A stretch of 64,000 nucleotides of DNA. Origin: a bacterium. GTDB lineage: Bacteria > Babelota > Babeliae > Babelales > RVW-14. The notes beneath the pieces were generated by a model. That model saw only the letters and a list, made by a program, of their open reading frames with translations. It was not told the DNA's origin and searched no databases. The stretch lies in assembly GCA_016699045.1 (NCBI GenBank), contig CP064957.1, positions 341,599-405,598 of the forward strand. The letters run 5' to 3'. The first letter of the stretch is position 1. Each line of letters begins with the position of its first letter. Below, one piece after another: positions 1-64,000 of the stretch. Made by a program: the position numbers and the translations under genes.

Positions 1-1
1 A

Positions 2-256
2 ACCGTCGCTATTGAAAAAATTGAAGGCGAAGCCGGAACTCCATTGACCTTTTCTGAAGTATTATTCAGAAAACAAAGCGAAGGTCAATTTGAATTTGGC
101 CAACCATTTGTTGAGGGTGCAGCAATTAAAGCGAGCATCGTTAAACAAACTCAAGGTCCAAAAATCATTATTTTCAAATTCAAAAGACGTACAAAAAGCC
201 GCGTGAAAAGAGGCCATCGTCAGCCAATCACGGTTGTTCGAATCGAAAATATTTAA
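2..256 (+). CDS. rplU: 50S ribosomal protein L21, C-terminal part (5' end lies outside the window)
   Basis: The frame is open from the window edge. The translation ...FKFKRRTKSRVKRGHRQPITVV... matches the conserved L21 C-terminus (KFRRRK...GHRQ). Confidence 0.85.
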   Translation, partial: TVAIEKIEGEAGTPLTFSEVLFRKQSEGQFEFGQPFVEGAAIKASIVKQTQGPKIIIFKFKRRTKSRVKRGHRQPITVVRIENI

Positions 257-257
257 G

Positions 258-596
258 CTATTTTTGCGTAGAAAAAACGATTACATCGTTTTTCTCAGAA
301 GCTTCAAGGTGGGTGTAGTTACCGTACATTTGTACGTTGCGAAAGCCCACCTTTTCTAGTATCATCTTAAATTCATGCCAATTGTACCAACACAGCTGTA
401 CCGTTTTAACATAACTGGTCACCAACTGACTTTCTTGGTAAATCTCGTCCTTTAACCACTTTGTTTTTATTTGTTCAAAATAATTACGTTGAATAGCTTC
501 TGAAAGCGTTATCTGCGCTTTATCATAAGGGCGCGTTATTGAACGCCGCATCAACCACACACCTTGCGCTTCTTGCAACAGCTGAACGGGAAGAAG
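258..596 (-). pseudogene. remnant of a class I SAM-dependent methyltransferase (C-terminal half only)
   Basis: The ORF 258..578 has only a TTG start, and its frame stays open to 596. The ...LLQEAQGVW... and ...W..HEFKMILEKVGFRNVQMYGNY... pattern resembles the post-SAM-binding part of small methyltransferases. There is no room for the N-terminal Rossmann half before the divergent gene at 674. Confidence 0.35.
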
Positions 597-673
597 TTAT
601 ATGTCACACAAAAACTATGCGCAACAATCTTGCAAAAAGAGCATAACCTGGTATAACTTTTTTCAGTAAAAAC

Positions 674-1348
674 ATGAAAGAAAGATTTTATCTAGAGAAT
701 AGGTACATGATGATAAAAAAAATATATTTACTCTTTTTTTTGATTACAATATCTCCAATTTTTTTGAAAGCAGAAATTACTAAAACAACCATTAAAGTTG
801 ATGATGTTACCTGTTCTTACTGCATTAAATCGCTACAAAAGTCTTTTGCACAATTAAAAAATAAAGCACTAAAAAGTATTGAAAACAGAAATATTGATCT
901 GCAAAAAAAACAACTAACGCTCAATCTCAACTCAGGAAATGCACTAACATTCGACGACCTTGAAAAAACTTATGAATCAACAATTAATAACGCTGGTTAT
1001 AAATTTGCCCGCATCACCCACCTTGAAGCTATTGGCACCATCAAACACGATGACTTTGGTCATTATTTTAACGTCGATATAACCAACGACAAAATTTATT
1101 TACTCGAGCCATTCACCGAACAAGACACAACACAAAATCCTATCAAAAAAAAATGGTGGCAACGCATGCTCTTTTGGCAAAGCACACCAGAATCACAAGA
1201 AATGCCATCAACCAATCCTCTCAAAAATAGAATTACCAAATTGGCACAAAAACGTTCATTGCTGCGTATGAGCGCACCAGTACACCGCCATCCTGACAAT
1301 ACTTACGGTGTTTCAAATTATAATATGCTCAAAATTTTTATGGCCTAA
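674..1348 (+). CDS. secreted hypothetical protein with an HMA-like CxxC motif
   Basis: A hydrophobic N-terminus (MMIKKIYLLFFLITISPIFLKA) suggests the true start is at 707. VDDVTCSYCIKSLQKSF resembles a heavy-metal-associated fold metal-binding loop. The remainder is unrecognised. Confidence 0.45.
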   Translation: MKERFYLENRYMMIKKIYLLFFLITISPIFLKAEITKTTIKVDDVTCSYCIKSLQKSFAQLKNKALKSIENRNIDLQKKQLTLNLNSGNALTFDDLEKTYESTINNAGYKFARITHLEAIGTIKHDDFGHYFNVDITNDKIYLLEPFTEQDTTQNPIKKKWWQRMLFWQSTPESQEMPSTNPLKNRITKLAQKRSLLRMSAPVHRHPDNTYGVSNYNMLKIFMA

Positions 1349-1353
1349 AAAAC

Positions 1354-1941
1354 GTGCGAACCGAGCAAACAGAAAGCTTACGCCATGCTCAACGCATCGC
1401 CATTTTAGGTTGCAGCGGCACCGGCAAAACAACGCTTGCTCGCTCTCTTGGCACATTGCTCAACTTGCCAGTCCACCATTTAGATCGCTACTACTGGCAG
1501 GCCGGCTGGCAGGCACCAGACAAAGATTTTTTTCAACAAGTGCACCAACAACTCTGCGCTGGGCAACTATGGATTATTGATGGCAACCAAATACTTACAC
1601 AAGTTGAACGTTGCACGCGAGCCGACGTTATTATTTTTTTAGATTTTTCGCGGCACATTTATTGGTGGCGCGTTTTAACGCGCTGGGTTGCTTTTCGCAA
1701 CAAGCAACGCCCAGATCTTGCCCCCGGTTGTCACGATTCACTCAACCGCCATTTTTTGGCCTACATTTTAAATTTTCAAAATACCTGGCGGCCAATCGTA
1801 CTACATAATCTTGAAGAACAAAAACATACTGGCAAAACAATTATTATTTTGCGCAGCCCTCACGAAGTTGCTGATTTATTAAAAAGTTTAACGGTTACCA
1901 TCGTGCCAAAAAATCAGCTACCTCACCGGCCGAATGCATAA
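1354..1941 (+). CDS. P-loop NTPase, topology-modulation (FlaR) / adenylate-kinase-like family
   Basis: GTG start. Walker A motif ILGCSGTGKTTLA is present. The HLDRYYW..GW, W.IDGN and ADVIIFLD motifs are typical of this small kinase family. Confidence 0.7.
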   Translation: MRTEQTESLRHAQRIAILGCSGTGKTTLARSLGTLLNLPVHHLDRYYWQAGWQAPDKDFFQQVHQQLCAGQLWIIDGNQILTQVERCTRADVIIFLDFSRHIYWWRVLTRWVAFRNKQRPDLAPGCHDSLNRHFLAYILNFQNTWRPIVLHNLEEQKHTGKTIIILRSPHEVADLLKSLTVTIVPKNQLPHRPNA

Positions 1942-2418
1942 TAATAACGGGTACTTTTCGATCGGCGTGCTCAAGCGCCGCTATAACACGCGGCCGATAT
2001 TTTTTTTGATAACACCAGACGTACCAAAAAAATTTGAATGACAAACGCTCCTGGCAACCGTCTGCCAAATCAGCACGACGATAAAAACGCCATTGCCACC
2101 ATCGTTTAAAAATTCGCCATAAACAAACACGACGCGGCATATCGAGAAAAATAACAAGATCTGCAGCAACAACGCGATGCGGGATAGTTCGCACCTGACT
2201 CCCATCAATAATCCACTCATCGCGAGCACAAAGCTCGGCATGTATTTTTTTAAACCGATCATAATCACGCTCTACCCACTGCGGTAACCAAAAATACACA
2301 TCCAGATGATATACCAGTAATTTTAGTCGCCCCTCAAGTACTCGTGCTAACGTAGTTTTACCAGACCCACTACAACCAATAATTGCTATTTTTTTGTAGT
2401 CAAAATTTTTTTTACCAT
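1895..2418 (-). pseudogene. P-loop NTPase paralog of 1354..1941, with its N-terminus displaced by a frameshift in an A-run
   Basis: The listed ORF 1895..2299 lacks a P-loop. The P-loop (IAIIGCSGSGKTTLARVL) is encoded in the same frame upstream, at 2300..2398. The only ATG (2418..2416, MVKKILTTKK) is one frame off. The two frames meet in an A7 run (T7 on the plus strand, 2389..2395). Confidence 0.6.
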
Positions 2419-2583
2419 CGCATCATCCAATATTATGATTTTTTTTAAAGCCCAAGAACCATACCCAAAATCAAACTTTTTTGCAAAAAATTACATTTCT
2501 TTGACGTTCAATAATTTTTTTGGTAAAAATAGAAAATATAATCTTACGTTTTCAAAACCACAGATTTGTGGGAGGAAAAGATC

Positions 2584-2631
2584 ATGGTAACAACCGTCTT
2601 TACCGCCTGCTCTGACGTTCTCGTACGTTAG
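2584..2631 (+). CDS. candidate 15-codon small ORF (MVTTVFTACSDVLVR) upstream of the ABC-2 exporter genes
   Basis: A GGAGG motif at 2571..2575 lies 8 nt before the ATG. A short hairpin (cttgtt/aacaag, 2664..2681) followed by a T-rich tract lies downstream. Confidence 0.2.
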   Translation: MVTTVFTACSDVLVR

Positions 2632-2826
2632 CGACCAGGCCAAATCATTTACAAGCAGCACACCTTGTTTGAAAAAACAAGAAGCGTTTTATTTTTATTA
2701 TTCGTGTGTTCGCTTACTATTTATTTCATTTTTGTGTTATTAAAACAATAGTTATGTGCAATAGTCATGCTCATTTTTTTATGCGCATCGTCATTGTGCA
2801 CACATAAAAAAAACTAAGGAACGATT

Positions 2827-3579
2827 ATGTCGTCAAACGTACTGATTCGTATTCACAACGTCACCAAAGAATATGCAGACAAAAAACGCACCATCAAGGC
2901 GCTCAAAGGGATTAGTCTTGATATTCATCGCGGCGAAATCATAGGTCTACTTGGTGTTAATGGTGCCGGCAAAACAACACTATCGTCAATTTTGGCAACA
3001 CGCCACCCAGCAACCTCGGGCAGCATTTTATTTGAAGAGAAATCAATTTACGCCGATATCGCAAACTATCGCCGCATTATTGGCTACTGCCCACAAAAGC
3101 CCAATCTTGATCCTGCGCTAACGATTGAGCAAAATTTAGTATTTGCTGGGCGCTATTACGGCATGACCGAAGACGCTATTCAAATACGCAAAAATGAGCT
3201 GATGAAAAAATATGAACTCAAACAATATGCTGATTCATCATCATCAATTTTGTCGGGCGGTTACAAGCAACGCGCTATGATTGCTCGCGCACTCATGCAC
3301 AATCCACTGTTGGTAATTTTAGACGAACCAACCGTTGGACTTGATCCGCACATTCGTCATCAGTTATGGGAAAGTATCCGCGATTTGAAAAACGAAGGAG
3401 TTTCTGTGATACTCACCACCCATTATTTGGACGAAGCCGAAGTACTTTCAGACCGCATTTGCGTTCTGGATAAAGGGAATATCAAACTCATTGATACACC
3501 AGAAAATTTAAAATCGGTCTATCAAAAGAGTAATTTAGAAGAAGTATTCTTGCAATTAATGCATGAAGAAACACGCTAA
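2827..3579 (+). CDS. ABC transporter ATP-binding protein (ABC-2/DrrA-like subfamily)
   Basis: Walker A GVNGAGKTT, signature LSGGYKQR and Walker B LVILDEPTVGLD are present. Two ABC-2 type permease genes follow. Confidence 0.9.
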   Translation: MSSNVLIRIHNVTKEYADKKRTIKALKGISLDIHRGEIIGLLGVNGAGKTTLSSILATRHPATSGSILFEEKSIYADIANYRRIIGYCPQKPNLDPALTIEQNLVFAGRYYGMTEDAIQIRKNELMKKYELKQYADSSSSILSGGYKQRAMIARALMHNPLLVILDEPTVGLDPHIRHQLWESIRDLKNEGVSVILTTHYLDEAEVLSDRICVLDKGNIKLIDTPENLKSVYQKSNLEEVFLQLMHEETR

Positions 3580-3606
3580 ATTTATTTTAAAATTAAGGAA
3601 TTAATT

Positions 3607-4389
3607 ATGGTTACAAAACAAGAACATCGCTGGCTGGCTTACGCACGGTTAACGTGGCAATTGGTCAGAGCAGACATGACTATTTATAGCGGCATTGCCG
3701 TTGAACAAATCATTAATACGTTATCGTGGGTTATCCCAACGGTATTGGTAAGCGCTTACATTTTTCCACTTCTTGGCATTACAAAAAACTATGGCGCGTT
3801 TATGGCAATTTCATCAATTGCTTCTGCAAGTTTGTATGAAAGCTTTGGCGCCGCTACAACTTTTGTAAGCGATCTGGAAGGCAACCAAACCATTTCGTTT
3901 CCTTTAACATTACCAATGCCTTCATGGCTTATATTTGTACAACGGTCGATAAGCTACGTTTTTAAAGCATCAACAATCAGTTTCATTATATTACCGATCA
4001 GCAAACTACTATTATTTGATAATTTAAATTTGACACAGTTTTCATACATCAAGTTTGTCATTATCTTTTTTGCTATTCATATTTTTTCAAGCTTTTTTGG
4101 CTTGCTGATGGTGAGCGTGGTCGCTAGCATGTCTCAAATCATGAAAGTCTGGCATCAAATTATTTTTCCTCTGTGGTTTTTTGGTTGCTCACAATATCCA
4201 TGGAGCACGTTAGAACAATTGTCACCAAAATTGGCATACGCATGCCTTGCTAATCCATTTATTTACGGCATGGAAGGGATGCGCGCTGCCGTGCTGGGAC
4301 AAGAAAGCGCACTGCCTTTCTGGCCATGCGTCGGCATGCTGCTTTTTGTTTGCCGCACTGTTTGGTATCATCGCTATCAAACGCCTTAA
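3607..4389 (+). CDS. ABC-2 type transporter permease; the 3' end is probably frameshifted, with the true end at 4411
   Basis: A multi-TM protein paralogous to 4497..5285. After a T5 run (4343..4347) the +1 frame reads ...LFAALFGIIAIKRLKKRLDFV*, which matches the paralog's C-terminus ...ISIRRLKRRLDFV*. Confidence 0.8.
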   Translation: MVTKQEHRWLAYARLTWQLVRADMTIYSGIAVEQIINTLSWVIPTVLVSAYIFPLLGITKNYGAFMAISSIASASLYESFGAATTFVSDLEGNQTISFPLTLPMPSWLIFVQRSISYVFKASTISFIILPISKLLLFDNLNLTQFSYIKFVIIFFAIHIFSSFFGLLMVSVVASMSQIMKVWHQIIFPLWFFGCSQYPWSTLEQLSPKLAYACLANPFIYGMEGMRAAVLGQESALPFWPCVGMLLFVCRTVWYHRYQTP

Positions 4390-4496
4390 AAAACGCCTTG
4401 ATTTTGTGTAAGCTTGATTTTAACAACCAACAACGTTATGATGCCGGTCAGAGATGTGGCCGGCATTTTTTATGAATCCAGCATAAAGAAAAAGTT

Positions 4497-5285
4497 ATGA
4501 AAAAAATACAATCGTACGCTAAGACTTTTTGGTTTTTATGCAAAAAAGATCTGCTTATTTTACGAAAAAATATACCAAACTCAATCATCGATACTATCGT
4601 ATGGGCAATAAGCACTATCTTTGTTACCTCGTACGTTTTCCCATCATTGGGCATGACAGCATCTTTTGGCCCCTGCTTTGCCATTGGCGGCATGGCCTGC
4701 TGGAGTATATTTTTTGTATTTGATCATACCGCAAACTTTGTTTCAGATCTTTGCGGCGAGCAAATCATTGCGTATGAATTAACATTGCCCTTGCCATCGT
4801 GGTTGATTATCATACAAAAAGCATGTGGCTATACTTTTCTTACCAGTCTTCTTTCAATATTTATTTTCCCAATCGCAAAATTAATACTGTTGAGCAAGTT
4901 AGACTTGAGCCACTTTTCTCTTTTAAAATTCATCCCATTTTTTATTTTAACCAATTTTTTTTCTGCTTTTTTGAGTCTACTCATTTCCAGTATTTTACCA
5001 GACATGAGAAGCCTCAATATTATCTGGCCACGCTTTTTGTTTCCCATTTGGTTTTTCGGCGGCTCTCAATTTTCGTGGCATGCACTGAACAATTTTTCTC
5101 CCAAATTTTCTTATATCTGTTTATTAAATCCATTTATTTATATCACCGAAGGCTTACGCGCTTGCGTTTTAGATCCAAAAGATTCTCTACCATTTTTCAT
5201 CTGCGCACCAGTCGCGCTAAGCGTCACTGTTCTCTTTGCGTATATCAGCATACGGAGGCTCAAGCGACGTCTTGATTTTGTTTAA
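4497..5285 (+). CDS. ABC-2 type transporter permease (tandem paralog)
   Basis: Alignable along its full length with 3607..4389. Shared motifs include ..ELTLPLPSWL.., FPIWFFGGSQF.W and NPF.Y..EG.RA. Confidence 0.8.
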   Translation: MKKIQSYAKTFWFLCKKDLLILRKNIPNSIIDTIVWAISTIFVTSYVFPSLGMTASFGPCFAIGGMACWSIFFVFDHTANFVSDLCGEQIIAYELTLPLPSWLIIIQKACGYTFLTSLLSIFIFPIAKLILLSKLDLSHFSLLKFIPFFILTNFFSAFLSLLISSILPDMRSLNIIWPRFLFPIWFFGGSQFSWHALNNFSPKFSYICLLNPFIYITEGLRACVLDPKDSLPFFICAPVALSVTVLFAYISIRRLKRRLDFV

Positions 5286-5311
5286 ATAAAATCTAAAAAA
5301 AGGAGATTATT

Positions 5312-6925
5312 ATGAAGACATCAAAAAGAATAACTAGCTTTTTCTCTTTCGCATTTTCATGCCAGCTCTTAGTACACGCAAATACCCCTCCAGCCCCAAC
5401 ACTCAACGAATTTAATCCAAACTTCAAAGATTTTTCCATTGAAACATTGCAGCCAATCAACAACGCCAGCTTTTCATTAATGCACGACATTGTCAATTTT
5501 GAAGCACTCGAAAAAGACGAAGACGCTCGTATTTCAACTCAACGAGAAATTGCTTACGTTCGTGAAGGGCAAGATCTTTCTGCGGGCGAAATTAATGCGG
5601 TCAAAAAGCGCTTGCCACGCGTCAGAAATTGTATTGAAAATATTGTATCTGAAAGACTCTCGTACAAGCATCTTCCTAATATCAGCGTCATTGCCAGCGG
5701 CGGCGGCTACCGCGCCACGATTGCAACACTTGGCCTTACCAAAGGCCTTCAAAATATCGACATGCTGGATGCGATAATGTACATGGCAACGCTGTCAGGC
5801 TCGACCTGGTTTTTAGGCAACTGGATGGCACAAAATATTCCCTTAAAACTTCTTCAGCCCTTACTCCAAGATCAAATAGCAACACATTTACTCACCACCC
5901 CACTCAGCCTTGAAGCGGTTTATAGAACTTTGTATAAAAAAATCAAACACGAACAAGATACAAGCCTTGTCGATATCTGGGGCATTTTACTCGCAAATGC
6001 CTTCATGCGTAATTTAACACCAGGCGGACGAAAAATATACCTTTCTGAATTGGCAGTCAATTTGGAAACCGGCAATTTTCCGGTTCCAATTTTTACTTCA
6101 ATAGGAACCTTTTACGAAAACTACGCATGGTTTGAATACTCTCCCTTTGAAATAGGCTCGCACGAACTAAATGCTTTTATTCCAACCAAAGCCTTTAATA
6201 GCACCTTTGAAAATGGCGTTGCCACATCAGTTGATTCAGAACAAACTTTTGGTTACTTGATGGGCATTTTTGGTTCGGCATTTTCAGTCAATGCTCGTGA
6301 CTTAATAAGAATTTTTAAAGATAACTTTACCAGCACAGCATTAGCTTCGACACTTGAAAAAATTGCCAACGTAACGCACGTAGGCGGTTGGCGCGCAACT
6401 GCCGCAAAAATCCGTAATTTTACCTACGGTATGCGCTCTCAAGCAATGCGAAACGAAAAACATCTCACACTGATGGATGGCGGCATTGGGTTTAACTTAC
6501 CGCTCCCGCCAATGCTACGCCGCGATGTCGATATTTATATTTTCTGCGATGCATCAATGGGCGGAAAAATAGGCGATGAGTTGAAAAAAGCCATAGACTA
6601 CGCACAAAAAAATGGGCATAAATTTCCACGCATTGATTATACAAAACTTGATGAACAACGTGTTTCAATTTTTATGGATTCTCATGACATGACCATACCA
6701 ATTGTTGTATACGTTCCCAATGAACTTGACTACCCTACCAGCAAGTTTGAGTACACCCCAACCGAATTTGCGCGTTTAAGTACCCATATGAGTAAAGCTA
6801 TTGAAGACAACCAAGATGCTCTTTTTGAGGCAGTAAAAATCAAAGTAAAACATTTGCAAAAAATGCACCGCTCTCTCTCATGGAATACTCATTCTGAGGA
6901 AAAACCGGCACCAGCTACCGCTTAA
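5312..6925 (+). CDS. secreted cytosolic-phospholipase-A2-like (PLAc / lysophospholipase catalytic domain) protein
   Basis: Has a signal peptide. ASGGGYRA (GGGxR oxyanion/arginine motif), ATLSGSTW (the GLSGSTW nucleophile motif of cPLA2) and MDGGIGFNLPLPP (the catalytic Asp motif DxG..FNLP) occur in the same order as in eukaryotic cPLA2. Confidence 0.75.
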   Translation: MKTSKRITSFFSFAFSCQLLVHANTPPAPTLNEFNPNFKDFSIETLQPINNASFSLMHDIVNFEALEKDEDARISTQREIAYVREGQDLSAGEINAVKKRLPRVRNCIENIVSERLSYKHLPNISVIASGGGYRATIATLGLTKGLQNIDMLDAIMYMATLSGSTWFLGNWMAQNIPLKLLQPLLQDQIATHLLTTPLSLEAVYRTLYKKIKHEQDTSLVDIWGILLANAFMRNLTPGGRKIYLSELAVNLETGNFPVPIFTSIGTFYENYAWFEYSPFEIGSHELNAFIPTKAFNSTFENGVATSVDSEQTFGYLMGIFGSAFSVNARDLIRIFKDNFTSTALASTLEKIANVTHVGGWRATAAKIRNFTYGMRSQAMRNEKHLTLMDGGIGFNLPLPPMLRRDVDIYIFCDASMGGKIGDELKKAIDYAQKNGHKFPRIDYTKLDEQRVSIFMDSHDMTIPIVVYVPNELDYPTSKFEYTPTEFARLSTHMSKAIEDNQDALFEAVKIKVKHLQKMHRSLSWNTHSEEKPAPATA

Positions 6926-8757
6926 TCATCAAACGACTCATTCCCAACCAACAAGCTTCGATAGTAAGCAGATTGTTTTTCAAGCTGCTCATGCGACACA
7001 AAGCGCAATTCTTTGTCACGAGCAAGTAATGAAAAATCAAGCAACCCTACCGCACGATCCAACGTTTTAAGTCGATGCGCAATAACGATAGTCACTGCAT
7101 TTTCAGCCAAAAAGGCAATCATATCAGTGATTGCCTTTTCACTCATTTCATCAAGACTACTCGTTGGTTCATCAATCAAAATAAGATGTGGTTTAAAATG
7201 CATGGCACGCAAATACAAATTAGTAAAATTAAGCCGTTGGCGTTGACCGCCAGACAACGTAAAGCCACCCTCGCCAACAAATGTTGTCAACCCTTGTTTT
7301 TTTTCAAACAGCGACCACAACCCAACTTTTTCTAACAACTCACAAACTTGATCATCACTATAAAGATTGGTATTGGCGGGCAACCCAAACAAAACATTAT
7401 GTTTTACGGTTCCGCGAATGCTAGTTGCTACTTGACATTGCACGGCAATGAGGCGCCGACGCGCCATGTCATCAATTTGATAAATATCAACATTATCAAC
7501 AAAAATTTTGCCAGCAGTTGGACGCAGCTGCGCACCTAAAATTGAAAACAACGTGCTTTTCCCAATACCTGAAGGCCCAATCACACCATAAAGCTTATTC
7601 ATTTGCGTAGACGCAACATCAAGCTTCAACGTATGTCCTTCAAAAATTTTTGTCGTTGCATCGTAATCAAAAAAGATATCGAGAGCCTGAAGCGAAAATT
7701 GCGGCCGCGGAACTTGCGTAATAGTTAAATGACAGTTGGCTTCAACCATTTGCAAAACAGGATACGTTTGTTTACCAAATTCATGAACGTAAGAAAACAA
7801 GTCACTGATTCTTGTTGAATACGTTAAAATTTTACGAATCGGTTTTTCAACTTTAACAATTTCGTGCGTACCACGCAAGTACATCAACAAAAGCGAAAAC
7901 CCCAATGCTGCCTCAAGTTGCCCACTTTTTACCAACGAAAGTAACCAGGCACCAATCACAAAAATACTACTCACATAAAGAATTTTTATAAAAGCATAAA
8001 TGTAGTTGTACAGAAACCATAACTTACCTTCTTTATGCATCAAGCGCTTATCTTTTTCACACAAACGTTCATCAACTTCATTGGACGCAAAACAAGTCCG
8101 AATAAGATTATTTTGCGCTAAATTTTCAACACCAACAGAGCGGGATCTGTCTGCCACACGAATCAATTTTTTTTCGTACGGAACAATAATAAGCTTGGCG
8201 GCAATCGCACCAACCACCATAATGATGGTCAGCAAAAACCCCGCACACAAACCCAGTAACCACAAATAACAGGTAAGCGAAACAACAACAGTAACAACGC
8301 CCACTACCATTTGTAAAATTTCAGCAATAACCGCATCAAGAAAATCTTCATACCCTTTTGACGCTCTCTCTATTTTTCCCAAAATGGTACCACTTGATCG
8401 ACGTGCGTGATAAATAGGATCAACTTGTAAAAAGAATTGATGCGCTCGATAATGAACGCTGTGAACACAATTCAGCTGCACAACGCTGTTAAATAAACGC
8501 GAGACAAGCTGAATGCCATAAACTCCCACCCACACCAAAAATAAATACCCAAAATAATCATAGCGCTGGATTGAAAAAATCCATCCGATTAACAAAATAG
8601 CTATTGGCCGAAATGCCGATGCAATAATTTCACCAATCAATGCACACGACAAATAGCCCTTTTGATCGACAATAACTTGCCACCACGGCTTTTCAAAATC
8701 TATCGCTAAAAGATTCAATTTTTTTTTAAAACTATCAATAAAAAAATACGCATTCAC
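6922..8757 (-). CDS. ABC exporter, fused permease/ATPase (MsbA/type I exporter-like)
   Basis: An N-terminal 6-TM domain is followed by Walker A GPSGIGKST, signature LSGGQRQR and Walker B LILIDEPTSSLD. Confidence 0.9.
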   Translation of the reverse strand: MNAYFFIDSFKKKLNLLAIDFEKPWWQVIVDQKGYLSCALIGEIIASAFRPIAILLIGWIFSIQRYDYFGYLFLVWVGVYGIQLVSRLFNSVVQLNCVHSVHYRAHQFFLQVDPIYHARRSSGTILGKIERASKGYEDFLDAVIAEILQMVVGVVTVVVSLTCYLWLLGLCAGFLLTIIMVVGAIAAKLIIVPYEKKLIRVADRSRSVGVENLAQNNLIRTCFASNEVDERLCEKDKRLMHKEGKLWFLYNYIYAFIKILYVSSIFVIGAWLLSLVKSGQLEAALGFSLLLMYLRGTHEIVKVEKPIRKILTYSTRISDLFSYVHEFGKQTYPVLQMVEANCHLTITQVPRPQFSLQALDIFFDYDATTKIFEGHTLKLDVASTQMNKLYGVIGPSGIGKSTLFSILGAQLRPTAGKIFVDNVDIYQIDDMARRRLIAVQCQVATSIRGTVKHNVLFGLPANTNLYSDDQVCELLEKVGLWSLFEKKQGLTTFVGEGGFTLSGGQRQRLNFTNLYLRAMHFKPHLILIDEPTSSLDEMSEKAITDMIAFLAENAVTIVIAHRLKTLDRAVGLLDFSLLARDKELRFVSHEQLEKQSAYYRSLLVGNESFDD

Positions 8758-8862
8758 CAGCTCCCTTTCTTTATGCTAAAGCTTGTTAATAAGCCTGGTA
8801 AAGCATAAGAAAAAGAACGGTGAATGCTCAATAATTCTTAAAAAAACAGATTTCTTGCAGCT

Positions 8863-9432
8863 CTACCCGCCAGAACGTTGGTAAGTTCCCATCAATTGAC
8901 CAAAACCAAGAACGCTCCCTTTCATAGCTTCTTCAATCGTTTTTTTAGTAGCACCTGGCGCAAGATCAAGCTTCTTTGAAAGAGCATAGATTTTAAAAAA
9001 ATAGCGATGTACCCCAGAAGGCGGACACGGCCCGCCATAACCAATTTTACCAAAATCAGTTTTGCCTTGCCGCATCCCATTTTCAAACGCTTCCTTACCT
9101 TGTTCAATATTTTCAGGCAATCTTGTTATTTCTGCAGGGATATTAAATATCACCCAGTGAACCCATGTTTTGCCAGGAGCATCAGGGTCATCACAAATCA
9201 ACACAAAACTTTCCGTGCCTTGCGGCGCTCCTGCCCACGATAACGATGGCGATATATTGTTCGCATCACAAGTATACTGTGGTGGAATTGGCTGCCCCTC
9301 TTTAAACGCAGTACTTTCTACGGACAATGTTTCTGATGAAACGTTCATGTCTTCTCCCTGCGCCAATAATCCATAAAAACCAAATCCCACCACAACATAA
9401 CAAATCTGAACAATCGTACGATTTAAGTGCAT
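8863..9432 (-). CDS. PEBP / YbhB-YbcL family (Raf-kinase-inhibitor-like) protein with a signal peptide
   Basis: Family signatures are DDPDAP..W.HW...NIP and GY.GPCPP.G.HRY.F..YAL. Confidence 0.85.
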   Translation of the reverse strand: MHLNRTIVQICYVVVGFGFYGLLAQGEDMNVSSETLSVESTAFKEGQPIPPQYTCDANNISPSLSWAGAPQGTESFVLICDDPDAPGKTWVHWVIFNIPAEITRLPENIEQGKEAFENGMRQGKTDFGKIGYGGPCPPSGVHRYFFKIYALSKKLDLAPGATKKTIEEAMKGSVLGFGQLMGTYQRSGG

Positions 9433-9477
9433 CCCACGCCCCCTCCGTTTTATTAATACAATACCCTAAATCAATTT

Positions 9478-10188
9478 TTAAGGCTGCATCATTTTGCCAC
9501 GAATAGTATTATAAACTAATGGCACTTTTCTTGTTTCATTCAATTCAAGATCATACACTTCGCATTGATCAAATGGCAACGAGTAAAAATGTAATGAAAT
9601 TGCAGGCGTATCAAAAACGTTTGCAACCACATGAATACCAGCTGGCCCACCAGCATCCCCTGCTTGCCCAACATTGACAGCCACCTCACTCACCAATTTA
9701 CCCGATCCTTCTGGTTCTTCTTGGTAATCAGTAAATTCAAGCTTTCCATCAAGTACTACAATCCAACCTCTTTGACCTTCGTGCCCATGCACTGGAGTTT
9801 GCTGCCCCGGACCCCAGCACATTAATAAAAGATCATAATCAGCCGTTTTATGAATTAAATTACGCATATACCCTTTATCAGAAAAAAAGGTATAAGGCTC
9901 AAGCTGCGCAAGCGTTGGTGCCTCATTTTCTAATAAACGCAAGACTTCATCAGAAGGAAAACCTTCGTCCAATAATGCATTAATTTTTTCGATAAAGGCA
10001 CTGATTTCAGCACTTGGTTCAACAAAGTCCTGTCCCTTGCCACGTTCTTCGCTACTGACAACTAACTGTTTACCCGTCGAATCAATCGCAGTATAAAAAC
10101 CATCACCATTTTCTTGAGCAAAAAAAGTACCGGACGAACAGAGTGACAATGTTACTAAAAAAAACGATACATATCTGGGAGTAATCAT
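9478..10188 (-). CDS. cysteine dioxygenase type I (cupin) family protein with a signal peptide
   Basis: WGPGQQTPVHGHEG... (the HxH cupin motif) and GIHVVANV..PAISLHFYSLPF closely mirror the CDO motifs IH.V.N....A.SLH.YSPPF. Confidence 0.8.
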   Translation of the reverse strand: MITPRYVSFFLVTLSLCSSGTFFAQENGDGFYTAIDSTGKQLVVSSEERGKGQDFVEPSAEISAFIEKINALLDEGFPSDEVLRLLENEAPTLAQLEPYTFFSDKGYMRNLIHKTADYDLLLMCWGPGQQTPVHGHEGQRGWIVVLDGKLEFTDYQEEPEGSGKLVSEVAVNVGQAGDAGGPAGIHVVANVFDTPAISLHFYSLPFDQCEVYDLELNETRKVPLVYNTIRGKMMQP

Positions 10189-10495
10189 GATAAGCCTTTC
10201 ATAAACAATGAATAATCAAATTTCGAAGTACTACAAATTTATGTACTTCTTAATTAGCGACCTTGGTTGGGATTTTTAAGCCCAAGCACTTTTAAGGCCG
10301 ATTGCTTAACGCGCTCGTTTACTCATTCGCACCCTCCTTCAAATTTGAGTTTTTTAGTAAATAACAATACAACATTAAAGGTCTTTTGCTCGACTTTATT
10401 GTGAATGGTTACTACAAAAAGTAAGTAAGCACGTATATTTTTAATTTTTTCTTCTTTTTCTAATAAGCGCAAGCCTTTTCATTATTATTCCTTTT

Positions 10496-11452
10496 TTAGC
10501 GACCCAATCGTTTATTTTCTTGATAAAGCCAACGAGCAACGGTATCTAGATAAACAGCTTTGTGATGATTTTCTCCTTCAACAGCATGCCCAACTGTCTC
10601 TACAAAGAATTGTTCAGGCAACGCTGTTTTTACTACAGAATGTTGATACTGAACAAAGGGCTGATTTGAAAGAACAAGACACGAACCGGCAAGTGGACTT
10701 GTTTTCAACCAATCAGTAATCGTATCAATAGTCGTTGGTCGCGTTGGCATTCCATCTGATCGCTGCCTCATGGGACTATCAACCATAACAACTGGCACAT
10801 TTCTCATTTCCTTGGGCATCTCTGCCTGGTCATACACCAACACCATCATTTGCATTTCAGTTGTTGGCAGCGTACCTGAAAATTGCCAATCTTTTCTGAT
10901 TGGTAAATCAATATTTTCACGATCTAACAATGCATCCAGCCCTTCAAAATCTTTTTCCAAAATACGTTGGCCACCCAATAAGACAAGCTTATCGAAACGA
11001 ATTCCTTGGTTCCACAACGTAATTAAATAACCTAACCGGGTGCGCATTCGTGCCAATGTTGCACCCAAAAGCAACGCATAGTCGTAGTGTTGTTGTGCTG
11101 GCGCTACCTGCGTAATACAACCAAGACGGTCAAGCAGCGATAAGAATTGATCGAGCTGATCAACAACAAATTCAGGCATTTCCCAGCGCTCTTTGCCAAC
11201 CTGCCTCAACCATTGAGCTTGTGTTTTTGTTACTACATCAGCCAACGAGCCATCATGCTGAATATTCATCAAATCAAGCAATGACAATAAATCTGTATTT
11301 AGCTTACCAGCCGAGTCAAACACCGATGGGGACTTGAAAGGCTGAACGCTTTCATTTTTAACATCATCAACATTTTTTTGCGCAAAAAAAGTACACGAAG
11401 AACAGAGTGACAACGTTACTAAAAAAAACGATAAAAATCTGGTAGCAATCAT
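10496..11452 (-). CDS. secreted hypothetical protein, possibly DUF218/YdcF-like
   Basis: Its signal peptide is almost identical to that of 9478..10188. ALLLGAT...R....L....G.....LVLLGGQR and ...TRPTTIDTI...LVLSNQPFVQYQH loosely follow the DUF218 pattern. Confidence 0.35.
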   Translation of the reverse strand: MIATRFLSFFLVTLSLCSSCTFFAQKNVDDVKNESVQPFKSPSVFDSAGKLNTDLLSLLDLMNIQHDGSLADVVTKTQAQWLRQVGKERWEMPEFVVDQLDQFLSLLDRLGCITQVAPAQQHYDYALLLGATLARMRTRLGYLITLWNQGIRFDKLVLLGGQRILEKDFEGLDALLDRENIDLPIRKDWQFSGTLPTTEMQMMVLVYDQAEMPKEMRNVPVVMVDSPMRQRSDGMPTRPTTIDTITDWLKTSPLAGSCLVLSNQPFVQYQHSVVKTALPEQFFVETVGHAVEGENHHKAVYLDTVARWLYQENKRLGR

Positions 11453-11526
11453 ACAAACCTTTCATAACAATCCAACAAGTCTACGCTGGCATCGTACACC
11501 AAATCTTTTAATCGTTAAAGAAATTC

Positions 11527-13128
11527 TTACCCGTGAATACCACGCAAAGCCTTCTGTACTATTTCTTGATGCTGGGCATGATGATCAGTAGAATCACGCT
11601 GTACAAAAACATGCTGATAATCACGCTCAAGCTCTTGGCCAATACTCATAATTTCAGCAAAAAAATCATCCACATCTTCATACGTTAATGCTGGGTTTAC
11701 CATGGTCAATCGCAACACAATGCGCTCTTTAATCCAGGCATAATTAATCATCCAACGTCCTCGCTTAACTAAGCGTTTACGGAGTTCAACATTAAAAAAA
11801 TCAATGTCTTTTCTGTCATGCTCATTATCATAAGACAAATACGTAGGAACATATTGAAAACAAACCGGCAACCAATCTGATAGACACATTAAAAATAAGC
11901 GTGGGTCTTCTTGAATCACGCAACACGCATACGTCGCCAAATCAACCAAGTGATCAATTTTTTGTTCATAGCCTTGGTCACCATACGCTTGCCAATCGAG
12001 CCATAGCTTAAGCGCATCAACCCGTCGGCCACATTGCAATGAAAAATGGCCAAGATCAAAAACATTGGTCGCTTCGTGAAAGATATATTCTGTTCCACTC
12101 ACGTTATTAATATCACGCAAAATACCTTCTTTATTAAATAAAATAACCGAGCACATAAGCGGCACCGATAACACTTTATGAAAATCCCAGGCAACCGAAT
12201 GAGCCTGCTCAATACCCGCCAACAATGCACGCCGCGTTGGTGATAAAAGATTAGAACCGCCAAACGCCGCATCAACATGCAACCATAAATCATACTGTCG
12301 TACCAGCGGCACAATATCAGCCAATGGATCAATGGCTCCAAGTACCGTGGTACCAATTGTAGCCCCAACAAAAAAAGGAATTTTACCATCATCAAGCGCT
12401 TGTTGAATAGCCGCTTCAAGCTTATCAACGCACATCCGTCCGTACTCGTCTGAGGCTACCAACACCACATTGTCTTCGCCAAGCCCCAAAACATGCGCTG
12501 CTTTTTTAAATGAATAATGCGCTTGATCTGAAACAAAAATCACTAACTCATCGCGCCGATGATACAGTCCTTCTGCTTTTACGCGTGGCAAAAAGGCGTT
12601 GCGCGCCGCCAAAAGCGCAATCAAATTAGCATTGCTGCCACCCGTCACAAACGTACCTTCTCCATTTTCAAAACCAACTAATGAACACAATTTATTCAGC
12701 AAGGTCGCTTCAATCAGCGTTGCTACCGGCGCCACTTCATACGTATACATCGAGGTATTTGAAAACACTGCCATAACCTCACCCAGCATAGCTGCTGGCG
12801 ATGAGCCTGAAAATGTTTGATTACAAAATTTCTTATGATTTGTTCTCACGCTATATTTTAAATAGTGAGCCATCAAATCAAGTAATTCATCATCCGTTTT
12901 TCCCATAAAACCAATACGAAAATCAATTTTTTTCTGCAATGCTGTAGGACTGAGCGGCACGACAACTGGCATATTGTCTTTTTCGTTACTAACAAAATAT
13001 TCGTAGAAAAGTTCACAGGCCCGTTCGAAAAAAACATCTTGTTCAGCTCGCAAAGATACCGAAACAACTAAGCCAACCAATACAAAAATTATAATTTTTT
13101 TGTTGAACATATAATACTCCTCATCCAA
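11527..13128 (-). CDS. group II PLP-dependent decarboxylase, GAD / cysteine-sulfinate-decarboxylase-like
   Basis: NTSMYTYEVAPVATLIEATLLNKL, GGSNANL, HVDAAFGG and the PLP-lysine motif DFHKVLSVPLMCS parallel the animal GAD/CSAD motifs (FTYEIAPVF, NPHKM..VPLQCS). A hydrophobic N-terminus suggests the likely start is MFNKK at 13110. Confidence 0.85.
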   Translation of the reverse strand: MDEEYYMFNKKIIIFVLVGLVVSVSLRAEQDVFFERACELFYEYFVSNEKDNMPVVVPLSPTALQKKIDFRIGFMGKTDDELLDLMAHYLKYSVRTNHKKFCNQTFSGSSPAAMLGEVMAVFSNTSMYTYEVAPVATLIEATLLNKLCSLVGFENGEGTFVTGGSNANLIALLAARNAFLPRVKAEGLYHRRDELVIFVSDQAHYSFKKAAHVLGLGEDNVVLVASDEYGRMCVDKLEAAIQQALDDGKIPFFVGATIGTTVLGAIDPLADIVPLVRQYDLWLHVDAAFGGSNLLSPTRRALLAGIEQAHSVAWDFHKVLSVPLMCSVILFNKEGILRDINNVSGTEYIFHEATNVFDLGHFSLQCGRRVDALKLWLDWQAYGDQGYEQKIDHLVDLATYACCVIQEDPRLFLMCLSDWLPVCFQYVPTYLSYDNEHDRKDIDFFNVELRKRLVKRGRWMINYAWIKERIVLRLTMVNPALTYEDVDDFFAEIMSIGQELERDYQHVFVQRDSTDHHAQHQEIVQKALRGIHG

Positions 13129-13205
13129 TCTTTTTTTAAAACTATTGATCTATCGCTTTTAAAAGCGGTAATGTTTAATAATACGTTTTAAATTGAAAGG
13201 CTGTC

Positions 13206-14438
13206 ATGAAGCAATATTTTGTCTACTTAGCAATTCTTTTTGTTTGTTTCAAGACTCTTTTGAGTACACCCCACCGGCGCCACGTCATCAACAATCTTTT
13301 ACGAGAAACGATTACTCTTACAACCAAAGAGCAAAATCATGTAGCTCCGGACATTAGTTTTCTTTTTTTAGATTTTAAATATAACAACGGCAATCTAAAA
13401 ATTTGCGAGCTTGGCGCGTCTACTCATGCAGGGCTTACCGACTCAAAAATTTTTGTAAACGGCAGACAAGAAAGCATGGTATCTCCCTATTGGGAAGTTT
13501 TATGGCCATATTTGGCAAAGTTCAATGTTCCCGTTTGGTTTGTTGGCTGGATTGCAGAAAAAGACCGTATGAATTATGGATCATTCAAAGCATTGGGCGG
13601 CAAGTACGCCAAAAGTTTAAAAAATTTAGAAACAAAATTACTCTTTAAAAAACATACTACAAAAAAATTGCCGGCACATGCTGCAATTGAAGATTATGCA
13701 GGTATAATCATTTACCGTCGTCCTCGCGGCGAGACATACCGCAATCGACAAGCATTTTGCAAAAAATATCCAAATTTTTTATTGCTCAATGACGCTTCGC
13801 GTTCTTATACCGCTAAAAATGCTACCGCTCAGCTTTTGGAAGAAAACGACTTACATGATTTTAAACCAATATGGCATACGTATCCCAAACAATATACCGC
13901 CAATCTTGCGCAACAAATTGCACGCGATATTCCCGGTGATATTGTAGTAATCAAGCCAGTCAAATCAATGCAAAGCCGTGGCGTAAATATTATAAAAAAA
14001 GTGGAGCTCGATGAACACCTCAAACTCATTTTACGCGATACTGATACTATTTCAGCACATGCTCACCGTTCGCTCAGCCATTGGAAACGTGACCGCAGCA
14101 AAGATTTTATTGTAGAAGAATTTGCTGAGTCACACCTCATTACACGCAACAACAGGCGCTATCAACCAACCATGCGCATTGTCTTTGGCTTAACACACAA
14201 TAAAGGTGTTATTTCGCTAAATATCTTTGGTGGCTTTTGGAAAATTCCTCTCAAATCAGTTGATGATTTTAGCGCTTCGTTAATTGAAAAAAATGTAACT
14301 ATTCCTTTTCAAGGCCCTTTTTATGTTGGCATTCCGATAAGCCAACGCGATATGGTTGACGTTAAAAAAATACTTGGCTCCTTATTGCCAACAATGTATT
14401 TAGGAATGCTTAATGCACGCGAGGAACATAACCAATGA
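13206..14438 (+). CDS. secreted protein, paralog family member 1 (ATP-grasp / TTL-like motifs)
   Basis: Has a signal peptide. Family motifs present are DFKYNNGNLKICE, PVWFVGW, YAGIIIY, YPNFLLLN, VVIKPVKS..SRGV, FIVEEF, YQPTMRIVF and FWKIP. Confidence 0.6.
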   Translation: MKQYFVYLAILFVCFKTLLSTPHRRHVINNLLRETITLTTKEQNHVAPDISFLFLDFKYNNGNLKICELGASTHAGLTDSKIFVNGRQESMVSPYWEVLWPYLAKFNVPVWFVGWIAEKDRMNYGSFKALGGKYAKSLKNLETKLLFKKHTTKKLPAHAAIEDYAGIIIYRRPRGETYRNRQAFCKKYPNFLLLNDASRSYTAKNATAQLLEENDLHDFKPIWHTYPKQYTANLAQQIARDIPGDIVVIKPVKSMQSRGVNIIKKVELDEHLKLILRDTDTISAHAHRSLSHWKRDRSKDFIVEEFAESHLITRNNRRYQPTMRIVFGLTHNKGVISLNIFGGFWKIPLKSVDDFSASLIEKNVTIPFQGPFYVGIPISQRDMVDVKKILGSLLPTMYLGMLNAREEHNQ

Positions 14439-15790
14439 AAATAAATTTTTTTTTATTATTGCTTCTTTTTTTTGTAAATAAATCTTTTGGGGTTGTCCAT
14501 GAGTTGTTCGATGCTTACAATCAACCACTCAATCAACACGAAGAACAATTTTACACGCCACCAACATCAACAACCGAAAAAGATACTCTTTCTTTTGACA
14601 ATCAGGCCATTGCATCAATTCTCAAAAGAACAGTAACCATGCCCCTTGATTCTTCTGTCACCAACCAACCAAGCATCGCTTATTTTTGTGCCGATATAAA
14701 ATATAACAAAGGCACGCTAAAAATTTGTGAACTCAACCCCGTACCAGGTATTGCAACAAGCAAATATAACCTCTTAATTGATGATAAAAAGTATTTTGTT
14801 TACAGTCCATTCTGGAAGGTATTTTGGCATTACGTAAAACAATTTGATATACCGGTTTGGTTTGTAGGGCCAATCTACAAACCAGAAGCTCTCGAATTTG
14901 ATAGTTTTTTTGAACAACATTATGCATATCATAAAAATTTGGACGAGCTTATCCAAGATCCTCTGTTTATCAAACAAAGCAAAAAGAATATTACCGATAA
15001 ACAAGCACTCAGTAATTATGGTGGGTTAATTATTTATACCTCACCATTTGGTGCAGACCTTCTTAAATCAAATGCGATCGTTGATAAATTTAAAGCATAT
15101 TATCCAAATTTTTTATGGCTTAACGATGTCTCACAATGGTTTACCGGCAACAAAGAACTCATGTCCCGTATTTTCTTAAAACCTGAACTTCAACAATTTA
15201 AACCACGCTGGAAAACTTATACAAAAAACTATACTCCAAATTTTGCTGAAAAAATTATCAATGATTTTGATTGCGAAATGTACGTTTTTAAACCAACTAA
15301 TTCAACATGGAGCACGGGCGTCACCATTGTCCCCCAAAAGGATCTTGACACAACGCTCAATCTACTTTTTGATGCGTCACAAAAAAATAAAACAACTGGC
15401 AAAAAAAATCTTGATTATTGGAAAACAGACAAAAATAAGACCTTTATCGTGGAAGAATTTATACAGTCACAAACACTGACGATCAATGGAAATGACTACA
15501 ACCCAACACTCCGACTCGCTTTTGTGGTTACCCACGAGCGCAACACGATCTCAATGACATTACTGGGCGGAGGTTGGAAAACACCTCAAATACCACTCAG
15601 CCAAGAAGGTGATTTGATCAAAAAACACATCACTCTCGGATTACCAGGTGAATATTGTGGACAAGTAATAGACCCTGAAGATTTTGCCATGATGCAAACT
15701 ATTATGAACAATGCCGTACCAAAAATTTATACTGAAATGCTTAAAAATTATGCGCGCACCAAACAGGACTATCAAGCCAAGAGCTTATGA
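14435..15790 (+). CDS. secreted protein, paralog family member 2 (ATP-grasp / TTL-like motifs)
   Basis: ATGA overlap with member 1. Motifs present are DIKYNKGTLKICELNPVPG, FWHYVKQFDIPVWFVG, YVFKPTNS, FIVEEF and YNPTLRLAF. Confidence 0.6.
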   Translation: MKINFFLLLLLFFVNKSFGVVHELFDAYNQPLNQHEEQFYTPPTSTTEKDTLSFDNQAIASILKRTVTMPLDSSVTNQPSIAYFCADIKYNKGTLKICELNPVPGIATSKYNLLIDDKKYFVYSPFWKVFWHYVKQFDIPVWFVGPIYKPEALEFDSFFEQHYAYHKNLDELIQDPLFIKQSKKNITDKQALSNYGGLIIYTSPFGADLLKSNAIVDKFKAYYPNFLWLNDVSQWFTGNKELMSRIFLKPELQQFKPRWKTYTKNYTPNFAEKIINDFDCEMYVFKPTNSTWSTGVTIVPQKDLDTTLNLLFDASQKNKTTGKKNLDYWKTDKNKTFIVEEFIQSQTLTINGNDYNPTLRLAFVVTHERNTISMTLLGGGWKTPQIPLSQEGDLIKKHITLGLPGEYCGQVIDPEDFAMMQTIMNNAVPKIYTEMLKNYARTKQDYQAKSL

Positions 15791-17116
15791 TTTGTTTTGT
15801 AACATTTTCAAATAAACTTCAGGCATCATTTTTTTTAGAAGAGTTCGAACACCCTTCATATCTGCAGCTGAAATTTGAATACCTCTCAACTTATTATTAC
15901 TGGTGGGCACCGTCTTATGCTTGTCAGTAAAGGTACCATCTTCGATTAAAGATTTTGGCGGCACCTTCCAAAAGCCCGGCAATATGGTTGTATAAATGGT
16001 ACCGTTGTCGTAGCGCATAATACAAAACACACGCATGGTGGGATCATATGGCTGGTCGTAAACCGTGATCGTTTTTGACTGACAAAACTCTTCTGCAAGA
16101 AAAAATTTATTTTTATCGCCTTTCCAATATTCATACGTACTCGATTCTTTGGGACGATGATTAAAAGCATAACGCTTGGCATCAAAAATAGTTCTTAAAG
16201 TAGCATCCAATTCTGCGTAATGCACAATGATAACACCATTACTGCGGCCAGAATTTAATGGCTTTATTACCACATACTCACTTTGTAAATTTTTTATAAT
16301 ATCGCCAGCCAATCGTGAAGTATAAAGCTTTTTATGCAAACCCCAACGTGGTCTAAACTGCTCTAAAACAGGACCAATAAACAATTCTCGCGTTCGTTTT
16401 TTACTAGCCGCAAAAGATGTTGAATGTTCATCTAAAATTAAAAACTGTGGATACTGTTTTTGAAAAGCTTTAAGAGCCTGATTATTTTCTAAAAAACGAT
16501 CGTCACGATACCCATAAATAATTAAACCCTGATAATCCTCAAAATGATCAATTTTCATATTTCGTAACTGCTTACCATCCAGAAGGCATTCCATAAAAAT
16601 TACATCATTTTTTAATTCAGCAAGACTGGCAGCATACCGACCACCCAAACGCAAAAAGTCATCCCAATAAAGCTTTTCTGATAACGTAATGCTGTGATCA
16701 CAAATAACATTTTGTTGAGGATCTTTGCCAACATACCAAATGGGAATATTAAACTGCCGCATGTAATGCCAAAAGAAAATCCAGTATGGCGCATTTAATA
16801 CGGTCGGTACCTCATTGACCAGCGCCTCACTTCTCAACGCCGAAGCATTTTTTGCTTCAACAAATTCGCATACTTTCAAAATCCCTTCGCTATATTTCAA
16901 ATCAATACCAATAAACGAAATATCAGCTTTCAATTTCTCTTTTACTCGAGCATTAATTTTGGTAACAAGCGTATCGTTAAGTAACGCTTTCATGTGAGCA
17001 GGAAATAGCTGCTGGGCGCTTGCATACAAATCTACAAAAAAATTACTTGCTAAAAAAACTGACCAAAAAATCGCTATACATAAAACCATGGCCATACTCC
17101 TTTTGATGATTGACAA
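15785..17116 (-). CDS. secreted protein, paralog family member 3 (ATP-grasp / TTL-like motifs)
   Basis: The same motif series is present: DLKYSEGILKVCE, FWHYMRQFNIPIWYVG, YVVIKPLNSGRSNGVIIV, FLAEEF, YDPTMRVF and FWKVPPKS. The listed start is TTG. An AAGGAG motif precedes ATGs at 17095 and 17089, which are likelier starts. Confidence 0.6.
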   Translation of the reverse strand: MSIIKRSMAMVLCIAIFWSVFLASNFFVDLYASAQQLFPAHMKALLNDTLVTKINARVKEKLKADISFIGIDLKYSEGILKVCEFVEAKNASALRSEALVNEVPTVLNAPYWIFFWHYMRQFNIPIWYVGKDPQQNVICDHSITLSEKLYWDDFLRLGGRYAASLAELKNDVIFMECLLDGKQLRNMKIDHFEDYQGLIIYGYRDDRFLENNQALKAFQKQYPQFLILDEHSTSFAASKKRTRELFIGPVLEQFRPRWGLHKKLYTSRLAGDIIKNLQSEYVVIKPLNSGRSNGVIIVHYAELDATLRTIFDAKRYAFNHRPKESSTYEYWKGDKNKFFLAEEFCQSKTITVYDQPYDPTMRVFCIMRYDNGTIYTTILPGFWKVPPKSLIEDGTFTDKHKTVPTSNNKLRGIQISAADMKGVRTLLKKMMPEVYLKMLQNKS

Positions 17117-17186
17117 CAGTGACCGGTTTATGATATTAAAAAAACTTTATTCAAATCAATAATCTTAAAAAGATTGGTACAAAATA

Positions 17187-17621
17187 ATGATTAATCCACA
17201 AGGACTTTTAAATAAAGCACATGAAGCTCAAAAAAACGCCTACTCACCATATTCCAACTTTCAAGTTGGCGCCGCCTTACAAACAAAAGATGGATCTATT
17301 TACACGGGCTGCAATATAGAAAATGCATCATATGGCGCAGCAATTTGTGCAGAGCGTGTTGCATTTGTCAAAGCAGTTTCTGACGGACACAAAAATTTTA
17401 AAGCAATAGCTATTGCAGGCTCTCACAACAAACATACCTACCCATGCGGCATATGCCGCCAATTCATGGCAGAATTCGGACTGAATCTGGTCGTTATCAC
17501 CACCGATATGCACACTATTGCCCAACAAGTACTCTCGGATCTTTTACCAAAAGCATTTACTTCTTTTCAGCCGAACCAAGACAATCTTGTAAAAATGAAT
17601 AGTTGCGCACAATCACGTTAA
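17187..17621 (+). CDS. cdd: cytidine deaminase
   Basis: Zinc-binding motifs CAERVA and PCGICRQFMAEF are present, and the length is typical. The C-terminal about 20 codons overlap the convergent gene. Confidence 0.85.
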   Translation: MINPQGLLNKAHEAQKNAYSPYSNFQVGAALQTKDGSIYTGCNIENASYGAAICAERVAFVKAVSDGHKNFKAIAIAGSHNKHTYPCGICRQFMAEFGLNLVVITTDMHTIAQQVLSDLLPKAFTSFQPNQDNLVKMNSCAQSR

Positions 17622-19740
17622 GTTTTTGTATAATTTTTTTATCTTGCTTAAGCATGGCGCGAACGTTTTCTAAATAAGGCGTTTGCGCCATCGTAGAAAT
17701 CATTGGAGCACTCAGCGCAATGCGCAGCACGGCACACTCTCTACCCACACTCGTCAATTTGACAGGTTGCCCAATCAGAATTTTTTGTTGCGCAATAGCT
17801 CGCTCTTGGTCGGTAGCTTTGTCTGGCAAAGTTTGAGAAATATCTTGCGTCAACCACATATGAATACGTTGAAGCGCCTCAAAATCAAGCTCCGTCCCAT
17901 CTGACAACGAAAGTAAAAAGACGACCACCGAATTAATATTACCAAGTAATGGTACAACACATGAAGTATGATCAGAAATTTTTTCGTCAAGCAAACTCGT
18001 ACAATTATTTTGCTGTATCAAAGATCTAACACCGCCTACCCATTGCCCAATAACAGCATCCCGTACGCTGCAATCAAGAGCGCCAAAGCGTTCCATTTCT
18101 GCATATGTCGCTTCCAAGCGTAACCACAAACCATAATTGCAACACTGAGCAAACGAATCTCGTAATGCCGGCAATTGGCTATCGGCATCATACTTAGTAA
18201 AATAATCGCCAAACGCAGCCGGAATGTTACTACTTTGGTTCTGAAATTCCAGCGCTTCATCAGGCGTAAGAAACACTAATCCAGAAAATGGCGGGCCTGC
18301 AAAAAATTTTGACCCGGTAATGAAAACATTAAACTGTGCCTCCAAATAAGTACGAATGATAGTATCATCAACACGTGATTGTGCCGCATCAACAATAACG
18401 ATCAAATTTTTACCATATAAATTTTTCATGCGCTTTACAAAATCAAAAGACGGAACAGAAAGTCCAGTTTTTGAGAAATGCACCAAATGCACAACAGCTA
18501 TTTGATTTTCTTGCCCAACAACACGCGCAAGCGTTGCTTCAATTTGATTTTCAACATCACGTAATTCACTCACACTACCATCAATCTGATTGCGCGCATT
18601 AATTTTTATGCCTTGCACTACCCCTACCGGCAACCCAGCAAGACTTGTACCAATTTTGACACGTCCACCACTTGGCAAATAATCTGACAAATGAGTACAC
18701 ATCGCACCAGCATACGACAAACTACCAACTTCACCTGCTGCCGTTAAAATTGTCGTTACTAATGGTTGGCCACTGACATACGCACGAGACTTCCACAACG
18801 GATGCCGAGCAAGGGCCGCCAACGTCATAATCATTTCAGCGTCAGAACCTGATGGCGTCGTTACAATGCAACTATCTTGGGCATGAAAATACTGTTTAAA
18901 TTGACGACGTAAAGATTCCATTGCCTGGTCAAAACATTGTTCAAGAGTTGATGACTGCAAAGCTTTTTTTAAAAGAGAACGACGCATAAACTCAGCTCGT
19001 TGGTACGCATGCATCGATGGTGAACTGCTGGTACAACTTGAGCGCATAATCACGTCAACACTTGGCAACGACGAAGTATAATATTTATTAAGACCAGTCT
19101 GCGAGGAAACAAATAACCGATCATCACCACCCTGCGTCATCAAAATATGCGCAGGTATGGCCAACGATAGCACATCAATAGCGGCAAGTACGGCAGCCTT
19201 AATCGGTGCTTGAAGCTCTGAAATGTTATCGTACTTTTCTAAAAGATACTGCCCCAAAAGTGCTGCTTTGTCTGCTGCTAGTGCGTTGTCATTTATTAAT
19301 TGTTGAAAATCAATGACCAGCCTTTTTTCGAGTGAAGATTCGTTGCCAATAAGTTCTTGATAACGCTCTTGTGCCGAGCGAGAAAATGACTGTAAATAAC
19401 TCAATGCATAATGTTTAGAAAGTAACTCGTAAAGCATATGTTGCTGAATAGTTTGCTCATCATTTTCATCCAACAAAGAAGCAAAATGCAAACTATAAGC
19501 ACTATTAACCGCAACAACAACATCATTAATATCAGCATCTCGAGATAAAGAAACTATGCCTTGTTGGCAAATGGCTCTCGTACATTCATGAGTTTGAACA
19601 ATCTGTGAAGAAACGCCAGTTTTTAAAAAAACATCAAGTTCTGGCCGAACTTTAAAATGTGTTTCCATTTCTACGATTTTGTCCCCCAAAAGCCCCCTCA
19701 TGAAACAATACGCAAAAGCTAATAATACTACTTTCTTCAT
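17557..19740 (-). CDS. PLP-dependent fold-type-I (class V aminotransferase-like) protein with a ~300 aa N-terminal extension and a signal peptide
   Basis: TPSGSDAE..., HLVHFSKTG, VDAAQS and ITGSKFFAGPPFSG (candidate PLP lysine) follow the class V order. The ATG at 19740 (MKKVVLLAF..) is preceded by GGGGGAG. Confidence 0.45.
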   Translation of the reverse strand: MKKVVLLAFAYCFMRGLLGDKIVEMETHFKVRPELDVFLKTGVSSQIVQTHECTRAICQQGIVSLSRDADINDVVVAVNSAYSLHFASLLDENDEQTIQQHMLYELLSKHYALSYLQSFSRSAQERYQELIGNESSLEKRLVIDFQQLINDNALAADKAALLGQYLLEKYDNISELQAPIKAAVLAAIDVLSLAIPAHILMTQGGDDRLFVSSQTGLNKYYTSSLPSVDVIMRSSCTSSSPSMHAYQRAEFMRRSLLKKALQSSTLEQCFDQAMESLRRQFKQYFHAQDSCIVTTPSGSDAEMIMTLAALARHPLWKSRAYVSGQPLVTTILTAAGEVGSLSYAGAMCTHLSDYLPSGGRVKIGTSLAGLPVGVVQGIKINARNQIDGSVSELRDVENQIEATLARVVGQENQIAVVHLVHFSKTGLSVPSFDFVKRMKNLYGKNLIVIVDAAQSRVDDTIIRTYLEAQFNVFITGSKFFAGPPFSGLVFLTPDEALEFQNQSSNIPAAFGDYFTKYDADSQLPALRDSFAQCCNYGLWLRLEATYAEMERFGALDCSVRDAVIGQWVGGVRSLIQQNNCTSLLDEKISDHTSCVVPLLGNINSVVVFLLSLSDGTELDFEALQRIHMWLTQDISQTLPDKATDQERAIAQQKILIGQPVKLTSVGRECAVLRIALSAPMISTMAQTPYLENVRAMLKQDKKIIQKLNVIVRNYSFLQDCLGSAEKK

Positions 19741-19971
19741 GCTCTCCCCCGTCAAAAAACTTCTTCTCCATCTCTCTATCCAATGAAATAAATGCTTCAC
19801 TATGATAGCAAAAAAGATATTAGCAAAAAAGTTTTTTTTAAATCAAGATTATCGTAAACCAGCATGCTTTTCGTCTTATTTCAAGATCATTGACCCCTTG
19901 ACAAAATATTACTTACTATGCACACATAAAAGAGAAAATTATTATCATAAAGTTTCAAGAAAGGAAACCGC

Positions 19972-21300
19972 ATGAAAAAACTCAATTACAACGCCATTTT
20001 ATTATCGCTGTGCTGCATAACCTTGCCAGCAAGCGCAAAGGTAGACTTTTCTCCGTTTGAGTATTCTGTAAATATTGATGAAATGTTTAACGAAAAACTC
20101 ACGAGATTAAGGAAATCAGCCGCTTTTTTTAATCAATCGTTTTCTAACGAAACACCAGAAAACCCAATTCCGGCCGATGTATCATTTATGATTATCGACA
20201 TAAAATATACTGACGATCAGCAAGTTAAAATTTTGGAATATGGCGATGGCTGCGTCTCTGGCTTTAAAGTACTTGACCACACAATTGGCATAGGAAAAGT
20301 ATGGGAAGATTTTTGGCATTATCTCAAAAAATTTAAACTCCCGATGTGGTATGCTGGCTATTACTATGGTAGAACGCCCTACATCGGCGCTCAAACTTTA
20401 CAAAGATACAATGGCCAAATGGTCCCATCACTCAATCAATTAAAAGGCAATATTTTTTTCAAAGCACAAGCACGACACCGCATTAATCCTGAAGATCTTC
20501 AAAACATTCATAATTATCGAGGAATTATTGCGACCAGAGAACGCAGCACAAAAGTTATTGAAAAATTTAAAAAAACTTATCCACAGTTTCTCGTAATTAA
20601 TACTGCCGCAAAAAATTTCGTCTTAAATAAAAAAGCAACTGACGATTTATTTGATGAGCCACAACTTGCTGCTTATCGACCAAAACGCGTTATCTATCCA
20701 AAAAATTACACCCCTGAATTGGCCAATAAGATTATTAATGAAATAGGGAGTAAATATTATGTCATTAAACCTATAAACTCAGGAAAAGGTAATGGCATTT
20801 TAATCATCAAAGCACGCGACCTTGATGCAACTTTAAAATTAATTTTAGATGACTATAAGCCAAGCGCCGTCAGTGAAACCTATTCCTACAATCCGTATGT
20901 TCCTTTGACCACTGGCTACTGGCGACATGACCGTAATCCAAATTTCCTGGTTGAAGAATATGTTTCTTCAAAAAATATTACCGTTAACAAAAAACCTTAT
21001 GATGCAACTATGCGCATTATTTTTACGCAGCATTATCATGAAGGCAAAATTTATACCAAATTTATTAATGCTTATTGGAAACGCCCTATCAAAGCACTCA
21101 ACGAAAGCGGAACTTTTAGAGAAAAACATATTTCCAAACATGCACCAAATCATTTCGAATCACTCGGGCTGGAAGTTAATGCAAACGATTTACGCGAAAT
21201 TTATGATATTCTACAACCAGCACTGCCTCAAATTTATTGGAAGATGCTGACGCGATATTATAACCCACAAGAAGAAAACAACGAAGAAGCCATAAGCTAA
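19972..21300 (+). CDS. secreted protein, paralog family member 4 (ATP-grasp / TTL-like motifs)
   Basis: Motifs present are DIKYTDDQQVKILEYG, FWHYLKKFKLPMWYAG, YYVIKPINSGKGNGILII, FLVEEY, YDATMRIIF and YWKRPIK. Confidence 0.6.
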   Translation: MKKLNYNAILLSLCCITLPASAKVDFSPFEYSVNIDEMFNEKLTRLRKSAAFFNQSFSNETPENPIPADVSFMIIDIKYTDDQQVKILEYGDGCVSGFKVLDHTIGIGKVWEDFWHYLKKFKLPMWYAGYYYGRTPYIGAQTLQRYNGQMVPSLNQLKGNIFFKAQARHRINPEDLQNIHNYRGIIATRERSTKVIEKFKKTYPQFLVINTAAKNFVLNKKATDDLFDEPQLAAYRPKRVIYPKNYTPELANKIINEIGSKYYVIKPINSGKGNGILIIKARDLDATLKLILDDYKPSAVSETYSYNPYVPLTTGYWRHDRNPNFLVEEYVSSKNITVNKKPYDATMRIIFTQHYHEGKIYTKFINAYWKRPIKALNESGTFREKHISKHAPNHFESLGLEVNANDLREIYDILQPALPQIYWKMLTRYYNPQEENNEEAIS

Positions 21301-21323
21301 AAAAATCTTATTCGGAAAATCCT

Positions 21324-21373
21324 AAAAAGAGGGGATAAGTACTGCATTTCTGCAGTACTTATCCCCTCTTTTT
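21324..21373 (+). terminator. rho-independent terminator
   Basis: A perfect 23-bp stem (aaaaagaggggataagtactgca / tgcagtacttatcccctcttttt) with a tttc loop, ending in a T-run. Confidence 0.85.
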
Positions 21374-21472
21374 AGAAAAATTAGCAATTATCTTGATCAC
21401 ACAACGTTCTATTTTTTATCATAAAACCATGGGGATAATAATCTTTTATTTTCTTTGAAGCGGGGATAAATC

Positions 21473-22420
21473 ATGATAATTTCGAAGCGTTTATCAATAT
21501 TTTTGCTTGTTTTTATAAGTTTTATAAATGAACTTTTTGGTGGAAATATTCATGATATAAAAGACACTTGGGCGTTGCTCAAACCTGAGCATCGCATGGC
21601 GCTCTCGCCAGCATGCGGTGCCGCTAGCATTGAATTTAAATACCTCGAAAAATTGTACCACTTTGCCGATCCCAAAGATGCCACTACTAAAGTTATCAAA
21701 ACTCTTTTCAAGGCCACTCAACCAACCGGCCTTACGCCACATGACCAGGTATTGTCAATACCCGTCGTTGCTCAACTTCTTAATCTACTCGAACTTAACA
21801 AAGATAAAGATGATGTAACATTGACTGCAGCACTTACTAAAGCCATGCCTTCAGGAGCTCCTGCTTCCTCAAAAAGCACTCCGCCACCTCTTCCTCTTCG
21901 GCAAAATGCCAGCCCTCTGGATCAACTTAGCTATAGTTTAAACCTTTTAAAAGCAAAACTTGTTGCCTTAGCAACAACGCTCAACACCATGCAACAACCC
22001 CTCAACAACCCGAAAAAAAATACAAAATTTGTACAAAATCTTGTTGCATCGTTACATGAATGCCGCAAAGATGCTGACAATTCAAAATTATACAGACCAT
22101 ACACCACACAGCACGCGCTCCTTGCATGGATTTACCAAAAAGCTCAAACAAAAAATGATTTTGCCACTTTCTTTAAAGCACTCGATCCCAGTTTTTTTGT
22201 AAAACCAATTAATTTTGATGCAGGCTGGATTGCAAACATTTTCAAAGCCGATGAATATAATTCCTTGTATGAAGACTTTAAAAATACCTTGAATGGAAAA
22301 AACGACGCAACTATTTTTCAAACCATTGGGGTAAATAAATTCGCAGCTAACGTCTTTATTGAAACAATGCTAAAAAGAACAACTCAGGACTCAAGCCTGC
22401 TGAATATCAAAAAACATTGA
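21473..22420 (+). CDS. secreted hypothetical protein
   Basis: Has a signal-peptide-like N-terminus and a proline-rich segment (STPPPLPLRQ). No recognisable domain. Confidence 0.5.
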   Translation: MIISKRLSIFLLVFISFINELFGGNIHDIKDTWALLKPEHRMALSPACGAASIEFKYLEKLYHFADPKDATTKVIKTLFKATQPTGLTPHDQVLSIPVVAQLLNLLELNKDKDDVTLTAALTKAMPSGAPASSKSTPPPLPLRQNASPLDQLSYSLNLLKAKLVALATTLNTMQQPLNNPKKNTKFVQNLVASLHECRKDADNSKLYRPYTTQHALLAWIYQKAQTKNDFATFFKALDPSFFVKPINFDAGWIANIFKADEYNSLYEDFKNTLNGKNDATIFQTIGVNKFAANVFIETMLKRTTQDSSLLNIKKH

Positions 22421-23663
22421 ACGTCTCATTATGGAATAAATTTCATGATAGTAAAAACATGATTATTCCATTGCTTCTTGATATTTACTCACGCTACTCT
22501 GACGATTCTAACCTCACTGCCCCTACTCCAACCGAAAATAATGAATTTCCTTTCTTTTATTTCTGTTTTTTATCAAATCTATTTAGAAACCATAACAAAG
22601 TACCGATCATAAAAAAAATTTTAGATTTTGATCCAATACCAAAAAAAATTATCTCTTTGTTCTGCAGGTTGATTGATGCATTACCATTGCAAGAAGACGA
22701 AACCAATGAAGAACTTGTATACCAAGCAGCTATCGCATACCTGCTAAGCGAATACGATTGCTCTAAGCTTGCACACGAGCAATTAGTCAAAGACACTATA
22801 AAAAATCTGGTAAAAAAAACATTAAGTAAAAATCATGAAAAGAATAAGGCTGCTGTATTGTCTATACTTATAAAGCCATTAATAGCACTAAATCTACAAG
22901 ACGAAATAACAAGCATTATAGATTTTGCAGAAAAATGCGGTAATGATAATGATCAAAAGAAAAAAAAGCTTGGCCTTGGATTACTTATGTCGTTCGCTCA
23001 AAATGACAACAACCTTGAAAAGATAACACTGTTGATCATAAATATCCTTAAAGATCACAAAAAATTGAACCAAAAATTATTCGAGCTAACATTAGGAAGT
23101 ATTTATCTATTAACAGAAAAGAACAAAGCTTTGCCAATTGCTTCACTAAACCAAGCTTTCTCAATAATTTCAAAAATATATTTTGAGACCGAAGATACAG
23201 ATATAGAAACATCGTGCTCAGGAACGTTAATAATGTTATTTGAGCAAAAAATAGGAGTACAAGAAGCAACTGATGTCGCAATGAAGATCATAAAAAATCA
23301 CGCTTCAGAAACGGACATTGCCATTGAAAGAGCAGTTTTTCTTCTCGTACTGCTCTTTTCAGAAGGCCACGCACTAACCGAGGCCGAGGAAGCAATCAAT
23401 ATACTTGGAGATCAGCATCCAGAAAGTATAAGACTTCGCCAAATGATTGACAAATATAATCAACCAATCGAAGATCTTAAAACTTTGGGGCTACCAGCAA
23501 ATACTCCAAAAGGTGATCCTAGTATTAAAAAAGCGTATCGTACATTGGCTATGCGATGGCACCCTGATAAAATCCAGGAAATGAAATAGAAGCTAACACA
23601 AAATTTAAAGCAATTTCTGAAGCCTATCAAAGACTCACTAAAGAAGAATCAGCAACAAATTAA
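22417..23663 (+). CDS. helical-repeat protein with a C-terminal J-domain; the frame is broken inside the HPD motif
   Basis: The ORF ends ...AYRTLAMRWHPDKIQEMK* at 23589. The +1 frame continues [26 protein letters not shown]...* to 23663, completing a canonical J-domain. The break lies at an A4 run (23569..23572). Confidence 0.65.
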
Positions 23664-23666
23664 TAA

Positions 23667-23704
23667 GCAAAGAGTGCCTGCAGATTTTTGCAGGCACTCT
23701 TTGC
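23667..23704. terminator. bidirectional rho-independent terminator between convergent genes
   Basis: A perfect 16-bp stem (gcaaagagtgcctgca / tgcaggcactctttgc) with a 6-nt loop. Confidence 0.8.
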
Positions 23705-23713
23705 TCTAATCAA

Positions 23714-24940
23714 TTACAAAAATACATCACCATTAATCAAGTCAATCATTTTTTTATACAAACGCAGCATAAAAATATCAAATTGCGCTTTAACAGCGGC
23801 AAAATCTTCATCGCTGACCATGGCAGGAATCGTACCTTTTGATTTGCATCGCTGCGTTAAACTACCAAACCCACGATCAAGCGACTTGGTAGGAATTTTC
23901 CAAAAAGCATCCAGATACGTAATATGCGTTTGGCCACGATCATAATGCAACGTGAATACTAAACGCATAGTTGGATCAAAATCAGCACCATCAATCGTCA
24001 TGGTATTTGATGGACAATATTCTTCAACCAAAAAATGATACTTGCCCGTCGTATGCCAATAATTAAAAAGCTCACGATCGTTACTATATATTTTTTGATT
24101 TTTTGGTTCTTGCAAACTGTTTTTATCAAGCATGCACTGCAAAACCGTATCCAAATCTTGTTGGTCGGCCATGATTATACCGCGGCCTTTAAAATCATTC
24201 AGCGGCTTAATAACATAGCGCTCACATTGCAATGCTTCATGAATTTTTTGTGCCAAATCTGTAGAATATTCTTTGGTACATAAAACAAATTTTGGCTTGT
24301 AAGGCGCAAACTCTTTATCTAAAAATAAAATATTAGTTAAATATTTACTATTCACAAAAGGCGCTACAGCAGCTCCTAAAACTAATAAATCTTCATTATT
24401 ATTTTTGAACGCTAAAATATGCGAACCAGAAGCATCTATATGCCGAAACATTAACAAACCAGCATGATCTGACAAAACAGCAGAATGTTTTCTTCTTCGC
24501 AAATTTCTAAAAGCAGGAACATTTGCAAGATCAGCAGTTCTTCCCATCGTCTTACCGCCCAATGCTAACAATTGAGCATTACGAATTTCCTGACGGTCTT
24601 CAGCACTAAATATGCCGGGACCAATATAATAAGGTGGTAGGTTAAATTGCTTAAAATAATTCCAAAAAAGCTGCCACATCGCTCCCTTGCCATGCATTGC
24701 ATCATGACCTTTGTAGCGAGAACGCATCCCCTCGCCAAATTCACAAATTTTTACCTTGCCATCTTTCAATCTTAAATCAGCAATCAGCCACGAGATATCA
24801 GACTTTATATCAACTCGATAAGCTGCAAACTTGCTCTGCAATTTAGCAAGCAAACCACTTTGTAGTGACGGCTCAATATCCGCAGAAACCGACCCCGCCA
24901 ACACAATAATACCGACTAAAAAACTCGTTGTTTTTCTCAT
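23714..24940 (-). CDS. secreted protein, paralog family member 5 (ATP-grasp / TTL-like motifs)
   Basis: Motifs present are DLRLKDGKVKICEFG, FWNYFKQFNLPPYYIG, YVIKPLNDFKGRGIIM, FLVEEY, FDPTMRLVF and FWKIPTKS. Confidence 0.6.
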   Translation of the reverse strand: MRKTTSFLVGIIVLAGSVSADIEPSLQSGLLAKLQSKFAAYRVDIKSDISWLIADLRLKDGKVKICEFGEGMRSRYKGHDAMHGKGAMWQLFWNYFKQFNLPPYYIGPGIFSAEDRQEIRNAQLLALGGKTMGRTADLANVPAFRNLRRRKHSAVLSDHAGLLMFRHIDASGSHILAFKNNNEDLLVLGAAVAPFVNSKYLTNILFLDKEFAPYKPKFVLCTKEYSTDLAQKIHEALQCERYVIKPLNDFKGRGIIMADQQDLDTVLQCMLDKNSLQEPKNQKIYSNDRELFNYWHTTGKYHFLVEEYCPSNTMTIDGADFDPTMRLVFTLHYDRGQTHITYLDAFWKIPTKSLDRGFGSLTQRCKSKGTIPAMVSDEDFAAVKAQFDIFMLRLYKKMIDLINGDVFL

Positions 24941-25109
24941 GACCTTGTTCTCCTTTTTTTTAGAAAACTAACTACACTTCTGCAGCCAGTTATAGCACAA
25001 AAAAATCATCATGTAAGAACGCAAAATATTTCTTGATCATCAGCGTAAAAGGCGTTACGCTCCTGAACTATGCACTACTATTTAAACCTTTTAGGAGAGA
25101 GGAAAACAT

Positions 25110-26675
25110 ATGAAGGCGCGCATCATAATATTAAGTCTTTTTTTATTGACAGCTTCACACAATGTCTTTGGCATCACCATTGATCTTGCGCAAAAAACTA
25201 CACAAAAACCCTACCAAGCAACATGCTTTTTACTCAAAGAAAATTTTACTAAAGATGCGGCTCTTTTAGCAGCAGAAGAAAGTTTGCAATTACAAGCGTT
25301 GCTTGGCAGCGACCTTGGAACATTGCTCAATTCGTTAGAATTTAAAGGTGCTGCTGGCACTATTCATTGCATCCCAGCACCCGTCAATAATGCTCTTCAT
25401 TATTTTATTTTTGCCGGCACCGGCGTTGACGAGCAAAATGAACAAAGCATGGAAAACATGCGACGCGCTACCGGAAAAATTGTTAACGAACTCAAAACAA
25501 AAAAGATTCCTAACGCCATTCTGCACATGCCAGAAGATGCCTCAGCAGAACTTACAAAACAAGTAACAATAGCAGCACTCTTAACTGATTATCAATACAG
25601 CGATTTCAAAAGCGATTACAAACATATTGACCATGTACTCACACTCGTACAAGAAAACGCTGGCGATGAAACAGCCACCGCCGTGTGGCAAGGCACCGTT
25701 ATTGGCGACATGACCAACACCATTCGTCGCTGGTCAGATGGCCCACCAAACATTGTAACGCCAAATTTTTTGGCAGAACAAGCAAAAAAACTTTCTGCTG
25801 AGCATGACTGCATTTGCACTGTCTTTGATCGCGCACAAGCGGAAGAACTCGGCCTCAATGGTTTTGTTGCTGTTGGCAAAGGATCAGCATCAGAAGAACG
25901 TTTTATTATTGTTGAATATCACACACCAGATCCTGATGCACCAACTATTGCATTGGTCGGCAAAGGCGTGGTATTTGATACCGGCGGCGTTAATTTAAAA
26001 ACTGAAGCCGGCATGATTGGCATGAAATACGACATGTGCGGTGCTGCTGCAGTGCTGGGCACCGTTTTTACGATTGCCCAACTCAAACCAAATATTAACG
26101 TTATCGCTATCGCACCAGCAGTAGAAAATAAAACGGGCTGCCAAGCATATCGCCCACAAGATATCATCACATTTTTTAACGGCAAGCACGGCGAAATTTT
26201 AAATACCGATGCCGAAGGCCGCGTAATCTTGGCTGACGCGTTAAGTTATGCAGAAAAAATTTACAAGCCAGATGCCATTATCGACGTTGCCACGTTGACC
26301 GGCGCCTGCGTCATGGCTCTCGGCCATTATTTTTCAGGCATGATGAGCCGCAACCAAGATTTGAAAGATCAACTGTTTAACGCCGCAAAAAACTCTGGCG
26401 AACGACTTTGGGAACTACCAATGTGCGATGATTTCAAAAAAAGTTTAGAATCACCCTACGCTGATTTTGCACATTTGGCAGGATCTGCTACCGGCGCTGG
26501 TGCTATTACCGCCGCCCACTTTTTAGAAAACTTTGTTGAAAATACGCCGTGGGCGCATCTTGACATTGCTGGAACCTCGAATAAAGTTGAAAATGTCAGC
26601 TACTTAAACAGCAAATTGGCAACCGGTGTTGGCGTTCGTTTGTTAACTGATCTTGTTTTAAATTATCAAAAATAA
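25110..26675 (+). CDS. pepA: leucyl aminopeptidase (M17) with an N-terminal signal peptide
   Basis: VGKGVVFDTGGVNLK, MKYDMCGAA and the NTDAEGR signature are present. Confidence 0.9.
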   Translation: MKARIIILSLFLLTASHNVFGITIDLAQKTTQKPYQATCFLLKENFTKDAALLAAEESLQLQALLGSDLGTLLNSLEFKGAAGTIHCIPAPVNNALHYFIFAGTGVDEQNEQSMENMRRATGKIVNELKTKKIPNAILHMPEDASAELTKQVTIAALLTDYQYSDFKSDYKHIDHVLTLVQENAGDETATAVWQGTVIGDMTNTIRRWSDGPPNIVTPNFLAEQAKKLSAEHDCICTVFDRAQAEELGLNGFVAVGKGSASEERFIIVEYHTPDPDAPTIALVGKGVVFDTGGVNLKTEAGMIGMKYDMCGAAAVLGTVFTIAQLKPNINVIAIAPAVENKTGCQAYRPQDIITFFNGKHGEILNTDAEGRVILADALSYAEKIYKPDAIIDVATLTGACVMALGHYFSGMMSRNQDLKDQLFNAAKNSGERLWELPMCDDFKKSLESPYADFAHLAGSATGAGAITAAHFLENFVENTPWAHLDIAGTSNKVENVSYLNSKLATGVGVRLLTDLVLNYQK

Positions 26676-26693
26676 CTCAAAAGGAGCCCATAT

Positions 26694-27206
26694 ATGAAAA
26701 ATAAGTTGTTCAAAAAATTACTTACGGTAGGCTTATGTTGTACAGTGTTTTCAAGTTGCAGTAACAAAAACATTGAACAGTCAACGACAACAACATCAAA
26801 ATTAACTGAGCAGGAAACAAAGGCTCAGGCAACAACAAAGGGAAGCCCCGTGGTAACATTAGATTCAGGATTAAAGTACGAAATCATAACAGCTGCACCC
26901 GACAACGCTGCAAAGCCAACCAAAGGCCAAGAAGTGGTTGTTCATTACACCGGCTGGTTAGACAATAACGGCCAAAAAGGCACTAAGTTTGATAGCAGCG
27001 TTGATCGCGGCCAAGAATTTAGATTTGTCGTTGGTATCGGCCAAGTTATTCAAGGCTGGGATCAAACACTTCTTGATATGAAGGTTGGCGAAAAACGCCT
27101 TGTTTCAATTCCTGCACATTTGGCTTATGGGACTCGTGGTGCTGGCAATGTAATCCCACCAAATGCAACCTTACTTTTTGAAGTAGAATTGCGCAAAATA
27201 GCTTAA
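26694..27206 (+). CDS. FKBP-type peptidyl-prolyl cis-trans isomerase, probable lipoprotein
   Basis: A lipobox-like VFSSC is present. The FKBP domain reads HYTGWL..G.KFDSS.DRG..F.F..G.G.VI.GWD....M..G. Confidence 0.85.
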   Translation: MKNKLFKKLLTVGLCCTVFSSCSNKNIEQSTTTTSKLTEQETKAQATTKGSPVVTLDSGLKYEIITAAPDNAAKPTKGQEVVVHYTGWLDNNGQKGTKFDSSVDRGQEFRFVVGIGQVIQGWDQTLLDMKVGEKRLVSIPAHLAYGTRGAGNVIPPNATLLFEVELRKIA

Positions 27207-27226
27207 AACGCTTATTCGTAGATTTT

Positions 27227-27262
27227 AAAAAGGGCCATACGGTTTTTCCGTATAGCCCTTTT
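27227..27262 (+). terminator. rho-independent terminator
   Basis: Hairpin aaaaagggccatacgg / ccgtatagccctttt with one mismatch, followed by a T tract. Confidence 0.7.
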
Positions 27263-27299
27263 AGCTTTATTTTAGCCAAAATGCGCCAAATTTAACGCC

Positions 27300-27327
27300 T
27301 TGCGTTAATCAACAAATATGTTATAAT
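27300..27327 (+). promoter_or_regulatory. sigma70-like promoter (TTGCGT - 16 nt - TATAAT)
   Basis: The -35 hexamer is at 27300..27305 and a perfect -10 hexamer at 27322..27327. The promoter faces the leader and the ABC importer operon. Confidence 0.6.
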
Positions 27328-27333
27328 TACAAT

Positions 27334-27498
27334 ATGAAAAATAAAAATTGGTGTTTTGACCACCTTGCTTTGTCAAAAAAAATTGCGGGGGACCTCCACG
27401 GGGTTTTCTCTCTTTGTTGCGCGTATATGTATGCCTCATATAGCTATCGTTTTTATACAAACGCTGGGGATTCTTTGCACGCACTCATAGTTACTTAA
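27334..27498 (+). CDS. candidate 54-codon leader ORF, Tyr-codon rich
   Basis: The ATG lies 7 nt after the -10 hexamer with no SD, so it would be leaderless-like. Codons 27424..27456 read Y-M-Y-A-S-Y-S-Y-R-F-Y. The ORF runs through the putative antiterminator arm. Confidence 0.3.
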   Translation: MKNKNWCFDHLALSKKIAGDLHGVFSLCCAYMYASYSYRFYTNAGDSLHALIVT

Positions 27499-27524
27499 TT
27501 TAGATTTAAAATTTTGAGACGTAC

Positions 27525-27556
27525 TCCCCAGCCTAAAAAGCTGGGGATTTTTTTTG
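27525..27556 (+). terminator. leader (attenuator) terminator upstream of the ABC importer operon
   Basis: Hairpin tccccagc / gctgggga followed by T8. A second copy of gctgggga at 27463..27470 could pair with 27525..27532 as an antiterminator. Confidence 0.65.
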
Positions 27557-27593
27557 TTCTTTTTTTATTACTACTTTTATCCAAGGACCAATT

Positions 27594-28565
27594 ATGAAAA
27601 TTCAAAAAATGTTACTGTTAACAACCGGCACTCTCATGCTGGTCGGCGCTCTTTTTGCATTCAAACATCTACGCAAACAACCAACACATCAATTTACCGT
27701 TGGCATTTTGCAAACAGCTTCCCACCCAGCTCTTGATGCGGTACGAGAAGGCTTTAAAAAACAAGCTCTGGCAAAACTGGGCGATGTTGGTTTTATTGAA
27801 CAAAATGCACAAGGCTCAACCAGCAACGCGCACATGATTGCACAAAGCTTCAATCAAAATCAATCGATCGATCTAGTACTCGCTATTGCCACACCAGCAG
27901 CACAAGCAATGGCTTCCCTCAATTCATCAAAGCCAATCGTTTTTGCCGCGGTTACTGACCCAACGGCAGCAGGACTTACGGGGCAAAATATCTGTGGCGC
28001 AACCGATAGTATCAACGTTGCTCAGCAATGCGCATTGATTCGTGAGCTCACACCAAACGCAAAAACCGTCGCGTTACTTTTCAACAAGGGCGAAGTTAAT
28101 GCAACCAGCATGGTAGCACAGATGGAACCAGAACTTAAAAAATTAGGTCTCACCACAATCCAATGCTGCGTTACCAACGAATCAGAAATACCAGCCGCTG
28201 TTGCCTCAGCATGTGGCAAGGCAGAGGTTATTCTTGCGCCAATTGATAACACAGTTGCCAGCACAATCGATTTTATAGCGCCAATGGCACGATCAAGACA
28301 AATCCCACTCTTTGTCAGCGATAATTTATTGGTACAACGCGGAGCACTTGCTGCACGGGGTGTTGACTACTTTACCAGTGGCATGACCGCTGCCGACCTT
28401 GCTCGCCACATTTTAATTGAACATCAAAAGCCATCAGCTTTGAAAACGATTACACCAGAATGCAACACGGTTTTTGTAAACAAAGATACGGCACACGCCT
28501 GTGAGCTCACGGTACCACAAAACTTTGGCGACGATGTACAAGTGCGCACGGTTTATGATGAATAA
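27594..28565 (+). CDS. ABC transporter substrate-binding protein (COG2984 / PF04392 type)
   Basis: Has a signal or TM anchor. VGILQTASHPALD..., LVLAIATPAAQA and PIVFAAVTDP..AGL follow the family pattern. Confidence 0.8.
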   Translation: MKIQKMLLLTTGTLMLVGALFAFKHLRKQPTHQFTVGILQTASHPALDAVREGFKKQALAKLGDVGFIEQNAQGSTSNAHMIAQSFNQNQSIDLVLAIATPAAQAMASLNSSKPIVFAAVTDPTAAGLTGQNICGATDSINVAQQCALIRELTPNAKTVALLFNKGEVNATSMVAQMEPELKKLGLTTIQCCVTNESEIPAAVASACGKAEVILAPIDNTVASTIDFIAPMARSRQIPLFVSDNLLVQRGALAARGVDYFTSGMTAADLARHILIEHQKPSALKTITPECNTVFVNKDTAHACELTVPQNFGDDVQVRTVYDE

Positions 28566-28600
28566 AAATATTGTTAACAGATTACTGAGATTGAAAACCA

Positions 28601-29440
28601 ATGAATGAATTTGCTTTATTAATAACAAGTATTGAATGCGGTCTTATTTTTTCGTTGCCGATACTCGGCATGTTTTTAAGTTCGCGCGTACTTAAAGTTG
28701 ATGACATGACGCTTGAAGGAAGCTTTGGACTTGGTGGGGCATTAACCGCTCTGCTGTTAAGTCAAGGGCTCAGTCCGTTACTTGCCATGCCATTAGCAAT
28801 GCTTGCTGCCGGTGCGGCCGGATTTATCACCGCACTGATGCACACAACCTTGCAACTGAATGTTTTGATGAGCGGCATTATTGTGACCACCGGCCTTTTT
28901 TCCATTAACCTCATATTGGCGGGTGCCAATATTTCACTTGCATCACATCAAACTATTTTTAAGCTTTGCAGTTTTATGACTGACTACAAATTATTATTTT
29001 TAGCGCTCTTCGCGTTTGCTTGCGTGATACTTGTCAGATGGCTGCTCACAACGCAAGTTGGTTTTTTGTTACAAGCAACCGGACACAACCCACGCGTTGT
29101 GCAAGCATTTGCCAAAAGCCCAACGTCTTTTTTAACACTTGGTCTCGTACTCGCTAACATGTTGGCAGGTCTTGCCGGCTCACTGTTGGTGCAATACGTT
29201 GGGTTCTTTTCAATCTGGTCAAGCGTCGGTACAATTATTATAACGTTGGCGGGACTCATGCTGGCAGAAATGCTCAGCACGCGTGTTAACGCCGCGCTCA
29301 TTGCTGGCGCCATCATGTACCAACTTGTTATTGCGCTCACTTTTGAGCTGCAGCTGAATCCCAACTGGAACAAGCTTATTACCGCACTGTTCATTATCGC
29401 ACTGTTGGCTGGGAAAAAAATAGTGACGGAAAAGGACTAA
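28601..29440 (+). CDS. ABC transporter permease
   Basis: A polytopic membrane protein encoded directly between the binding-protein gene and the ATPase gene. Confidence 0.8.
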   Translation: MNEFALLITSIECGLIFSLPILGMFLSSRVLKVDDMTLEGSFGLGGALTALLLSQGLSPLLAMPLAMLAAGAAGFITALMHTTLQLNVLMSGIIVTTGLFSINLILAGANISLASHQTIFKLCSFMTDYKLLFLALFAFACVILVRWLLTTQVGFLLQATGHNPRVVQAFAKSPTSFLTLGLVLANMLAGLAGSLLVQYVGFFSIWSSVGTIIITLAGLMLAEMLSTRVNAALIAGAIMYQLVIALTFELQLNPNWNKLITALFIIALLAGKKIVTEKD

Positions 29441-29441
29441 C

Positions 29442-30191
29442 ATGATTTCATTAAAAAATATCAGTAAAAAACACGGCCACAAAACAACTCTTGTCAACGT
29501 TAACACCACGATAGAACAAGGCGATTTTATTGTAATTGTGGGGCCCAATGGCGCCGGCAAAACAACGTTGTTCGATTTGATTGCCGGCACACAAGTATCA
29601 ACGGCCGGTAGAATCACGCTTGATAATAAAGACATTACTACCACCAACGAACATGTTCGCGCACACTGGATGGGCCGCCTGTTGCAAAATCCCGAACATA
29701 ACACGGTTGACACCATGACCGTCGCCCAAAACCTTGCGCTGGCATTATTTGCAAAAAAATCAGCATCACTTGCTGATGCACTTAAAATTGTTACGCCAGC
29801 AGTCATTGACGATATTCAAAAAAATTATGGCATCGATCTTAAGCCATTATTACAAACGCCCATGAAATCACTTTCTGGTGGACAGCGCCAATTGATTGCT
29901 TTTATAATGGCAACAATTACCAACCCTCGCCTCCTGCTTTTGGACGAACCAACTGCAGCGCTTGATCCGCAAGCAGCCACCACGCTCTTATCATGCGCGT
30001 ATCGTTTTATGCAACAGCACCACATGACCGCGCTGTTGATTACACACGATCCTCAGATTGCGTTAACGCTCGGTAATAAATTATGGTTGGTAAAAGATGG
30101 TACCGTTACGGTATTTGATGAACAAACCAAGAAAGCACTGAAGCCGCAAGATTTGATTGGCAGCATTGATTATGCAAACATCGTTACGTAA
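29442..30191 (+). CDS. ABC transporter ATP-binding protein
   Basis: Walker A GPNGAGKTT, signature LSGGQRQ and Walker B LLLLDEPTAALD are present. Confidence 0.9.
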   Translation: MISLKNISKKHGHKTTLVNVNTTIEQGDFIVIVGPNGAGKTTLFDLIAGTQVSTAGRITLDNKDITTTNEHVRAHWMGRLLQNPEHNTVDTMTVAQNLALALFAKKSASLADALKIVTPAVIDDIQKNYGIDLKPLLQTPMKSLSGGQRQLIAFIMATITNPRLLLLDEPTAALDPQAATTLLSCAYRFMQQHHMTALLITHDPQIALTLGNKLWLVKDGTVTVFDEQTKKALKPQDLIGSIDYANIVT

Positions 30192-30212
30192 AAAAAGACT
30201 TATAGTTAAAAC

Positions 30213-30245
30213 AAAAAAAGCCTCTATTTTGTAGAGGCTTTTTTT
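30213..30245. terminator. bidirectional rho-independent terminator
   Basis: The pattern is A7 - gcctcta - loop - tagaggc - T7, lying between convergent genes. Confidence 0.75.
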
Positions 30246-30259
30246 ATGATAGTTCAGTT

Positions 30260-31033
30260 TTATTTTTTCATTAACAAGTCATACGCTTCACTAATTTCTT
30301 TAAAGCGCGCTTCTGCTTCTTTATTTCCTGGATTTTTGTCAGGATGGAATTGACGCGCCAATCGACGATAAGTTTTCTTAATTTCATCGTCAGAAGCATC
30401 CTCTGGCAAGCCTAATACTTCAAGGTTTTTGCGCCGCTCTCCGGCTGGATCAGGAAAATTCCACTGATTATAACTATTCCCATAGCTATGCTGGTTATAG
30501 CTATTGTTATTTTTATCTTCCTCGATAATTTTGCCAAGCTCGACAAAGTCCTGGCCACAACCATAGATATGTGCCAACGCTGCAAGAATAAACAAGATTG
30601 GTTTTTGTGATGCTTTATCTGCTGCAAAAAATTCAGTACCACAACGCGTGAGCGATCGTAAACCTCTCGCTACTTCTCTTATCGCCATTGCTTGACCAGT
30701 CTTTATTTCGTGGTTATCACCTTCACTTGCTGGCACCATTCCCAAGAGGGTTTCTATTAGAATCAAAGCATAAACAAGCTTAGAAACCTGAGGCTGCGCT
30801 TGTGGATCAATCACCTGTGCCGGATCATCAAGCGATGCCGCATCCGCTTCTAGCTCATGCTTATTCATCACTGAATAAAGAGCGTCAGCCATTTCATACA
30901 AATCGTAAGCGGCCCAAGGATAGGTATAAAGACACCGATCAGTTTTGCCGTTGTTGTACAAATCGAGCAATCCATTCAATAAAGAAAGCCCACTAGGTTC
31001 TGTTGACTTTTCAAAAATGTGATTTGAGTGCAT
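30260..31033 (-). CDS. J-domain (DnaJ-like) protein, with the J-domain at the C-terminus
   Basis: The sequence [51 protein letters not shown] is a canonical J-domain. The N-terminal 190 aa are unrecognised. Confidence 0.8.
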
Positions 31034-31077
31034 GATAACACCAACAAAAAAAACGAGTTTATTAAAAACTCAAAAAG

Positions 31078-31586
31078 GCGTTATCATGCAAAGAGAGTAT
31101 ATCACAAATGAAGCGTGGCGGAAAATATATCAGTTTCTTAAAAAGAAAAAGGTATTTATGTTAGAAATGAAGGTCTTTGTAAAGAGGTTCATAGTGGGTG
31201 TGTATTGGATTTTAAAAACAGGCGCTCAATGGCGAGAACTGCCTGACCGTTATGGCAACTGGAATAGCGTATTCAAGCGATTTGATGTGTGGAGTAAAAG
31301 AAAATTTTGAAAAATTGTTAACATTTTGTGCTGACGACCCGACCTTGAATACGTCATGATTGATGCCACAATAGTAAGATCGCATCCTTGCGCAGCGGGT
31401 TATGGCAAACAAAGAGAAGGCTTGGGAAGAAGTAAAGGTGGTTTTACCAAAAATTCATGCGACAGTGGATGCCTTTTTTTCTCTAAAATCAAACACTTCA
31501 GACATGTCTTTTCTCGCTTTGACAAAAAGGCCCAGAATTACTTATCGTTCGTTTCTTTTGTTGGAGCAATTTTATGGTTACGATGA
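31078..31586 (+). mobile_element. degraded IS5-family transposase relic (DUF4096-type N-terminus; the DDE core is deleted)
   Basis: The fragments read ...WILKTGAQWRELPDRYGNWNSVFKRFDVWSK..., ...MIDATIVRSHPCAAGYGK...GLGRSKGGFTK(IHATVDA) and ...FSKIKHFRHVFSRFDKKAQNYL...ILWL. These match the N- and C-terminal conserved blocks of IS5-group transposases. They lie in different frames, and the middle is missing. Confidence 0.7.
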
Positions 31587-31590
31587 AAAG

Positions 31591-31845
31591 TCAACAGAAC
31601 CTAGCAACTACTTTATTTTTTACAGCTGCATCAGAATTATTCTGTGCACGATGGTACTGTGCTGCCATAAAAAATGGCACACGCAACAACAACGCATATA
31701 CTTGTGCTGCGCGAGCTGGTGTTAACGACTTAACTTCTCGATATGTTTGACGTCTTGTGCCTGCAGCATGCATAGCTCCGCAAAAAAACAAACTAACAAC
31801 AAGCGTCACTAATGATAATTTTTTAATACTATGCAAGCCAACCAC
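31591..31845 (-). CDS. small hypothetical secreted protein (weak call)
   Basis: An 84-aa ORF with a hydrophobic N-terminus. It abuts the IS relic and shows no similarity I recognise. Confidence 0.25.
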   Translation of the reverse strand: MVGLHSIKKLSLVTLVVSLFFCGAMHAAGTRRQTYREVKSLTPARAAQVYALLLRVPFFMAAQYHRAQNNSDAAVKNKVVARFC

Positions 31846-31959
31846 GATGCTACTTTCGATAAAAAGCCTTTATCCTCAACAAAAAACGTATATTGAAGGA
31901 TATCAAAAAAGACTTTTACGTCAAACGCAGCTCAGATATTTGCCAACTCAACCGATTAA

Positions 31960-32529
31960 CTAACCACCGCTAGCGGCTCCCTTTGACGACACATGCAAAA
32001 CATCTTTAAGTTCAGGATTTATGAGTACTTTATCCAAAACATAAATAATCCCATTCACGACTTCTACCGTGTAAATTGGCTTAGGAATATTTTGACGCCA
32101 TAAGTTTCTTTTACTCAACGTACTTAAATAGCGCTTAGGACCTTCTTTCAAAGCACGCTTAGAAATGGCATCTGGCACAATGTGATAATGAACAAATTTT
32201 GAAAGCAAACCTTTCTTAACGGCATCCGGCGTTCTTAACAACGCAAGCCTACCAAACCGAATCAGAGCATCGTCGGTTGGCAAGAAGACGGTGTATTTCC
32301 CATTGTTGGCACCAAGTAAATTATTTTTGCCCAACTTGGTATCGAGCAATAACTCATCAAACAACGCATACATTTGTTTAAAATTTCCAGATCGTTCAAG
32401 AAAACCCATAATCGTTAATTCGCGATCCGGATTCGGTTCTGCAAATAAGGGATTCACATCGCGAGCATCGCGCGGTGCTGCAGAAAGATCTGCAAAAATA
32501 AAAAATAGTAAGAATACATATCGCTTCAT
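31960..32529 (-). CDS. fasciclin (FAS1) domain protein with a signal peptide
   Basis: YTVFLPTDDAL..., HIVP and ...VNGIIYVLDKVL are typical FAS1 H-box/YH-like motifs. The start at MKRY (32529) follows an AAGGA motif. Confidence 0.7.
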   Translation of the reverse strand: MKRYVFLLFFIFADLSAAPRDARDVNPLFAEPNPDRELTIMGFLERSGNFKQMYALFDELLLDTKLGKNNLLGANNGKYTVFLPTDDALIRFGRLALLRTPDAVKKGLLSKFVHYHIVPDAISKRALKEGPKRYLSTLSKRNLWRQNIPKPIYTVEVVNGIIYVLDKVLINPELKDVLHVSSKGAASGG

Positions 32530-32584
32530 AGTACTTGTCCTTTTTTTGAGTTTTGTACAAACATTACTCAATTACGTCAAGACT

Positions 32585-33829
32585 TTAAGCACCTAGTTTT
32601 CGCGTAAAATAATCTTGTAAACGCTTAATGCCTTCACTCACTACTTCAGGATCACGCGCAAAACATAACCGAACAAACGGCTTAGCGGTAGCACCAAAAT
32701 CACTACCAGGCGCCATCGCTACTTTTGCTTCGTGCAAAACATCCATAACAAAATCTAAACTATCTTCATCGTGAGTTTTAAACAATAAATAAAAACCACC
32801 CATCGGTTTAACGTAAGAAATTACACCCTGTTCTTGCAAGTGATCAAAAAATGCGCAAGCAATGTCCCTGCTTTGTTGAATTTTGTCAACAGCAAGCGGC
32901 ATAATATCGTTTTTATGCTCAAGGCCATATAACGCAGCGTACTGACCAATAACATTTGGACAGTTAAAAGCAGCACCCTGCACCATCGAAATACCTTTGA
33001 TTAAATGAGCCGGCGCAACCAGATACCCAATCCGCCAACCACTCATGCCCAAACCTTTTGAAAAAGAACCAACACGCATCAGGCGTTCGGATTTTAGAAT
33101 AAATGGCATACTTGAATGAAACGTGATATCAAAAACAAAATCATCGTACACTTCATCAACAACCAAATAAATCTTATGATCTTCTGCAATTTTTATCAGG
33201 TGGCAAAGCTCTTCACGCGACAAAACACTGCCACAGGGATTTGATGGATTTGACAACATAATCATTTTAGTACGATCTGTAATCGCACGTTCAATCGCCG
33301 TGCTATCAAACACCCACTGCAACTTGTCGTCAACTTGTTTCATCGTTAAGGCAGGAACTACAACAGGTACAGCTTTGCAAAATTTTACAATACTTTCGTA
33401 AACAGGATACGAAGGCTCAAGCAAAATAACTTCATCGCCTGTTTTTAACAGTGTCAGGCCCAAACATGACAATGCACCTGAACCACCATGCGAGATCATA
33501 ACATTATCAACGCTTAACGGAATGTCATGCTCACGCGCTAAAACCTCCGCTAATTTTTCGCGCAGCGGCAAAATGCCCAACGCATTCTGATAATAATCGG
33601 CTTTATCCGTTTGCAAAATTTCCTGAACATATTGTTTAATTGCAGGATTTACGCCACCACTCACACGCAACGCCCCTTGAGCAAAAGATATATAGCCTTC
33701 ATTGTTACGCACCACCGTTTCTATGTTCTTTAAAAATGGCATGCTCAACTCAAGCATATCTGCACTCTGGGCAGAAACTGTCTCAATCCCGACAACAATC
33801 AACAACAACAAAAAGAAATATCGCTTCAT
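32585..33829 (-). CDS. class I/II (aspartate-type) PLP aminotransferase carrying an N-terminal signal peptide
   Basis: NPSNPCG, SFSKGLGMSGWRIGY (PLP lysine) and the C-terminal R motif are present. The N-terminus MKRYFFLLLLIVVGIETVSAQ is absent from the downstream paralog. Confidence 0.8.
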   Translation of the reverse strand: MKRYFFLLLLIVVGIETVSAQSADMLELSMPFLKNIETVVRNNEGYISFAQGALRVSGGVNPAIKQYVQEILQTDKADYYQNALGILPLREKLAEVLAREHDIPLSVDNVMISHGGSGALSCLGLTLLKTGDEVILLEPSYPVYESIVKFCKAVPVVVPALTMKQVDDKLQWVFDSTAIERAITDRTKMIMLSNPSNPCGSVLSREELCHLIKIAEDHKIYLVVDEVYDDFVFDITFHSSMPFILKSERLMRVGSFSKGLGMSGWRIGYLVAPAHLIKGISMVQGAAFNCPNVIGQYAALYGLEHKNDIMPLAVDKIQQSRDIACAFFDHLQEQGVISYVKPMGGFYLLFKTHDEDSLDFVMDVLHEAKVAMAPGSDFGATAKPFVRLCFARDPEVVSEGIKRLQDYFTRKLGA

Positions 33830-33854
33830 AGTACTCATCCTTTTTTTTGAGTGC

Positions 33855-35052
33855 TTATAAAGAACTGCTCATCATGTGAAGGCTTTGAGAAATGTTTTTA
33901 CGTATAAAATAATCTTGCAAACGCTTAATTCCTTCAATCACTATTTCAGGATCTCGCGCAAAACAAAAACGAATAAACGATTTTGCATTTGGCCCAAAAT
34001 CGCAACCTGGTGCCATCGCTATTTTTACTTCTTGCAAAATATTCATAACTAATTCAAAACTGTCTTCATGTTGTGTTTTAAAAAACAGATAAAAGCCGGC
34101 CGTAGGCTTGGCATAAGAAATAAGACCCTGCTCGGAAAGACGATCGAAAAAAGTACACAAAAAATCGCGACTTTTTTTTACTTGATCAAAAGAATGTGAA
34201 ACAATATCATTTTTATGCTCAAGCCCATAAAGAGCTGCGGCCAATAACACTCGGACAATTAAACGCACAACTTTGCAACGTTGAAATAGCTTTAATTAAG
34301 CGAAATGGCGCAACAAGAAAACCAACCCGCCAACCACTCATGCCAAGACTTTTTGAAAAAGAACCAACACGCAAAATACGGTCAGATTGTGGTACTAATG
34401 GCGTACTTGAGTAAAATGATCCTTCAAAAACAAAATCATCATACACTTCATCAACCACCAAATAAATATTATGCAGCTCTGCTATTCTACGCAGTTGTTC
34501 AAGCTCTTCGCGGGACAAAACGGTCCCACACGGATTTGATGGATTTGAAAGCATAATCATTTTGGTATGAGACGTAATAGCGCGTTCAATAACCGCAACA
34601 TCAAGCACCCACTGATTCTGTCCCTGTATTTTTTTCATTTCAAATGCTGGCACAAACACCGGCACCGCTTTTGAAAATTTTATAATACTTTCATAAACGG
34701 GATACGATGGTTCAAGTAAAATAACTTCATCGCCTGCTTGCAAAAGTGTCAATGCCAGGCTTGTCAGCGCACCGCTACCACCATGCGTTACCATCACATT
34801 ATCTATACTGATAGGACTTTTATGTTCACTTGCTAGCATTTCAGCAATTTTTTTGCGCAACGGCAAAATGCCTAACGCATCTTGATAATAATCAGCTTTG
34901 TCCGTTTGTAAAATTTGCTGTGCATATTCTTTTATGGAAGAATCAATCCCACCACGCAAACGCAAAGCGCCTTGCGCAAAAGACAAATAACCTTCATTAT
35001 TCCGCACAACCGATTCAATTCTTTTCAATTCAGGCATACTTAACTCAATCAT
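33855..35052 (-). pseudogene. tandem paralog of the aminotransferase, frameshifted and lacking a signal peptide
   Basis: Two ORFs (34219..35052 and 33855..34268) together align with 32585..33829. The frame breaks between ...NCPSVIG and AALYGLEHKND..., where the intact copy has GQYAALYG. Confidence 0.75.
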
Positions 35053-35636
35053 ATGGCTCCTTTAAACACGCTACAGCTCAGAATGAGCAAAATGGTGAAT
35101 GCAACCACGAGATAATTAAAATAGTCATCAATAATTCTTTTAATTGCAACGCCCCACAGACGAATTGCACCAGCAACTAAAAAGAATCGCGCCCCTCGTG
35201 CCAAGATGGAATACACCACAAAAGGTATAAATGGCAACTTACAAAAACCAGCAGAAATAGTTACGGCCTTGTAAGGAATTGGAGTAAAGCCGGCGATAAA
35301 GACCGCCCACGATTCATACAAAGCATACTGTGCAACAACATGATTAAACGTTTCTTCAGAAATAATCCATGAAACAAGTGGAAACCCAACACTCAACCAC
35401 AACGTTGAACCGATAATATAACCACCTATGCCGCCCAGTACCGACGCAATAGTCGCTATTGTTGCATAAAAAAATGATCGCTTACGATTTTGCACACAAA
35501 AAAGGATGAGCAGGGGATCTACTGGTATAAAAAAAAATGAAGCTTCAATAAAAAAGAGGGCGAAAAGCCAGGCAACCGCATAAGGCTTCTCAACTTTTCT
35601 ACCCATCCAATCATAGATATCTCTAATGAACTTCAT
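35049..35636 (-). CDS. YqaA / DedA-family (SNARE-associated domain) membrane protein
   Basis: A multi-TM protein. The P.DPLL......R...F.Y......AS..GG..GY.IG pattern is typical of YqaA. Confidence 0.65.
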   Translation of the reverse strand: MKFIRDIYDWMGRKVEKPYAVAWLFALFFIEASFFFIPVDPLLILFCVQNRKRSFFYATIATIASVLGGIGGYIIGSTLWLSVGFPLVSWIISEETFNHVVAQYALYESWAVFIAGFTPIPYKAVTISAGFCKLPFIPFVVYSILARGARFFLVAGAIRLWGVAIKRIIDDYFNYLVVAFTILLILSCSVFKGAI

Positions 35637-35677
35637 TATTACCTCTTCCCTTTGGTTACGGACATGATTTTAGCGAA

Positions 35678-36988
35678 CTATCCTTTGAGCTTTTGATCAA
35701 GATATTCTTGTAAACGATCAATAGCTATACGCTCTTGTTGCAGCGTATCACGATCCCGTGCTGTAACTTTACCATCTTCAAGACTCTCAAAGTCAAAGGT
35801 AAAGCAAACGGGCGTTCCAATCTCATCTTGACGGCGATAACGTTTTCCAATGGAACCCGATTCATCAAGTTGTATGCGATAGCCTTTTTTCTTTAAATCA
35901 ATATAAATTTGACTGGCCTGCTCTTTTAGTTTGTTGGTTAACGGCATAACAGCTGCTACCACAGGAGCAATCGCGGGATGAAAGCGTAACACAGTACGCA
36001 CTTCGCCGTCAACTTCATCTTCATGATACGCATCAAAAAGTAAGGTTAAGAAAAGACGATCAACTCCAACAGAACATTCAACAACATGCGGAATATACGA
36101 TGCTTTTGTTTCTTCATCAAAAACCGCTAGCTCTTTGCCAGAAAATTGTGAATGCCGAGAAAGATCAAAGTTAGTGCGGTTTGCAATACCTTCAAGCTCT
36201 TTCCAGCCAAAAGGGAAATTGTACTCAACATCGGTACAACATTTAGAATAATGTGAAAGCTCGTCAGCTGCATGCGGACGTAGACGAATTTTGTCTTTGT
36301 TAAGACCAATTTGCTCATAAAAAGCTTTACGACGTTCAAGCCATAATTCAAAGAATCCATCAGCTTGCTCGCCCTTGCAGAAAAATTCAATTTCCATTTG
36401 CTCAAATTCGCGCATGCGGAACAAAAATTGCTTAGGCGTAATTTCGTTACGAAATGCCTTACCAACTTGCGCAATCCCAAAAGGAATTTTAACACGATTG
36501 CTCGTGTACACATTTTTAAAATTGATAAAAATTGCTTGTGCTGTTTCGGGACGCAAATACGCTTTGCTTGCCGCTACCGCACCAAGATTTGTTTCAAACA
36601 TTAATTGAAACTGTCTTACGTCTGTCCAGTTTTTAACGCCACAAGAAGGACATGGACGTGTGATATCAAAACCATCTTCATCTGACCGAAAACGCTTTTT
36701 ACAGTTTAAACAGTCCACCATCGGATCACTAAAATTTTCAAGATGACCAGACGCTTGCCATACCGCTTCAGGACCCAAAATGGAACCGTCAAGTAATAAG
36801 ACCTCTTCAGGCCAGCTAGTCATATTTTTAAGCCATGCCGCTTTGATGTTTTGTTTAAGCTGGACGCCCAAAGGCCCAAAATCATAAACACCGTTCAAGC
36901 CAGAATAGATTTCCGCAGCTTGAAAGACAAAGCCTCTTCGTTTACACAAGGCGGTGATTTTATCAAGTGTTACCGGTGCGCTCGACAT
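35678..36988 (-). CDS. glyQS: glycine--tRNA ligase (homodimeric class II type)
   Basis: The N-terminus ...LCKRRGFVFQAAEIYSGLNGVYDFGPLGVQLKQNIKAAW is diagnostic. Class II motifs and an anticodon-binding C-terminus are present. Confidence 0.9.
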   Translation of the reverse strand: MSSAPVTLDKITALCKRRGFVFQAAEIYSGLNGVYDFGPLGVQLKQNIKAAWLKNMTSWPEEVLLLDGSILGPEAVWQASGHLENFSDPMVDCLNCKKRFRSDEDGFDITRPCPSCGVKNWTDVRQFQLMFETNLGAVAASKAYLRPETAQAIFINFKNVYTSNRVKIPFGIAQVGKAFRNEITPKQFLFRMREFEQMEIEFFCKGEQADGFFELWLERRKAFYEQIGLNKDKIRLRPHAADELSHYSKCCTDVEYNFPFGWKELEGIANRTNFDLSRHSQFSGKELAVFDEETKASYIPHVVECSVGVDRLFLTLLFDAYHEDEVDGEVRTVLRFHPAIAPVVAAVMPLTNKLKEQASQIYIDLKKKGYRIQLDESGSIGKRYRRQDEIGTPVCFTFDFESLEDGKVTARDRDTLQQERIAIDRLQEYLDQKLKG

Positions 36989-37076
36989 AAAAAATATCCT
37001 TCTTAAAATCGATAGTATTGACGTAAGTTTTCAGATAAACAAAGGTACCGTTATTTCAATTGTCTGGCAAGTTCAT

Positions 37077-37108
37077 AAAAAAAAGCCGGGTTGTTACCCG
37101 GCTTTTTT
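37077..37108 (-). terminator. rho-independent terminator downstream of 37138..38085
   Basis: The pattern is A8 - gccgggt - tgtt - acccggc - T6, which is symmetric. Confidence 0.75.
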
Positions 37109-37137
37109 AAAAATCATATGATGACGATAGACAGAAT

Positions 37138-38085
37138 TTATCGAGCATTATTACCAGCGTTACCAGCCCGATTTGCAACCGGTGGTACAACTCCTGGCAA
37201 CATATAAGGTCTTGAAGCTAGTTCATTCCCAAAACCAAATCGATTGTCAGCTGCCTCATTACGCCAACGAGCAGCCCCTTGGGCTACACGAGCTCGCTCC
37301 GCAGCCTTTTCAGCCTGCGCGTTGAAAGCTGAAGCAATACTCATACGACGATCATTAACCGTCTTATACAGCAACTCAATAGCCTTTTTCAAGTCGACAC
37401 ACGCATTGACTTCTGCATCATCTTTAGCTTTGTGCAATGCCTTTTTTACCAATGTTAACGCATTCATCAGGTCATCAGCCTGGCGACCAGCAACATTTTG
37501 TGCCGTTCTCATGGCATTTTCTTCCCCACCAAAACGCAACTGCGCTTCAATCACAATTCTATCTTTTTGAGTAAACAAAAAACCTGCAATGTTATCATTG
37601 GAAATTTCTTTTGCTACCTGGGCAAACAACTTGTAGGCACTTTCATACAAACCAAGAGTCGTGCGTCTGTACAACACATTATCAATAGCAGAAAAAATCG
37701 GCCAACACATTAAACCTGGCGAATACGGCGCAGCGGCAACACTAAGCTCAGTTGCTTTGTTGACCAATGCATTATCAATCAAAACACTCAATGATACTTC
37801 TTGATTAGCCAAAGCATCCCAAAATGCCCAGAGACCTTTAACGCCAAACAAGGTCACAACACCAGCCGCAAAAGCCGCCAATGGCTTACCAGCAACCGTC
37901 ATATCAACAGGCACTTGGTTAGCAAGATTATCTATCGTAAAAACACTTTCAAAATTAAGCTTACGTTCAGCTGACGGCATCATAACGCCATCAACCTCAA
38001 CAACTTGTGCGGTTGCCGAAACCGAAGTATGAATTGAAAGCATTGTTACCATCAATAGAGCTAAAAACAATTTTGTATTTTTCAT
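37138..38085 (-). CDS. secreted hypothetical protein
   Basis: The signal peptide MKNTKLFLALLMVTMLSIHTSVSA follows a GGGGGGA SD. No recognisable domain. Confidence 0.55.
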   Translation of the reverse strand: MKNTKLFLALLMVTMLSIHTSVSATAQVVEVDGVMMPSAERKLNFESVFTIDNLANQVPVDMTVAGKPLAAFAAGVVTLFGVKGLWAFWDALANQEVSLSVLIDNALVNKATELSVAAAPYSPGLMCWPIFSAIDNVLYRRTTLGLYESAYKLFAQVAKEISNDNIAGFLFTQKDRIVIEAQLRFGGEENAMRTAQNVAGRQADDLMNALTLVKKALHKAKDDAEVNACVDLKKAIELLYKTVNDRRMSIASAFNAQAEKAAERARVAQGAARWRNEAADNRFGFGNELASRPYMLPGVVPPVANRAGNAGNNAR

Positions 38086-38128
38086 GGAAAATCCCCCCAT
38101 AATTATAACTAACTAACCAATCAATATC

Positions 38129-38422
38129 TTATGATTCTATAAACCCAAAATAAGCCATCCATTCACGAACATTTCTGTGCAAGCTTGCCTGCACCATTGA
38201 TAAAAAAAACAGTCCAGGATTAGTCCTAACTCTATGGACAAGTTCTTGATGTGTCGCACTAAATTCTTGTTGCGACGGGTAATCTGGCATTATTTCTCCA
38301 GCTCCACCTTGCCCATCTATCAGAATCTCTGGATGAACAAAATGAAATTCTCCTGCCTGAACAGAACAATTCAAACCGAGCATTATCATTAACATTATTA
38401 AAAAGAATCTTGTTTGCTTCAC
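38129..38422 (-). CDS. small secreted hypothetical protein
   Basis: A GTG start after a GGGGGGG SD. Signal peptide KQTRFFLIMLMIMLGLNCSVQA. Confidence 0.45.
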   Translation of the reverse strand: MKQTRFFLIMLMIMLGLNCSVQAGEFHFVHPEILIDGQGGAGEIMPDYPSQQEFSATHQELVHRVRTNPGLFFLSMVQASLHRNVREWMAYFGFIES

Positions 38423-38604
38423 GAAACCCCCCCATTATCAAACATCTAACAAATAACCTAAACCATTTTAAGCTACCAAAGGCTTATAAAAAAGGCCTTG
38501 GGATATAGTTAGATTACCCCATTTTAAGAGGGCTGTAAAAGGCCCCAAAATGAGCGTTTTTGAGGCTAGAATGGGCTTTTTAATACGCTATGATAACGAA
38601 ACGC

Positions 38605-39684
38605 CTAGAACGGCTGGCAATGTTTTCTATTTGAATTTTCAAGCGCACAAAATAAGCGATCGTGGCTACTTGAGCGGGCATAATCAAGCGGCGTCTTGCC
38701 ATACTTGTCTGCCACCTGCCCAGAAGCACCTAACGAGCATAAATGCGCAACAATAGCAGTATGCTGGCGCAATGAGCGCTCGTACTGCCGACCATAAGCT
38801 CGCATTTGCGCTCGATAACGCACATGCGACCAGTAGCGACGCGGTTTAAAACGCAATGTATCTTTCCCCGCAGCATAATGCAACGGTGTTGCACCATCAA
38901 TATCACAATGACTCAAAGAAGCACCTTGCTTAATCAAAGCATCAACCACACACAAAGCGCCCGATGCCGCGGCGTAATGCAATGGTGTTTTACCATCTTT
39001 ATCTTTGCTATTTGCCGACCCACCCGCCTTGAGTAATAAATCAACAACTTTATCATAGTCATGAGGAATCGCATAATACCCAACTACAGCCCCCGCAGCA
39101 TAGTGCAAGGGTGCACGGCCAAACATATCCAAAAAATCAGCCCGTGCACCATGAGCCAATAAATGCGCAACCAAAAGATCCTGCCCATGCATGGCGGCAT
39201 AATGCAAAGGCGTACGCCCTTTTAAATCAGCGATTTCTATTGAAGATTGTTTACATAAACGGTCCATGATAGCGGCGTACTGCATCTGCTCCACCCAGGC
39301 CCCACGGCCTTTGCCTGCAGCACAATGCAACGGCGTATAGCCTTTGCAATCTTGTTGATCTGCACAAGCTCCATACGCACACAAAACATCAACCCCTGCC
39401 GTAAAACCCAACGAAGCAGCATAATGCAACGGAGTACGCCCATGAGCATCAGCTTCATGGACATCAGCCCCTTTTTTCAGTAGTGATGCCAACATAGAAC
39501 TATTTTTAGCATAAATTGCTTTATGTAAAAGACTCCAACGCGAAACACTATCGTTAGCGACGAGCAAGGCCCCGCCGGTACCATTTCGATTAAAAATGTT
39601 GTAAGCAGCAAAAAACGAAGCCCCAAATCCCAATAACATAGCAAAACTACTGCCAAGTAGTATCATCTTATTTTTCATCTTCAT
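38605..39684 (-). CDS. ankyrin-repeat protein with an N-terminal membrane anchor
   Basis: At least seven G(R/K)TPLHYAA... repeats of about 33 aa. Confidence 0.9.
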   Translation of the reverse strand: MKMKNKMILLGSSFAMLLGFGASFFAAYNIFNRNGTGGALLVANDSVSRWSLLHKAIYAKNSSMLASLLKKGADVHEADAHGRTPLHYAASLGFTAGVDVLCAYGACADQQDCKGYTPLHCAAGKGRGAWVEQMQYAAIMDRLCKQSSIEIADLKGRTPLHYAAMHGQDLLVAHLLAHGARADFLDMFGRAPLHYAAGAVVGYYAIPHDYDKVVDLLLKAGGSANSKDKDGKTPLHYAAASGALCVVDALIKQGASLSHCDIDGATPLHYAAGKDTLRFKPRRYWSHVRYRAQMRAYGRQYERSLRQHTAIVAHLCSLGASGQVADKYGKTPLDYARSSSHDRLFCALENSNRKHCQPF

Positions 39685-39879
39685 TCCCCCCGAATTAGAT
39701 TATTACTGAGCTGATTATACTTTTTTTGAAAAACAATACGCAAGACTTCTTGCAAAGATGCACAAGTATGGCAGCAGGCCAAGCTGCTACATTTACTCGT
39801 TCATAAAAAGGTGCTAAAATAAGCCTAATCTCGCATTAAGAACGGTTAGATTTTTAACTTAACGAATGAGGCATAGAAT

Positions 39880-42490
39880 ATGAATTCCTCTCAAATTCGC
39901 AAAAAGTTTTTCGACTTTTTTCAAAAACACAAGCACACAGTCGTTGCAAGTTCCTCCCTCATTCCGGCCGAAGATCCTACGCTCCTTTTTACTAATGCGG
40001 GCATGAATCAGTTTAAAGATGTTTTTTTAGGCAAAGAAAAACGCTCCTACAAACGTGCAACAAGTATCCAAAAATGCGTACGCGCCGGTGGTAAACACAA
40101 CGACCTTGATCAAGTTGGTTTTACCACACGCCATCTCACGTTTTTTGAAATGATGGGTAACTTTTCATTTGGCGACTATTTTAAAAAAGATGCCATGACG
40201 TTTGCGTGGGAGTTTTTAACCGTTGAAATGAAACTACCTAAAAAAGATCTTTATGTTTCTGTTTATGAAAAAGATGACGAATCATACAACATTTGGCATC
40301 AAGAACTTAATATTCCAGCAGATCATTTGGTCAAACTTGGCATGAAAGACAACTTTTGGGCAATGGGCGATACCGGACCATGCGGCCCCTGCACCGAAAT
40401 TTATTTAGATCGCGGTGCTAACGAAGGCTGTGGCTCTGCCGACTGCCGACCAAGCTGCGATTGCGCACGCTTCATTGAAATTTGGAATCTGGTATTTATG
40501 CAATACAACCGCCAAGAAGATGGCAGCTTTCAAGAACTTGCGCAAACCGGCGTTGATACCGGCATGGGCCTTGAACGTTTGTGCATGGTAACACAAGGCG
40601 TGAACAGTGTTTTTGAAACCGATCAATTTGCAACATTAACCGCCAGCATTGAAAAGAGAACCGGTGTTTCATACAAAAACAGTTCAGAAAAAATGCGTGC
40701 CAACTTTCACGTGATTGCCGACCACATTCGCTCATCATCGCTTTTAATTGCCGACGGTTGCGCGCCATCCAACGAAGGCCGTGGTTATGTGTTGCGTAAA
40801 ATTATCCGTCGTGCAGCACTGTTTGCTCAAAAAATTTCTGATGATAAAAAATTATTCTCCAATTTGGCGCTCGACTTTATTGCCAGCATGAGCGACATTT
40901 ATCCAGAATTGAAAAAAAATGAAAAGCTCATTTGCGCAGCTCTGGACAGCGAAATTGAACGTTTCGCACAAAACTTAATCAACGGCCAAGGCATTTTGCA
41001 AAGATATATTGAGCTCAACAAACAAGAAGGCGTTAAGGTAATTTCAGGCGACCAAGCTTTTAAATTGTACGATACCTACGGCTTTCCGCCAGAGCTCACG
41101 ATGCTGATCTGCCAAGAAGATGGCTTTACCGTCGACTTTGAAAACTTTGAAAAAGAGATGGCCAAACAAAAAGAACTTTCTGGCAAAAAAATGAAATCAG
41201 CAGGTTCTGAAACCATCTCGCTTGAAAACATGCCAACAAAATTTGTTGGGTACGAAGTTCTTGAAAATGAAAGTACCATCCAATTTGTCAGCGCAGCCGA
41301 CGATCATATCTGGTTGAGCACACAAGAATCACCATTTTACGTTGAATGCGGCGGTCAAGTTAACGACCACGGCCGCATCATCATCAACAAGCAAACATTT
41401 AAAGTTGTCGATCTTAAAAAAAGTGGCGAAACATTCAACCCCGCCATTTTAGTTAAAATTCCTGCAACTACGATTGACGGCGAGCCAGCAAAACAAATCA
41501 ACGTTGGTGACAAAGCGCATTCAATTGTTGAAGCAGCTGTTCGTCAAAGAACGGTCAAAAACCACACCGCTACGCACATGTTGCAAGCAGCTTTGCAAAC
41601 TGTTTTGGGTGGGCACGTTAAACAAGCAGGCTCTGTCGTTAACGACCAATATTTGCGTTTTGACTATGCGCATCATCAAGCGATGACCAAACTTGAAATC
41701 AAGCAAGTTGAAGATATCGTGAATGAAAAAATCCAAGCTGATATCAAAACAAACATTATGTGGACGTCGCTCAAAGATGCACAAAGCAGAGGCGTGATTT
41801 CATTTTTTGGTGAAAAATACAATCCAGAAAAAGTGCGTATTGTTGAAATTCCTGGCTTTTCTGCTGAGTTGTGCGGCGGTACACGCAAGCTCAACCGGCA
41901 TTATCGGCTGCTTTAAAATTGTGAGCGATACCGCACTGGCAACCGGCACTCGCCGTATTGTTGCCGTGACCGGCCCTGTCGCACTTGAAACGTTTCAAGA
42001 AAATTTTGACGTTATCAAAAGCTTAAGCGAATTGTTTAAAGTTAAACAAGAGCAGGTTTATGATGCCGTTCAAAAACAACAAGCAACGTTGCAAGCAGCA
42101 CAAACGCAGATCAAACAGCTCAAAAAGCAAATGTACAAAGCGTTTGTACCAAACTGGCAGAAAGATATTGAACTTGTTGGCAACGTACCATTTTTGTACC
42201 TTGAATTGGACGATGCATCAGCTGACGATATGAAAAATATCTGCCAAGACTTAAGTAAAGAAAAACCAGGCTTTTACTTGTTGCTTTCAAAAGCTCCTGG
42301 CCGCTTTACCTTCTTTGGGTTTGTCAGCAAAGAAAGCCCAGCTGCAGTTGATCTTAAAAAGTTTGCAGCATTTTTGCAAACAACGTTTAATCTCAAAGGC
42401 GGCGGTAATGAAACCTTCTTGCAAGGTGGCGGTACCGATGTGCCAAAAGAATTAAAACAACAAGTCAGCAACTGGCTTGAACAGCAATAA
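39880..42490 (+). CDS. alaS: alanine--tRNA ligase, reading frame interrupted near 41881
   Basis: The N-terminal ORF 39880..41916 carries the catalytic and editing motifs (FTNAGM, HHTFFEM-like, HTATHML). It ends ...ELCGGTRKLN...*. The +2 frame continues ...HASSTGIIGCFKIVSDTALATGTRRIVAVTG... to 42490. Confidence 0.9.
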
Positions 42491-42506
42491 TTAGTATTAG
42501 TTTCAA

Positions 42507-42549
42507 GAAGAAGAAAGCCCCGCGTTTTGAATGCGGGGCTTTCTTCTTC
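42507..42549. terminator. bidirectional rho-independent terminator
   Basis: A perfect 17-bp stem (gaagaagaaagccccgc / gcggggctttcttcttc) between convergent genes. Confidence 0.8.
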
Positions 42550-42565
42550 TTTGCTCACAAAATCT

Positions 42566-45500
42566 TTAATCGATTATTTTTTCTACTGGTATGCCTTGCT
42601 TGTCAAGCTCAGGACAAAACTTAAGGCCCTTAATTTTTTTCAATGATCTGAAAAAATTTATCCTTTTAAGTTGGGGCATAGGCCCCGTAAACTCTATGAA
42701 TGCCATATCTAAAGAAAAATTAATATTCTGCATAATTGGGCATGCCGGTAAAGAAATTTCTTTGAGAGGCGCAGACAAATCAAAACTAATTTCTTTTAAA
42801 TTCTCCAGAACACCACTAAATGTTATTGATTCAAGATTCCTAGTATTTTTTAAATTTATCTTAGTAAGTACAGGACATGCTGACAACTTAATAGTGTTTA
42901 CTCTCGAACCCTCAAGTATAATCTCTTCTAGACTCTCCATAGTCTCATTAAATTTTACCACTTCAAGCTTGTCAGTATGGGCTAAATCTATTTTTTTAAG
43001 CTTAGGACATAATGAGAACTCAATAGTTTTTATTCCCGTCGCAAACATCTCGATTTCTTGAAGACTATCCATCTTGTCGCTAAATTTTATCGACTCAAGT
43101 CTTTGATTCAAACGTAAGTTAACAGTTTTTAACTGAGGACATAATGGGAACTCAATAGCTGTTATTCTCGTCCTAGACATATCGATTTTTTGAAGACTAT
43201 CCATTCTATCGCTAAATTTTATCACCTCAAGTTTTTGAGCGTCACGAAAATTGATAAAATCTAATTGAGGACACCTTGAAAGATCAATTTTTTTTATTCC
43301 TGAAGACATAAGATTAAGCTCCACAAGCCTTTCCATTATCTCAGAAAACTTTACAAATTCAAGATTCTCAGTACGCATTAAATGGATTTTTTTTAATTGA
43401 GGACATTTCATAAACTCAATACTTTTTATTTTTGCAAAGCTCAGATCCACCTCTTCAAGAAATTCCATTATTGCAGAACATTTTATAGATTCAAGTTGCT
43501 TATCCTCAAATGCGTTAATTCTTTTGAGCTGAGGACACATTGAGAGATCAAGTACTTTAATAGTACTTTCCTGATCCAGAAATAATGTTGATACATGTTG
43601 AAAAAACAGCAACAAAACAAAATCATTGTCATTTTTTAAAACTAAACTCTTAACCTCAGCCTTAATCGTTTCTTCAAAAAACGATTCTTCTTTTAATTTT
43701 ATAAGCGTAGTCATAATTTGTTGCACACTTGCCTTATCTTCCCACAGAAAAGAATGCAAAAGATTTTTAAGAATTAAAACAGCCCGATCTACAGAAATAG
43801 CCTTTTTTTCAAACATATCATGAACATTATTTAAAGCCTTAACTATTGAGTTTGTATCGCTAATACTTTCATTAAATAATTGATAGATAACGCTTATTGC
43901 TGAAAGATCTTTTGTTAAAGCCGCATCGAGCAGAAGCATCGATGGATTTATTGTTTTTTCTTGATCAGCCAAAAGTGTGGTTCTTGCTTTTTGAATATCC
44001 TCATCTTTCAACCCAATAGAATCTTTTTGCGAAATTTGTAAATTCTGAATATCGATGTGCCCAACCAAAACTCTAACAGTAAAACCGAAAAGCTGCTCAG
44101 GCCCACTATTTACGACAACCTCAATATTTCCCAGAAGATCATTTCTTAATGAATCAATAGAAACATCAGCATAATCAACATCACAAGAATGCTCAGCATT
44201 GAGAACTGTACAAAACTTTTGCAAACAATCGGTTACCAATGTTTGAACACTTTCTTTAAATGCTTCTTCCTGTCCCGCAACCAAGACTGGCTCAGCCGCT
44301 GCCTCAAGACTAAAAATAGTTTTAAAAACACGTACAAAATTGAGCATGCCCGTATCAAGCTCATTATTATTTTCTGCATCAGCAGCAACAAATTTTTGAC
44401 AATACACAACGTCATGCCCAAGATCAGCAACAACCTTGTTCCAAGTACTTCTGATAATCTGGCTCCCCGCGTTAGCTTTATCTGGCGGTTGAACAGCGTA
44501 AAATGCTTGGAGATTGGGAATATATGCAGCATTTTTACCATTCATATGCGCATCAAGTGATGCCATATTAAACATCATCAATTCTCGATTATAAAACATA
44601 AAATTGATAATATGCCGCACGGTAGTTTCAACACAATCAGCAAAGGTTGTATTACTGAATGTATTAGTGCTTCTTTGATACATTTGCGCATTACCATTTG
44701 AAATAGGGGTTGTGCCATTTTTGTACGGTATAGCTCTAGTAAAAACATCTCGATTTGCAATAATCCACAAGTCATCCAAACTGCCTTGATCAATCCGTTC
44801 AAGAGCTGGCATAATATCTTCTTTTTCAAGCAAGCCATTAATTTGATCGATCTTACTTTTATCAACAATATTTTCGTTCAACCCACTGAGCAACGCTTTT
44901 ATATCATTTTGGTCAGCAAACTTATGACAAAAAAATGCAGTAATTATTTGCTCAACAAAATAATAAGGATAAAAAACAGAACCATTACTGACTTTAAGAG
45001 AAACTTCTGCTTTGATAACTTTGGCAATATTCAGTAAAAGGTCATACAACGGAGTTTCTGAGTTTTTTTTCAAAAACTTATTCTTTGGAAATGCGTCTGC
45101 AACCACCACTTTCTGATTTGTTATCGACAAAATATTATCAATTTCTGATGGTAGATTTTCATTCGTTTCTAGCCATTTTCGAACGGCATAAGAAAAATTG
45201 AGCAAAGCAGCAACATGGGCTACCGTACAATATTTTCCAAAATTAGCAGAATATCCTGTTTCAGTCGTCAGTTGCCCAGCCGGCGATGGAAACAAAATTT
45301 TAATAATTTCTAGCACTGGATCATTTGCCGGCACCTTATCTTTAATATAAACCCGTTTGCCATCAGCATCATGCGCCGCCTCAACATTATAAAAACGCAG
45401 ATTTTCAATGATGCCGCACGACAATGCAGTCGACCCAAAAATGGGCGAATAGTACTCATAGCCTGGTTTAAAACACTGATTAACATTTTTGAAAGCTCGC

Positions 45501-45589
45501 GGTGAAAGGCCAGTCGCATGCAGCGCAACTTGAGAAACAAGACAGAAAAGAACGGCCAACAGAACATACGCACGTCGCAATAGCTTCAT
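42566..45589 (-). CDS. secreted leucine-rich-repeat protein (large N-terminal domain plus C-terminal LRR array)
   Basis: The ATG at 45589 follows GGAGAGG and gives the signal peptide MKLLRRAYVLLAVLFCLVSQVALHA. The C-terminal third is made of 44-aa double-LRR units (..CPQLKKI.L.....LE.IKFS..M..L.EI....). Confidence 0.85.
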   Translation of the reverse strand: MKLLRRAYVLLAVLFCLVSQVALHATGLSPRAFKNVNQCFKPGYEYYSPIFGSTALSCGIIENLRFYNVEAAHDADGKRVYIKDKVPANDPVLEIIKILFPSPAGQLTTETGYSANFGKYCTVAHVAALLNFSYAVRKWLETNENLPSEIDNILSITNQKVVVADAFPKNKFLKKNSETPLYDLLLNIAKVIKAEVSLKVSNGSVFYPYYFVEQIITAFFCHKFADQNDIKALLSGLNENIVDKSKIDQINGLLEKEDIMPALERIDQGSLDDLWIIANRDVFTRAIPYKNGTTPISNGNAQMYQRSTNTFSNTTFADCVETTVRHIINFMFYNRELMMFNMASLDAHMNGKNAAYIPNLQAFYAVQPPDKANAGSQIIRSTWNKVVADLGHDVVYCQKFVAADAENNNELDTGMLNFVRVFKTIFSLEAAAEPVLVAGQEEAFKESVQTLVTDCLQKFCTVLNAEHSCDVDYADVSIDSLRNDLLGNIEVVVNSGPEQLFGFTVRVLVGHIDIQNLQISQKDSIGLKDEDIQKARTTLLADQEKTINPSMLLLDAALTKDLSAISVIYQLFNESISDTNSIVKALNNVHDMFEKKAISVDRAVLILKNLLHSFLWEDKASVQQIMTTLIKLKEESFFEETIKAEVKSLVLKNDNDFVLLLFFQHVSTLFLDQESTIKVLDLSMCPQLKRINAFEDKQLESIKCSAIMEFLEEVDLSFAKIKSIEFMKCPQLKKIHLMRTENLEFVKFSEIMERLVELNLMSSGIKKIDLSRCPQLDFINFRDAQKLEVIKFSDRMDSLQKIDMSRTRITAIEFPLCPQLKTVNLRLNQRLESIKFSDKMDSLQEIEMFATGIKTIEFSLCPKLKKIDLAHTDKLEVVKFNETMESLEEIILEGSRVNTIKLSACPVLTKINLKNTRNLESITFSGVLENLKEISFDLSAPLKEISLPACPIMQNINFSLDMAFIEFTGPMPQLKRINFFRSLKKIKGLKFCPELDKQGIPVEKIID
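42770..43561 (-). repeat. in-frame tandem repeat of ~132 bp (about six units) encoding the LRR array
   Basis: One example is the ttgaagactatccat...cgctaaattttat block, which recurs at ~43061 and ~43193. Protein units of exactly 44 aa repeat consecutively. Confidence 0.8.
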
Positions 45590-45697
45590 ACAAATCCTCT
45601 CCAAAAATTTCTGAACCGAAGAATCTTGGGAAGTAGCATAAGAAATCATGCTGATTGAAAGCAAGAATTTGATTACAACCCGATTTTAACAGCGCTA

Positions 45698-47140
45698 TCA
45701 GGTAACCTTTTGAAAAGCCAACTCTAACTGAAACCGCAACTCTGCCCAATCGCTTTTGGCAGCTCTAAAATGATCTCGAATATTTTTCATGGTATTGAAA
45801 GAAAAAGCATAATCAGCCACCGCTTTTTTATGCACGCCATCAAAGCATGAAAAGAACACCTGGTCTTTGATATTTGAAATATTCAATGATACATCGCACG
45901 CCTGCTCACACTTGTGCAGCGCTTGCAGCACCAGCGGCGTAAAAACAACAATCGGCAATGGATCGAAAAACGTTTCGCGCTTTTCCCAATCTGCATACCA
46001 AAAGTCTGCATGCGTTGGATCGTACGGGTAAGCAGAAAAAAGACTGCCACCACGTAACGCTGCCCAGATATTGAAATTTTTGGTAGAAAAAACAGGCTCG
46101 GCATTAACATCGCGCTCAACCATAATGCGCGCCTGCATAATCCTATTTTGTGAACTTTCCAAAAACGGTGCTCGCATACACTGCCGACTTCTACGCCCAC
46201 GCGTTGAAACAAAATCGGCCGCTTGAATGCTATCGTTGTCAGAATAAAGATTAAACACTTTGCCAAAAAATGGCGAAAAGAAAAACGGCTCGGTCTCATC
46301 TTGAATTGGCGTACCATAAATAATTAACTCATCAACATGCAGTTTTTTATTAGTTGGACGCGTGTACAACTCTTTATGCTTTTTATCTTTTTTTATCGTT
46401 TCTAAATTATCGAAAAGTTCAAGATAGTCTTTGAGCAAATCATGATCAACGCTTGCTTTTTTCTTGTGCAAAATGGTATAAATACCGGCCAAATTGGCAC
46501 AAACATTACCGCCGTGGCTATGCGCAATAAGACGCACTTTTGGTTTAACGCCCCGATCATGATATGTTTTTAGTAAGTTACTGAGTTCGTTATAAAACCG
46601 CACCGCTTCAAGACGGCGCTCTGCTTGACTTAACAACCCATTCCAACCAAACGTAAAAAATGTTTCATTTATTGCCGGGTTAACATGCTGCGCAAAAGCG
46701 CGATACGCGCTGACAATAGGCACCACAATTGATTTATTATCTGCCAAGTTGATTGAGCAATCAACTTTACACAAACCACGCTGTCCCATAAATCGCCCAG
46801 AATATAGCGACTCACTTGCACGCAATTGTTTTTGCAGCGAGCGATACCAAGAATGTTTAGTATTGTCATTTAATAAACGAAAAAAACTGATCAAACTTAA
46901 CGCCGACCCATACGTCCCATGCACAAAAATAGTAAGCCATTCTTCTTGCTCAGCGCGGTCAAGCATCGGAAACGCTTGCATAAAAAATGATTGTTGAATA
47001 TCAACAAACGGTACCGAAACACTTTTAGCATCTAAAAAAAAAGAGGCGCTGGAAAGAATCATTACAAGCCAAAGCTTAAGCAGTTTATTCATAGTTTTTC
47101 TTTGATGTAAAAAATGCAACAATATAGATTTATAAAGCAT
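45698..47140 (-). CDS. alpha/beta-hydrolase-fold protein (lipase/esterase-like), secreted
   Basis: IFVHGTYGS and the nucleophile-elbow-like LIAHSHGGNV are present. The hydrophobic N-terminus MNKLLKLWLVMILSSASFF suggests a possible start at 47092. Confidence 0.55.
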   Translation of the reverse strand: MLYKSILLHFLHQRKTMNKLLKLWLVMILSSASFFLDAKSVSVPFVDIQQSFFMQAFPMLDRAEQEEWLTIFVHGTYGSALSLISFFRLLNDNTKHSWYRSLQKQLRASESLYSGRFMGQRGLCKVDCSINLADNKSIVVPIVSAYRAFAQHVNPAINETFFTFGWNGLLSQAERRLEAVRFYNELSNLLKTYHDRGVKPKVRLIAHSHGGNVCANLAGIYTILHKKKASVDHDLLKDYLELFDNLETIKKDKKHKELYTRPTNKKLHVDELIIYGTPIQDETEPFFFSPFFGKVFNLYSDNDSIQAADFVSTRGRRSRQCMRAPFLESSQNRIMQARIMVERDVNAEPVFSTKNFNIWAALRGGSLFSAYPYDPTHADFWYADWEKRETFFDPLPIVVFTPLVLQALHKCEQACDVSLNISNIKDQVFFSCFDGVHKKAVADYAFSFNTMKNIRDHFRAAKSDWAELRFQLELAFQKVT

Positions 47141-47211
47141 TATTTGCTAGCTCGGCCCAGATTATAGCACACGCTTTCTTGAGAAACAAATATAAAGAAT
47201 AACTGCTTATT

Positions 47212-49101
47212 TTATTGCAAAATAGTGACCACCGCAGGATCATCAAGTGTCGTTTTTTTGCCTGATAACCAATTGATAGCAACCGGTGTGAGATCGGGAT
47301 CGTAATAAAAATTTTTCTTGGTGCAGGGCACTTGTTTTGCAAAGTTAAGCCAAATTGGAAAAGCGGTAGAGCTTGCGTACACATACCGACCCATCGGCTT
47401 ATTGTCATCACGGCCCACATACACCGCCATGGTATATTCTGGCGTTGAACCGACAAACCACGTTGACATGGCCTCGTTGGTTGAACCAGTTTTACCGATC
47501 GCTTCGCTCTGCAACCACCCTTTTTTTTCATACATCGGTTTAGCAAAAACCAAACGGTACGTCAGCGCTTTAACCATTTTTGAATTTGTTTTGGTATCCA
47601 GCACACGATGCTGAATTGGTTCATGCTCCCACATTTTACGACCCCACTCATCTTTAACCCATTCAATCAGATGCGGCTTTACATAAACACCATTGTTGGC
47701 AAACACATTAAAAGCAGCCACATTTTCTTCAACCGAACCGTGCGCGGTTCCAAGCGCCAACGATGGGTATGGCGTCAGATCGCGCGTAATCCCAAAACGC
47801 TGCGCCCATGCGGCAACTTTAGGCGCACCAATCTGCATCAACAATTTAATGGCGATAATATTGTTTGAAAGCGAAAGTGCACGCACCAGCGTCATAGAAC
47901 CTTCATATTTACGATTCCAATTGCGCGGTTGCCATTTTTTTCCTTGATCAGAAACAAGCTCAATCGGTTCATCAATAAAAACATTATCCATCTCAAAGCC
48001 AGACGTCATTGCCAACGAATATAAAATTGGTTTGAATGAAGAACCAAGTTGTCGATACGCTTGAAAAGCACGGTTGAATTGTGATTTTTTAAAATCATAC
48101 CCGCCAATGAGTGCTTTAATACCACCCGTTTGAGCGTGCATGCACAGCATACCACCATTTAATATTTCGCCCATTTCGTCACGCATTTTTTTTATTTTTG
48201 GTGCAAACGCATTTTCTGCCGCTTGCTGCATGTCGGTATTAATCGTCGTTTTAATACGTAAGCCTTTTGAATATAAAACTTCCTTACCCCATTTATTTTC
48301 AGCCCACGCACGAATCCATTCTTGAATATACAAACGCATTGGATTGCCGGGAATATAATCTTCAACCACCAATGGTTTTTCTCGTGCCACCTCACAATCT
48401 TGCTTTTCAATAAAGCCAAGGTTGTACATGCTGCGCAGCACGACATTGCGCCGCTTGCGCGCGGTCAACGGAGCATTGAGCGGGGAATAAAAACGCGCTG
48501 ACTTTGCAACAGCTGCCAACATAGCCGCTTCATCAGTATCAACCTGCTCAACTGCCTTATTCCAAAAACGTTTACACGCTGCTTGAACACCATAAATGCC
48601 GCGCCCAAAATACATATTATTTAAATATAATTCTAAAATTTGCTGTTTACTCAATTGCCGCTCAAGCTGCAAGGCAACAAACAATTCTTTAATTTTTCGT
48701 AGCCAGGTTCGCTCATGCGAAAGATATAACAAGCGCGCTACTTGCTGCGTGATGGTACTGGCACCTTGAACCACGCGACCGTGATACACATTCACCAGCG
48801 CTGAGCGCACAATGCCTTTGATTGAAAAACCGCAATGATTGAAAAATTGGTGGTCTTCAGCAGCCACAAACGCGTTCACCACCACCGCTGGAATTTGATT
48901 GAACGAAACAAGCTCGCGCCGATCTAGTTCAAAGCGCGCCAACTCATTACCGTGGTCATCCAAAACAACTGACGGACACACTTTTTCTTGACGCTCTAGG
49001 GCAGTACAATCGACCCAATTATTTTCAAGAAAAAATAAGCCAACACCAAAAAATAAACTTGCCGATAGAAAAAAAGTTACAAAAATTATTCGAAAAATCA
49101 T
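47212..49101 (-). CDS. mrcA: penicillin-binding protein 1A (bifunctional transglycosylase/transpeptidase)
   Basis: GT51 motifs AAEDHQFFNHCGF, GASTITQQ and RKIKE are present, together with transpeptidase motifs SSFKP, SLSNN and KTGST. Confidence 0.9.
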   Translation of the reverse strand: MIFRIIFVTFFLSASLFFGVGLFFLENNWVDCTALERQEKVCPSVVLDDHGNELARFELDRRELVSFNQIPAVVVNAFVAAEDHQFFNHCGFSIKGIVRSALVNVYHGRVVQGASTITQQVARLLYLSHERTWLRKIKELFVALQLERQLSKQQILELYLNNMYFGRGIYGVQAACKRFWNKAVEQVDTDEAAMLAAVAKSARFYSPLNAPLTARKRRNVVLRSMYNLGFIEKQDCEVAREKPLVVEDYIPGNPMRLYIQEWIRAWAENKWGKEVLYSKGLRIKTTINTDMQQAAENAFAPKIKKMRDEMGEILNGGMLCMHAQTGGIKALIGGYDFKKSQFNRAFQAYRQLGSSFKPILYSLAMTSGFEMDNVFIDEPIELVSDQGKKWQPRNWNRKYEGSMTLVRALSLSNNIIAIKLLMQIGAPKVAAWAQRFGITRDLTPYPSLALGTAHGSVEENVAAFNVFANNGVYVKPHLIEWVKDEWGRKMWEHEPIQHRVLDTKTNSKMVKALTYRLVFAKPMYEKKGWLQSEAIGKTGSTNEAMSTWFVGSTPEYTMAVYVGRDDNKPMGRYVYASSTAFPIWLNFAKQVPCTKKNFYYDPDLTPVAINWLSGKKTTLDDPAVVTILQ

Positions 49102-50369
49102 AGATCGTTGCTCGGCACTGCCGACCCATCAAGCAACAGTTGATAATCATCCGTCATCGAATAATGATAACGCGGCATCACACCCGTTCTCTGCCGCTGC
49201 TGCACCATTGAAAAAAAGTTTGTTGGCTTAAACGTGAGCGTTATCAATTCAAAGTTCCTTTGAGATCTCAAGAAAGTCAATTTTTTCACACCACCGTTAA
49301 GAGTAACAAAATGCCAACATGAAATCCCAGAAAAGGCGACTCCCGCTGGCAACGATATCGTACAGGCATTCTTGGGATTAGCTCGAGACGCAATGACAAG
49401 CTCTGAACGATAACCTCTTTTCCCATCATCACCGCGAAATGCCATCATGATCAAGTTTGGCTCATCAAAAAAATCCATATAATAAAAGCACCTTCTGCAA
49501 GGGTTGAGAAGATGACGAATAAACTCTCTGTCACTACGAGAGTCCAGTGAGTCATACAGCAAATCGGTCAGAAAGCTCGCCTTGCTATTGCGTAATATAA
49601 AGTATGGCGCAAGAGAAGAAACAGGTCCCATGTTAGTTTCGTTCGGTGCAAATCGTGGCCCCTCAAAAAACCGTAGCATCATTGTTGGACTATGAGCAGA
49701 GGTTTGCGATCCGACAACAAAGCACAAGTCTGAAAAAGATTTTTTAAAAGAAAAATGACGCACGCCCTTGGGAACGTACGTAGAAAATGCACATTGCTTG
49801 TCAATCAAATCTTTGAGATCATTCCTGGTAAAACTACCGTGCTGTTGTATGTGGCTTGCCGCTTGAAGATCCCATACAAAAACATGCCCACTTTGATAAG
49901 CCAACCCAATAGTGCGACTATCAGAAGAAAAATCGACACTTGGTAAGCCCAAAAAATCACTCTTAAAAAAGTATACAATTTCATACGCCTTGGTCTTATC
50001 ATTATACTGACAAAGCACCGTAGAGACGTCATCATCAAAAGAACCGAAAAGACAGACTAAATAGCGTCCATCTGGAGAGAATTTAAGTTTCTCAGCACGA
50101 CAATTCCTGGACGGCATCGTTATTTCATACGGACATCGAGTTCCCGTTTCTGCGTCAAAAAAGAGCACTTGACCAGTATCAGTTCCCATGGCAAAAATCG
50201 TATTATTATCTGGCGAGGCTGAAAGCGCAGCACACCAGATAGCCTCATCTTCATCGCCCTGCAGATTAAGCTTCACCCACGACATTTCAACCGAAAACGA
50301 ATGCAACGATGTATGTAATGCAAAACCGGTCAACATCAACATACACACGATTATTTTTTGTATCGACAT
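49098..50369 (-). CDS. secreted WD40-like beta-propeller protein (tentative)
   Basis: Has a signal peptide. WD-like segments include KLKFSPDGRYLV and SSDSRTIGLAYQSGHVFVWDL. There is a 4-nt overlap with the downstream PBP1A gene. Confidence 0.4.
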   Translation of the reverse strand: MSIQKIIVCMLMLTGFALHTSLHSFSVEMSWVKLNLQGDEDEAIWCAALSASPDNNTIFAMGTDTGQVLFFDAETGTRCPYEITMPSRNCRAEKLKFSPDGRYLVCLFGSFDDDVSTVLCQYNDKTKAYEIVYFFKSDFLGLPSVDFSSDSRTIGLAYQSGHVFVWDLQAASHIQQHGSFTRNDLKDLIDKQCAFSTYVPKGVRHFSFKKSFSDLCFVVGSQTSAHSPTMMLRFFEGPRFAPNETNMGPVSSLAPYFILRNSKASFLTDLLYDSLDSRSDREFIRHLLNPCRRCFYYMDFFDEPNLIMMAFRGDDGKRGYRSELVIASRANPKNACTISLPAGVAFSGISCWHFVTLNGGVKKLTFLRSQRNFELITLTFKPTNFFSMVQQRQRTGVMPRYHYSMTDDYQLLLDGSAVPSNDL

Positions 50370-50390
50370 GTTGTTTTTTCTCTCGTTTTT

Positions 50391-53300
50391 TTATTCGTTA
50401 ACGCGCACTCCCCAATCGCCGGGCACATACCACGCACCAGAGGCACTATCACGCACGATAGTACCGACGTTATAATTTTTATCAAGATCAACATTAAGCG
50501 CTGCGGTAATTGAATTATCATTTGAAACGCTGTCTTGCGTTGTTGTGGTTGAAATTGAGGTAACGCGCACAAAATCATTTGAAGTCTGATCTTTTGGATT
50601 GGTGTTAAAAAGAAGCGCACCATCAGTTGCAAAACTACTACGATACTGATCATATTGCACCAGCGGGCCTGCAACTTGTTGAGTCGCATCAGCACCGCGT
50701 TTGTCGATAATCTGAATGTTAATAGTCCCTACAGAATCTTCGATTACCGCAAAACGATACACCTGCGTAACAATATCTCGCGACGGCACAATATCATTTG
50801 CTTCGTTTTCAGCAACTTCAAGGGGATCTAAAACACGCTGTCCACGCATAAGCGCGTACAGATTTCCCGGCAGCTGCGGCACACCGTTGCGATTACCCGA
50901 CAAATAATCAAGTTGCAACGTTTCATTACCACCACCAGAAACAGCACGCAACTCGGTAAGCGACCCGCCAAGAGTATTTACCGACCCTAAAAGGCCCTGC
51001 GGCGTTGCAACAAAAACAACATCATTGTTATTACTATCACGCGCTACCACCAAGTCGTTGCCGCTTTCAACAGCAAGACTTCCATTGGCAGCACCATTAA
51101 GCGCGCGACGATACAATTTTTTATTAGTAAGCACATACAGCGCACCGTTGCGCACCCTGCGAGCGCCAGTAGCGTCAACATAAATCTGGTCAGGCAAGGC
51201 CTCTATTTTTATCACGGGGTCTTTGATATCGGTCAGATTACTGTTTGACCACGTAATTTCAGAAACATCCAGCAATCCTTTCTTTTCATTTGCAGCATCG
51301 GTGGCCGTTCCTTTTACCACACCACCAAAACCACCCACAAACATAAGCGACTGGCCAGTCGCAGGATTACCGTCTGGTTGTGTTGTATCAGTACTCAACC
51401 GATTAAATTGCTGCGTTATGGCAACACAACGCAAGGGCGCAATCGCCGTCAGCAAAGGATCAGTTTCCACATAAATCGTACCAGCAAAGTTAGCTGTTGG
51501 TACAAACTCCCCAGCCAAAACCGCACCTGTTTCAATAAGTGCAAGTTGACGCGAACCCACCGCCACCATCATTGAAAAACGACCACGATAAAAACTTGGT
51601 GTGTTTTCATCAAAATTTAAAACTTGATGCACGCCGCCCGTATTTGCAGAAAACAATGCACTCAATTGCGTACTCAATAAACCATCTTGTGTGCCGCCAT
51701 GAAGCGAAGCATCACCCAGGCCCCACGTGGTAATTTGACCAGCATTGGGAATCATTTGCTTGAGTGGATCAGCGTCGTTTTGTGTGCCCAAAAAATAAAA
51801 ATTTCCGGTTGTTGTATCAAGCCCCGCGCCATATGCTTTTTGCACCGAACCCATAACGCGCCCTGCTGGCGTCCAATCAACAATAAAACCTTGTTCATTT
51901 AAAATAGCCGTTGATTTGAATATGCCGACGTTACCATTATCAAAACCGGCTAGCGCCATAAACACCGAATCACCCTGCACAAAAATATCTTGGATATCAG
52001 CACCGGATAAAGGATCGCTACCACCAACCGCAACAGCAGAATGCGATTTGAGCGGCATTTCACTGATGCTTGTCGGTACATTGTACGGATAAGCAGTTAC
52101 GCCCTGCGTCGTCACTTTTGCAACGGAACCTTTAGAGGCTGGCTCTTCATTTACCATCTCACCAATCAATGGAATAGCATACACACGATCTTCAAGCCCC
52201 CCACCAAACAACACCCCACCAACCGCAACAGGCGATTGACTGGTAACGCCATTAAAAATTAGGTACGGCCTACCAGTACTTGTTTGCATAGTTTTAAGAA
52301 TCGGCGCAGAAAGCGTAATGTCAGCATCGCCACTATTTTGTGCTGTACGCACACCACGACTTGATTTACGATTGGTTGTACCATCAAAATAAAATCCAAA
52401 CGGCACTTCAATCGTATTAACCCTTTCGCTTGCTATCGCAGCATTAGAAGCCGATTGTACCGCAATAATTTGGTTCATTACCTCAACATTTACCGCATCG
52501 CGGACAGACGCAGCACTGCCACCACCATTTGCTGCTTTTTGAGCTGCCACTAGCACCGCCGTTAACGAAGTATACGTTTGTAAAAATTTATTAGCCTTCA
52601 ACGTTGCGTACGTCACTGGCACGCCATCCATATTTAGTAGCGGCCCACCATCAACATTGTTTACTAGAAATGCGCCAAAAGGAACCGGCGTTACGGCATT
52701 TACTACGCTTGCAGCGTTGGCACCTGATTGCCCCGCAACAGCACTTGCCTTATCCATCTGCTCCATAACATTATACACCGCCACATCATAATCATGGCCA
52801 ATGTTTTGATCGTCATAAAAATGAGCTTTCGTTGGGTTGTAAATAAATGGACTCAGCAAAAACGTATTGCCTTTGCCAATATTGGCGGTCGTATCAACAA
52901 AGCCCATGATAATATCCATAACGCCACCTTCTTTGGTAGCATCATCACGCTCAACACCAGAAAAGCCAACATACAAACGTTGCAGCGTCTCGTCCCAGCA
53001 CATCGCAACATCATTACCAATCACGGCAGATGTAATTGATGTTGTACCACTACCTTGAGTAAAAGCAATAAGCTGGTCGACGGCATCAACAAAAATTTTT
53101 GCAGCAGGCACTTCTGTTGTTGTTGCAATATCAAGCGCATTGAGTTGCTGAAACGATGAAACGGTTGCCGCCTCCTGCTTTTCTGAAACTTCTTTGAGTA
53201 TGGCAACGCCACGATTAACACCAGCAGCAGCACCAAAGCTACTTGCTGTTGAATCTGGCACGGCAACAAAAACAAAATCATTGCCGCCAGCAACATTTGC

Positions 53301-53828
53301 CAATGCCGTTGTCACATCTTGATTTGCCGCATCTTTGATAAGCGCATTCTCTTTCGTACTCAACATTTTAGTACCAGCAGCCACATCAGTAACAACAAAA
53401 AATTGGTTACTGGTTGGTGACGCATTTGTAGCTGGTGTTTCGGGCACCACAATGGGATACGAATTTTTATACAAGCCAAGATGCTTAACTTTTTTTGTTA
53501 GCAACTGATTATCTTGATTCGCTACACCATTTAACGTCACTTTGGCAGGCGTCAATGATTGAACTACCGCAACTTGCTCGGTTTCATTATTATTTTCTAA
53601 TACTAACCGCGCAAGCGTAAAATTCGTTTCATTGGGCATTATGGCAGGATTGGTGGTCGTTAACTCGGTAGCAGAACCAAGAAAAAGCATCGGCTGGTCA
53701 TCAACTACCGCATAAGCCGTTTTATCAAAATAAACGCTTGGAACGTTTGAAACAACTGGCACACTTTTTATAATCGCACCAACAAAGGGGTAAATGCCAA
53801 GAACTACTAAAAAAAATATCTTTTTCAT
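50391..53828 (-). CDS. giant secreted/surface protein, paralog A (unknown family, conserved C-terminal tail)
   Basis: An AAGGA SD lies 8 nt before the ATG at 53828, giving the signal peptide MKKIFFLVVLGIYPFVGA. It shares blocks with 53840..58633 and 61388..64000 (WDE.LQRL, M.TSTG..YLI.NG, IFKS.A...E.G....WT). It ends ...DSASGAWYVPGDWGVRVNE. Confidence 0.7.
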   Translation of the reverse strand: MKKIFFLVVLGIYPFVGAIIKSVPVVSNVPSVYFDKTAYAVVDDQPMLFLGSATELTTTNPAIMPNETNFTLARLVLENNNETEQVAVVQSLTPAKVTLNGVANQDNQLLTKKVKHLGLYKNSYPIVVPETPATNASPTSNQFFVVTDVAAGTKMLSTKENALIKDAANQDVTTALANVAGGNDFVFVAVPDSTASSFGAAAGVNRGVAILKEVSEKQEAATVSSFQQLNALDIATTTEVPAAKIFVDAVDQLIAFTQGSGTTSITSAVIGNDVAMCWDETLQRLYVGFSGVERDDATKEGGVMDIIMGFVDTTANIGKGNTFLLSPFIYNPTKAHFYDDQNIGHDYDVAVYNVMEQMDKASAVAGQSGANAASVVNAVTPVPFGAFLVNNVDGGPLLNMDGVPVTYATLKANKFLQTYTSLTAVLVAAQKAANGGGSAASVRDAVNVEVMNQIIAVQSASNAAIASERVNTIEVPFGFYFDGTTNRKSSRGVRTAQNSGDADITLSAPILKTMQTSTGRPYLIFNGVTSQSPVAVGGVLFGGGLEDRVYAIPLIGEMVNEEPASKGSVAKVTTQGVTAYPYNVPTSISEMPLKSHSAVAVGGSDPLSGADIQDIFVQGDSVFMALAGFDNGNVGIFKSTAILNEQGFIVDWTPAGRVMGSVQKAYGAGLDTTTGNFYFLGTQNDADPLKQMIPNAGQITTWGLGDASLHGGTQDGLLSTQLSALFSANTGGVHQVLNFDENTPSFYRGRFSMMVAVGSRQLALIETGAVLAGEFVPTANFAGTIYVETDPLLTAIAPLRCVAITQQFNRLSTDTTQPDGNPATGQSLMFVGGFGGVVKGTATDAANEKKGLLDVSEITWSNSNLTDIKDPVIKIEALPDQIYVDATGARRVRNGALYVLTNKKLYRRALNGAANGSLAVESGNDLVVARDSNNNDVVFVATPQGLLGSVNTLGGSLTELRAVSGGGNETLQLDYLSGNRNGVPQLPGNLYALMRGQRVLDPLEVAENEANDIVPSRDIVTQVYRFAVIEDSVGTINIQIIDKRGADATQQVAGPLVQYDQYRSSFATDGALLFNTNPKDQTSNDFVRVTSISTTTTQDSVSNDNSITAALNVDLDKNYNVGTIVRDSASGAWYVPGDWGVRVNE

Positions 53829-53839
53829 TATGCTCATCC

Positions 53840-56800
53840 TTATTCATTCACGCGCACACCAAACTCGCCTGGCACATACACCGCACCCGAAGCCGTATCT
53901 TGTACCAACCGCGCTTGCTGCAATGGCAAGCTTAAGCTGAGATCAAAGTCAATTTCTTCAAATTTATGAGTGATTGGATTTTTTATGAAAGAGCTTGATG
54001 CTGGTCGTACGGGTACTGCATTCACAAAATTATCACCGCCAAAATGTTTGGTTCGCGCATAATAATCGAGCAGCCCCATAAACTCTGCGTCGCTGATTGG
54101 TTCATCAAATGAGCCGACTTTAAAGAAATAATCGGTCGGCGTATTGTTCGCATCAACGTACGGTTCTGCAATTGACGTGATATCGCCAGCACTCACATTA
54201 AAACGATACCGCGCTAAAAACTCTTGATTTTGATCAAGTGCAAAAGTATACAAATTTCCTTCTGCGGTAAAAACAGCTACTTTTTTTGACTGATCTGGTT
54301 GATTAACATCTTGCACTAAACGATTGCCACGCGATGATGAATAAAACTCAAACATGAGTGTTGGCCCAAGGTCTTTTTTCTGCTGCCAAAAAATATTCGT
54401 AACATCAGCCTGTTTTGGATATTTCTTTTGATAATCATCGGTCAATGTAGCCGAATCGTTTACATATAAACCTTTGGTTGTTGCAAGCAACAACGTTGTG
54501 GTATTTTTTGTAAGATCAACAGGGCTCATTGATGAACCTTGCACGTCTCGCTGCAAAACCATAACATCAAAAAATTCATCCAGTTCAGGATCAAAAATAT
54601 TTGCTAGTCCATCGATCGATTTGGCAACGCTTGCAACTTCAACCAGATACTTATCTTTAATATTCGCCTGCGTCCTTGTTGCTGTATCTTGTTCGAAAAT
54701 GCTGTTTCCGCTACCTTTTTCTAACTGATTCATATCGAGACGGTATAACGTATCACGCGTTAAAATGTATAAAAAATTATGTTGATCAGAAATAATGCGC
54801 CGCACATCTTTAAAAATATTTTCTGTCGTTCCATCGTCCGCCAACTTCATTAAACGTAGAAACCGCCAGTTTTTGCCACGTGGAAAGCTCGCACTAGCAG
54901 CACTACTCGAAAACTTATTCAAGCCCTTATTAATACGTGTGTCCCAGCCTTTACCATTAAACCCTTGTACAAAAACAGCAACACCAAACTCCCCACCCAC
55001 AAATAACCGACCACTGTTTGGCGACGCATCATCAAGCGGCATGCGTGCAATTTCAGCACACGTTATGGCGCCAAGCTGCCCAAGAGCCAACCCTGCACCA
55101 TCAGCATCATTGGCACTAAAAATTCGTACTGAAACATCGCTGGTTGAGCTACTAATAAAAGGACCAGTTGGCGCAAAAACGTTATTAGCAAAAATACCAC
55201 TTTCGATTAACGCAACGCGGCCTTGACCAGTCGCCACCATCATACCAAACTGTTCATAGCGTTGGCTTTGGTTTGGCGCCACAGCTTGTAGATTACGCTC
55301 TTTAAACCCGTAAGTATCTGGTGAAAAATCAAACAAACCAAAGAGCCCACCGGCATTGGCAAACACGGTATCAAGAACCGAAGACAGCGGCGCATTCATT
55401 GTTTGCGTATCGCTATGCAACACATTGTCACCCTTGCCCCACTCAGTCACACGCACCGTATTTATTTTTTGACTCGAATCTTCTGTTACAAACCAAAAGT
55501 TACTGGTCTCATCATCAAAATCAAAACCATACACTTTTTCTGGGCGCCCCATAACGCGCTGCCACGGGGTCCAAGCACGAATAGCGCCTTTTTCATTAAA
55601 CAATGCTTTACTTGCAAAAATACCGGCTTCACCCACATGCTCAGCATCACGCTCACCCGCTACTGAAACATAAATCGTATCACCATGAACCTGCATATCA
55701 GTAATTGTTAAAGTCGTATCAAATGAAAGTAATTGTGGGTCGGCTCCAACAATCGTTTGTACCTGAGAACTGACAGGCATATTGTGTACCAACTGCAAGA
55801 AATCATCTCTAAACGTACTCTCATACACTTGATGCAAAGCCCAGCCAGCACCAGCTTGAATTGCCGCAGCTGCACCAGTTTCTTTATTATTAGCCACCAT
55901 ACCACGAACAGCTTTTTTAGCCGCTTTTTGAAGATCGCTTTTAACCGAAACTTCAGAAATTCTATTTTGAAGAATAGCCGTGGCAATACCAGATGGACTC
56001 CCTAAAAATGCTTGCGCCGCAGCAACGGTAACAGGATTTTGTGTTCCAGATATTTTTACGCGTGCTTCAACAGCAAGAGCAGCTGTCCTACGATCACTAT
56101 ATTTATAAATTTCTTCCAAAATTGTTGATGCAAGTGCGTTAGCAGTCAATGGTGGATTTTGGTTAACGATATCCTTTACCGCCATTTTTGCTGTTGCTGT
56201 TAAAGGATTTGCCAAGCCATCAACTTCGTTGATCGCATCTTGAATATTCGTACGAACAGCTTCAAAAAATGGCGCAAAATCAAGAACACTCGCAGCACCA
56301 TTTGAATCAAAAAAACCAACAAATCCGGCATCATTGCCTTCATCGACCAATGGCATAGCATAAATCTGCGTATTTACATTGCGCGGATTATTGGTACGCG
56401 AACCAACGCCACCATTCACAATCAAATAACTTTTGCCAGTACTGGTATGCATCGTTCGCACGGCTCGTGCACTAGCAAAAAGATCGACGGGTGTGGTTGT
56501 GTTGTTATTGTTAGTATTATTTTCATAAAAACCAAGAATGTATTTATTGTAATTTCCTGCATCTTTTTCTACAAAGCTCGCTGCATCTGGATTACGTACA
56601 TCAGCAAAAAGATATGAGCTTGGATTTTTAAGAACGGGATAAAGCGTAATTTTTTGGTTAGCATCAACTTTACCAACCAACACTGAACACACACCCCCAG
56701 ATTTATTAGTTACGGCACCAACATTGTGCCCACGCGTCACATCAGACAAACCAATAAATAAGCGTTGCAGCGGCTCATCCCAGACCATATCAACGTCAGA

Positions 56801-58633
56801 CCCAATGATTGCACGCGTGATGGGTTCTGGATCTCCCGGCGCATAAAACGCAATTGTTTCTGCAGGATTTGTACGATATAACCCGTCGCTTTCCGCATCA
56901 ACACGTAACTTATGCGCTTTATTATTCGCAGGAATCCCATCATCACTTACCACCGTCAATGCATCAACCGCGTTACCAGCATTACCACGCGAACGCTTGA
57001 GCACCGCAACTCCACGATTAACGCCATCAATCACGTCAACTTCAGTTGCACCATCGTAAACAAGTTGCGGAACTGGCATAGCAACACTCGTATCGGTAAC
57101 AGTATCAGACGCCCAGTTTTTTAATGAGCCACTTGGTGCCAAAATTATCATCTCAGTCGCTTGGTCTTTAAACGTTACCGGCACAATAGACCCATCAGAA
57201 ACAGCAGCAAAAATTAATGCTTGATCAAAATCTTCGGGCTGCGATGCCGTCATGGAAACAATTTGTTGATTAATTGAAACCCCGGCAGCATCTCTAATAA
57301 AATCTTTATCAGAACCATCTGAAGCACTGTTCGTAATCAAACGAGCGCCATCATCAGTTGGTAATAAATAAACAGAAGCACCCTTTTGATTTTTGGCAAC
57401 TGTCAACGCGTCAAGCCCCGCCATTGGATCAAATAGCGCTGGCCCACCAAGTGGCACCACCACCAATTTTTTTTCACTGCCCGCCAATGCGAGATGAGCC
57501 GTCCCCGTATCTTTTAACGGATCGGCAGAAATATCATAACTAACACCGTTGAAAGTAAAACTTCCTTGTGTTGTTGGCACCATTGGTGTTGTTTGCACAA
57601 TTTTTTGACCCAAAGTTTCTGGCACGGTTGACGTACCCAACGATGCACGCACCAGTGTGTTACTGGCTCCTGTCGAATCATTCATAAAACCGAGAAAAAA
57701 ACGATCCGTCCCGCCAAATGCTGTAGGTCCAATATCAACCGTTGCCGATGCTGGCGTTTCAGTTGACGCTGCACGTGGCGTCGGCCGTGGCGTAAATTTT
57801 TTTGATCCAAAATTTTCATTATCATAAACATGCTTATCTTCAGCAAATTGAGCTACTGGCTTGAAAACTGAACGCGCATCATCGTGAGAAGCACCACCCA
57901 AACTTATCAAAAATTGTTGCAAAAATTCTTGAAGAACTGAACGAATTTCTTCTCGCAACTGATCACGATTTACACTGATCGTTGGTGATAATCTTGGCTG
58001 TGCTACAGCAGCTTGTCCGGATATAAGCGCTGTCGATGCTTGTTCTGAAACCGATTGCTTATTTTTTTGATCAAAAAAATCGTAAAAAACTGTTTCAGGA
58101 ATAGCAACTTGATTATCAACAACAGAAAATTCAAATGATTGATCGCCAATACTTGCTTGCCCACCAACAACATTACCTTCATAATCAAGAGACAGATCAT
58201 CAACGACAATCTCTGGCATCCCTTCTTCATGTTCAAATGTTACCGCGGCTGACGGCACCGTTTTTTTAGTGCGCGGACGGACCGACAATTTTTTTTTAAC
58301 ACCAGAACTAGGCACCGAATCATCTTCAAATTCATCTGCAGATACTACAAATGACGGCAATGGCGATTTATTTTTTGCTCGACCCGAAGGTACTGGCGCG
58401 CCGTTTCCAGAATTTGGCAGCTGTAGCGTCGTTGCTACTGAACCAGGAATTTCTTCCTCAACCTCACCGGCAACTCGTGGCGGCAACGCTAAGCTCCCCA
58501 CCACAACCTGCGGCATTTCCAATTCTTGTACAAATTTTTTAGTATGCGCTTGACCAGCAAAACAGATTACCAACAAAAATGCCCTTGGTAAAAGACTCAG
58601 CAATAGCTTACGATTCTTCATTTTCTTCATCAT
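53840..58633 (-). CDS. giant secreted/surface protein, paralog B
   Basis: Has a signal peptide (..KLLLSLLPRAFLLVICFAGQAHT). A low-complexity N-terminal region is followed by the shared blocks. It ends ...DTASGAVYVPGEFGVRVNE. Its stop codon is 2 nt from the first in-frame ATG (53837) of paralog A's ORF. Confidence 0.7.
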   Translation of the reverse strand: MMKKMKNRKLLLSLLPRAFLLVICFAGQAHTKKFVQELEMPQVVVGSLALPPRVAGEVEEEIPGSVATTLQLPNSGNGAPVPSGRAKNKSPLPSFVVSADEFEDDSVPSSGVKKKLSVRPRTKKTVPSAAVTFEHEEGMPEIVVDDLSLDYEGNVVGGQASIGDQSFEFSVVDNQVAIPETVFYDFFDQKNKQSVSEQASTALISGQAAVAQPRLSPTISVNRDQLREEIRSVLQEFLQQFLISLGGASHDDARSVFKPVAQFAEDKHVYDNENFGSKKFTPRPTPRAASTETPASATVDIGPTAFGGTDRFFLGFMNDSTGASNTLVRASLGTSTVPETLGQKIVQTTPMVPTTQGSFTFNGVSYDISADPLKDTGTAHLALAGSEKKLVVVPLGGPALFDPMAGLDALTVAKNQKGASVYLLPTDDGARLITNSASDGSDKDFIRDAAGVSINQQIVSMTASQPEDFDQALIFAAVSDGSIVPVTFKDQATEMIILAPSGSLKNWASDTVTDTSVAMPVPQLVYDGATEVDVIDGVNRGVAVLKRSRGNAGNAVDALTVVSDDGIPANNKAHKLRVDAESDGLYRTNPAETIAFYAPGDPEPITRAIIGSDVDMVWDEPLQRLFIGLSDVTRGHNVGAVTNKSGGVCSVLVGKVDANQKITLYPVLKNPSSYLFADVRNPDAASFVEKDAGNYNKYILGFYENNTNNNNTTTPVDLFASARAVRTMHTSTGKSYLIVNGGVGSRTNNPRNVNTQIYAMPLVDEGNDAGFVGFFDSNGAASVLDFAPFFEAVRTNIQDAINEVDGLANPLTATAKMAVKDIVNQNPPLTANALASTILEEIYKYSDRRTAALAVEARVKISGTQNPVTVAAAQAFLGSPSGIATAILQNRISEVSVKSDLQKAAKKAVRGMVANNKETGAAAAIQAGAGWALHQVYESTFRDDFLQLVHNMPVSSQVQTIVGADPQLLSFDTTLTITDMQVHGDTIYVSVAGERDAEHVGEAGIFASKALFNEKGAIRAWTPWQRVMGRPEKVYGFDFDDETSNFWFVTEDSSQKINTVRVTEWGKGDNVLHSDTQTMNAPLSSVLDTVFANAGGLFGLFDFSPDTYGFKERNLQAVAPNQSQRYEQFGMMVATGQGRVALIESGIFANNVFAPTGPFISSSTSDVSVRIFSANDADGAGLALGQLGAITCAEIARMPLDDASPNSGRLFVGGEFGVAVFVQGFNGKGWDTRINKGLNKFSSSAASASFPRGKNWRFLRLMKLADDGTTENIFKDVRRIISDQHNFLYILTRDTLYRLDMNQLEKGSGNSIFEQDTATRTQANIKDKYLVEVASVAKSIDGLANIFDPELDEFFDVMVLQRDVQGSSMSPVDLTKNTTTLLLATTKGLYVNDSATLTDDYQKKYPKQADVTNIFWQQKKDLGPTLMFEFYSSSRGNRLVQDVNQPDQSKKVAVFTAEGNLYTFALDQNQEFLARYRFNVSAGDITSIAEPYVDANNTPTDYFFKVGSFDEPISDAEFMGLLDYYARTKHFGGDNFVNAVPVRPASSSFIKNPITHKFEEIDFDLSLSLPLQQARLVQDTASGAVYVPGEFGVRVNE

Positions 58634-58702
58634 TTCTCCAAGCTTTTTATTCAGATTAATGAACCACATTCAACAAGGGATCTCTCTCTTGTGAAGAATC
58701 TT

Positions 58703-59965
58703 CTAAAAGCCCACACCCAGCATAAACCCAAAAGTACTATTGTCGATAATACCCCTACCGCCAAGGCCTGCTTTATAAAACATACCGGCGTACGGCGTTA
58801 CCCACGTGTGATCAAATTCTTTTGAAAAATCGTAGATCCCCTCCAGCATCAAATTATGAATAGTCCAATCACTCAAACTATTGGCGGTATTAATAATATC
58901 GTTAGAAAAAGCGGGGTCTTTAGTAAACAATTTATCATCATCGTGATGAACATATTGCCATGCTAACTTTATCGATAAACCATGCCAGATTCTAAATGCT
59001 TCAGCATATGCTTCAAATGTCCAGGTTGCACCAAAATTTTTAGTTGCATTGCCGCTATTAAGCAATAAAGGTTCTGTTTGCGAGATTGATGTTTTCAAGC
59101 GGCGCTCATGCGTATGATCAAAAAAGTACATAACTTCAGCATACACGCCAGCACGCAAATATTTCGCAAATTCAAAATCAAAGCCAACCGCCAACGGTAA
59201 GCCAACCGGCCCACCATTGCCAAGCGGCATGCTCAACATATTTTTATTATCAACTGACTCGCCAGTTGGAATACTCACACCAAAACGAAGATACGGCGTA
59301 ATAACTTTGAGCTTGCCATACGAAGGCATTATTTTAGTCGACCAATCTAACAACAAAACAATATCGCCAAGTCCAGCCTCATGCCAATTGTGAAGACTCA
59401 GCCCACCCAACTCTTGCGTTTCATTTGCTAAATCACGAATGAACTCTTGAATAAGCAGCTCTGATGCAAAGTCTGATTTTGTTAAATCTTGAAACCTAAA
59501 ATCAGTCACGCGAATATCTTTGATAGGAATATAAAGATTGAACGTAAAATAACCAGGCAACCCGGTAATATCAAATGTATAACCACTCACCAAATTTATA
59601 TTCGTTTGTTTGAGCGTACCAAACATACGAACATTCCCACGCACACCATCATCGGCTCGTGGAAATCCAAAACTATTTAATGCCGCGGTAGCACCAGCTT
59701 GAACATCGCCTTGCGGATTTTCAAGCATGGCAAGAATTGACTGTGTTGGATTGTAAACGCCAATCAATGTTTGACGATAACCTTGAATATCGCTGCTGGT
59801 ATGTTTGGTTGCAAATTCAACACCAAGACTAAAATCAAAACCATTAACATGGGTATGATATGGCTGCCATAACGGATCATGTGCTGACAAAAAATTGGTC
59901 GGCGCAAATGCTTTGGCAGCAGAAAAACTCATAAGAAAAAACGCGACTAGACCGTACTTCTTCAT
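58703..59965 (-). CDS. outer-membrane beta-barrel protein, paralog 1 (porin-like)
   Basis: The signal peptide ends AKAFA. Amphipathic segments alternate. The C-terminus ...FGFMLGVGF ends in Phe. It is paralogous to 60069..61364. Confidence 0.6.
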   Translation of the reverse strand: MKKYGLVAFFLMSFSAAKAFAPTNFLSAHDPLWQPYHTHVNGFDFSLGVEFATKHTSSDIQGYRQTLIGVYNPTQSILAMLENPQGDVQAGATAALNSFGFPRADDGVRGNVRMFGTLKQTNINLVSGYTFDITGLPGYFTFNLYIPIKDIRVTDFRFQDLTKSDFASELLIQEFIRDLANETQELGGLSLHNWHEAGLGDIVLLLDWSTKIMPSYGKLKVITPYLRFGVSIPTGESVDNKNMLSMPLGNGGPVGLPLAVGFDFEFAKYLRAGVYAEVMYFFDHTHERRLKTSISQTEPLLLNSGNATKNFGATWTFEAYAEAFRIWHGLSIKLAWQYVHHDDDKLFTKDPAFSNDIINTANSLSDWTIHNLMLEGIYDFSKEFDHTWVTPYAGMFYKAGLGGRGIIDNSTFGFMLGVGF

Positions 59966-60042
59966 ATACTCCCTTTCAATTCATAAACTTTATGCAAACC
60001 AGTCTAACCCAAAGAATGTGAATAAGTGAAGAAGAAATAAAA

Positions 60043-60063
60043 GAGCCCGGCATATACCGGGCT
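60043..60063 (-). terminator. putative rho-independent terminator after 60069..61364
   Basis: Hairpin gcccgg-catata-ccgggc. On the minus strand it is followed by a T-rich tract (the plus-strand A-rich run at 60034..60042). Confidence 0.5.
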
Positions 60064-60068
60064 TGCAT

Positions 60069-61364
60069 TTAAAATAACAAAGAAAATTGACCGCCAACCG
60101 AGTGATTATCAATAATATTTTTTCCATCAACCGGTAGTTTATAGAAAAAACTCAGTTGAGAATTTACCGCACAATCTTTGCAATCACGGAAAAAATCATA
60201 GTTTGCCATAAAAATAAGATTATGCATCGTCCATTCCTTTAAACTATTTGATGTATTCACGATAGAATAATCAAATACATTATTATGCGGAATCAAACGA
60301 TCGTCATCATGTTTTACAAATTGATACGCACCCTTGACCGACAAACCTTGCCACACTCTCAGTCCTTGCAAAAACAAATGAAACTGCCAGGTAAAGCCAT
60401 ACTCTTTAGTTGCCAACCCTTTATTTAGCAGCAAAAAATCGGTCTGATTTTTATCTGTTTTCATGCGATATTCTTTGTTGGTATCAAACAAAATTAAAAA
60501 ATCGACATCAACACCAACGCGCACGTTGTGCACAAAGCCAAGTTCTAACGCCATACCAAGCGGGATCCCCCACGCACCATCGTTGCCAAGCGGCATACTA
60601 AATGCTTGATCAAGATCACGCTCTCGCGCCGTAGGAAATGTAATGCCCAATTTGGCATACAGCATTACCATTTTTAAATATTCTTTTTCTTGTTTGAAAC
60701 GGTTGCTCCATTCCATAATCAGATCTAAATCGCCAATGCCACTCTTACTCCACGGCGCGATGGTAAGCCCGCCAAACTCTTTAACGTTGGCAATTAAATC
60801 ATCGGTCAAATAGGTCTTGATATTAGCACCCATCGGCGTCAGCACGCCAACTTGTGTTAAATCAGTAACGAGAGGATTTTTTGCCATAATTTCTCGCCAC
60901 ACAATTGGCAAATGCATCGTAAATGCCAAGGTGCCATCTTCTGGTTTCAAGGGCGCTACGTAGCTTGCAAAAAGCACAAAATCAAGGCCACTAAATTTAC
61001 CACGCAATTGTTGGTGCCCTTGATTATCAACATCATCAAAAGTATCGTACAAACCTTTAAGCGGCGCACCCATAGCAAGTCCAACTGGTAAGGTTGGGTT
61101 TCTCGTCATGCTAATTGCCGACTCAGTATCATTGTGCAAAGCTAAAACATTGCGACGATGATCATCATAATTCAAACCAGTACAACGAGCACCATATTCA
61201 AGGTTTGAAACACCGCAACTAAATGTTCTATTTTTTATGTACGGCAAACGCAAGGCATAATCGTACGGCCGAAAAAAATTTACCGGCACAAAAGCTTGAG
61301 CTTGCTGCATACTTAACAACGCGAACACCAGGCCCAGAACATACATTCTTCTTTTCATATGCAA
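60069..61364 (-). CDS. outer-membrane beta-barrel protein, paralog 2 (porin-like)
   Basis: The signal peptide ends QQAQA. Blocks shared with paralog 1 include MPLGN.G, (Y/H)DDD(K/R)L and SL..WT.HNL. The C-terminus is ...GGQFSLLF. Confidence 0.6.
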   Translation of the reverse strand: MHMKRRMYVLGLVFALLSMQQAQAFVPVNFFRPYDYALRLPYIKNRTFSCGVSNLEYGARCTGLNYDDHRRNVLALHNDTESAISMTRNPTLPVGLAMGAPLKGLYDTFDDVDNQGHQQLRGKFSGLDFVLFASYVAPLKPEDGTLAFTMHLPIVWREIMAKNPLVTDLTQVGVLTPMGANIKTYLTDDLIANVKEFGGLTIAPWSKSGIGDLDLIMEWSNRFKQEKEYLKMVMLYAKLGITFPTARERDLDQAFSMPLGNDGAWGIPLGMALELGFVHNVRVGVDVDFLILFDTNKEYRMKTDKNQTDFLLLNKGLATKEYGFTWQFHLFLQGLRVWQGLSVKGAYQFVKHDDDRLIPHNNVFDYSIVNTSNSLKEWTMHNLIFMANYDFFRDCKDCAVNSQLSFFYKLPVDGKNIIDNHSVGGQFSLLF

Positions 61365-61387
61365 TAATCCTCTTTTTTGATTTTCAA

Positions 61388-64000
61388 TTATTCGTTAACA
61401 AATATGCCAAAATCACCTGGTAGCACAAAACAGCCCGATGCGGTATCACGTACCGGCCAACCAATGTGCGTATTCGTACTTGAATCAATCGGCAATAAAC
61501 TGGTCAACGACGCACTCGCTTGATCGCGCGTACCAAAACGTATCAGATCTTTTTGATTAACATCGCGCTGTTGCTGATTAAAGAAAAAGGCACCATCGGT
61601 AAAAAAGCTTTCTCTAAACGCGTGTAAATTAATAACACTTTCATTGAGCAATGTCATGCTGGCACCATTCACGCTAAACAATTGTAAAATACCACTATCA
61701 TCATCGCGATCAACTGACAAAACATACAAATTGCCTTGCGATGAAGGAACACCTTCGGTTTCTGAGAGATAGATCAGCTTGATCGGCAAGCCTTGAACTT
61801 GCGAAATTTGCGTAAAATTAACACCGTCTGTTGTCGTAAAAAGTCCCTGCGTTGTTGCAATGATGCGCAATGCAGGCGTTACCACTAAATCAACGCCATA
61901 CGGCAAATCAGTAACAACAGTCCCACCGGCAAGATCGAAATCCAACTTGTAGTAATAAGCATCGCGCGTCAGAACATCAATAAAACCATCGCCAGCACTC
62001 GCAATCGCCACAACATTTTGGAAATTTCCAAGTTCTTCAAATGCAAACCCGTTACCAGGAAAGCCCATTGGATCAAATTCCTTAAAGCTACCATTGTTAT
62101 TAAACCCATCCCCACTACCATTTTGTAATCGAGCAATACCGTTGTAACCACCAACGTACACATATCCCGAATAATTATTATCTACAACTCGACTTAATTC
62201 AGCCGTAACAATCGGCGCAATTGCTTGCAATGCTGGGTCATTAAAACTAAAAACATTCGTCCCAAGCATAAATTCTGTCGTTGGAATAATAGTAAAGACA
62301 TCGTTTGTACCAGCTTGAATAAGCGCAACCTTGTCAGCACCAACAGCAACAAGCATTGAAAACGCTCCGGTAATTTGATTAAAACCTGGCGTAGATTGAG
62401 CAAAATTAAAAATTTGATATACGCCATCGGTACAAATGCTATTAACAACATCAGTCAACTGACGACTCATACCATCAGTAACGCTTGAACTGGCACCCCA
62501 CACCGTACCTTTGATCGTTGTTGCTGGATTCATATAATCACCATCAGCACTCGTCAAATATTGAAAATTCCCGTTAGCACTGTTGATATCAAAACCGAAA
62601 GCACCAATATACATTACGCCAATTTGTGTACTTGCAACTCGTTGCCACCTTGTCCAACGCCTTATATTGCCATTATCATCGAATAGTGCCGTGCTTTTGA
62701 AAATACCATAAATACTCGCTATAAAAACACTATCTCCAACTATTTGCATATCATTCACGGGGCCAGAATAGATACTATTTCCAACCACGAGCGGCACGGT
62801 ATTAAGAGCTAAATCTTCAACCATGGAGGTCATGGGATCAATACCCGCAACGGTATAATCATCGGCGCCATTAACACGCGCTAGTTGCCCTGCATTAGCA
62901 TCCCCAACTGGCAAAACCGGTAAGGATACAACATTATCAGCAACCAAACTTGCATCCAGAGAAAAACCGCCATTCACTATGATATAATCTTTGCCGGTAC
63001 TGGTATGCATGGTGCGCACCAATCGAGCACTTACAACATACGCATCGGTATCTGCTGCCGGCGCATAAAAACCAATCTGATAATTAAACGAACCAAGACT
63101 TGCAAACATGCCAGCTTGCGGATTTGGTACAATCGGTCTTAAGAAAAAATTATTATTCTCATCAAAACCGCCCACCAAAATGCTCATGATGCCGCCATCT
63201 TTGGCATTATCATCACGCGTCACATTATCTACCGCAACGTACAAGCGTTGCAATTTTTCGTCCCAATGAAGATCGTACGCCGTAGGATTTGATAATAATG
63301 CTTTTGTAATTGGATCACTTGTCCCATTAGCGTAAAACGCTAGACCATTCACGGCATTAACGCCATTGATATCAACAAGGTCACTTGCCGCATCTGTCAC
63401 AATTGGCTGCGCTTGCACGGCGCCCGCAACTTGTGGCGCAATTTGTGTCAATGAACTATTTAAAAGAGCAACACCAGGATCTGAACCAACAGACAATGTC
63501 GAATTTGGTGCGACAACAGAAAAAAAAGAACGGCCTGAAAGATTCTGTACATCAGTTCCTTCAACCGCTAACGGCGTTGCATCAATGTCTTGTTGATTGG
63601 TATCTTTCAACGTTACAGAGTTAACCATGCGCAATCCATCACGAACGCTGGTCATGAGATGCACATTTAATTCGGCATCATTAACCACCGCCAACAGCTG
63701 ATTATTTGACGGCCCCACCAACTTCATGTGCGCAATGATTTTATTTTTGAGCGGGCTGTCTACCGTTGCACCACTTGCATCGTAGACAAGACCGGCCAGC
63801 GGCGTTATTGAAATTGAAGAAACCCCATTACTGTCTTTTACGACGCTGGTTCGAATAACAGCACTATCAGCTTTGTTGGCAACGCTGGCGCCCAAATAAA
63901 AATTACCAAAACCATCGCCCGCCGTTTGGCCAAATGCGATAGGCATGCTCATATTATCTTCTTGTATGCCAGACACCGCACGGGCTGAGTCATCAGAAAA
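61388..64000 (-). CDS. giant surface protein, paralog C (5' end beyond the window)
   Basis: The frame stays open to position 64000. The shared blocks are present (HWDEKLQRLYV, VRTMHTSTGKDYIIVNGG, IFKSTALFDDNGNIRRWTRWQRV). It ends ...DTASGCFVLPGDFGIFVNE. Confidence 0.7.
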   Translation of the reverse strand, partial: FSDDSARAVSGIQEDNMSMPIAFGQTAGDGFGNFYLGASVANKADSAVIRTSVVKDSNGVSSISITPLAGLVYDASGATVDSPLKNKIIAHMKLVGPSNNQLLAVVNDAELNVHLMTSVRDGLRMVNSVTLKDTNQQDIDATPLAVEGTDVQNLSGRSFFSVVAPNSTLSVGSDPGVALLNSSLTQIAPQVAGAVQAQPIVTDAASDLVDINGVNAVNGLAFYANGTSDPITKALLSNPTAYDLHWDEKLQRLYVAVDNVTRDDNAKDGGIMSILVGGFDENNNFFLRPIVPNPQAGMFASLGSFNYQIGFYAPAADTDAYVVSARLVRTMHTSTGKDYIIVNGGFSLDASLVADNVVSLPVLPVGDANAGQLARVNGADDYTVAGIDPMTSMVEDLALNTVPLVVGNSIYSGPVNDMQIVGDSVFIASIYGIFKSTALFDDNGNIRRWTRWQRVASTQIGVMYIGAFGFDINSANGNFQYLTSADGDYMNPATTIKGTVWGASSSVTDGMSRQLTDVVNSICTDGVYQIFNFAQSTPGFNQITGAFSMLVAVGADKVALIQAGTNDVFTIIPTTEFMLGTNVFSFNDPALQAIAPIVTAELSRVVDNNYSGYVYVGGYNGIARLQNGSGDGFNNNGSFKEFDPMGFPGNGFAFEELGNFQNVVAIASAGDGFIDVLTRDAYYYKLDFDLAGGTVVTDLPYGVDLVVTPALRIIATTQGLFTTTDGVNFTQISQVQGLPIKLIYLSETEGVPSSQGNLYVLSVDRDDDSGILQLFSVNGASMTLLNESVINLHAFRESFFTDGAFFFNQQQRDVNQKDLIRFGTRDQASASLTSLLPIDSSTNTHIGWPVRDTASGCFVLPGDFGIFVNE

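Follow-up and report, generated by a model that had tools for sequence, protein, structure and literature searches.

The importer operon described here, from an intracellular bacterium of the Babeliales (Dependentiae), is probably controlled by ribosome-mediated transcription attenuation, with a leader peptide that would sense tyrosine and adjust the uptake of aromatic amino acids. For the window, the whole 64-kb stretch of DNA that we analyzed, a first-pass annotation had proposed that ribosomes stalling on Tyr codons control an ABC importer. It had listed a promoter (TTGCGT, a 16-nt spacer, and TATAAT), a 54-codon ORF opening just after the -10 box, a run of five TAT codons and one TTT codon, a terminator at 27525-27556 directly before the binding-protein gene, and a second copy of GCTGGGGA able to pair with one terminator arm. 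All of these parts are present (Table 1). Comparative data, in which the ORF, its frame, and the pairings beat their controls, support stalling on Tyr codons as the main reading; the read-through response, in its direction and its size, is a prediction.

Table 1. Features of the leader, its flanks, and the importer operon, in window positions.
Feature	Position	Strand	Details
FKBP-type isomerase gene	26694-27206		Pfam match FKBP_C
Intrinsic terminator of the isomerase gene	27228-27267	+	GGGCCATACGG-TTTTT-CCGTATAGCCC, then T's
Sigma-70-type promoter	27300-27327	+	TTGCGT, 16-nt spacer, extended -10 TGtTATAAT; read directly from sequence
-35 box	27300-27305	+	TTGCGT
TG of extended -10	27319-27320	+	upstream of TATAAT
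-10 box	27322-27327	+	TATAAT
Leader-peptide ORF	27334-27498	+	54 codons plus TAA; MKNKNWCFDHLALSKKIAGDLHGVFSLCCAYMYASYSYRFYTNAGDSLHALIVT; no Shine-Dalgarno sequence
Small 5' hairpin	27350-27364	+	inside leader ORF; GGUG-UUUUGAC-CACC; predicted by folding
Candidate segment 1	27385-27397	+	GCGGGGGACCUCC; C-rich; pairs with 27466-27478 in predicted fold
Regulatory codon run	27424-27456	+	Y-M-Y-A-S-Y-S-Y-R-F-Y; five TAT, one TTT
Segment 2, antiterminator 5' arm	27463-27470	+	GCUGGGGA (DNA GCTGGGGA); inside leader ORF
Inner antiterminator helices	27479-27522	+	ACG/CGU and CUCA/UGAG; from folds
Intrinsic terminator (putative attenuator)	27525-27555	+	8 pairs, -14.4 kcal/mol, then U8
Segment 3	27525-27532	+	UCCCCAGC (DNA TCCCCAGC); followed by 7-nt loop CUAAAAA
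Segment 4	27540-27547	+	GCUGGGGA (DNA GCTGGGGA)
T8/U8 tract	27548-27555	+
Shine-Dalgarno of binding-protein gene	27583-27587	+	AAGGA; 6 nt before ATG
Regulated operon	27594-30191	+	Pfam matches
Substrate-binding protein	27594-28565	+	PF04392, Pfam E = 8.9e-54
Permease	28601-29440	+	Pfam
ABC ATPase	29442-30191	+	Pfam
Bidirectional terminator downstream of operon	30217-30241

A Tyr-rich leader ORF with two alternative hairpins precedes the operon

The FKBP-type isomerase gene upstream of the leader has an intrinsic terminator of its own, so a new transcription unit begins after it; the equivalent hairpin in three relatives (L001, L002, and L005) carries compensatory changes. The promoter that follows was absent from the output of our promoter scan, whose threshold for the -35 box (at least 4 of 6 matches to TTGACA) missed TTGCGT. 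It rests on direct reading of the sequence and on conservation; the -10 region and the adjoining TACAATATG are invariant in the same three relatives. Across the 64 leaders described below, the -35 box is often TTGCTA, and a -10-like hexamer ends 5-9 nt upstream of the leader ATG in about 30 loci.

In the window, the gap between the -10 box and the leader ATG is only 6 nt; the A of the ATG is the seventh base, and transcription is predicted to start at or next to it. This spacing and the lack of a Shine-Dalgarno sequence make it probable that a leaderless mRNA serves for translation of the leader peptide. A good Shine-Dalgarno sequence does precede the binding-protein gene, as in nearly all relatives (AAGGA-type sites), so translation of the leader in particular would depend on the predicted leaderless start.

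An ORF of 54 codons ending at this place has a p-value of 0.037 for this locus alone. Its Tyr codons start at 27424, 27430, 27439, 27445, and 27454, and the Phe codon starts at 27451; five Tyr codons within 11 codons were reached in only 9 of 5000 dinucleotide shuffles of the leader. A second Tyr-rich stretch at 27563-27595, downstream of the terminator, was set aside as limited to the window's clade and not a feature of the family.

Segment 2 is the exact complement of segment 3. GCTGGGGA or its complement occurs four times in the 64 kb, against 0.76 expected, and three of the four lie within 27463-27547; a hairpin of the form CCCCRG...CYGGGG occurs a single time in the window. The locus has four of the features by which leader-peptide attenuation is recognized: a short ORF upstream on the same strand, cognate codons clustered within it (of 11 codons, 5 are Tyr and 1 is Phe), a terminator between this ORF and the first structural gene, and, near the 3' end of the ORF, a segment that pairs with the 5' arm of the terminator.

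Folding of the leader and a proposed kinetic switch

The duplex between segments 2 and 3 has a z-score of -5.8 against shuffles at the window locus, and in folds of RNA lacking segment 4 it forms all 8 of 8 pairs. The inner antiterminator helices surround the leader stop codon (TAA, 27496-27498), and in the wider family an equivalent inner helix, GCCUAA...UUAGGC, likewise contains the stop. At equilibrium, the terminator state (-22.6 kcal/mol) is slightly more stable than the antiterminator state (-19.7 kcal/mol), so the switch must be kinetic. Full-leader equilibrium folding with the ribosome footprint forced unpaired never switched; this follows from the slightly greater stability of the terminator state and from the program's pairing across the ribosome and of the A-run with the U-tract. 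Instead of these masked folds we used folds restricted to the stretch of RNA exposed between ribosome and polymerase. For a ribosome stalled at any of Tyr codons 1-4, all 8 of 8 pairs form between segments 2 and 3; for a ribosome at the stop codon, the terminator alone forms. Taken as a whole, the leader folds with ordinary stability (z = -1.3).

Spacing in the window bears on both outcomes. Tyr codons 1-4 lie 18-39 nt upstream of segment 2, leaving it free on stalling. The stop codon lies 26 nt downstream of segment 2, compared to a family median of 12 nt; a ribosome waiting at the stop would therefore not itself cover segment 2, and termination in the window would have to come about through timing and through the opening of the inner helices. 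In this respect, the simple attenuation model suits the window less well than it suits most relatives. Upstream, the minimum-free-energy fold of 27334-27480 has 12 pairs between 27385-27397 and 27466-27478. Going by this fold, the C-rich segment may act as an anti-antiterminator in ribosome-free RNA.

The architecture is conserved across two phyla

We identified 64 distinct homologous leaders upstream of PF04392 binding-protein genes in Dependentiae (Babeliales) and environmental Chlamydiae. Their parts follow one another in a common order, from ATG and ORF through the Tyr/Phe run, the G-run, and the stop to the CCCCRG terminator. The ORF is 19-80 codons long and rich in Tyr and Phe in its C-terminal part (the peptides of relatives end, for example, in SYSYSYYFYFIYEGSHYA, TPTYYYYYYTYTLGNYPIA, or SYYSYYYYYYSRLYRGSISTS), and the G-run lies inside the ORF or just downstream. 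The 5' arm of the CCCCRG/CYGGGG terminator is able to pair with the G-run instead, and the stem is conserved across two phyla. Retention of the ORF, the Tyr/Phe run, and the paired arms in orthologous leaders, which the first-pass annotation had named as a check of its reading, is thus what these 64 leaders display, with arms that covary.

Among close relatives, the leader is conserved far better than the binding protein (70% identical). Over bases 27349-27385 the reading frame of the window differs from that of L002 and L005, with a -1 and a +1 indel restoring the frame before the Tyr run. What evolution has retained is therefore no particular peptide sequence but an open frame through which ribosomes reach the Tyr codons. 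The ORF remains open in all relatives. Because the loci are related, combined p-values overstate their independence, and the following values should be read with this in mind: ORF length against shuffles gives a Fisher p of 5e-18 (35 loci), in 22 of the 35 the ORF frame has more Tyr/Phe codons than the other frames (p = 3e-4), and the duplex of segment 2 with the terminator 5' arm gives a Fisher p of 3e-22 across the family. A search by nhmmer with four close leaders matched distant loci only in the 3' half and the terminator, and so we translated the region instead of modeling it as RNA.

The arms covary. Pairing with the locus's own terminator arm is stronger than with the arms of other loci (-11.63 vs -9.91 +/- 0.25 kcal/mol), a difference reached in 0 of 5000 permutations. 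The terminator helix is 88% paired across the family with 10 double changes, which 0 of 500 shuffles reach. The antiterminator helix shows double changes from G-C to A-U in L095, L060, and L013. Among the compensatory changes in the leaders are GAGG with CCUC and AGGG with CCCU. In an alignment test the antiterminator covariation is modest (equaled in 16, 7, and 27 of 500 shuffles), in a register chosen partly post hoc from a slid control, where a register one column off does no better than shuffles.

Spacing is kept as well. At least three Tyr/Phe codons lie at least 12 nt upstream of segment 2 in 64 of 64 loci (median 7.5 such codons within 75 nt), and the stop codon falls within 15 nt downstream of it in 48 of 64. 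The leader peptides of the family are 10.7% Tyr, 9.0% Phe, and 0.5% Trp, and some relatives appear to sense phenylalanine too. The chlamydial loci have an independent architecture of five segments (pairing A:B, B:C, C:D, and D:E) that follows the same logic, in which stalling would lead to read-through and its absence to termination.

The small hairpin near the 5' end of the ORF is invariant in four close relatives, and more widely in the family a GGC-N9-GCC hairpin of different sequence stands at the corresponding position. The window hairpin is possibly a pause hairpin. The simple attenuation model does not account for the conserved hairpins in this part of the leader.

The binding protein resembles aromatic-amino-acid receptors

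By sequence, the operon is assigned to the PF04392/COG2984 aromatic-amino-acid ABC importers of the CD0873/VC_1101/SP1069 type, a family that KEGG names 'tryptophan/tyrosine transport system'. Homologues of the binding protein in the PDB (3LKV, 6HNI, and 3LFT) match with E-values of 1e-34 to 4e-42. The ligands of the solved homologues are Tyr for CD0873, Phe for VC_1101, and Trp for SP1069; in CD0873, Glu263 binds the Tyr hydroxyl and Tyr279 excludes Trp (PMC6816091). In the window protein, Asp243 aligns with Glu263 and Tyr259 with Tyr279, the two positions behind the Tyr specificity of CD0873; these pocket residues predict a ligand of the Tyr/Phe type. The link between this importer and aromatic amino acids, drawn in the first-pass annotation from the family name, is borne out by these ligands and residues. 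Residue 243 follows the Tyr-to-Phe ratio of the leader in a weak trend only; Phe-only chlamydial leaders still go with Asp.

Alternative explanations

The leader could instead be a ligand-sensing riboswitch or a tRNA-sensing T-box-like element, an alternative that the annotation had left standing, with a metabolite or uncharged tRNA setting the choice of hairpin and the ORF incidental. Nucleotides of the leader are very strongly conserved in close relatives, third codon positions included, and its 5' half holds conserved hairpins; in Streptococcus suis this transporter family is under T-box control (PMC9382623), and in Alkalibacterium it is preceded by a candidate riboswitch, the trpB motif (PMC11109978). 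But Rfam yields no relevant family in the whole window at gathering score and, in 27150-27700 at E <= 10, no T-box (RF00230) and no known leader family; nor do the covariance models for the Trp, Phe, His, Leu, and Thr leaders or the leu/phe leader match. The trpB motif (RF04312) has a single match, at 27221-27312 on the minus strand, with 26.8 bits where the gathering score is 59; it spans the isomerase terminator and reaches into the -35 region, whereas true matches, at 59.6-62.4 bits, lie upstream of the Alkalibacterium homologues L058, L061, and L065. Since no Rfam family reaches threshold, the structure is not accounted for by any riboswitch, T-box, or leader family known so far. A riboswitch, moreover, does not need an ATG frame of about 45 codons kept open in AT-rich DNA, in-frame Tyr/Phe runs, and compensating frameshifts over 64 divergent leaders. 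Run on 24 leaders, RNAalifold recovered the terminator and, apart from terminator and antiterminator, nothing beyond a trivial 3-pair helix that hardly covaries; the fold of the whole leader is, as noted, ordinary in stability. A riboswitch or T-box is thus not supported, and we consider it highly improbable.

Short conserved elements that go beyond what the ribosome model needs (the GGC-N9-GCC hairpin, GUAUGCC in many leaders, and, within the clade of the window, 27385-27405) raise the question of whether an RNA-binding regulator of the TRAP, PyrR, BglG, or ANTAR kind binds the leader and chooses the hairpin. However, GUAUGCC-UAA reads Tyr-Ala-stop and the third base of the Ala codon varies by clade (GCC, GCG, GCA), so GUAUGCC looks like a coding signature combined with inner-helix pairing. 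No RNA-binding-regulator domain was detected among the genes scanned beside the operon (23714-31033), no protein-binding leader motif in Rfam matched, and the in-frame Tyr/Phe runs would be left unexplained, making a regulatory protein highly improbable. We also judge it quite unlikely that the ORF encodes a functional Tyr/Phe-rich small protein, such as a membrane micro-protein or a peptide that partners the transporter, and has a terminator to itself, with the operon expressed by unregulated leak-through. A length of 40-60 residues exceeds that of classical leader peptides, subfamilies share some N-terminal similarity (MKIK..., ...GLNxAKSQxCALSY), and the Tyr/Phe-rich tail is hydrophobic. 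Yet the amino-acid sequence is not kept, the same bases being read in two frames among close relatives, and while length ranges over 19-80 codons, nothing stays constant but the Tyr/Phe run and how far it lies from the RNA arms. Covariation of the terminator arm with the antiterminator arm, which lies inside the ORF, suggests a regulatory switch, and the 46 nt between the end of the terminator stem (27547) and the binding-protein gene, in which no promoter was detected, give neither room nor signal for a separate operon promoter. The leader peptides matched no family in Pfam or NCBIfam, and only one of six leader peptides looked up in a protein collection was found, as an unnamed entry.

Proposed mechanism

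In the attenuation model that we favor, transcription would start at or next to the A of the leader ATG, and a ribosome would load on the leaderless 5' end and translate the 54 codons. When Tyr-tRNA(Tyr) is scarce, the ribosome would stall on the TAT codons at 27424-27445 and leave segment 2 free to pair with segment 3 once the latter is made. The resulting antiterminator hairpin (about -19.7 kcal/mol) would separate segment 3 from segment 4, and polymerase would pass the U8 tract and enter the operon. With ample tyrosine, the ribosome would cross segment 2 and the inner antiterminator helices up to the stop codon, the 8-bp terminator would form from segments 3 and 4, and transcription would end at 27548-27555. 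In RNA without a ribosome, the C-rich segment 1 could hold segment 2, also favoring termination. If the model holds, changing GCUGGGGA to GCUCCCCA in segment 2 should give constitutively off expression. In Sinorhizobium, rnTrpL and peTrpL act in trans; by analogy, though with low probability, an abundant terminated leader RNA of about 215 nt, or the leader peptide, may do so here.

Discussion

Dependentiae (TM6) are host-dependent bacteria known mostly from metagenomes, with few isolates, which are grown in protist hosts. They lack amino-acid biosynthesis (PMC4776705). Our results suggest that these amino-acid auxotrophs sense the host's tyrosine supply through tRNA charging and raise uptake when the supply falls. 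In the literature we found no earlier description of this attenuator, or of such attenuation in this lineage or on this transporter, and no earlier cis-regulatory RNA mechanism for Dependentiae/TM6, and this appears to be the first such mechanism for the group. Since attenuation itself is textbook, the advance is one of scope and annotation, not of principle. For the poorly characterized PF04392/COG2984 family, the leader provides independent regulatory evidence that this branch imports tyrosine (and phenylalanine), in agreement with the Tyr-type pocket residues.

Comparison with known systems

The classical attenuators of E. coli, trpL, pheL, and hisL, consist of a short leader ORF with cognate codons and a terminator that competes with an antiterminator, with stalling leading to read-through. 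The window locus is like them in its cluster of cognate codons in a short ORF, in the terminator before the first structural gene, in the mutually exclusive antiterminator with its 5' arm at the end of the ORF, and in the predicted read-through on stalling; the free-RNA state probably includes a pairing of the 1:2 type as well. It differs in its codons, which are Tyr (plus Phe), in its target, an importer instead of a biosynthetic operon, and in its long leader (54 codons, and 19-80 in the family), which lacks a Shine-Dalgarno sequence and has a predicted leaderless start. Compared to the Rfam leader families (Trp_leader, Phe_leader, and similar ones), it has no sequence or covariance-model similarity, and its host lineages are Dependentiae and environmental Chlamydiae.

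The TrpL leader peptides that precede trpB in chlamydiae, of 59 aa in C. trachomatis and MKINKADTFSTNALALLNNLCALYSSAFPFFFSLWWAFAQ in C. felis (PMC3937554), resemble the present family in being long (40-59 aa), in the C-terminal position of the regulatory residues, and in an MK(I)N/K-type start. They differ in carrying Trp codons and in preceding tryptophan salvage genes. C. felis TrpL, with ...SSAFPFFFSLWW, resembles the chlamydial leader L062, with ...FYFAYPFFFSF, at a pairwise E-value of 0.001; on this one short match, homology between TrpL and the present family is not established. In an unlikely scenario, the TrpL leaders of chlamydiae would belong with the Tyr/Phe leaders from Dependentiae and Chlamydiae to one ancient, mobile family of long leader-peptide attenuators, moved between amoeba-associated phyla with transporter and salvage operons and repeatedly re-tuned by swaps of regulatory codons (Tyr, Phe, Trp), some of them paralleling changes in the specificity residues of the binding protein.

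Leaderless leader peptides have precedents in Deinococcus deserti (PMC4007540) and in the polycysteine short ORFs of mycobacteria (bioRxiv 10.1101/834739), which likewise use a residue-rich short ORF as an amino-acid sensor. The start is mapped in those systems and predicted in the window, and the amino acids, targets, and phyla differ; the predicted start adds a further case to a small set of leaderless attenuators.

The closest parallels in target are the T-box of trpXYZ in S. suis (TrpX, PMC9382623) and the trpB motif (RF04312, PMC11109978), where the same PF04392/COG2984 family stands under an RNA-level switch between terminator and antiterminator that is tuned to an aromatic amino acid. 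The sensor responds to uncharged tRNA in the S. suis T-box and to a putative ligand in RF04312, whereas we propose the translating ribosome for the window. The Alkalibacterium homologues that carry RF04312 have a Trp-type Gln at position 259, where the window protein has Tyr259. Across phyla, a single transporter family now seems to be under three different RNA sensors: a T-box, the trpB motif, and a leader peptide.

Leader of the importer operon

The promoter TTGCGT-16-TATAAT, the 54-codon leader ORF with its Tyr run, and the strong terminator with a second copy of GCTGGGGA upstream are all found in the sequence where the first-pass annotation had described them. Segments 2 and 3 can form an antiterminator, and segments 3 and 4 the terminator; segment 2 (GCUGGGGA) pairs with the terminator 5' arm (UCCCCAGC). 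The gap between the terminator and the binding-protein gene is only 46 nt long, and we found no promoter in it. The octamer GCTGGGGA or its complement occurs four times in 64 kb, compared to 0.76 expected, with three of the four at the leader; the CCCCRG...CYGGGG hairpin occurs once within the window, and when the leader was dinucleotide-shuffled 5000 times, a density of five Tyr codons in 11 came up only 9 times. A chance origin of the octamer repeats, hairpin, and Tyr density is unlikely.

Features of the leader locus in the window
Feature	Position	Remarks
FKBP-type isomerase gene, upstream neighbour	26694-27206	Pfam FKBP_C
Terminator of FKBP-type isomerase gene	about 27228-27267	
Promoter -35, TTGCGT	27300-27305	16-nt spacer to -10
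Promoter -10, TATAAT	27322-27327	TG at 27319-27320, extended -10
Leader ORF, 54 codons	ATG 27334, TAA 27496-27498	ATG 6 nt past -10 box
Tyr run Y-M-Y-A-S-Y-S-Y-R-F-Y	codons 27424-27456	
GCTGGGGA, two copies	27463-27470 and 27540-27547	segments 2 and 4
TCCCCAGC	27525-27532	segment 3; complement of GCTGGGGA
Terminator hairpin	27525-27532 with 27540-27547	8 bp, 7-nt loop, then T8
Shine-Dalgarno AAGGA, binding-protein gene	27583-27587	rated good
PF04392 substrate-binding protein, permease, ABC ATPase	operon 3' of leader	Pfam

No Shine-Dalgarno sequence precedes the leader ATG; the binding-protein genes do carry one. In about 30 of the 64 loci the leader ATG follows the end of a -10-like hexamer by 5-9 nt, compared to ~9 expected from uniform hexamer placement over the scanned range, and the -35 in the family is often TTGCTA. 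[quoted passage not shown] For Deinococcus deserti (PMC4007540) and mycobacteria (bioRxiv 10.1101/834739), leader peptides with a leaderless start have been mapped.

The 64 kb contain no tRNA genes, and GC skew is negative over the whole window. A second Tyr-rich stretch, TAT TAC TAC TTT TAT (Y-Y-Y-F-Y), lies directly past the U-tract (27554-27600); it shares the frame of a TTG at 27554 and overlaps the ribosome-binding site of the binding-protein gene out of frame. Y-Y-F-Y is retained in the close homologous loci L002/L005 through an in-frame 3-nt indel. The wider family shows no enrichment of this stretch (Fisher p = 0.96), and it is probably incidental to the U/A-rich sequence.

Conservation of the leader

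The binding protein has its closest homologues in Candidatus Babeliales (Dependentiae/TM6) assemblies. In four close loci (L001, L002/L004, L005) the leader is kept far better than the 70-90% identity of the protein predicts, and a 37-nt block over the Tyr run and GCTGGGGA is almost invariant. Relative to the window, L002 and L005 carry a -1 indel past the fourth codon and a +1 indel ahead of GGGGG (window 27349-27385, L002 3760-3797); as a result of these two compensating indels, about 12 codons are read in different frames in the two clades, with nucleotides in this stretch invariant or near-invariant. Starting from the same ATG, both clades keep the ORF open, and frame is regained upstream of the Tyr codons. 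Conservation is thus of a route by which ribosomes get to the Tyr codons, not of a peptide.

Searching species-representative genomes and metagenomes with a binding-protein alignment yielded 141 more loci. Most Dependentiae and Chlamydiae loci with enough upstream sequence have a CCCC(A/G)G / C(U/C)GGGG terminator stem just upstream of the binding-protein gene, preceded by an ATG-initiated ORF of 19-80 codons whose C-terminal part is Tyr/Phe-rich. Examples of the C-termini are SYSYSYYFYFIYEGSHYA, TYIYAYYFYAQVRGLQYA, TPTYYYYYYTYTLGNYPIA, and SYYSYYYYYYSRLYRGSISTS, and, in chlamydiae, FYYFYYKKELVG and FFACQFFFFFNREERGLIR. With at least four Tyr/Phe in 12 residues as the criterion, there are 64 distinct leaders (Tyr 10.7%, Phe 9.0%, Trp 0.5%), so that the ORF and its Tyr/Phe run, expected to persist in orthologues, do so well beyond the close loci. 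The leader peptides matched no curated protein families, and five of six looked up in a protein collection were absent, indicating that gene callers mostly miss them.

Several genomes have two PF04392 binding-protein genes in tandem, and each copy has a leader peptide and terminator to itself (L044 1100-2500; L137 400-1760; L053 1150-2500; L026 2240-3760; L103). In chlamydial pairs one leader is Phe-only (ending in RFFSFFTHKERAS or RFFAFFTKNEERIG) and its partner has Tyr and Phe (FYYFYYKKELVG), which suggests paralogue-specific sensing.

The loci share ancestry and the combined p-values therefore all overstate independence: in 35 loci the ORF is longer than in dinucleotide shuffles (Fisher p = 5e-18) and the longest-ORF frame is the one richest in Tyr/Phe codons in 22, compared to about 12 expected (p = 3e-4), while a stretch at the ORF end complementary to the terminator 5' arm is commoner than in shuffles (Fisher p = 3e-22). 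Pairing with the locus's own arm (-11.63 kcal/mol) is stronger than with arms from other loci (-9.91 +/- 0.25 kcal/mol), with no match in 5000 permutations; this advantage is a covariation signal. Compensation is seen where segment 2 reads GAGG and the terminator 5' arm CCUC (L095/L018, L060, L127), AGGG and CCCU (L013), UGCGGGG and CCCCCGCA (L082), or GCCGGGG and CCCCGGC (L053). Across the 24 leaders aligned in A3, pairing in the terminator helix reaches 88%, with 10 double changes, a result matched by none of 500 shuffles. For the antiterminator helix pairing is 71.7%, including double changes from G-C to A-U, and support is modest (16/500, 7/500, and 27/500 shuffles). The permutation test and double changes bear out the expectation that the paired arms are conserved.

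Model for the switch

We folded the RNA available between ribosome and polymerase in the window. With a stall at any of Tyr codons 1-4, segments 2 and 3 pair 8/8 (-19.7 kcal/mol); at Tyr5 the ribosome covers part of the antiterminator arm, and once it sits at the stop codon the terminator is the sole structure able to form. The terminator state has a slight edge at equilibrium (-22.6, compared to -19.7 for the antiterminator), and kinetics must therefore decide between the two, as they do in classical attenuators. When no ribosome is present and segment 3 has yet to be transcribed, the fold pairs the segment 2 region with 27385-27397, a candidate segment 1.

All 64 leaders have at least three Tyr/Phe codons at least 12 nt upstream of the antiterminator arm. 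In 48 of the 64 the stop codon lies no more than 15 nt downstream of it (median 12 nt), so that a ribosome at the stop would cover the arm. The window is an outlier, with its stop codon 26 nt beyond segment 2 and enclosed by the antiterminator inner helices; termination there must rely on timing and melting of these helices. Under Tyr shortage, ribosomes would stall at the Tyr codons, the 2:3 antiterminator would form, and transcription would read through; a ribosome reaching the stop codon would prevent the antiterminator and permit the terminator. TM6/Dependentiae lack amino-acid biosynthesis (PMC4776705) and several environmental chlamydiae have lost aromatic branches (PMC3937554), so inducing uptake under shortage makes sense in these bacteria.

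Compared to the three-segment layout in Dependentiae, the chlamydial leaders L044 (2340-2460), L054, and L137 have a five-segment chain of alternative hairpins built from CCCCGGC/GCCGGGG-type repeats. The ORF end GGAGCUGG pairs with CCCCGGCUCC, which alternatively pairs with GAGCCGGGG, which alternatively pairs with CCCCGGC, the terminator 5' arm. An upstream stall would free the first segment and propagate to the antiterminator; a ribosome at the stop codon would shift the register and permit the terminator. The predicted outcome has the same sign as in Dependentiae, and it is difficult to see how two wirings could give one regulatory sign unless a translating ribosome were what senses the supply.

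The alternative raised earlier, that a riboswitch or T-box controls the leader, is not supported. No Rfam family reached its gathering score across the 64 kb, the scan of the leader gave no known riboswitch that explains the structure, and such an element would not need a conserved open frame, in-frame Tyr/Phe runs, or compensating frameshifts. A trpB-motif match on the minus strand (27221-27312), spanning the FKBP-gene terminator hairpin and reaching into the promoter -35 region, is sub-threshold (26.8 bits; gathering score 59) and was judged noise. That the ORF encodes a functional small protein conflicts with its unconserved peptide sequence and with the covariation of its 3' end with the terminator.

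Conserved hairpins in the 5' half of the leader ORFs (window 27350-27405; A3 columns about 80-120) fall outside what a simple attenuation model explains. They read GGUG...CACC and GACCUC-CAC-GGGGUU in the window's clade and GGC-N9-GCC in the wider family, with some compensatory changes (e.g., GGUA/UACC in L111). An RNA-binding regulator might conceivably act on them, but the genes scanned beside the operon encode no such domain and a regulator is not needed; polymerase pausing at these hairpins could keep transcription and translation in step.

Substrate of the transporter

Solved homologues of the window binding protein, 3LKV, 6HNI-K, and 3LFT, hold Phe, Tyr, and Trp, respectively (PMC6816091). 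In the homologue CD0873, Tyr specificity comes from Glu263, which binds the Tyr hydroxyl and is Ala in Phe/Trp binders, and Tyr279 excludes Trp, with Gln in the Trp binder (PMC6816091). By phmmer and family alignment the residues at these positions are Asp243 and Tyr259 in the window protein, and nearly all Dependentiae/Chlamydiae homologues in the alignment agree with it. In a minority (L043, L020, L034, L036, L053, L123, L103) position 243 is His, Ala, Phe, or Tyr, not Asp, and where such a homologue has a detectable leader, Phe codons tend to outnumber Tyr codons there; we see no more than a trend, because Phe-only chlamydial leaders still go with Asp at 243.

Alkalibacterium homologues have Gln at position 259, where Trp-binding SP1069 has Gln284, and carry the trpB motif RF04312 upstream (L058 2023-2141, L061 2158-2276, L065 2158-2276; 59.6-62.4 bits). 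This candidate riboswitch is often found upstream of the PF04392 transporter family (PMC11109978), which in Streptococcus suis is under a Trp T-box (PMC9382623). The co-occurrence of Gln259 and RF04312 supports a tryptophan-related role for the orphan motif.

Comparison with known attenuators

Our searches of the open-access literature turned up neither an attenuator described for Dependentiae nor Tyr leader peptides upstream of the PF04392 transporter. The long TrpL peptides of chlamydiae (PMC3937554) come closest in type. The putative C. felis TrpL (MKINK...CALYSSAFPFFFSLWWAFAQ) resembles the Phe/Tyr leader of the chlamydial transporter locus L062 (2186-2308; CGSVFYFAYPFFFSF), with pairwise BLASTP E = 0.001 over 30 residues and PFFFS in common; the two may share an origin with a swap of regulatory codons, a lead rather than proof of homology. 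The window element is a sequence member of none of the Rfam leader families, and it would work in the manner of the leader-peptide attenuators of trp, phe, and his, with which it shares a leader ORF, a run of regulatory codons, an intrinsic terminator, and an alternative antiterminator. The mechanism is classical; what is new is the combination of lineage, Tyr codons, importer target, and predicted leaderless start.
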